Assembly: GCA_964486995.1 (NCBI GenBank)
Contig: CAZAOV010000019.1
Location: forward strand, 1 to 21,538
Length of the DNA stretch: 21,538 nucleotides
Direction of reading: 5' to 3'
Source of the DNA: an uncultured Gammaproteobacteria bacterium
GTDB lineage: Bacteria; Patescibacteriota; Patescibacteriia; SG8-24
The notes under the pieces: generated by a model
Told to the model about the DNA's origin: nothing
What the model saw: only the letters and a program-made list of their open reading frames with translations
Database searches by the model: none
Shown here: in pieces, positions 1 to 21,538 of the stretch
Position numbering within the stretch: position 1 is the stretch's first letter
Layout: each line of letters begins with the position of its first letter
Translations under genes and position numbers: made by a program

Positions 1-106
1 TACCAGAACTTCGCCACCTTTTCAAGCGCTAAGGCCACATCTTTTGACTCAAAGCCCTCTCAATGATATTTTGAATAACTGTTCTTTAGATAAGGAGAAG
101 CTGGTT

Positions 107-871
107 ATGGAGATACTGTTCGCAAGTTGCTTGCTGTTCGCACTTGGCTACGTGGCGCGTGATTTTTTCGGTGACTGTACGGGCTCAGGGGACAGGGAGG
201 AGCACGAACAGCCAGCCCTGCCTCCTCCCACCGAGCGCGTGCCGATGTTGCCTCCGTCTGTGCGGGTCGACGCGATTGTGCCAGTATATCACGGCGGTCC
301 ATATCGGACGCAGGATGAGCACGAGGATGAAGATCTATCGCAACTGCCAGCCCACAATTACATCTCTTTTCAGAATTTTTTTCGTTATTGCCAGGCTAAC
401 GGAATGCCAGAATGTCCGGCGGACGATGTGGATTTCGTGAATGTGGCTAGGGAGGTAGGTTTTGGCGAAGCTCGAGAGTTGGCTGATTTGCTCGCTCAGG
501 AAATTCTCAGCCGGTTCAAAAAAGATGAAGACGAGCCGGTACTGATTGAGCAACTGACCATGTCGCAAGCGCTCATTCAGGCGGTAGCAGTGCGGAATTG
601 TACGCTTGATGCCGATTTGCTTGTCGAAACCCTGCAGCTTACTACCTGGAGTGAAGCGAGATACGTTTTGCTTCGCGCAATTGGGGGAGTCTGGCCTGTG
701 AGTCCGAGGGTGATTCTGGCCGTGGCCAAAATGCAGGAATATCGGCAGGCCAATGCGTTGGCATCGACCGAGGCAATCACTGGCACGGCCAAAGAAATCA
801 TCGGTCGTTGGCGCAAACGTGATCCGGAAGGCTATCGCGATCTCTCGCGGCAGCTGTTGCGCGATGTATAA
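107..871 (+). CDS. Hypothetical protein with an N-terminal hydrophobic anchor. The start is more likely the internal ATG at 107 than 44.
   Basis: The ORF is 44..871. The ATG at 107 (MEILFASCLLFALGY...) is preceded by AAGGAG about 12 nt upstream. A hydrophobic N-terminal segment is followed by an acidic region. I recognise no family motif. A stem-loop plus T-run follows at 885-908. Confidence 0.5.
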   Translation: MEILFASCLLFALGYVARDFFGDCTGSGDREEHEQPALPPPTERVPMLPPSVRVDAIVPVYHGGPYRTQDEHEDEDLSQLPAHNYISFQNFFRYCQANGMPECPADDVDFVNVAREVGFGEARELADLLAQEILSRFKKDEDEPVLIEQLTMSQALIQAVAVRNCTLDADLLVETLQLTTWSEARYVLLRAIGGVWPVSPRVILAVAKMQEYRQANALASTEAITGTAKEIIGRWRKRDPEGYRDLSRQLLRDV

Positions 872-884
872 TTTTTTAGGAGAC

Positions 885-908
885 GCATCACGCGTCTTTT
901 TTATTGGT
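885..908 (+). terminator. Intrinsic terminator after ORF 107..871
   Basis: AGACGC-atca-(c)GCGTCT hairpin followed by TTTTTT. Confidence 0.55.
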
Positions 909-926
909 GCTCATCAATAGCTGTAC

Positions 927-1115
927 ATGATAGACTGTTATCGGAGGTGTGATTTGAGAATTGAATTAGTATTTCGGTTGGTTCTTGGGCTGTTGCTCGT
1001 TGGCGGCGGTGTCGCACTGTTCTTTTTCAATTTGATGGCGTATGGATTTTTTGCTTTCGTATTCGGTTTGGGTATCGCAGCGCATGCCCTGCTCGATTGG
1101 AACGATTATGAATGA
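927..1115 (+). CDS. Small hydrophobic (two-TM-like) hypothetical peptide
   Basis: The 62-aa ORF is rich in L/V/G/F stretches. There is an alternative TTG start after GGAGGTG. No homology is recognisable. It could be spurious. Confidence 0.25.
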   Translation: MIDCYRRCDLRIELVFRLVLGLLLVGGGVALFFFNLMAYGFFAFVFGLGIAAHALLDWNDYE

Positions 1116-1347
1116 TTAGGTGCGTTTTTTTGCCTGCGGTGGCGGTCGTTCAAAGAAGGTGGTCATGTGATTGCTGTTCAAAATCATCGTCGGATTGCTT
1201 TTCGATGATCTCCGCCCTGGGTTTTTTATCGGGCTCGTGGCTTTTCTAATTTTCGTAGATTAGTGCTCGCGGGGTGTTTTCAACCCTTTTTGTTTTTCGG
1301 ATTGACTGTGCCGCTTAGATACTATATATTGCCCTGCTGGAGGATAA

Positions 1348-1521
1348 ATGAAGAGCAGTTGGCCAATTAACGTGGTCGGTGCTATCATCGGCTTGGTTGC
1401 CTTGATGCTGGCCTTGGCCAACCTCCAGGTGCTGGCCGTTCTGATGCTCATTTTGGCACTGACAATAATTCTACTGCCGTATCGGCGGGGAGAAACCTTT
1501 CTCTATAGGAGGAAATCATGA
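1348..1521 (+). CDS. Small membrane peptide (57 aa), first of a translationally coupled pair
   Basis: GGAGGATAAATG gives a strong SD. The translation is MKSSWPINVVGAIIGLVALMLALANLQVLAVLMLILALTIILLPYRRGETFLYRRKS, a long hydrophobic span with a basic C-terminus. Its stop overlaps the next ATG (ATGA). The ORF track missed it (below 60 aa). Confidence 0.4.
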   Translation: MKSSWPINVVGAIIGLVALMLALANLQVLAVLMLILALTIILLPYRRGETFLYRRKS

Positions 1522-1667
1522 GACTGTGCCCTCGAAACATCGCACTTGGCGTGGCCGCGCTGGGTCTGCTGTGCAGCTTGATTGGCCTGCCCATCCTCGG
1601 AGTGCCGATGGTCGTGGCCGGAGTGGCGTTCTACTACTTCTGGCCGCGAAGGCGTCCGCGGCGATAG
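1518..1667 (+). CDS. Small membrane peptide (49 aa), second of the coupled pair
   Basis: AGGAGGAAATCATG gives a strong SD. The translation is MRLCPRNIALGVAALGLLCSLIGLPILGVPMVVAGVAFYYFWPRRRPRR, a hydrophobic core with an Arg-rich tail. A hairpin terminator follows. Confidence 0.4.
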   Translation: MRLCPRNIALGVAALGLLCSLIGLPILGVPMVVAGVAFYYFWPRRRPRR

Positions 1668-1683
1668 CGTATTCGTAACAAAA

Positions 1684-1708
1684 AGGAGCCAAGATTGGCT
1701 CCTATTTT
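1684..1708. terminator. Bidirectional intrinsic terminator between convergent genes
   Basis: GGAGCCAAGATTGGCTCC hairpin followed by TATTTTT, with an A-run on its 5' side. It sits between the + strand mini-ORFs and the stop of the - strand gene ending at 1714. Confidence 0.6.
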
Positions 1709-1713
1709 TATTA

Positions 1714-2331
1714 TTAGCTGCCTCGAATATAACCGCGGCGATCCGCATAGAAACGAACCGGCACGCAGTCATCGTCAAGGTGATGGAAGAACATAACGTC
1801 TTCGAGCGCTAGCGGAAAGCAGGTTCGAGTTGGGTGCCGCGCGATGTTGACCGTCAGGCCGCGAACTTGCACAGCCTTAGACTTCATTTCGCCAAGCACT
1901 CGTTCCGGATCGCTCAGGAAAATTCGCAGCGATTGCAATTCTTCGAAGACCGGAACGCCCAGATCGTTCGCCAGTGCAATCTCTTTGGATGTGCCACTGG
2001 AAATGACATAGTTCGGAATCGTGATGAGTGCCGATGCTAAGCCGCGAATAATGTCTCGGTCGCCAGATTGGTATACTGCCTCGCTCACGTCGGTGAGCTG
2101 CTCGAAGTGGGCAGTATTTTTGTGCGGCGTCACCGCTAGCACCGGTTGTGGCAACGGCGACTCCAGGTTATTGAGCGCCATTACCATCCGCGCGACGTTT
2201 TCAGCCATGTAGATGTTTTGCTTGATGCGCGCATGATCCGAGACCCAAATCCCGTCATCGCGCTGTCGAGCCGCATAATAGCTCCCGACAACCATAACCA
2301 CGCTAGATTCGCGCTTATTTTTCGGATTCAT
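1714..2331 (-). CDS. Hypothetical Rossmann-like protein, possibly of the SLOG, DprA/YpsA or nucleoside deoxyribosyltransferase fold. The family is uncertain.
   Basis: The start is trimmed to MNPKNKRESS, preceded by GGAGG with 6-nt spacing; the ORF track started it at 2355. The segment VVMVVGSYYAARQRDDGIWVSDHARIKQ resembles a glycine-rich nucleotide-binding beta-alpha unit. Confidence 0.45.
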   Translation of the reverse strand: MNPKNKRESSVVMVVGSYYAARQRDDGIWVSDHARIKQNIYMAENVARMVMALNNLESPLPQPVLAVTPHKNTAHFEQLTDVSEAVYQSGDRDIIRGLASALITIPNYVISSGTSKEIALANDLGVPVFEELQSLRIFLSDPERVLGEMKSKAVQVRGLTVNIARHPTRTCFPLALEDVMFFHHLDDDCVPVRFYADRRGYIRGS

Positions 2332-2504
2332 TTCTAACCTCCCAAAACTAGCCAAAGGAACACCGCCACCTTACAGCAAATATGATTTTTATTTATCCAC
2401 AGAATGGGTGCCAGGGACCGATTTGGGGATAAGTTATTCACATCTTGAGTGGGAAGATAAAAAATGCTAAAATTACACTAGATAAAACAAAAACTATTAA
2501 AAAT

Positions 2505-3734
2505 ATGAAAGCACGTGTGGCGTTTGGAACAGCTATTTTGTTCGGCATCTTTATGATGCCTGGGTTGGTCCACGCCACGCACGATGGCGCCGAAGCGGCG
2601 CTTTTTGAGTATCTGCAGGGCGAATGGGTGGATGTGGGCACTGCGGAATTCGAGCAGGCTGAGGTGGCGGACGTGAACAGCGATGATGAGATTGAGCTGG
2701 TGTTCGGAGCGATCTATGGCGAAGCTCCAGTGGTGCGCATCGCCAACTCCGAGCAGGAAACGTTATACGAGTTTGCCGCCTATGACCCGGGCATGCTGCG
2801 CGGGTTTGATTTTACGGTCGGAGATCTGGATGGTGATGGCACGCCAGAAATTATCACTGCGGCCGGTCCCGGCACTAACGGACATGTGCGAATCGTTGAT
2901 TGGCTGGGTCAGCCCAAGTTATTCCCAACCGGCATCTTTCCGTTTGGACAGGACAATCGTGGCGGCGCTTTCGTTGCCAGCGTCAACTTGTACGGCGACA
3001 GCACCGACGAGCTGCTCATCGGTTCGGGTTCTGGCTCGGACGCTCGTGTGCAGGTTTGGTCCGGGCTATACGGATTCATGGGTGAGTTCTCCGCATTCGA
3101 AGATTCCAAATACGGCGTGCGTGTAGTCGGTGCCGACCTGAACGGAGACGGTCGCGATGAAATTATCGTAGGTCAGGCGTTCGGCGGCGGTCATCTGCGC
3201 GTGTTCGAGGGCTTTACGTTCTCTCGGCTCACCGAGTTCGCTCCGTTCGGGGAAGACTTCGACGGCGGAATCAAAATCGATTCATTACATATGAACAATC
3301 CGGGCGTCGATGGTTTAGCGATACAGCGCGTTGGAGATTCCATCGCCAATCGACCGTGGTTGCCTCAGTACATCGTAATTGATATTTCGGAACAGCGACT
3401 TTACGCATATGAGTTTGGTCATCTGGCCAAGACGTTCTTGGTTTCGACCGGTCGCCATGATTTCCCGACACCGATCGGCGAATTTAGCGCACTTGCCAAG
3501 CCGGAGTTCGTCCACTACACGTGGTCATACGGCGAAGACCACCCGGAAAATTATGACCTAGGCGTGGTGCAGTACAACGTTCGTTTCTATCCGCATATCT
3601 ATATTCATTACGCACCTTGGCACAACAATTTCGGGCGCCGGATGAGTCATGGTTGCGTGAACGTGAATCGCACCAATGCCGAATGGATTTGGATATGGAC
3701 AGAAGTCGGCACACCAACAATAGTCAGGTGGTAG
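2505..3734 (+). CDS. Secreted L,D-transpeptidase (YkuD-type catalytic domain) with N-terminal FG-GAP-like repeats
   Basis: Start at MKARVAFGTAILFGIFMMPGLVHA, a signal peptide. Two FG-GAP signatures are present: GDLDGDGTPEIITAAGPG and ADLNGDGRDEIIVGQAFGGG. The C-terminal domain reads YIVIDISEQRLYAYEFGHLAKTFLVSTGRHDFPTPIGEF...RRMSHGCVNV, the Cys in SHGCVNV being the YkuD L,D-transpeptidase active-site motif. Confidence 0.8.
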   Translation: MKARVAFGTAILFGIFMMPGLVHATHDGAEAALFEYLQGEWVDVGTAEFEQAEVADVNSDDEIELVFGAIYGEAPVVRIANSEQETLYEFAAYDPGMLRGFDFTVGDLDGDGTPEIITAAGPGTNGHVRIVDWLGQPKLFPTGIFPFGQDNRGGAFVASVNLYGDSTDELLIGSGSGSDARVQVWSGLYGFMGEFSAFEDSKYGVRVVGADLNGDGRDEIIVGQAFGGGHLRVFEGFTFSRLTEFAPFGEDFDGGIKIDSLHMNNPGVDGLAIQRVGDSIANRPWLPQYIVIDISEQRLYAYEFGHLAKTFLVSTGRHDFPTPIGEFSALAKPEFVHYTWSYGEDHPENYDLGVVQYNVRFYPHIYIHYAPWHNNFGRRMSHGCVNVNRTNAEWIWIWTEVGTPTIVRW

Positions 3735-3736
3735 AT

Positions 3737-4102
3737 ATGGAAGGCACCGAAGCAAAACACAAAGCCGCAGAAGCCGCCAGGCAGGAGCAGGAAAAGAAGG
3801 CGGAAGCGTTGGAGTTGGACTTGGAATTTAAAGAGATGCCGATGGAGTTGGATGCGGAAATAAAAAAGGTTATGGCTGACTCTGAACGGGCGATGGAAGA
3901 TTTGGCGCATGGTGACGCCGCGGGTTTCATCGAACAGAGCCGGGAATTTGCAGGTAATACTTTCAAGGGCGCAGCCTGTTCGATTATCGAATCGATGTCG
4001 CCGGGCGCGGTATTCGCGGCGGCCATGGCCGAGCAGTGTTTGCAGGGCGACGAGCAGGAAAAAGACGATATTCGAAAACAAATCGAACAAAGCGATGACT
4101 GA
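3737..4102 (+). CDS. Acidic hypothetical protein (121 aa)
   Basis: The ATG at 3737 follows AGGTGGTAG immediately after the upstream stop. The N-terminal half is rich in E/K/A coiled-coil-like sequence. The stop overlaps the next start (ATGACTGA). Confidence 0.5.
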   Translation: MEGTEAKHKAAEAARQEQEKKAEALELDLEFKEMPMELDAEIKKVMADSERAMEDLAHGDAAGFIEQSREFAGNTFKGAACSIIESMSPGAVFAAAMAEQCLQGDEQEKDDIRKQIEQSDD

Positions 4103-4547
4103 GCAGCAGAAAAACATGGCTTTGGAGCAATTTCACGCCGTGGTGGACAGCTCGTGCTTGCCAGTTAAGGATAAGCAAAAACTAAAAAACATGGCGGCGC
4201 GCACCGGAATGACTGATGAGTTGTGGAAGCGGTTTGATGATTTGTTGGTCGCGCTGATAGAAGAGCGAGCACTGATTAAGGATCAGCACAAAGCAGAACT
4301 GGACGCAGAGGTCGCGCGCTATACCGCCGAATACGAAAGCGAAAAAAAGATCATCGACAACAAAATGCGTGACGATTTGGCGGCGCTGGGAGAGGCTGAT
4401 GAGTCTATCCGTACCGCGCTTTGGGGCGCCTACTACTCAAAACTTCAGCAGCTGCAGGATCGCCTGCTCGAGAATATCCGTCATACGTCCCAGACTACTC
4501 TGCAAGGAATGGCTTCAGTCATTAAAGCCAACCGAACAATGACCTAA
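4095..4547 (+). CDS. Hypothetical coiled-coil protein (150 aa)
   Basis: The start MTEQQKNMALEQ overlaps the previous stop by an ATGA-type 8-nt overlap, which suggests translational coupling. The sequence is rich in charged helix-forming residues. Confidence 0.5.
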   Translation: MTEQQKNMALEQFHAVVDSSCLPVKDKQKLKNMAARTGMTDELWKRFDDLLVALIEERALIKDQHKAELDAEVARYTAEYESEKKIIDNKMRDDLAALGEADESIRTALWGAYYSKLQQLQDRLLENIRHTSQTTLQGMASVIKANRTMT

Positions 4548-4667
4548 CTTTCGTGGCATGTTAGCATAACTGTAGCTGTAGAGGGGCCTGCCCTCGTCTG
4601 GATTGGCAAATGCTTGTTTCTGCGGGCAGAAGCGAGCTCAGCCGCTACCTATATATAAAGAAGGAAT

Positions 4668-5420
4668 ATGGAAAAAATATCTCCAATATTGAAATCACTC
4701 GGATTGCTGGACAGCGAAGTCAGCACTTATTTGGCTGCTCTCGAAAAAGGTCCGAGCACGGTGATTGATTTGACTAAGGCATCGAAGCTTTCGCGCCAAG
4801 CGACTTACACGGCGATTGAGATACTCACCGAGCGTGGGTTGATGTCTTCGGTATTGCGCGGCAAAAAGCGTTTTTATACCGCCGAGCCGCCAGAAAAGTT
4901 ATTGTCTTATGCCAAACGGAAAGACCAAGAACTGCACGAGCAAGTTAATGATTTAGAACGCGCTCTGCCCGAGCTGGAGCTGCAAATCGGCGGAGAGAAA
5001 CCGGTTGTAAAAGTTTTTGAAGGCAAAGAAGGCATCAAGACCATTATTCAGGATATTGAGACTGCAGCAGTAGATGAGTCGTTCGAGATTACAGATGTTG
5101 ATGCGATGTACCGTGTGCTTACACCAGAAGATTTAAAAGAGATGCGCGGCAAATTAAAGCGAAAGAAACGCCAGGTGTACGGTATTTACACCCCAAGTGA
5201 GGCGCCCAAGTCAGAAACCGTGACCAGCGAACAGGCGGTGCTGAGTGATGAAGAGATCGGATTTGATTCAAATATCGGAATCTACGGCAGTAAGGTAATG
5301 TTAGTTACGTTCCGCGGCAAGATGTATTCGGTGGTAATCGATTCCGAGCCTCTGGCCGAGGCGATGAAGATATTGTTTAAGCATGCCTACAATGATTTGA
5401 AGAAGCGAAAGAAAAGTTAA
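4668..5420 (+). CDS. TrmB-family transcriptional regulator (winged HTH), paralog 1
   Basis: AAGGAAT precedes the ATG. The N-terminus LGLLDSEVSTYLAALEKGPSTVIDLTKASKLSRQATYTAIEILTERGLM matches the TrmB-type HTH architecture. It is a 250-aa paralog of 10807..11559. Confidence 0.8.
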   Translation: MEKISPILKSLGLLDSEVSTYLAALEKGPSTVIDLTKASKLSRQATYTAIEILTERGLMSSVLRGKKRFYTAEPPEKLLSYAKRKDQELHEQVNDLERALPELELQIGGEKPVVKVFEGKEGIKTIIQDIETAAVDESFEITDVDAMYRVLTPEDLKEMRGKLKRKKRQVYGIYTPSEAPKSETVTSEQAVLSDEEIGFDSNIGIYGSKVMLVTFRGKMYSVVIDSEPLAEAMKILFKHAYNDLKKRKKS

Positions 5421-5443
5421 TGAGAAAATACGAGATAAAATAA

Positions 5444-5469
5444 GACACCGGTCAGCCGGTGTCTTTTGA
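5444..5469 (+). terminator. Intrinsic terminator after TrmB paralog 1
   Basis: AGACACCGGTCAGCCGGTGTCT perfect hairpin followed by TTTT. Confidence 0.7.
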
Positions 5470-6095
5470 AATAAAAAAGGGGCCTGCGCGAGAGTCGCGT
5501 GGTTCCCCTGTGGCGCTCAACCGTTACCCATGCTTCACCTCCTCTGGTCAGGTTGACTCACGAGCCGTCAGTTTTTTGTCGTTGACTGTCTATAGTCTTC
5601 GACCAAAAACGCATCGTTCTCACTCATCTCGTTCGTCATGGGCACCTCTTAATCGTTGGAGCTTGGTTGTTTCCCGTTTGTTGACGTTGACAAAATTTTG
5701 TGAGTCTGACCTGCTGGAGTGATGCTCGGGTTTTTTGAGCGGCGCTAAAAAAAAGTCATTCGATAAATATTTTACAGTCCGCCCACTAGCTGCCTCCTTT
5801 CATGGGTGATTTGTATTTGGGCATTTTCGCATTGCCCCGCCGCAGTCATCAATCATTATTGATATCTACGGCAGGGTAATGCTTTTTTGTCTCCGAGACT
5901 CCTCCATCTCATCGACTCTGTACTATAACATAGATTGGTAATTCTGTCAAGGGTTACAGGACATAGTTGTAAAACGCAGAAAAAGTTACAAATAATCTTG
6001 AAAAACGACAATCAAATACTGGACATTATCTAGTGATAATAGAGTTCATATTTGGCTAATTATAAATAATTATCTAAATTATGTCTAGGAAAGAC

Positions 6096-6124
6096 TTGAC
6101 ATATTTTAAAAACTGTGGTATAGT
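6096..6124 (+). promoter_or_regulatory. Near-consensus sigma70 promoter with an extended -10 and an upstream AT-rich UP-like tract
   Basis: -35 TTGACA (6096-6101), a 17-bp spacer, TGg, then -10 TATAGT (6119-6124). About 200 bp of very AT-rich DNA precedes it (5900-6095). The predicted TSS is near 6131. Confidence 0.65.
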
Positions 6125-6130
6125 CCAGCG

Positions 6131-6828
6131 TCGGAGGTTGAAACAAGCGAATCCGGCAAGCCTGCCAGCAGGCAGGCACAAGCGGAACATTAAAACTTAA
6201 TGTGAAAACAGGAAGGCTGATGACACAGAGTAAGTAGTAAAGATGTCGAATAGCGTTGTCAGGGTAGTAATCATTTCCCCGCACTATATAGGGAACCACA
6301 CCCGACCGCAACGTGAAAAGCATCAAACGAAAACTCGCCATGTCAGCCTGGGGAGGAGGCAGTCTTCCTTCCGCCATAGTTACGAAGAGCGATGGCTTCG
6401 TAGCTGAGGCGGGAGGAGTTGGCGCTCAACCTAGGTAGTCAGTATGCGTTCCGTAACGGTTTGACGCCGTTTCATACTCGAAACGTCGTCAGTGCGGGGT
6501 GGTCCGCGCGCAAACCCGGGAGTGATTTCCCGAAAGTCCAAGTAATTTCGCGGATTACTTGGAGGCCAAACCAGGCTCGAAAAAACCACCTTTCATTCAT
6601 GTGGTGGGTCAGGTTGCGCTTGCAACCTGACCCTCCTATCGGAGCGATCGAGCCGCAATTCGATATCTGCGACGGGAGGCTATTCATAATCGAATACAGT
6701 CATCGCACCACATTAGAGTCTTTCGGCTCGGCGCATGTATTTGCGATGGTCGATACGCATCGGAACAAAGAGAGATTTCGTAACGGCGTCAGCCAACTCA
6801 TAAACAGAAACCTGGTTCGGAGGGGTTA
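6131..6828 (+). ncRNA. Candidate highly structured non-coding RNA or long 5' leader of unknown family, transcribed from the strong promoter
   Basis: About 700 nt carry no convincing ORF but many perfect hairpins: GCCTGC/GCAGGC at 6161-6177, GACGcCGTTTC/GAAACGtCGTC at 6462-6490, CCAAGTAAT/ATTACTTGG at 6537-6561, and a 12-bp GGGTCAGGTTGC-GCTT-GCAACCTGACCC at 6608-6635. GGAGG with 5-nt spacing lies at its 3' end, before ORF 6829. Confidence 0.3.
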
Positions 6829-7095
6829 ATGAATTTGGTTAAGTTGGACGGTCTGCCCGAGAAGCATCTCGTTGAGGTGGCTCAGGCGAACTACGCGACG
6901 GTTCAGCGCTTGTATCCCGTCAGGGAAGCGCGGGAGATGTTGCGCAACGAAGGCGACTGCGGTGATTTCGGCGGCTATCGGCTCGTCGATACGCAGCCGG
7001 CGCGTCACAAGTGTTCGTGTCATGTGTGCCGTCGCTGGCGCAAGTCGCAGAAGCGCGACCGTCGTGCTGAGAGGAGATTCGATATGCCCGGTTAA
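6829..7095 (+). CDS. Small hypothetical protein (88 aa) with a Cys/His cluster and an Arg-rich tail
   Basis: GGAGGGGTTAATG gives a good SD. The protein contains HKCSCHVCRRW followed by RKSQKRDRRAERR. It lies in a GC-rich segment. Confidence 0.45.
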   Translation: MNLVKLDGLPEKHLVEVAQANYATVQRLYPVREAREMLRNEGDCGDFGGYRLVDTQPARHKCSCHVCRRWRKSQKRDRRAERRFDMPG

Positions 7096-7097
7096 CT

Positions 7098-7313
7098 ATG
7101 CAAGTAGTTACTCATCGTGTGAAGAAGTCTCGTCGCTGCCGTTGCAAGGGTGGCATGGCGCGTGAAATGCGGGCTCTTCGGAGCAGCGCGCACCGTCGTC
7201 ACCGACGTTCTGCAGCGGAAGCCTGCAAGATGATCGTTCGGGGAGCTGACCCCGACACCGCTTTCGGGCGTGTGGCCGTCGGTGGCTATGTCACCGAGCG
7301 GGACATCATCTAG
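7098..7313 (+). CDS. Small Arg-rich hypothetical protein (71 aa)
   Basis: The ATG is 2 nt after the upstream stop, which allows coupling. There is no own SD. The protein is very basic (RRCRCKGG, HRRHRR). GC-rich frames here can produce spurious ORFs. Confidence 0.3.
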   Translation: MQVVTHRVKKSRRCRCKGGMAREMRALRSSAHRRHRRSAAEACKMIVRGADPDTAFGRVAVGGYVTERDII

Positions 7314-7558
7314 TGATGAGGCCAGTTAGTTCCGGTTCGCAGGCGAATCGGTTGCGGTAAATCTCGACCGCATAAAACAACGAGTCGGCGTCACCTGCCG
7401 TGAGTGGTGCCCTGCCTCTTTATTTTTTTAAAGAAAGCGGGGTCCCGCCTTAACCGGCGGGAAGCCTTGGGGAAGCAGAGCCCCACTTGATAGCGGAATG
7501 ATTATTCCGCTCCTACCAGAGTTCCGAACTTGGTTCGGGACTGCGCTAGGAGGAATGC

Positions 7559-7954
7559 ATGAAAGCCACTTCGTTTTTCTCTCCGGTTCGTCGTGCAGAT
7601 TACTTCGATTACGTAATCGACCGCGGTATCCGTGTCCCGTTCAACCTGAGTCGGTTTCTTCCTGAGGGTCGGCGTGCGTTCGTTATGGTCATCCCGGTGA
7701 CCGGCGTTCGCTCCGAATGGATGGAAACGTCTGACAACGGTCGGTGGTGCTTCGGGCATACCTCCGGTTGGAACGGCAGCTATCACGACGCTTGGTATGA
7801 GCCTACTGTCTTCGTCTGGGCCTGCGGGTCCGGCAAGTTCAAGCGAGCTCGCAAGAAGTTACATGAGGCTGTCGCCCGCCACAGCGACGCAGAGCGGATT
7901 GATTCGAGCGTCGCTCGATACCGCGCCCGACTGCTTGTGCGTGAGGGTGACTGA
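7559..7954 (+). CDS. Hypothetical protein (131 aa)
   Basis: TAGGAGGAATGCATG gives a strong SD. A hairpin-dense leader precedes it and a terminator follows at 8071-8098. No family is recognised. Confidence 0.5.
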   Translation: MKATSFFSPVRRADYFDYVIDRGIRVPFNLSRFLPEGRRAFVMVIPVTGVRSEWMETSDNGRWCFGHTSGWNGSYHDAWYEPTVFVWACGSGKFKRARKKLHEAVARHSDAERIDSSVARYRARLLVREGD

Positions 7955-8070
7955 AGAAATGCATGCGCGATCGGGGCGGGGGAGTACCGCCTGGCATATG
8001 GACCCGTGGGATGTGCTGAGCGCGCTCCGGGATCAGGCCTGGGAGCATCGTTACATCAACTAGATTCGAA

Positions 8071-8098
8071 ACCCCTCTCTGTTCGGAGAGGGGTTTTT
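8071..8098 (+). terminator. Intrinsic terminator
   Basis: CCCCTCTC-gttcg-GAGAGGGG hairpin followed by TTTTT. Confidence 0.75.
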
Positions 8099-8182
8099 CT
8101 TATCAACAGTTGCGGGCAGACCTTCTATATATAAGTATATATGTGGGCCGTATGTGGCTCTGCTCATTAAAAGGGGTTCGAA

Positions 8183-8830
8183 ATGACCGATGTAAAGTTG
8201 CCGAATCGGCAAATGTTACATGAGATTCTAGAAGATCGCATCAACAACAATCGACGCCGAGTGAAAATTGCAAAGCTGATGGAGCCGTTTTTTGTCCGCG
8301 CCGAGACCGGCATCTATCAACTGTATCGGCGCAAACAGCTCAACAAGCGGCGCGTTGTTTCGGCGCTGAACAAATCACTGCGAGTCAATTCACGGCGGCT
8401 TGAATTCTGCTCGGTTGCGCGGCCAGTTCCGCGGCAGCCATGGATGACACACGATGCGTACATGGCGCTCCTCAACGACTACATGTTGCGCTGTATCTGG
8501 ACCAGCACCAGCGATCTCGGTATGCGTAGCGCATTGAAAGATGCCTACAGACAATACCTGAATCATAACTATCCTGACCTGCTAGCTGAGGCGGACGATA
8601 TTCTGCAAGATTTTTTCGGTAATTCACTCTGGAAGAGCTCCAACGAATCAATGTTTTCCGGCGTAGGCTATGTGCTCGAAGAGTCGTTGAAATATTTTTT
8701 CGCCTTTCAGCTCACCAACAACGCCAATATACAGCAGTGGTTGGATTCGCTTATGCGGTTGTTGCCACGGGCGATTCCGCTGGGCATACGAACCGACCGG
8801 CAAGACACTTGGGTAGTGCTGGTAGCGTGA
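8183..8830 (+). CDS. Hypothetical protein (215 aa)
   Basis: AAAGGGG SD before the ATG. Its stop overlaps the next gene's start region. No recognisable motif; no P-loop. Confidence 0.55.
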   Translation: MTDVKLPNRQMLHEILEDRINNNRRRVKIAKLMEPFFVRAETGIYQLYRRKQLNKRRVVSALNKSLRVNSRRLEFCSVARPVPRQPWMTHDAYMALLNDYMLRCIWTSTSDLGMRSALKDAYRQYLNHNYPDLLAEADDILQDFFGNSLWKSSNESMFSGVGYVLEESLKYFFAFQLTNNANIQQWLDSLMRLLPRAIPLGIRTDRQDTWVVLVA

Positions 8831-8834
8831 AGTG

Positions 8835-9317
8835 ATGAAGATAAGGAAAGTGTTGCTGACTGGCGTTTGTGCCGTGATGGTTGTTGCGGCCTGGTCCTGG
8901 GACGCTCAAGCGCAGGGTGGGGAATACGATTTAATTCGTGACAATCCACATGCTGAGGACATGTACTTTGGTTGGATGGAGGCGGCTATCACGCCGCCGC
9001 ACACCGCTGTTGGTTTGAGCCTAGGCGATAATCAGCTGTCTGTTCGCTGTGTATCGCTTGGACGCATGGTGCAGCATGAGCCGGGACATGGCTATTGCGG
9101 TTTGCATGTTGGGCGGCCGGGTTATCCTTCAGTTGGGATTGGCTTGTCCATGTCTCGCGACATTCGCCCGTTTCCGGATTCGGCTATGGCGATTGATTTG
9201 ACGTTCGGTTGCGCTGGCGTGGTGGCGCTGTTCGAATACGGCGACTATCGGCGCGAGTATCATGTGTTTTTTATGCTTCGCTTAGATCGGATATGGAACC
9301 CGATAAACCGAAGATGA
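8835..9317 (+). CDS. Secreted hypothetical protein (signal peptide)
   Basis: Begins MKIRKVLLTGVCAVMVVAAWSWDAQAQG, a typical signal peptide ending AQA-QG. It is coupled to the upstream gene, whose TGA lies 4 nt before. A terminator follows. Confidence 0.5.
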   Translation: MKIRKVLLTGVCAVMVVAAWSWDAQAQGGEYDLIRDNPHAEDMYFGWMEAAITPPHTAVGLSLGDNQLSVRCVSLGRMVQHEPGHGYCGLHVGRPGYPSVGIGLSMSRDIRPFPDSAMAIDLTFGCAGVVALFEYGDYRREYHVFFMLRLDRIWNPINRR

Positions 9318-9322
9318 GCTTG

Positions 9323-9350
9323 CCGCCTTCTTAATGAGGGCGGTTTTGTT
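9323..9350 (+). terminator. Intrinsic terminator
   Basis: CCGCC-ttcttaatgag-GGCGG followed by TTTTGTT. Confidence 0.5.
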
Positions 9351-9381
9351 ATCCTATAAACCCCCGGCGCAGCCGAAGCAT

Positions 9382-9459
9382 GCCCGTAGCGGCAGAGCTC
9401 GCCACTGCCCGGTTTGGCGAGCGCACGCTTCTACGGGCAGAGACGAGCTCTGCCGCTAA
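9382..9459. promoter_or_regulatory. Long imperfect palindrome / putative operator upstream of the ligase gene. Its right arm recurs at 4622-4648.
   Basis: The left arm GCCCGTAGCGGCAGAGCTCG (9382-9401) is the reverse complement (18/19) of the right arm CGAGCTCTGCCGCTAAGGG (9444-9462). There is a nested CTGCCCG/CGGGCAG pair. The right arm ACGGGCAGAGACGAGCTCTGCCGCTAA matches GCGGGCAGAAGCGAGCTCAGCCGCTAC upstream of TrmB paralog 1 at 22/27. Confidence 0.4.
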
Positions 9460-9560
9460 GGGTCGGCGGCGGTCGCTTACATTGACAAAATGGCCCACTT
9501 GAGATAAAAAATATTATTCGCAATAGTGCGAATTTTTTGTCGCCAGCCTAGGAGATTAAA

Positions 9561-10706
9561 TTGACACCACGTGAGATTATCGGACGACTAAGGGCGCTGG
9601 TAAAGGGTATGGTTTCGGCTCGCGTCAACAATAAGGTAAGACTGCGCGCTTGGCTCAAGGAGAATGAAGCGTATGTGGCCGAATGCCTGGCGTATGAGCG
9701 CAAAGAGGGGATGCCACCCACCACCTCGTTGGTATCGGCGCATTTTCATCCGGATCTGCCGCTAGTCGGGCTCAATTACACCGGTGTGGCGCATAATACG
9801 CTGTATGCCTTCCCCGAAGGTTGGACGCTGCCGCTCAGGTATTGCCGTGGTATCGTGTTTGACCGACGCGGTACACTCGTGGCGTGGCCGTTCGAGAAAT
9901 TCTTCAACTACGGCGAGCATCCCGACTCAATGAATATTCCGGAAGGTCCAATCACCGCCACCGAAAAGCATGACGGCCATTTGGGCATAATTTTCCGGTA
10001 TCGCGAACGGTTCATCATCACCACACGCGGCACGTTCACGCATCAGTCGGCCGCTGTCGGCCAGAAGATGCTGGATGAATTGGCGCGCCAGTATAATTGG
10101 TTCAAGATGTATCCGGAACAGATGACGTTGCTGGTTGAAATCATTCATCCGGAAACTAAAGTGCATCTGGATTACGGCGACGTCGAGCAGCTCATGCTGA
10201 TTGGTGCGCGCCATCATCGGGGGGATTTCTATGATTGCGAACACCGTGCATTGGAGCTCTTGTCCGACATCTTGGGAATGCCCTGTGCCAGTCAGATGCA
10301 GTTCCCGTCGCTAGGAGCTCTGGCCAACTACGTTGCCGACAACTCCGTGGTCACCCGCGAAGGTCTAGTCGCTGCTTACCGCGACGGACCGTTCCTGCGC
10401 CGCGTGAAGTTCAAGTTCCACGGCTACCTCGGCCTAATGTTCAACGCCAAGATGTCGTTCAAGTACGTTCTGCAGCGCATCATGAACGATGACCTAGACG
10501 ATCGCCTCAGCATGATGTCCGAAGAAAATCGGATTAAGGCTCAGAAGTGGGTCGCGCAGGCCATGGACGTGTGCAACTGGCCCGGCGCGCAAAAGGAGCG
10601 CTGGACGCGACTCTACAAGTTACTGCCCGAAGATCAAGACACTCCGTATGCCCGGCAGATTTGCCGTAGCTACGTGAAGTGGCTCGATGAACAAAAAAAC
10701 AATTAG
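9561..10706 (+). CDS. ATP-dependent RNA ligase-like covalent nucleotidyltransferase (Rnl-type). The family assignment is tentative.
   Basis: TTG start after GGAG. Motif I-like ITATEKHDGHLGIIF follows the KxDG pattern of ligases and capping enzymes. LLVEIIHPE and LRRVKFKFHGY resemble motifs III and V (KxK). No DNA-ligase OB or BRCT signatures are evident. Confidence 0.55.
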   Translation: MTPREIIGRLRALVKGMVSARVNNKVRLRAWLKENEAYVAECLAYERKEGMPPTTSLVSAHFHPDLPLVGLNYTGVAHNTLYAFPEGWTLPLRYCRGIVFDRRGTLVAWPFEKFFNYGEHPDSMNIPEGPITATEKHDGHLGIIFRYRERFIITTRGTFTHQSAAVGQKMLDELARQYNWFKMYPEQMTLLVEIIHPETKVHLDYGDVEQLMLIGARHHRGDFYDCEHRALELLSDILGMPCASQMQFPSLGALANYVADNSVVTREGLVAAYRDGPFLRRVKFKFHGYLGLMFNAKMSFKYVLQRIMNDDLDDRLSMMSEENRIKAQKWVAQAMDVCNWPGAQKERWTRLYKLLPEDQDTPYARQICRSYVKWLDEQKNN

Positions 10707-10712
10707 CGTATG

Positions 10713-10737
10713 GCCGCCTAAATAATGGCGGCTTTTT
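10713..10737 (+). terminator. Intrinsic terminator after the ligase-like gene
   Basis: GCCGCC-taaataat-GGCGGC followed by TTTTT. Confidence 0.75.
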
Positions 10738-10806
10738 GTTGCGTGTATTGACTTACAAAAAAAGTGTGTTAGGCTTTATACGAATTTTTAGCTCGAGAAA
10801 AAGCCT

Positions 10807-11559
10807 ATGCAAAGCAAAATAAGCAAGATGCTCAAAGAGTTGGGTCTAACCGACGGAGAAATCAAGACGTATCTTGCGGTCCTGAATTTAGGGCCAAGTA
10901 GCGCGTTAGACCTGTCCATTGCCACTGGCCTGACGCGTCAATCAACCTACAATGCCACCCAGCGTTTAAGCGACCTGTCATTGTTGGATTTTTCGGTGCG
11001 CGGAAATATTAGTGTCTTTTCCGCAAAAGATCCTTCATGCCTGATTAATTTTGCGCAAAGCCGCCAGCGAAATATGGATACGTTGGTTAAGGAACTTTCT
11101 GAACTTGTTCCAGAATTGAAGATGCAATCCGGCGGCGAGAAGCCTTCCGTAAGCATTCCTGAGGGCAAGGAAGGATTGCTAGAAGCCATGACGGTTATTC
11201 TGCAGTCCGGACCAGGCGGTGGGTATGAGCTAGTCGATTTCGAGGCGGTTAGAGAAAAACTGGCCGACCATGCCTATGAAGAGATGGAACAAATGGTAGC
11301 AAAACAGGGCGTGCGTGACGTTACCGCTTTTTTTACTGATTCCGCACCCGACAACATGTTGGAGGCAGTACAGAAAGCTTATATAATTCCAGGCGAGGAC
11401 GGAGGTTTTAAGTCCGTAGTCTGTGCGTTCGAAAAAAAGATTGTATTGGTTTCTTTGCGTGATAAGGTTCATACAATAGTCATTGAGGATGAGCTTTTAG
11501 CCGGGGCTCTGCGTCTGTTGTTCAAATACGCCGCAATCGGCCTGGAACAGCAGAAGTAA
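10807..11559 (+). CDS. TrmB-family transcriptional regulator, paralog 2
   Basis: Same 250-aa length and architecture as 4668..5420. The HTH reads LGLTDGEIKTYLAVLNLGPSSALDLSIATGLTRQSTYNATQRL, and GGEKP..EGKEG is shared with paralog 1. Confidence 0.8.
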   Translation: MQSKISKMLKELGLTDGEIKTYLAVLNLGPSSALDLSIATGLTRQSTYNATQRLSDLSLLDFSVRGNISVFSAKDPSCLINFAQSRQRNMDTLVKELSELVPELKMQSGGEKPSVSIPEGKEGLLEAMTVILQSGPGGGYELVDFEAVREKLADHAYEEMEQMVAKQGVRDVTAFFTDSAPDNMLEAVQKAYIIPGEDGGFKSVVCAFEKKIVLVSLRDKVHTIVIEDELLAGALRLLFKYAAIGLEQQK

Positions 11560-11580
11560 AATAATCAAATTATGTATTAA

Positions 11581-11608
11581 CGAATCTCGCAGGGAGATTC
11601 GTTTTTTT
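11581..11608 (+). terminator. Intrinsic terminator after TrmB paralog 2
   Basis: CGAATCTC-gcaggg-GAGATTCG followed by TTTTTTT. Confidence 0.8.
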
Positions 11609-11679
11609 GATTTAAACTTGTGGAAAAAACGTTAAAATTTGTACTTGACAGTCTTCAAAAAAATGATATTTTTATGAAT

Positions 11680-11797
11680 GAATTGGATCATAGGCTCCAG
11701 TTCGCGGAGGCGGATACGGCTATGCAATCTCGAGCTTGGTCGTAGGGCAGTCCGCCTCCAACCCAAAAGGACGACCAAATGGTCGTCCTTTTGGTTT
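11680..11797 (+). ncRNA. Candidate small RNA (about 115 nt) between two terminators
   Basis: -35 TTGACA at 11645-11650 with a weak -10 TATTTT 16 nt downstream. A 9-bp 5' stem GGAGGCGGA/TCCGCCTCC lies at 11707-11759. The 3' end is a perfect terminator, AAAAGGACGACC-aaat-GGTCGTCCTTTT at 11765-11792, followed by GGTTT. No ORF is present. Confidence 0.35.
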
Positions 11798-11894
11798 AGG
11801 GGTTTGAACGTCGGAAATTATGAAGGGTTTGGCTAGAAATCGGCTTCAATATTAGACGTTTCGTTATGCTCCCAAAAAGCGAAATCACAAGCTG

Positions 11895-11923
11895 TCGCGC
11901 ATGTGGCGGCTTTTTGCTATAAT
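11895..11923 (+). promoter_or_regulatory. Extended -10 promoter upstream of the repeat-protein gene
   Basis: TGcTATAAT at 11915-11923. The -35 is poor. Confidence 0.35.
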
Positions 11924-11980
11924 GGATATGAGTTAGGGAGGAGTCCAAAATCGACCCTCGATATATTAAGACAAAAACAA

Positions 11981-13672
11981 ATGGTTGTTCCGCGCAAAAA
12001 AATGTCGGCCATATTTGCCGTCGGACTGGCGCTGGGGTTGTTGTTGCCTGCCCTCGCTTTCGCGGAGCTTTCATACAAAGAAATTATCACGCCGTATCCA
12101 ATCCGTGTCGCCCATGACGCGGATTTTAGTTGTCGTGTAAGTGATGAGGGTGCGGTGGAGTGCGATGTGATTGAGCCGCATGTCGGAACAGTGACCGTGA
12201 AATTCCCGGCCGGCACCACAACTGCCGACGATTCATCTGAGGTGCTGATTGACGTTCGTAACGTCGCTGGCCGCACAGGCGTGCGAATAGACGGCGTCAA
12301 ATTACCGGATGCGCTCAGCGAAACGATAATTATGCCTCGACCCCAGACGACGACGGCGACGCGCTTATGCATTCGCGACTATCCGAACGCCGAGTTCGTT
12401 TCACCGACATCGCCATGCTTTGATGCGATCGGGCAGGGAAGAATTTTCTTGCCGCCCGGCAATGGTCAGTTTGATTTTCGTCTGAACGACGGTTTTTCGC
12501 GCCGGGTTTCATATGATGCAAAACGGATCAATTTGTCCGGTGTGCGCCACACCATGGTGGTCTTTGACCATAATTCGGTTCCGATCGGCAATGACGATTA
12601 TTGCGCAGCATATGAAGACCGGATTGCCGACTGCAGTATTTTGCACAACGACTTAGATATGGACGGCGACGTAATTGAAATTGTCGAGGTGGGTCGTCCG
12701 TTGTTTGGCCGAGCGGTTCTCAAGGGCTCGGTGGTTGAGTATAAACCGCCAGAGGAATGGTTTGGTACGGATTATTTTGACTATATTATTTCTGACGGTC
12801 GCTCGACTGCTATGGCTGGAGTGACCGTGAAAGTCGCCAAGATCAACGACCCACCGGAGCCAATTCGCGATGTGGTCGCACTGAACGAGGACGAACAGGT
12901 GACGTTTGATGTGGTATGGAATGACCGAGACCGGGACAGTGCCACCTTGCGGTGCACTGGGGTTCAGCCGGCCGAGCACGGAACTGTGACGTTAGCCGAC
13001 GGCATGCTCACGTACGTTCCGGGCCCGAACTGGTTCGGTCGAGAGGAATTGATTTACACCGTCGAGGACACCGGGGGGGCGACCGCCGAAGGTGGCGCAT
13101 TCGTGGTGGTAACCAGCGTCAACGATGCGCCGGTGGCGGAAGATGTGAAGCGAAATACCGACGAGGACGTAGCAATTAGCGGCCAAGTACGCGCAGCTGA
13201 TGTCGACAACGATAGCCTGCGCTATTTCATAGTCAAAGCACCCGCGAACGGTACCGTGGAGATGAAAGACGACGGTACCTATACATACAGCCCGAACCTC
13301 GACTATTTCGGCGAAGACGTTTTTGCTTTTTATGCTTTCGACGGCACGACCAACTCTAACCCGGGTACGGTGACAATTGAGATTACCGAGGTTTTCGATG
13401 AAGTCGCTGTTGCGAATGGCGGTGGTGCGACCAGCGTTGCCAAAGCGATAGACGACTACGCCGCATACAACAGTGATTTGGAAACCGATCGGTTCGGCAT
13501 ACTCGCCGGTATCGAAATGGCGCGGCAAGCGGTCCCGCTCGGCGAGGTTGATCTATCACTCGTCGAACGCCTGCGCACCTATGATGTGCCGGTATACGAC
13601 ACTGCGCAAGCCATCGGCCGCTTGCTCTGGGATATTTTCTACAACATCGTATTGGCGCCGATATTTGAATAA
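11981..13672 (+). CDS. Secreted cadherin-like / bacterial Ig-like (VCBS-type) repeat protein; putative adhesin
   Basis: Signal peptide MVVPRKKMSAIFAVGLALGLLLPALAFA. Repeated about 95-aa modules have the pattern NDxP...V...ED..V.....DxDxD.L.Y.I...P.NGTV...DG..TY.P..DYFG.D.F.Y...DG. Examples: DLDMDGDVIEIVEV...YKPPEEWFGTDYFDYIISDG, NDAPVAEDVKRNTDEDVAISGQVRAADVDNDSLRYFIVKAPANGTV and DGTYTYSPNLDYFGEDVFAFYAFDG. The ORF track's ATG at 11903 lies inside the promoter and is rejected. Confidence 0.7.
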   Translation: MVVPRKKMSAIFAVGLALGLLLPALAFAELSYKEIITPYPIRVAHDADFSCRVSDEGAVECDVIEPHVGTVTVKFPAGTTTADDSSEVLIDVRNVAGRTGVRIDGVKLPDALSETIIMPRPQTTTATRLCIRDYPNAEFVSPTSPCFDAIGQGRIFLPPGNGQFDFRLNDGFSRRVSYDAKRINLSGVRHTMVVFDHNSVPIGNDDYCAAYEDRIADCSILHNDLDMDGDVIEIVEVGRPLFGRAVLKGSVVEYKPPEEWFGTDYFDYIISDGRSTAMAGVTVKVAKINDPPEPIRDVVALNEDEQVTFDVVWNDRDRDSATLRCTGVQPAEHGTVTLADGMLTYVPGPNWFGREELIYTVEDTGGATAEGGAFVVVTSVNDAPVAEDVKRNTDEDVAISGQVRAADVDNDSLRYFIVKAPANGTVEMKDDGTYTYSPNLDYFGEDVFAFYAFDGTTNSNPGTVTIEITEVFDEVAVANGGGATSVAKAIDDYAAYNSDLETDRFGILAGIEMARQAVPLGEVDLSLVERLRTYDVPVYDTAQAIGRLLWDIFYNIVLAPIFE

Positions 13673-13729
13673 GAATAATAATAGCCCGGCCGGGCTCGGC
13701 CCGGCCACCAGAAATCTTTCTTTACTTAG

Positions 13730-13797
13730 CCCCCAACTCTGGGGGCATTTACTTTAACTTTTGGGGCTGGTCCTCAAAAGTTAAAGTATTTTTTTAG
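13730..13797 (+). terminator. Tandem hairpins followed by a T-run (terminator of the repeat-protein gene)
   Basis: CCCCCAactctGGGGG, then a 12-bp stem CTTTAACTTTTG-gggctggtcct-CAAAAGTTAAAG followed by TATTTTTTT. Confidence 0.6.
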
Positions 13798-13965
13798 ACA
13801 AAAATAAGACCGCCCCTCGTCGGAAGTTGGGGGAGGTCGAGCTTCATTGGTCGTTACCGTACATTCGGGGTGATTCGGTAGAACAGAACGGCGTACGACC
13901 TTGAGTTGAATTGCGAATATTTATCTCTGGCAGTCTCGATGATGGCATCAAATAGTTGTTCCTCA

Positions 13966-13985
13966 CCCGTCACTTCGTGGGCAAC
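13966..13985 (+). repeat. 20-bp exact direct repeat, copy 1 (CCCGTCACTTCGTGGGCAAC)
   Basis: Identical 20-mers occur at 13966-13985 and 16201-16220 in the same orientation. They bracket the methyltransferase, rSAM and precursor genes. The core contains CACnnnGTG. Confidence 0.8.
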
Positions 13986-14208
13986 AGGCGGTCAACGCTT
14001 TGGTGTTGCGGCTGGGGGAGTGATGGGTGAATGGCGTGTCGCGCCGCCAGTACCAGCCGATAATATGGACATCTGGCGAATTATATGCTAAGGTCGTACA
14101 ACAAATTTATACGCGAAACCTATCGAAAGTCAGAATCAACAACCGAATCCAGCCCAGAAGTGGGACTCTCTATATTCTAAGGGGGCGGCCTACAAGCCGT
14201 TCAATTTT

Positions 14209-14730
14209 TTGTTGCTCAAGAAGGTTCTGAAACGAGTCGAGGAATTGGCGGGGGCGGAACCAGGGTCTGCGCTCGACCTGGGGTGCGGCACCGGCGAGAC
14301 ACTCGCCAAACTGAAAAGTGTTGGCATCGAAGACGTGGCCGGCATCGACTGCTCGGAGGTGGCACTCGACGAGGCCAGAAAACAGCTTCCGGACGAAAGC
14401 TTGCACTGCTGTGATCTCAACGATGCGGTATTTCCTGCTGAACGGCAGTTCGATCTGATAATCTGCAAGCTGACTGTGGCGTTCGTTGCGGACAAGGAGT
14501 CGTTTCTCAATAAGGTCTCTGCCCTCATGCACGAGAAGTCCGTGCTCTGCATCATTACACCCGTGTTGCACGAGTCGCTCGAATACACAAAGGAAGACAA
14601 GCCTGGTATCGCGGTGAAGTACCCGGAGTTCAAGGCTTTGCTGGAAAGCAGATTCGGGAACGTCGAGGAGTTGCATCACGACTATACTGGCGAACGGGGT
14701 GACCTCGTGACATTCCTCGCCATTAAATAG
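14209..14730 (+). CDS. Class I SAM-dependent methyltransferase
   Basis: Motif I ALDLGCGTGE. A downstream acidic motif (IDCSEVALDEA) and the hydrophobic post-I strands follow the MTase fold. The N-terminus is unusually short, with motif I only about 20 aa from a TTG start and no close SD. It is convergent with the rSAM gene and they share a terminator. Confidence 0.6.
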   Translation: MLLKKVLKRVEELAGAEPGSALDLGCGTGETLAKLKSVGIEDVAGIDCSEVALDEARKQLPDESLHCCDLNDAVFPAERQFDLIICKLTVAFVADKESFLNKVSALMHEKSVLCIITPVLHESLEYTKEDKPGIAVKYPEFKALLESRFGNVEELHHDYTGERGDLVTFLAIK

Positions 14731-14740
14731 CGAAACAAAA

Positions 14741-14770
14741 AAAGACGGCTCGCAAAGGGGTCGTCTTTTG
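14741..14770. terminator. Bidirectional terminator between convergent methyltransferase and rSAM genes
   Basis: AAAGACG-gctcgcaaagggg-tCGTCTTTT. Confidence 0.55.
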
Positions 14771-14775
14771 GTTTG

Positions 14776-15813
14776 TCATTTCCAGCACTGCGGGTCTGCC
14801 GCCTCCCACCTGCCGTTGGTCGAGTGCGTCACCGCCATGCAGCCCCGGCAATAGTTTAGAAGTTCGCAGTCGCGGCACTTCTCCAGCCGGTCGAAATCGC
14901 GGTAGCGGTCGAGTTTCTCTCCGAAAAAGATGTCGTAGAGGCTCTGCTCGGGCACCTTGCCGACCGGACTCTTGAAGCGTCGGCAAGCGTAGGCGGTGCC
15001 GTCTGCAAGGAGTGTCATGTGTGCGTTGGCTGCGCCGCAGCCGCTCACGACCACTCCGCCGGTGTCCTCCGGCGCGAAAAGTCCGCGCTCGTAGAGAAAC
15101 AGGGTCCAGAGATGGTCCTTGAGGACGAACTCGGTTGTCGCATTCTCGTGCTTGGCGTAACAGCCCCAGACCGTACCGAGAAAATCGCGGTACTCCTCGG
15201 GTGTGAAGCTGGAGCTCGCGTCGCCATCGCCCGGGCAGTGCCGCGCGAAACCGAACACTCGCGCGCCCATGCCGACCACATGATCGATGAGCTTGGGAAT
15301 GTCTGCCGCGTTTTCCTTCGAGACGGTGGACATAATGCCTACGCCCACGCCGTTGCGCTGCAGCGTGTCGCATGCCTCGCCGGTCGCACGGAACGAGCCG
15401 CGCTTCCTGAAGCGGTCATGCGTCTTCTCCATGCCGTCCAGCGACAGCTGGAATTTTCGCACACCGAGCTCGTAGAGTCGTTGCGCCACTTCGTCGGTGA
15501 TGCCGAACGGATTTCCGAGCAGGCTTACCGGCACATCGTTCTTGCGCAGATGCGCGAGCATGTCCCAGAATCTGGGATGCAGAAGCGGATTGCCACCGGT
15601 GAGCGATACGCGCGGAATCGCGCCTAGGCGCTTGCAGGTTTGAACATAGTCGTTGGCGATCGCGGTGAGGGTGCCGTAGCCCATGCGTCGCTCGCCCTCG
15701 ATTTCCCGCTTCGCGTCCGGCGACGTGTACAGGTAGCAGTGTCGGCACCGCTGCTCACAGCTGGTCGTCAGGTGCCACTGAAGGGACAAGACTGGTTTGT
15801 TGCTTTCGTTCAT
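14776..15813 (-). CDS. Radical SAM enzyme with a C-terminal SPASM/twitch-type auxiliary cluster domain (peptide-modifying maturase)
   Basis: Canonical CxxxCxxC (TTSCEQRCRHC) near the N-terminus. GGNPLL is a glycine-rich SAM-binding motif. The C-terminal Cys-rich block CGAANAHMTLLADGTAYACRRF...CRDCELLNYCRGC is typical of SPASM domains. ATG at 15813..15811. Confidence 0.85.
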   Translation of the reverse strand: MNESNKPVLSLQWHLTTSCEQRCRHCYLYTSPDAKREIEGERRMGYGTLTAIANDYVQTCKRLGAIPRVSLTGGNPLLHPRFWDMLAHLRKNDVPVSLLGNPFGITDEVAQRLYELGVRKFQLSLDGMEKTHDRFRKRGSFRATGEACDTLQRNGVGVGIMSTVSKENAADIPKLIDHVVGMGARVFGFARHCPGDGDASSSFTPEEYRDFLGTVWGCYAKHENATTEFVLKDHLWTLFLYERGLFAPEDTGGVVVSGCGAANAHMTLLADGTAYACRRFKSPVGKVPEQSLYDIFFGEKLDRYRDFDRLEKCRDCELLNYCRGCMAVTHSTNGRWEAADPQCWK

Positions 15814-15818
15814 CGTCT

Positions 15819-15839
15819 GCCTCTCTGAAAAAAAGAGGC
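15819..15839 (-). promoter_or_regulatory. Intercistronic stem-loop between the precursor and maturase genes
   Basis: GCCTCT-(9-nt loop)-AGAGGC ending 5 nt before the rSAM ATG. Its 3' arm overlaps the GAGG of the putative SD. There is no trailing U-run, so it is more likely an attenuator or processing site than a terminator. Confidence 0.4.
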
Positions 15840-15886
15840 GGAGCCAAGTGCGCTACGCCTCAATAAGATGCATGGCATGCAGTGCC

Positions 15887-21538: not shown

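Follow-up and report, generated by a model that had tools for sequence, protein, structure and literature searches.

The window, as we call the whole stretch of 21,538 nt that was analysed, belongs to a contig from the MAG of an ultra-small bacterium of the Patescibacteria. The gene order around the region of interest (YkuD, TrmB1, a long non-coding gap, small ORFs, a 215-aa protein and an Rnl1 ligase) is kept in the relatives L002, L003, L011-L013 and L014-L017. Across the relatives the non-coding DNA immediately 3' of TrmB1 spans 0.5-2.6 kb, and the interval from TrmB1 to the 215-aa gene varies extremely in length and in the ORFs it carries, its small ORFs differing from one relative to the next; in L021-L023, TrmB1 and TrmB2 adjoin and the entire block is missing. 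The RNA family described here sits in this variable accessory island between two TrmB-like regulator genes, adjoining the gene for a T4 Rnl1-type RNA ligase. An exact-protein look-up of the TrmB product found nothing, and a blastn search of 5700-7600 against phage and plasmid records returned no match. The features of the locus, in window coordinates, are as follows.

5922-5950, - strand: divergent near-consensus promoter, TTGACA-17-TATAGT with TG
6000-6095, + strand: AT-rich UP-like tract 5' of the + strand promoter
6096-6124, + strand: sigma-70 promoter, -35 TTGACA at 6096-6101, 17-nt spacer, extended -10 TGgTATAGT at 6116-6124
6128-6428, + strand: conserved 5' RNA domain, about 300 nt
6254-6313, + strand: nearly invariant core, (U)GGGUAG.AAU.AUUUCCCCG(N7-9)AGGG..C.CACCCG within a covarying closing helix
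6254-6259/6308-6313 (three covarying pairs), 6261-6268/6298-6304 and 6276-6280/6291-6295, + strand: core helices
6349-6358, + strand: purine tract GGGGAGGAGG
6358-6428, + strand: M element 1 (M1), with anti-SD strand CUUCCUUCCGCC, variable apical hairpin and SD-like strand GGCGGGAGGAG
6419-6829, + strand: 136-codon open frame, TTG at 6419, 2 nt after an SD-like GGAGG; its TAA overlaps the ATG at 6829 (TAATG)
6429-6602, + strand: lineage-specific block of hairpins, among them a perfect one of 10 bp at 6537-6563
6603-6636, + strand: H1 hairpin, GGUGGGUCAGGUUGC/GCAACCUGACCCUCC, 15-nt arms, the 3' arm running into the anti-SD strand of M2
6623-6691, + strand: M element 2 (M2), CCCUCC ... GGGAGG; an orphan, with no start codon at SD distance
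6692-6828, + strand: lineage-specific 3' tail, ending in the SD GGAGGGG (6818-6824) of the 88-aa ORF
6829-7095, + strand: 88-aa ORF, small basic protein with FGGY...CxCxxCRRxRK, the gene that the putative leader would serve
7098-7313, + strand: 71-aa very basic ORF, starting 3 nt after the preceding stop
7500-7565, + strand: M element 3 (M3), the ribosome-binding site of a 131-aa ORF (ATG 7559), SD AGGAGG paired to CUCCUA

A first-pass annotation had drawn attention to a near-perfect promoter, TTGACA, 17 nt and TGgTATAGT, behind AT-rich UP-like DNA, and this description was borne out. The promoter agrees with the consensus at 11 of 12 positions and carries TG before TATAGT, and GC content is 0.31-0.36 over 5900-6200 compared with about 0.5 elsewhere. 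We infer a TSS near 6131. At the homologous site, ACTTGACA-N17-TA(T/A)(A/G)GTC is present in L002, L011-L013 and L014-L017, that is, wherever the region was available, and 5919-6132 of the window aligned to L002 5895-6105 with 71% identity. The AT-rich tract separates this promoter from the divergent one, which is kept in L002 and L004 and from which a second structured transcript of 477 nt (fold z = -5.3) is predicted to run toward a terminator hairpin at 5442-5465. When genome contigs were scanned with the divergent-promoter pattern, three matches were recovered (L006-L008), whose similarity to the RNA region consisted of only 31 nt at the searched pattern.

Downstream of the promoter, the earlier description of a hairpin-dense non-coding region proved apt. 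The + strand of 6128-6828 (701 nt) folds with an MFE of -273.9 kcal/mol (z = -8.6 against dinucleotide shuffles), which is 27 kcal/mol better than the - strand (-246.5 kcal/mol, z = -5.6); G-U pairs therefore favour the strand of the promoter. In a 200-nt sliding fold scan, the longest run of z < -3 in the whole window was 5700-6800, and among the perfect hairpins found were one of 10 bp at 6537-6546/6554-6563 and one with 15-nt arms at 6603-6617/6622-6636. No intrinsic terminator was predicted within the region or between the RNA and the ORF, and there is no obvious 3' end before the ORF. The motif GGAGG occurs seven times in 6128-6828 where 0.74 copies would be expected, a ten-fold excess that arises because copies of M lacking an ORF add SD-like strands.

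Comparison with the syntenic Patescibacteria relatives, which carry 0.28-1.9 kb of non-coding RNA at the matching site with a matching promoter in front, showed that the RNA is modular. Its length varies 7-fold, from 1.9 kb in L012 to 280 nt in L002, which retains only the 5' domain, fused directly to an ORF. Promoter, 5' domain and a repeated stem-loop, M, are common to these loci, and the latter two show compensatory changes. About 55% of the roughly 700 nt is conserved in this way and the remainder is lineage-specific. The proposal of a 700-nt structured RNA stands, with the refinement that about 310 nt have no counterpart in the relatives.

The 5' domain aligned over its full length to L002, L011/L012 and L014. 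Its consensus fold has 70 pairs. The share of paired cells is 90.2%, compared with 80.4% for shuffles and 41-49% with partners slid, and both sides have changed in 28 of the 70 pairs, against 11.9 +/- 2.5; these values come from four or five independent lineages and from a structure derived from the same sequences on which it was scored. In the window's own sequence the outer helices form poorly. The best-conserved segment is the core (94% between L002 and L012, 85% between L002 and L014), where near-invariance extends to unpaired positions, and we regard it as a candidate sensor or binding site. Near the 3' end of the domain, the purine tract at 6349-6358 can pair with the adjoining CUUCCUUCC in competition with the M1 helix, which makes it a candidate anti-anti-SD. 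By our by-eye reading of the alignment, the anti-SD strand has a complementary purine tract immediately before it in the window as well as in L002, L012 and L014, in registers that differ.

The M element is a 67-nt stem-loop whose two strands, one of CCUCC type and the other GGCGGGAGG, pair around a variable apical hairpin. The helix reaches 25 bp and is very stable, at -30 to -47 kcal/mol and about -40 kcal/mol per element. An alignment of 13 copies had 94.0% of cells paired (77.8% shuffled, 37-51% slid), with a covariation score of 0.624 compared with 0.300, a value equalled in none of 500 shuffles. The three copies in the window were scored by CM R1 at 45.4 bits (M1, E = 4e-11), 51.2 bits (M2, E = 7e-13) and 54.6 bits (M3, E = 7e-14). 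The - strand gave 24.6 bits at M1, which has an MFE of -44.4 kcal/mol, and 19.0 bits at M2; for every window and seed copy, the + strand scored 19-36 bits above the - strand at the same site. Unseeded copies were recovered at L002 7119-7184 (reaching into the start of a 110-aa ORF at 7180), L012 6325-6386 and L014 10731-10793, and there were no matches in the control loci L005, L018, L021 and L024 or elsewhere in the 21.5-kb window. When metagenome contigs were scanned with a pattern for the 3' half of M, two chance-looking matches came up, one of them inside a 471-aa ORF.

In six cases M is itself a ribosome-binding site, and in all six the computed fold occludes the SD within the M helix: before ORFs of 83 aa and 110 aa in L002, 99 aa in L012, 95 aa in L014 and 79 aa in L003, and before the 131-aa ORF of the window. 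The L002 ortholog of M1 has the ATG of the 83-aa ORF 5 nt downstream. The leader of the 79-aa ORF (L003 1713-1778) is of the M3 type, and window 7513-7554 matches L003 1726-1767, so that one M-type leader stands in front of non-homologous ORFs in different genomes. Orphan copies account for two of the three in the window and outnumber the ribosome-binding-site copies in L012 and L003. The module around M2 is also found in L003, where 6578-6678 aligned to 910-997 (score 75, null maximum 32) and the copy has stops in all three frames. Within it, the homolog of H1 is L003 928-953; three pairs have changed between the two, each with full compensation on a by-eye reading. A GGGUCAG...CUGACCC hairpin likewise precedes the M-type ribosome-binding sites of L012 and L014. 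The 88-aa ORF of the window has no M directly in front: the end of M2 is 137 nt away on the 5' side, and the SD of this ORF takes part in only weak pairing. The arrangement that suggests direct gating in L002, L012 and L014 is thus absent at this ORF.

Two segments, 6429-6602 and 6692-6828 (310 nt in total), have no similarity to the RNAs of the relatives; for 6429-6602, Smith-Waterman comparison with L012, L014, L003 and L002 gave z <= 1.1. These non-conserved parts nevertheless fold well, with z = -2.6, -4.3 and -3.9 in + strand windows covering 6401-6800. The relatives carry a further conserved module, R, with covarying hairpins and possible GGGG/CCCC loop-loop contacts that were read by eye. 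We considered 6495-6590 as a degenerate version of this R module (GGUGAAAUUCC hairpin) and dropped the idea, as CM R2 found four true copies at 61-86 bits and nothing in the window RNA.

The SD-ATG at 6829 noted in the first pass is sound, with GGAGGGG and 5-nt spacing, and the 88-aa ORF that it opens has a GC3 of 0.71. This ORF has only five credible relatives among 1.84 billion representative proteins; a word-based homolog search recovered only itself, and an exact-protein look-up recovered nothing. In L002 and L003 the RNA is followed by homologs of 83 aa and 79 aa, respectively, and reading of the sequences places further homologs of 99 aa and 95 aa behind it in L012 and L014. The 71-aa ORF, 65% identical to a 72-aa ORF of L002, is probably translationally coupled to the 88-aa ORF. 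For the 131-aa product, exact look-up found only a 1.5-kb duplicate contig; its gene is also present in run SRR7048221. None of the small ORFs matched Pfam, NCBIfam, PHROGs or PADLOC. A model of the neighbouring 215-aa protein (pLDDT 71, pTM 0.72) had no fold match in the PDB.

The RNA itself does not correspond to a catalogued family. An Rfam scan had been suggested earlier, and with Rfam 15 at gathering thresholds the only match in the window was a tRNA at 16327-16400; relaxing the threshold to E <= 10 over 5700-7600 added nothing but hairpins that match miRNA families by chance, and the RNAs of L002, L003, L012 and L014 matched no family. Rows for miRNA families, Vault, SAM_alpha and similar entries were set aside as chance hairpin matches far under gathering scores. 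RNase P RNA of type A or B, considered for its P4 and GGAAAGUCC/ACAGAA elements, gave no RNaseP_bact_a/b match at the gathering score or at E <= 10 over 5700-7600. For tmRNA, ARAGORN found only tRNA-Val at 16324-16400, and Rfam had no tmRNA match. Neither cobalamin nor any other riboswitch family appeared at E <= 10 over 5700-7600, and the sole riboswitch row among the relatives, SAM_alpha in L014, scored 16.9 bits where the gathering score is 36. The resemblances to RNase P, tmRNA and the cobalamin riboswitch had been called coincidental, and we agree: no covariance model matched, and the strings GAAAGUCC and ACAGAAACCUGG lie in lineage-specific segments. GOLLD, ROOL, HEARO, OLE and raiA likewise had no covariance-model match in the window, L002, L003, L012 or L014. 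We rejected an RNA thermometer (ROSE, fourU), which uses a weak melting helix, since M, with helices of as many as 25 bp, folds at -30 to -47 kcal/mol and has no Rfam match, and also a CsrB/Rsm-type sponge with GGA in loops, since the enriched GGAGG lies in the 3' stem strand of M. A full-text literature search found no description of such an RNA, and scans of viral contigs gave one chance match to the core, in a coding region, and none to the R module.

The first-pass annotation had left a choice between a large structured RNA of a new class and an elaborate cis-regulatory leader. Both alternatives stand, and the evidence favours the leader because M sequesters the SD of small ORFs in orthologous loci. 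With a confidence only a little above even, we read 6131-6828 as a structured 5' leader in a rare, uncatalogued, modular family of cis-regulatory or processing RNAs for genes of small basic zinc-ribbon-like proteins. The family is restricted to one clade of Patescibacteria and was found in four or five lineages in the collections searched. Transcription of the region and translational gating by M would proceed as follows. An mRNA would start from the promoter at 6096-6124 and continue into the 88-aa and 71-aa ORFs. Where M abuts a start codon it would bury the SD, so that translation of the small ORF would need the helix to be opened or cut, for instance by pairing with the upstream purine tract, by a bound protein or by a double-strand RNase. 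The orphan copies at 6358-6428 and 6623-6691 could serve as additional operators or as places of processing, or could have arisen by duplication and recombination between M copies. Several points tell against a leader: the 88-aa ORF of the window has no M directly in front, a pure translational switch does not explain why only one M copy in the window out of three adjoins an ORF, about 310 nt lack any conservation, and 7-fold length variation, with L002 managing on 280 nt, is unusual for a ligand-sensing leader.

An alternative, which we regard as possible though doubtful, is a large non-coding RNA, either stand-alone or processed, with a function as an RNP. M and the core would bind proteins, most plausibly the 88-aa and 71-aa products; ribosome-binding-site copies of M would then reflect autoregulation and orphan copies a scaffold or sponge, perhaps in concert with the Rnl1-type ligase. 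Such an RNA would account for the preponderance of orphan copies and would fit the maintenance of 1.9 kb in L012 within a lineage known for compact genomes, the near-invariance of the core even where it is unpaired, the R module of the relatives, the tiny, lineage-restricted 88-aa family that always adjoins the RNA, and the placement of the block in an accessory island that includes an RNA ligase. It fits less well with the absence of a terminator or obvious 3' end before the ORF, with the L002 RNA that is nothing but a 5' domain joined straight to its ORF, with GGAGG motifs buried in stems and not displayed in loops, and with a window RNA that lacks the R module; protein binding is, moreover, a proposal made from the sequence. 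We think it unlikely that the family is a new, modular, RNP-forming RNA class of 0.7-1.9 kb, bound by zinc-ribbon-like proteins and acting with the Rnl1-type ligase and the novel-fold 215-aa protein, for example in RNA processing or ligation or in a defence-like system. Another view, in our opinion a quite unlikely one, is that the region is mostly non-functional debris of a fast-evolving cassette region (duplicated M hairpins, decayed ORFs and recombination), in which only the promoter and the ribosome-binding-site copies of M matter. The hypervariable interval between TrmB1 and the 215-aa gene, the M-type leader shared by non-homologous ORFs, an L002 architecture that resembles a deletion between two M copies, the 310 nt without a homolog and the absence of the block from L021-L023 are all in keeping with decay. 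Debris would not, however, preserve a near-consensus promoter, a near-invariant core and compensatory changes in orphan copies, nor would its non-conserved parts be expected to fold unusually well, and small genomes tend to purge non-functional DNA.

The statement that the roughly 700 nt held no credible ORF had overlooked the 136-codon frame, although it holds in that this frame is not conserved. We judge the frame to be non-coding, and a real 136-aa protein encoded by the 3' 410 nt (TTG 6419 to TAA 6829) and translationally coupled to the 88-aa ORF seems to us very improbable. Its start is orthologous in position to the start codon of the L002 83-aa ORF, it overlaps the next start through TAATG, and its length was reached in only 128 of 5000 dinucleotide shuffles (p about 0.026), which is mildly unusual. 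The 2-nt SD spacing, on the other hand, is too short, the codon-position GC (0.51/0.45/0.59) is atypical, and the frame is full of long perfect hairpins with compensatory changes at the RNA level. A conserved coding frame in homologs, the finding that would have overturned the non-coding view, was looked for and not found: the frame shrinks to 36 codons in L012, has no start codon in L014 and meets the all-frame stops of the L003 module. Back-translated scans of genome and metagenome contig collections yielded no tblastn relatives, there was no Pfam match, and the product is missing from the protein collection, unlike the window's 88-, 71-, 131-, 215- and 381-aa products. There is also a slim chance that the hairpins act as DNA, whether in recombination, in the manner of integron attC sites, as origins of replication or transfer, or as repeats of the REP/MITE type, given the cassette-like variability of the small orphan ORFs and the long palindromes. 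The strand asymmetry of the fold and of the CM scores opposes this, and, with regard to an attC-type element, the G-U pairs specific to one strand and the presence of SD sequences point to RNA. Moreover, the window has no integrase, transposase or tyrosine recombinase among its ORFs, M copies are confined to the island and not dispersed (in the 21.5-kb window and control loci), and no direct repeats or target duplications were seen.

Returning to the leader that we favour, its likenesses to known systems are partial. As in translational leaders generally, a conserved, covarying structured domain, here the 5' domain, lies upstream of a gene. As in translational riboswitch platforms, it is followed by a helix pairing the SD with a CCUCC-type strand, although the SD of the window's 88-aa ORF lies outside such a helix; the purine tract just upstream could compete, and in L002 this arrangement sits directly on a start codon. 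It differs from those platforms in that Rfam recognises no known aptamer, the helix that hides the SD greatly exceeds the usual length and stability, and the element is repeated, often without an ORF, in RNAs of 0.28 to 1.9 kb. The early region of phage T7 has RNase III processing hairpins between its genes, and M resembles them as a long internal-loop hairpin just 5' of small genes within a single long putative transcript, where cleavage could free a ribosome-binding site and separate units. In contrast to T7, the SD here is inside the stem, the host is a bacterium and not a phage, and there is no sequence similarity.

Autoregulatory leaders of ribosomal proteins, such as the S6:S18 motif of rpsF (PMC3895269), also place a structured 5' UTR before small basic proteins of RNA-binding type that possibly bind their own leader, but the proteins here are not ribosomal and belong to no known family, and the RNA is ten times larger and repetitive. 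With OLE, GOLLD, ROOL, raiA and HEARO the RNA shares a size of 0.7-1.9 kb, many hairpins and a narrow phylogenetic range, yet it is contiguous with ORFs, modular and variable in length, whereas each of those has a single conserved architecture. The RNA is like CsrB and RsmZ sponges in repeating a short purine motif, here GGAGG, over hairpin units whose number varies; its motif is paired in stems and not exposed in loops, and no CsrA-like gene was seen.

The general importance of the family is uncertain because it is so rare. To our knowledge, almost nothing is known about RNA-based regulation in Patescibacteria, whose genomes are very small and gene-dense, and yet one clade spends 0.3-1.9 kb, under a near-consensus promoter, on an RNA of conserved, covarying modules that are absent from databases. 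M offers a compact, testable unit of 67 nt that locks an SD in an unusually stable helix, and for that reason an active mechanism of opening or cutting should exist. If found, such a mechanism would open a first way into post-transcriptional regulation in these uncultivated bacteria and would show more clearly how the RNA relates to the small zinc-ribbon-like proteins and to the adjacent RNA ligase.

The first-pass annotation had placed a strong promoter ahead of a hairpin-dense region without a credible ORF, and had proposed a large structured RNA of a new class or an elaborate cis-regulatory leader. The feature is real. Its promoter lies where described and agrees with the consensus at 11 of 12 positions: TTGACA at 6096-6101 is separated by 17 nt from a TG-preceded TATAGT that ends at 6124; the DNA upstream is indeed AT-rich (GC 0.31-0.36), and the pattern ACTTGACA-N17-TA(T/A)(A/G)GTC is kept in the related loci L002 (a contig of the Patescibacteria assembly GCA_043804985.1), L011-L013 and L014-L017. 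On the + strand, the 701 nt of 6128-6828 fold at -273.9 kcal/mol, versus -217 +/- 6.6 in dinucleotide shuffles (z = -8.6), whereas the reverse complement folds at -246.5 kcal/mol (z = -5.6); G-U pairs therefore favour the strand of the promoter. A 200-nt sliding scan of the entire window found its longest stretch of strongly negative z at 5700-6800, the remaining peaks being short, terminator-like intergenic hairpins. The perfect hairpins noted previously are present, and no intrinsic terminator is predicted inside 6128-6828. GGAGG occurs there 7 times per 701 nt (0.74 expected), an excess that is due to copies of a repeated stem-loop, M.

The statement that the region lacks a credible ORF needs qualification, since it overlooked a 136-codon frame running from TTG 6419 to TAA 6829. 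The stop of this frame overlaps the next ATG, and its length is attained by 2.6% of shuffles. Its start is too close, only 2 nt, to an SD-like GGAGG, its codon-position GC is atypical, and its product has no Pfam match and no tblastn relatives. The protein collection contains all five of the window's 88-, 71-, 131-, 215- and 381-aa products but not this one. The frame is not kept in relatives: the orthologous place holds a 36-codon frame in L012 and no start codon in L014. We take the frame to have arisen by chance and give only a low probability to its being genuine. The 88-aa ORF at 6829-7095, by its sequence features, is real: it starts at the SD-ATG described earlier, with a good SD and a GC3 of 0.71, and L002, L003, L012 and L014 each have a homolog with an FGGY...CxCxxCRRxRK motif behind the RNA. 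Five credible relatives were found among 1.84 billion representative proteins. The 71-aa ORF shares 65% identity with its L002 counterpart.

The RNA belongs to no Rfam family, as the first reading had suspected. At the gathering threshold Rfam 15 matches tRNA only, and at E <= 10 it adds only chance hairpin matches to miRNA families; ARAGORN finds no tmRNA. RNase P, tmRNA, and cobalamin and other riboswitches were thus ruled out as its identity for lack of Rfam or ARAGORN support, and GOLLD, ROOL, HEARO, OLE and raiA for lack of an Rfam match.

Comparison with relatives supports a conserved structure. The 5' domain, 6128-6428, aligns end to end with L002, L011/L012 and L014, and its RNAalifold consensus has 70 pairs. 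Paired cells make up 90.2%, versus 80.4% in shuffles and 41-49% with partners slid, and 28 pairs changed on both sides (11.9 +/- 2.5 in shuffles); these statistics come from four independent lineages, with the structure derived from the same alignment as was scored. The best-conserved core, 6254-6313 (UGGGUAG.AAU.AUUUCCCCG...AGGG..C.CACCCG), is near-invariant even at unpaired positions and is enclosed by a covarying helix; the outer helices form poorly in the window. A long hairpin closes the domain at its 3' end (6358-6428), with CUUCCUUCCGCC and GGCGGGAGGAG flanking an apical hairpin. Because the ATG of an 83-aa ORF lies 5 nt downstream of the L002 counterpart, the GGGAGG of that stem is a true Shine-Dalgarno sequence, hidden by pairing.

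This hairpin is the first of the M elements, in which a CCUCC-type strand pairs with an SD-like strand. Copies located with the covariance model R1 include the following.

M elements
6358-6428, + strand: M1, 45 bits with R1
6623-6691, + strand: M2, 51 bits with R1
7500-7565, + strand: M3, 55 bits with R1
L002 7119-7184: unseeded M, running into the start of a 110-aa ORF at 7180
L012 6325-6386: unseeded M, found with R1
L014 10731-10793: unseeded M, found with R1

A single architecture of 17 consensus pairs, 12 of which show changes on both sides, fits all thirteen M elements aligned from the window, L002, L003, L012 and L014. Paired cells reach 94.0% (77.8% shuffled, 37-51% slid), and the covariation score is 0.624 versus 0.300, with none of 500 shuffles as high. 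At each window and seed copy, R1 scores 19-36 bits lower on the - strand of the same site; a search of L005, L018, L021 and L024 found no M. M2, together with the hairpin preceding it (6578-6678), is homologous to L003 910-997 (alignment score 75, null maximum 32), with three fully compensatory changes, read by eye, in the GGGUCAGG hairpin; in the L003 copy each of the three frames is interrupted by stops. M elements, whose folding energies range from -30 to -47 kcal/mol, provide the ribosome-binding site for the 88-aa-family ORF of L002, L012, L014 and L003, and also for the L002 110-aa ORF and the window's 131-aa ORF. The other copies are orphans, with no start codon within workable distance. 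The same M-type leader precedes non-homologous ORFs at window 7513-7554 and L003 1726-1767.

About 55% of the region, judging from the alignments, is conserved with covariation; 6429-6602 and 6692-6828 have no similarity to any relative. A further covarying module of the relatives, R, is undetectable in the window and reads AAAAAAAU.AGGCGGG ... CGUAAUGG ... GGUGAAAUUCC hairpin ... CCCAGAAAAAA.

R modules (about 180 nt, covarying hairpins)
L003 745-925
L012 4739-4924 and 5610-5767
L014 10010-10193

In L012 and L014 the module sits within a larger unit, about 390 nt long, that has a 13-bp long-range helix and may form GGGG/CCCC loop-loop contacts.

The genes around the RNA are as follows.

Neighbouring genes
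YkuD/FG-GAP protein gene
4668-5420 and 10807-11559: TrmB-like regulators (TrmB1, TrmB2), paralogues with 35% mutual identity
9561-10706: T4 Rnl1-type RNA ligase
Big_9/cadherin protein gene
Radical SAM/SPASM enzyme gene
DHH protein gene, - strand

Most of the window's products are singletons within the protein collection. A TrmB1 profile search gave 429 matches at E <= 1e-20, and among the best 120 those with an organism name are nearly all Patescibacteria. The order YkuD, two further genes, TrmB1, a long non-coding gap, small ORFs, 215-aa family protein and Rnl1 ligase is conserved in L002, L003 (5' truncated), L011-L013 and L014-L017. The distance from TrmB1 to the next + strand gene call, or to the end of the contig, is roughly 1.1 kb (L002), 2.6 kb (L012) or 1.3 kb (L014-L017); the RNA itself, measured from promoter to first credible small ORF, has approximate lengths of 0.28 kb (L002), 0.7 kb (window), 0.9 kb (L014) and 1.9 kb (L012). 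L004 and L018 have just 0.55-0.6 kb or so behind TrmB1 and no + strand RNA, the 215-aa-family gene following TrmB1 directly (with the ligase next in L018); TrmB2 directly adjoins TrmB1 in L021-L023, where the block is absent, and relA/spoT comes after TrmB1 in Uhrbacteria (L024-L033). Because they are absent or reduced there, the RNA, small ORFs, 215-aa gene and ligase constitute an accessory block. This block, 5421-10806, between the TrmB-like genes, holds both RNAs, the small ORFs, the 215-aa and 161-aa ORFs and the ligase; it behaves as an accessory island whose small-ORF part is hypervariable. No additional copies turned up when the genome, metagenome and viral collections were scanned. 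The 215-aa protein (8183-8830, +) has five homologs, is kept beside the ligase in six clusters and has no family in Pfam, NCBIfam, PHROG or PADLOC; its AlphaFold model is mostly helical (pLDDT 71, pTM 0.72), with no fold match in the PDB.

Other elements were observed in the window. A divergent near-consensus promoter (5950..5922, - strand; TTGACA-17-TATAGT with TG) precedes a structured 477-nt - strand transcript, 5440-5916 (z = -5.3), heading to the terminator hairpin of TrmB1 (5442-5465). Strong SDs on this transcript are followed by mini-ORFs of 4 codons, which recur in relatives even without the + strand RNA (MGNG* in the window, L002, L014 and L021; MGGC* in L002, L012, L014 and L018); the strand also has weak M-like matches (e.g. 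5835-5876, 25.5 bits). Downstream of TrmB1, L002 has a non-coding (CACT)n microsatellite of about 60 nt (5476-5538). Behind the 71-aa ORF, 7373-7486 comprises a hairpin, a T-run at 7421-7431 and then AAAGAAAGCGGGG..., with 80-87% identity to L003 628-723, of which 22 nt (700-721) are identical to L002 6973-6994; the leader mRNA may terminate here, or the next unit may begin here. The stretch from the 161-aa ORF to the RNA ligase promoter contains an inverted repeat at 9383-9462, with 29-nt arms that are 90% complementary (z about -7). Behind TrmB2, 11600-11900 (+) has z = -9.1 and -7.4 and a hairpin with 23-nt arms at 11755-11802; spurious ORFs over it match L002 12909-13131 in two frames, pointing to a conserved non-coding element ahead of the Big_9/cadherin gene. 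At 17905-18213, three direct repeats in tandem, each about 97-121 nt long (copies 1 and 2 90% identical), sit between the DHH gene and an 877-aa major-vault-protein homolog (18588-21221, +; Pfam MVP_shoulder and Vault_3) on this Patescibacteria contig. They fold better on the - strand (z = -3.9, -2.9), have no Rfam match and no similarity among fetched loci, and could be small RNAs or a repeated leader.

How the RNA works is only partly supported. The transcript would start near 6131 and extend across the 88-aa and 71-aa ORFs, and M helices would bar ribosomes until opened or cut. Opening might come from the purine tract at 6349-6358, competing by pairing with the anti-SD strand (a similar tract is seen by eye in all four lineages), or from a protein that recognises either M or the core, for which the small basic proteins are obvious candidates. 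A double-strand-specific RNase is the third candidate, because helices that reach 25 bp and contain an internal loop are reminiscent of the RNase III sites between phage T7 genes. The closest likeness in way of working is to a translational expression platform or autoregulatory leader; some features are common to phage-type processing hairpins, and the size is comparable to that of 'ornate' large RNAs. A thermometer model was rejected, as the M helices are far too stable, and so was a CsrB-type model, as GGAGG is paired in the M stems; each failed on its defining feature.

A simple cis-switch is weakened because the window's 88-aa ORF has no M directly ahead, orphan copies are common and leader length varies 7-fold. 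The same observations leave room for a stand-alone RNP or scaffold role, which we think unlikely, and for a region that is partly debris, which we consider distinctly less probable still.

For a modular leader, we established a strong promoter, an RNA-strand-specific fold, two conserved, covarying kinds of module (the 5' domain and M) and SD occlusion by M in six cases; of the alternatives first offered, a new-class RNA and an elaborate leader, the second is favoured. In L002, M1 is fused directly to the ORF, which looks like a deletion through recombination between M copies; such recombination would also account for the modular shuffling that sets M-type leaders before non-homologous ORFs. 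On our best reading, the RNA represents a rare and previously uncatalogued family of structured, modular leaders in a Patescibacteria clade.

Follow-up and report, generated by a model that had tools for sequence, protein, structure and literature searches.

The 27-bp motif that recurs upstream of a TrmB-type regulator gene and an RNA ligase gene is only an arm of a longer, directional element of ~85 to 90 nt, and three full-length copies of this element are present in the window (the whole stretch of 21,538 nt that was analyzed, which is a complete NCBI contig). We read the element, with some reserve, as a lineage-specific, REPIN/MITE-like palindromic repeat that has probably inserted in three short promoter-proximal spacers. 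The contig carries, in order, genes for an L,D-transpeptidase and TrmB-1 (4668-5420), an ORF-poor stretch, ORF 8183, ORF 8832, and the ligase gene (9561-10706), followed by genes for TrmB-2, a cadherin-like protein, a methyltransferase, a radical-SAM/SPASM protein, tRNA-Val, a DHH protein (minus strand), and a major vault protein (MVP) homologue. Homologues of TrmB-1 and MVP are named Patescibacteria, Uhrbacteria, and Parcubacteria.

A palindromic element in three full-length copies

The preliminary description of this DNA had reported that the sequences at 4622-4648 and 9433-9459 match at 22 of 27 positions, and we confirmed both the quoted sequences and the match in the window. When the 25-nt core (CGGGCAGAGACGAGCTCTGCCGCTA) was searched with at most 3 mismatches, exactly three sites were found, at 4623-4647 (plus strand), 9387-9411 (minus strand), and 9434-9458 (plus strand); matches were seen in 0 of 100 dinucleotide-preserving shuffles, which bears out the proposal of a shared cis element. 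The palindrome at the ligase locus is likewise real and longer than had been noted, with 29-nt arms (9383-9411 and 9434-9462) that lie 22 nt apart and are 90% complementary. A relaxed scan brought out a further inverted pair at 18275-18299 (minus strand) and 18325-18349 (plus strand), separated by a 25-nt spacer, and this pair is part of a third full copy, diverged and previously overlooked, at 18266-18354. Each copy consists of a short tail on the left, an arm of 26 bp, a 22- to 26-bp spacer, and an inverted arm (bit scores are those of the covariance model):

4563-4648, plus strand: E1, a decayed full-length copy (78 bits), with the tail AGCAT at 4563-4567, a degenerate left arm with indels at 4572-4596, and the spacer at 4597-4622
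4623-4648: right arm of E1, well kept, ending in CTAC
9377-9462, plus strand: E2, the most intact copy (97.5 bits), with the left tail AGCATGCCC, the left arm at 9386-9411 (GTAG tagged), the spacer at 9412-9433, the right arm at 9434-9459 (ending in CTAA), and outer CCC/GGG pairs
18266-18354, plus strand: E3, a diverged full-length copy (81 bits), with the left arm at 18274-18299 (GTAG), the spacer at 18300-18324, the right arm at 18325-18350 (CCAC, equivalent to GTGG), and an additional outer stem, GGATG/CATCC

Homology between the copies extends beyond the motif to cover the spacer and the left tail (AGCAT-N4-GTAG). With the right arms excluded, the scores of the left halves of E1 and E3 against the left half of E2 were each reached by 0 of 2,000 shuffles. 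The right arm of E1 matches E2 at 22 of 25 positions, and its left arm is far more decayed. All three copies are intergenic (between called genes) and lie in the same orientation within 14 kb, and their flanks are unrelated to one another. A covariance model (R1) was built from E1 to E3 and an arm HMM from five arms. The HMM recovered these five arms, by construction, because the model was built from them, and nothing else in the window had an E value of <1; no further copy was detected in the 21.5-kb window with either the arm HMM or R1, and L067 to L076 likewise yielded none.

The preliminary description had also placed a partial version of the motif before ORF 8183. Two exact 10-mers, TGCGGGCAGA (8111-8120) and CTATATATAA (8125-8134), are indeed present there and also occur at the right edge and flank of E1, but the site is not a copy of the element. 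It corresponds to the following feature:

8110-8143, plus strand: ORF 8183 promoter, TTGCGG-17-AAGTAT, with a TATA-rich spacer, conserved in L072

Upstream of the L072 orthologue stands TTGCCGACATCTCTTCTATGTATAAGTATGTATG, whose bases align one to one with 8110-8143 of the window (conserved pattern TTGC.G-17-AAGTAT) with no element. Since L072 has the same layout without the element, this stretch is a conserved promoter. Its limited likeness to E1 is probably coincidental; two or more matches to CTATATATAA-like strings occurred in 4 of 100 shuffles.

Each copy is an extra segment in a conserved spacer

The three sites were compared with those of relatives, comprising the syntenic loci L067/L068 and L075/L076 (ligase 59% and MVP 63% identical) and L072, L073, and L074 (TrmB-1 66 to 70% identical). 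A search of ~108 kb of syntenic and related loci with the covariance model and arm HMM brought up no copy, three ligase loci of greater distance were equally empty, and the covariance model found none in a further 28 kb (L075 and L076). TrmB-1 lacks the element upstream in L067, L072, L073, and L074, as does the ligase gene in L067, L072, L074, and L075. Relative to the matching conserved spacer in relatives, each of E1, E2, and E3 constitutes an extra segment. The features that frame E1 and E2 are as follows:

4552-4559, plus strand: promoter-like (extended -10-like) motif CGTGGCAT, conserved upstream of TrmB-1 orthologues
4668-5420, plus strand: TrmB-1, a TrmB-type winged helix-turn-helix regulator conserved across Patescibacteria
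9322-9350, plus strand: intrinsic terminator of ORF 8832-9317, bounding the E2-containing spacer on its left
9482-9510, plus strand: ligase promoter TTGACA(AA)-17-TAAAAA, with the -35 box TTGACAAA and E2 upstream
9561-10706, plus strand: T4 Rnl1-type RNA ligase gene

At TrmB-1, E1 (~86 nt) sits between the CGTGGCAT motif and the start codon at 4668, and its removal returns the motif-to-gene spacing to about 30 nt. The consensus of this motif, CGT(G/T)G(T/C/A)A, lies at -116 before TrmB-1 in the window. It is found at -24 to -58 in L067, L072, L073, and L074 (-42 in L067), and the spacer before TrmB-1 is just 43 to 64 nt in L072, L073, and L074. At the ligase, the -35 box TTGACAAA is conserved in L067, L069, and L071, and a similar TTGAC box occurs in L072 and L074; the gap between the terminator and the -35 box measures roughly 15 to 85 nt in relatives and 132 nt in the window, ~85 nt of which are E2. 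E3 lies upstream of the MVP gene, between the DHH start codon and a conserved block, probably the DHH promoter (GTCAACAGTGCATAATA.CAT..TTTTTTGTCAA), which is 44 nt from the DHH start in L067 and L075 and ~540 to 580 nt from it in the window; the extra DNA consists of tandem repeats and E3. The geometry of all three sites looks like that of insertions. Within ±4 nt of any boundary, the flanks showed no consistent direct repeat of ≥4 bp.

Scanning public genome, metagenome, and viral contig collections with GGGCAGNNNCGAGCTCNGCCGCT returned 66 single hits, all from unrelated taxa that are mostly GC-rich; the window's own copies were not among them. No hit reaches past one arm, and we rejected them as chance matches; the best (L038) falls inside what its translation suggests is a eukaryotic Sin3-like coding region. 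Phage and plasmid collections showed no similarity to the element.

The clustering of the known copies, all within 14 kb and in one orientation, would also fit a local, nonmobile repeat that arose by duplication, gene conversion, or template switching and does not form a genome-wide family. We regard this explanation as unlikely, although there is no transposase in the window, no target-site duplication, and no hit in the public collections scanned, gene conversion from E2 could account for the right arm of E1, and the unrelated tandem repeats that also occupy the E3 region mark the locus as repeat-prone. The flanks of the three copies are unrelated, the clean extra segments in different conserved spacers are what insertion, rather than segmental duplication, predicts, and GTAG-tagged ends combined with a dimer hairpin are typical of mobilized REP-type elements.

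Hairpin folding and decay of the copies

E2 had been put forward as a strong hairpin candidate, and folding agreed: its RNA fold has an energy of -70.9 kcal/mol (z = -6.9), with the opposite strand about equal, and its DNA fold an energy of -34.4 kcal/mol (z = -5.8). E3 folds at -41.7 kcal/mol (z = -3.5) as plus-strand RNA and more strongly, at -52.1 kcal/mol (z = -5.2), as minus-strand RNA. The fold of E1 is no better than those of shuffles (z = -0.2 for RNA and about 0 for DNA). In the three-sequence alignment, the consensus hairpin comprises 33 pairs, with 85.9% of cells paired versus 25 to 45% when partners were slid. Pair changes on both sides numbered 8, compared with 4.8 ± 1.5 in shuffles, and 20 of 500 shuffles reached 8 (n = 3 sequences); with transitions making up most of the changes, chance alone should produce some double changes. 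Covariation support from these three sequences is modest.

The positions that depart from Watson-Crick pairing are 3 G.T and 5 A.C in E3, with no other mismatches, and 7 G.T and 4 A.C in E1, plus 2 other mismatches. This excess of G.T and A.C looks like transition decay from a once near-perfect palindrome. The wobble-favored strand differs between the copies, being plus for E1 and minus for E3, and we accordingly rejected a strand-specific G.U bias as a sign of RNA function.

The E2 and E3 hairpins are very stable, which speaks for a second alternative, a transcribed and functional RNA hairpin. As a 5' leader, a 3' stabilizer, a small RNA, or an RNase III target, it would affect TrmB-1, the ligase, and DHH/MVP through RNA. 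The five A.C positions of E3 would become G.U on the minus strand, which would be transcribed if 18405-18495 drives DHH, and E1 lies downstream of the TrmB-1 promoter-like motif with more G.U on the plus strand. However, the E1 fold is indistinguishable from random (z about 0), strand preference varies between copies, and a transcription-linked C-to-T bias explains the pattern equally well. E2 stands between a terminator and a promoter and is therefore probably poorly transcribed. The element has neither a promoter and terminator forming its own unit nor an Rfam match, and relatives carry no copy; it is quite unlikely to be such an RNA.

If the element is instead an inserted REPIN/MITE-like repeat, as we favor, it would have spread by copy-and-insert, like REPINs or MITEs, with an enzyme encoded elsewhere mobilizing it in trans or with movement by recombination. 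E2 would be the youngest copy, and E3 and E1 would be older and decaying mostly by transitions. Effects on neighboring genes would be incidental; for example, E1 would add about 86 nt to the TrmB-1 leader.

A TrmB operator is improbable

The preliminary description had interpreted the motif as an operator through which a TrmB-like protein regulates its own gene and controls the ligase. In its present form, this explanation holds that an arm with the dyad GGCAGAG-N5-CTCTGCC is bound by a TrmB paralogue that mediates TrmB-1 autoregulation and ligase control. The dyad is perfect (7+5+7) in the right arm of E2, which is also the only arm that clearly folds by itself (7- to 8-bp stem, z = -2.8; the other five arms fold like shuffles). 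In E1, the right arm was kept at 22 of 25 positions while the left arm decayed, and it lies immediately upstream of the AT-rich box preceding TrmB-1. The ligase is also flanked by two TrmB paralogues.

The comparison with relatives nevertheless argues against an ancestral operator. Aligned TrmB-1 orthologues are 62 to 70% identical overall, and five of the six have an identical recognition helix (LSRQATYTAIE.LTERGL), with the sixth (P0127 of L073) differing at two positions. Given this identity, an operator that served ancestral autoregulation would be expected to have persisted, but the element is missing upstream of the TrmB-1 orthologues of L067, L072, L073, and L074, and the motif is absent before the TrmB-1 and ligase orthologues of L067, L072, L073, L074, and L075. 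It is likewise absent upstream of TrmB-2. Homology between the copies spans about 90 nt (~85 to 90 nt), far beyond operator length, and the dyad is lost in E3. This third copy lies beside the unrelated DHH and MVP genes, which does not fit an operator that ties TrmB-1 to the ligase. At TrmB-1 itself, E1 is a ~86-nt insertion with a decayed hairpin that displaces the conserved promoter-like motif. Promoter spacing is inconsistent among the copies, with TTGACA at 22 nt from E2 and at 10 nt from E3, whereas E1 abuts a TATA-rich box. Finally, the adjacency of TrmB and ligase genes is not kept at the ligase loci of more distant genomes. An operator function of the arm is therefore improbable, and these findings give no support to a TrmB-ligase regulatory link.

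As a candidate for the native promoter or operator of TrmB-1, the CGT(G/T)G(T/C/A)A motif is to be preferred to the hairpin arm. The better-kept right arm of E1 could still fit secondary co-option of, or selection on, that arm. A broader version of this idea, to which we likewise give little weight, is that an undescribed type of Patescibacteria mobile element lands promoter-proximally and that at least the right arm at TrmB-1 has been co-opted, as a protein site or as a leader-RNA structure. If so, a core, highly conserved CPR regulator would have been rewired with an RNA-repair ligase and the DHH/vault-protein locus.

TrmB-family operators include the Thermococcales TGM, TATCAC-N5-GTGATA, and the Halobacterium motif TACT-N7-8-GAGTA. 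Like these, the right arm of E2 is a short dyad with a 5-nt center, and TrmB genes are adjacent. Unlike them, the element has an unrelated sequence, is 90 nt long, does not keep the dyad in its other arms, and is not conserved alongside the highly conserved regulator in relatives.

Other features of the element-bearing loci

In the ligase 5' untranslated region (9516-9539), a small hairpin, ATTCGCAATAGTGCGAAT followed by a T-run, lies between the promoter and the Shine-Dalgarno sequence and is terminator-like. Relatives have a leader hairpin of the form CCGC(C)-loop-GGCGG at about 9910-9925 in L067 and about 8425-8440 in L074. The ligase hairpin may be a conserved leader or attenuator.

The 2.7-kb stretch between TrmB-1 and ORF 8183 (5420-8183) contains no ORF matching Pfam and has no Rfam hit. 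It includes strong divergent sigma-70-like promoters (5922-6124) and a terminator (8074-8093). TrmB-1 is followed by a similarly ORF-poor gap in L067, L072, and L074, and patches at 5919-6132, 6262-6417, and 7188-7311 are conserved with L072. The stretch may hold small-protein genes or RNA of a new type. Farther downstream, a 30-nt direct repeat (87%; 13966-13995 and 16201-16230) brackets the methyltransferase and radical-SAM/SPASM genes and adjoins tRNA-Val (16324-16400); L073 has two tRNA-Val-like fragments. The pair of repeats may be att-like and belong to a small island.

The MVP homologue (18588-21221, plus strand; 840 amino acids in the NCBI call) is a full-length bacterial major vault protein, with Pfam matches to MVP_shoulder (4e-17) and Vault_3 (6e-11) and an alignment to residues 339 to 806 of rat MVP (PDB 4hl8/4v60; E = 2e-11). 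It has >3,000 homologues, Parcubacteria and Patescibacteria among them. The gene lies between DHH and ValRS in L075 and is missing from the very similar L067, so its presence varies between close relatives. A vault-RNA-like role for E3 was rejected: the DHH-MVP-ValRS locus of L075 has a 294-nt spacer with no hairpin or repeats.

A noncoding block at 18405-18495 (16009-16099 in L067 and about 9760-9850 in L075) is 77% conserved, above the neighboring coding DNA. With its minus-strand extended -10-like sequence TGGTATTAT, it is probably the DHH promoter, which would put the tandem repeats and E3 in a long DHH leader. The tandem repeats (17905-18250), which are absent from L067 and L075, comprise two 98-nt units (89% match) and a diverged third with an inserted CCCCTGC/GCAGGGG hairpin; each 98-nt unit forms a long hairpin, better as minus-strand RNA (z = -3.9 and -2.7). 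A relationship of these repeats to the arms of the element (about 64% by eye) was dropped, since the arm HMM gave an E value of 11. Directly after MVP lies a near-perfect palindrome (21332-21378; 23-bp arms, 96%), which is likely a bidirectional terminator and is followed by the conserved ValRS promoter/start region.

Comparison with known palindromic repeats

Several classes of element could be set aside. No T-run follows any of the three copies, and a separate terminator is present at 9322-9350, so we rejected the element as an intrinsic terminator. Integron attC sites were rejected because inspection revealed no RYYYAAC/GTTRRRY cores and the window encodes no integrase, and retron or IS605 ends were rejected because the window has no reverse transcriptase or TnpA/TnpB. 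When the ORFs of the window were scanned against Pfam, no transposase, RAYT, reverse transcriptase, or integrase was found. The element belongs to no Rfam family; its sole hit, to mir-2387, is a chance match (24 bits versus a threshold of 93; E = 0.9). To our knowledge, no related insertion sequence has the element's ends.

Reduced Patescibacteria genomes are usually thought to be repeat-poor, and our literature searches turned up no report that connects REP or MITE elements with Patescibacteria. Confirmation genome-wide would make the element a family of REPIN/MITE-like hairpin repeats in such a reduced genome. It could then serve to mark recent genome dynamics and would counsel caution in motif-based regulon inference. 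Among the points that weigh against the REPIN/MITE reading, all copies lie near promoters in one orientation, and only three copies are known, from a 21.5-kb contig.

Bacterial MITEs such as Correia/NEMIS, ERIC/IRU, and RUP are noncoding, imperfect palindromes of about 80 to 150 bp with long terminal inverted repeats. They are intergenic, lie close to promoters or terminators, and are often cotranscribed with their neighbors. The element resembles them as an intergenic, noncoding palindrome near promoters or terminators, and its 26- to 29-nt arms, 90% complementary in E2, correspond to terminal inverted repeats. Classical MITEs have target-site duplications, which none of the three copies shows; the element also differs from bacterial MITEs in having no recognizable outward promoter in its arms.

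In GTAG-REPs, each unit bears GTAG (or GTRG) as a terminal tag on its outer side (PMC3733652). Each unit is a small imperfect palindrome with a stem of 6 to 13 bp, and units form pairs 20 to 100 bp apart; in head-outside (HH) dimers, or REPINs, the units are inverted, with outer tags, and form one long hairpin, and the REPIN of SBW25 is 89 bp (Bertels & Rainey 2011; Di Nocera et al. 2013; PMC3733652, PMC3337134). Unlike these elements, the single arms described here mostly lack a 6- to 13-bp stem-loop of their own, no RAYT is encoded in the window, and the host belongs to a small-genome Patescibacteria lineage. Five of the six arms carry a GTAG or GTRG tag at their outer end (GTAG in four, at 9386-9389, 4572-4575, and 18274-18277 and as CTAC at 4645-4648; GTGG in one, as CCAC at 18347-18350), and the sixth has the degenerate TTAG (CTAA at 9456-9459). 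The arms are separated by spacers of 22 to 26 nt, within the range of REP pairs, and E2 and E3 fold. As in REPINs, decayed copies occur beside an intact one, and the REP literature also describes singlets. Taken together, the element shares with GTAG-REP HH dimers an extragenic location, found for all three copies, two inverted units of ~25 bp that form with their spacer a long near-perfect hairpin, outer GTAG/GTGG tags, a partly conserved spacer, and G.T pairs in the stems.

Follow-up and report, generated by a model that had tools for sequence, protein, structure and literature searches.

The window, i.e., the whole stretch of 21,538 nucleotides that was analysed, contains on its forward strand a TTG-initiated ORF encoding a protein of 381 aa. 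A sequence-only reading of this DNA had described the product as an RNA-ligase-like nucleotidyltransferase with a KHDG lysine-adenylylation motif, encoded in a segment bracketed by regulators, and both descriptions were borne out. An identical protein is already on record (P0001). A Shine-Dalgarno sequence lies 6 nt upstream of the TTG codon. Homologues, among them the closest relative in the related locus L001 when read in its extended form, were aligned from residue 1, and the TTG start is supported because the N-terminal homology begins at this residue. The features of the window are listed in Table 1.

Upstream of the ligase gene, a promoter-like site was recognised (TTGACA, a 17-nt spacer, TAAAAA), and its TTGACA box was found at the matching relative place in L001 and in a second related locus, L007. 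A promoter scan additionally returned a weaker site close by. A small hairpin (ATTCGCA/TGCGAAT) followed by a T-run is located between the TTGACA/-10-like promoter and the Shine-Dalgarno sequence. Its position is kept in three orthologous loci (the window, L001 at ~9908-9928 and L007 at ~2502-2520), the stem sequence differs among them, and in the window the T-run gives it a resemblance to an attenuator. Because terminator-like hairpins follow both the upstream 161-aa ORF and the ligase ORF, the ligase gene looks monocistronic. Short motifs, CCCACTTGA...ATTATTC and TTGACAAAAT, were found 5' of the ligase, 5' of the ORF at 7559-7954 and near 5675-5696 (pairs 7482-7507/9494-9519 and 5675-5696/9470-9491). 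They could be common promoter or operator elements.

Table 1. Positions of genes, protein domains and signals in the 21,538-nt window.
Feature	Position	Strand	Remark
YkuD L,D-transpeptidase fused to FG-GAP repeats	2445-3734	+
Hairpin element, degenerate copy	4548-4648		directly before the TrmB-1 start
TrmB-like HTH regulator (TrmB-1), 250 aa	4668-5420	+	flanks the segment
161-aa ORF	8832-9317	+	N-terminal signal peptide; no family match
Terminator-like hairpin after the 161-aa ORF	9322-9344
Hairpin element, intact copy	9358-9477		long hairpin at 9366-9477
Promoter-like site	9482-9510	+	predicted
Weaker promoter-like site	9499-9527
Small 5'-UTR hairpin, then T-run	9516-9533	+
Shine-Dalgarno AGGAG	9550-9554	+	read from the sequence
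Ligase ORF	9561-10706	+	381 aa; stop codon included
Clade-specific N-terminal segment, residues 1-57	9561-9731	+	three helices; conserved GMPxxTxLVxPFFHP
Rnl1-type adenylyltransferase domain, residues 58-286	9732-10418	+	N sub-domain plus NTase core
N sub-domain ATP-contact residues	9840-9917	+	YCRGIVF (R96 = T4 R54); FEKFFNYGE (K113 = K75, F115 = F77)
Motif I TEKHDGHLGIIF, residues 134-145	9960-9995	+	K136 (nt 9966-9968), predicted AMP-accepting lysine, = T4 K99
Motif III LLVEIIHP	10128-10151	+	E193 = T4 E159
Motif IV EGLVAAY and motif V RRVKFKF	10359-10418	+	E267/G268 = T4 E227/G228; K283/K285 = K240/K242
Clade-specific C-terminal domain, residues 287-381	10419-10703	+	all-helical
Intrinsic-terminator-like hairpin and T-run	10712-10743	+	hairpin 10712-10733
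TrmB-like HTH regulator, 250 aa, paralogue of TrmB-1	10807-11559	+	flanks the segment
589-aa protein, three Big_9/cadherin-like repeats	11903-13672	+
Radical SAM/SPASM enzyme	14776-15813	-
Imperfect inverted repeat, 54 nt	16250-16363		72% complementary
tRNA-Val(GAC)	16324-16400	-	3' half overlapped by one repeat arm
Major vault protein homologue, 877 aa	18588-21221	+

Genomic neighbourhood of the ligase gene

The neighbours of the ligase between 5459 and 9317 gave no Pfam, NCBIfam, PHROG or PADLOC matches, and no PADLOC defence model was matched by the ligase or by nine neighbouring ORFs. Two of the upstream genes are kept in related genomes: in L001, an orthologue of TrmB-1 with 67% identity is found 2.9 kb before the ligase, and the 161-aa ORF likewise precedes the ligase in both L001 (47% identity) and L007 (54%). 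Since its signal peptide indicates a secreted protein, the 161-aa ORF is an unlikely partner of an intracellular RNA enzyme. Its candidacy as a healing enzyme (e.g., a 2H phosphoesterase) was rejected on account of this signal peptide and the absence of HxT motifs. The synteny with L001 and L007 includes TrmB-1 and a DHH-family gene, and in L001 the genes around the ligase region include those for ribosomal protein L19, a pseudouridine synthase and ValRS. Ordinary colinearity of related genomes seems to account for this. Other clade members were found in unrelated housekeeping contexts.

The earlier description of the surroundings as proteins of no known family together with a structured RNA, with no RtcB partner, stood as far as the proteins and the stability of the RNA were concerned, but the RNA proved not to be conserved at orthologous loci. 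The region at 9366-9477, between the upstream terminator and the ligase promoter-like site, folds as a long hairpin with -75 kcal/mol and a z-score of -5.5 on the forward strand, and the reverse strand folds equally well. It belongs to a GC-rich element of ~100 nt that is present in the window in two copies with 76% column identity. No Rfam match was obtained for the hairpin, no copy of the element was detected in 86 related loci, and the regions that precede the ligase in L001 and L007 contain no equivalent. A ligase-associated RNA was rejected on these grounds. The hairpin behaves as a genome-specific palindromic repeat and not as a partner of the ligase, and the element could represent either a REP- or MITE-like repeat or a binding site for a regulator.

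Partners of the ligase were also sought across the clade. Clustering of flanking ORFs from 87 loci revealed no clade-wide partner and only lineage-level synteny, and in a Pfam census of 107 immediate neighbours at ~55 clade loci, no family occurred more than four times. Pnkp, HD, 2H, Hen1, RtcB, RtcA and Tpt1 families were absent among the 25 most frequent neighbour families listed for these ~55 loci. An HMM for Pnk-HD matched 19 ORFs, all of them in loci of distant relatives, and had no match in the window or in clade flanks. No end-healing or modifying enzyme was found within the 21.5-kb window either, and the gene is not part of any of the bacterial RNA repair cassettes considered (Pnkp-Hen1, Pnk-HD/ligase, HD-Pnk/ligase and RtcBA). 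The search of homologue neighbourhoods for Pnkp, Hen1 and RtcB, which had been suggested earlier, therefore had a divided outcome: distant relatives do lie beside Pnk-HD, Pnkp or Hen1 genes, and for the window's clade no healing-enzyme match was obtained around ~55 loci or in the window. The wider family is tied to RNA repair by gene linkage, and the window's clade is solitary.

These data bear on the possibility that the ligase, the surrounding ORFs of no recognised family, the hairpin RNA and the two TrmB regulators form a local RNA-repair or anti-phage module, as had been hypothesised from the sequence. The two TrmB-like genes do bracket the segment, a stable hairpin lies 85 nt 5' of the ligase start, and the closest relatives keep the 161-aa ORF and TrmB-1 in synteny with the ligase. 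However, the neighbours are devoid of database matches, the 161-aa ORF has a terminator of its own besides its signal peptide, the hairpin is a repeated element missing from orthologous loci, no neighbour family recurs more than four times at ~55 clade loci, and the synteny extends to housekeeping genes, which fits plain colinearity. Such a module is very improbable, and the neighbourhood analysis did not support the hypothesis.

It was also considered that the gene might be of phage origin, residing on a prophage or mobile island and serving counter-defence by undoing anticodon-nuclease damage. The founding member of the family is phage T4 gp63, homologues are carried by 393 phage records, and copies of the repeated hairpin element lie at 4548-4648 and 9358-9477. 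However, identity to the best phage proteins is only 27-36%, mostly with coverage of the catalytic domain alone, whereas cellular homologues are 40-59% identical over their full length. Moreover, no neighbour matches a PHROG, the GC content is the same as in the flanks, and the position is kept beside housekeeping genes in related genomes. A phage origin of this kind has hardly any probability left.

Several further observations were made on neighbouring genes. In loci from Obscuribacterales (L012, L015-L021, L037 and L040), genes for PRPP-synthetase-like and isochorismatase/nicotinamidase-like proteins lie upstream of the ligase as lineage-level synteny. In seven Obscuribacterales loci, a gene of the Exo_endo_phos (EEP) family is located ~160 nt downstream of the ligase and could encode a 3'-end-processing partner. 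Within the window, the vault protein homologue has Pfam matches to MVP_shoulder (62.8 bits) and Vault_3 (42.7 bits) and a phmmer match to rat MVP structures over residues 358-819 (E 2e-11); homologues of MVP have been described from bacteria (bioRxiv 10.1101/872010). A link between the ligase and this gene, 8 kb away, was rejected, the two not being syntenic in L001 or L007. The arm of the inverted repeat that does not overlap the tRNA-Val(GAC) gene may be an inverted partial tRNA copy.

Catalytic core and predicted fold

The assignment to the RNA ligases rests on several comparisons whose scores exceed chance by a wide margin. Pfam PF09511 (RNA_lig_T4_1) was matched with 59.2 bits (gathering cut-off 28.3; E 6.8e-16), residues 94-285 spanning profile positions 1-223 of 227. 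PHROG 562, the T4 gp63 family, was matched with E 4e-37. A phmmer search against T4 Rnl1 (PDB 2c5u) gave E 4.8e-8 and aligned K136 with the T4 nucleophile K99, and a profile of 72 sequences matched T4 Rnl1 with 98.4% probability (query residues 86-314, T4 residues 43-273). The NCBIfam equivalog for T4 RnlA, TIGR02308, scored 36.4 bits, which is under its curated cut-off of 242.25.

The KHDG motif and the motifs III and V that had been judged plausible from the sequence were both substantiated. K136-H-D-G, E193, E267-G268 and K283-x-K285 are invariant across 72 homologues and follow one another in the order of motifs I, III, IV and V. In an alignment that included T4 Rnl1, the invariant positions were R96, K113, F114/F115 (T4 F76/F77), K136, D138 and G139 (K99, D101 and G102), E193, E267, G268, K283 and K285. 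In T4 Rnl1, R54 and K75 contact the ATP gamma-phosphate and are both essential for ligase activity, and F76 contacts adenine (PMC6379707). By its motifs and catalytic lysine, the protein belongs to the covalent lysine nucleotidyltransferase superfamily and has the Rnl1-type adenylyltransferase common to the Rnl1, Rnl4 and Rnl6 clades; its active site is intact.

Other RNA ligase families are recognised by their own appended domains, namely a C-domain in Rnl2, dimerisation and C-domains in Rnl3 and an N-terminal OB-like module in Rnl5. The protein does not belong to these three families by their appended domains, nor, for Rnl2 and Rnl5, by the residue at motif I lysine +2, which is His in both families and Asp here. 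Asp at this position is the form of Rnl1, DNA ligases and capping enzymes, and His that of Rnl2 and DraRnl (PMC1807946).

An AlphaFold2 model was built from the 72-sequence alignment (mean pLDDT 96.2, pTM 0.91) and compared with the PDB using Foldseek. Three T4 Rnl1 entries ranked at the top (E ~4e-13), followed by fungal Trl1 ligase domains. The structural scores of other RNA ligases were lower (Rnl3-type 14.7, Rnl2 13.6, Rnl5 13.2); DNA ligases scored 11.6 or less, and capping enzymes 6-9. The comparison among ligase families that had been proposed from the sequence thus placed T4 Rnl1 first and not a non-ligase clan. No DNA-ligase accessory domain, including an OB domain, was found in the 381-aa protein, in agreement with the sequence-only reading, and the last 95 residues are all-helical in the model.

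A divergent GTP-dependent capping-enzyme-like protein, which the sequence-only reading had allowed for, or a DNA ligase would share the KxDG form of motif I, which is common to capping enzymes and DNA ligases (PMC1807946). Both were rejected on the structure ranking, in which they fall below the RNA ligases compared, and the C-terminal OB domain that accompanies the GTP-specific nucleotidyltransferase of mRNA capping enzymes is missing. It is almost certain that the protein is neither of them.

Terminal modules and distribution of the clade

What defines an RNA ligase family is the set of domains attached to its nucleotidyltransferase core; Rnl1, Rnl4 and Rnl6 share the Rnl1-type adenylyltransferase and differ in their C-domains; the C-domain of T4 Rnl1 confers specificity for tRNA repair (PMC6379707). 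For these reasons, the C-domain of the window ligase (residues 286/287-381) was examined apart from the core. Within it, M293 and K297 are invariant, and Y289, Y302 and R306 are nearly so. The family profiles reach no further than the first helices of the C-domain (T4 residue 273, phrog_562 position 295 and TIGR02308 position 284). Resemblance to the T4 C-domain is weak at best: a profile of the C-domain alone did not match the T4 C-domain, for which a sequence identical to the PDB chain was used (hhalign probability 0.09%), and retrieved no ligase from the PDB at E up to 10. A link to T4 through Bacillus phage pW2 and Pnk-HD-linked ligases yielded only sub-significant matches.

When the C-domain profile was compared with 1.84 billion representative proteins, only 85 matched at E up to 0.001, and nearly all of these were ligases of ~370-410 aa that carry the domain C-terminally, or fragments of such ligases. 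In the same library, ten separate stretches of a 995-aa protein (P0192) matched positions 22-63 of the profile, which makes this a repeated motif. A profile of the 57 N-terminal residues matched clade members only. From these alignments, homology between the proximal helices of the C-domain and those of T4 is probable, and in our reading the distal part of the C-domain and the N-terminal extension appear to be private to the clade. The protein may belong to Rnl1 in the strict sense, which is marked by the T4-type helical C-domain. Presumably, the choice of substrate is set by the helices at the N-terminus and the helical C-domain of 95 aa.

The clade comprises ~85 sequence clusters, mainly from Patescibacteria and Melainabacteria. 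Full-length homologues (361-415 aa, 40-59% identity) are numerous in metagenomes. Their named sources are mostly Patescibacteria (Parcubacteria, Saccharibacteria and Uhrbacteria) and Melainabacteria/Obscuribacterales, some MAG records being labelled otherwise, and at species level the closest relative, with 56% identity, is a Patescibacteria MAG. A Patescibacteria-like genome is therefore the most likely source of the window. Several homologues already carry the label "T4 RnlA family RNA ligase" or "RNA ligase" in their sources. Neither a characterised cellular member of the clade nor biochemical data on one were found in the literature searched. The enzyme class is well known, and because of its private N- and C-terminal modules and solitary context, the protein is a divergent stand-alone variant and not a new system.

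Proposed reaction and comparison with known systems

[quoted passage not shown] The reaction was modelled on the classic ligase pathway (PMC1807946; PMC6379707). K136 would attack the alpha-phosphate of ATP to form ligase-(lysyl)-AMP and release pyrophosphate, while R96 and K113 would hold the gamma-phosphate, F115 would contact adenine, and E193, E267, K283 and K285 of motifs III, IV and V would assist. AMP would then be moved to a 5'-phosphate RNA end, and attack by the 3'-OH would seal the break and free AMP. Since no kinase or phosphatase is linked to the gene in the clade, the breaks most likely either already carry 5'-PO4 and 3'-OH ends or are healed by an unlinked enzyme.

The breaks sealed would probably lie in single-stranded loops of a structured RNA, for example tRNA, the role being general RNA repair or maintenance. 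Because Rnl1-type ligases prefer single-stranded ends beside stems (PMC1807946), tRNA or another structured RNA would be the most likely target. For tRNA in particular, this proposal is weakly founded, since recognisable conservation of the T4 C-domain ends with its first helices. In the T4 system, the ends made by PrrC, a 2',3'-cyclic-PO4 and a 5'-OH, have to be healed by Pnkp (PMC6097658; PMC12409363). The ligase of Runella, encoded beside HD-Pnk, formed ligase-AMP and did not seal standard 3'-OH/5'-PO4 substrates (PMC6097658), so canonical end chemistry is not to be assumed for bacterial ligases of this type. The window protein might accordingly be an RNA ligase for non-canonical ends, either needing a 2'-PO4 as the fungal Trl1 ligase domain (Trl1-LIG) does or acting as a Runella-like adenylyltransferase on an unusual substrate. 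This alternative to a conventional ligase is considered unlikely.

It may tentatively be suggested, although the odds are rather against it, that the clade is a separate RNA ligase clade ranking with Rnl1, Rnl4 and Rnl6, whose private flanking modules would direct it, with no dedicated healing enzyme, away from anticodon loops broken in the PrrC manner and to a different substrate. If this were so, possible substrates would include the 5'-PO4/3'-OH breaks left by hydrolytic tRNA-cleaving toxins, and an alternative role would be in the processing or circularisation of RNA in symbionts with reduced genomes. Attached domains tell RNA ligase families apart and decide which RNA is repaired, and this clade combines a complete T4 Rnl1-type core with N- and C-terminal modules of its own and, unlike its relatives, has no adjoining healing enzyme. 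Its retention in some highly reduced Patescibacteria genomes suggests that it is useful to them. Knowledge of the substrate would tell whether bacteria mend RNA breaks for which no healing is required, and RNA work could gain a new ligase specificity from the clade.

Among known enzymes, T4 Rnl1 (gp63; PDB 2c5u, 5tt6 and 9do4) is the best match in both sequence and structure. Its adenylyltransferase domain, N sub-domain included, is the same, and its residues R54, K75, F77, K99, D101, G102, E159, E227, G228, K240 and K242 all have conserved counterparts; its C-domain is likewise helical and not an OB fold. Compared with the fungal Trl1 ligase domain (Rnl6; PDB 6n0t, 6n67 and 8rbj), the window ligase is without the fused kinase and CPD domains, and its motif V is not followed by an RxxR 2'-PO4 site. 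Trl1 was not among the best 60 matches of the isolated C-domain, and the protein was not placed in Rnl6. Rnl4, the ligase domain of Clostridium thermocellum Pnkp associated with Hen1, has a common Rnl1-like adenylyltransferase ancestry (PMC6379707).

Distant relatives of the window ligase are found in cassettes. Those in Bacillaceae, actinobacteria and Bacillus phage pW2 consist of two genes, Pnk-HD directly following the ligase, and in Saprospiraceae the ligase is followed by a T4-like Pnkp (kinase plus HAD phosphatase), some cassettes adding Hen1 and a Pnkp-type ligase. In three Saprospiraceae loci (L072, L075 and L084), the Rnl1-type ligase precedes Hen1 (Hen1_N plus methyltransferase), an Rnl4-like Pnkp-type ligase-domain protein and a kinase-phosphatase, which places two ligase types within one putative repair cluster. 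The cassette ligases (340-390 aa) are homologous to the window ligase, with 30-38% identity, and match PF09511, some alignments reaching the C-terminal region. However, they are without the N-terminal extension and have an adjoining healing enzyme, whereas the window clade is solitary. The Runella slithyformis ligase, likened here by description only, is also a bacterial ATP-dependent ligase and forms ligase-AMP (PMC6097658); unlike the window ligase, it is encoded in a putative repair cluster of four genes with a healing enzyme (ligase/HD-Pnk/Tpt1).
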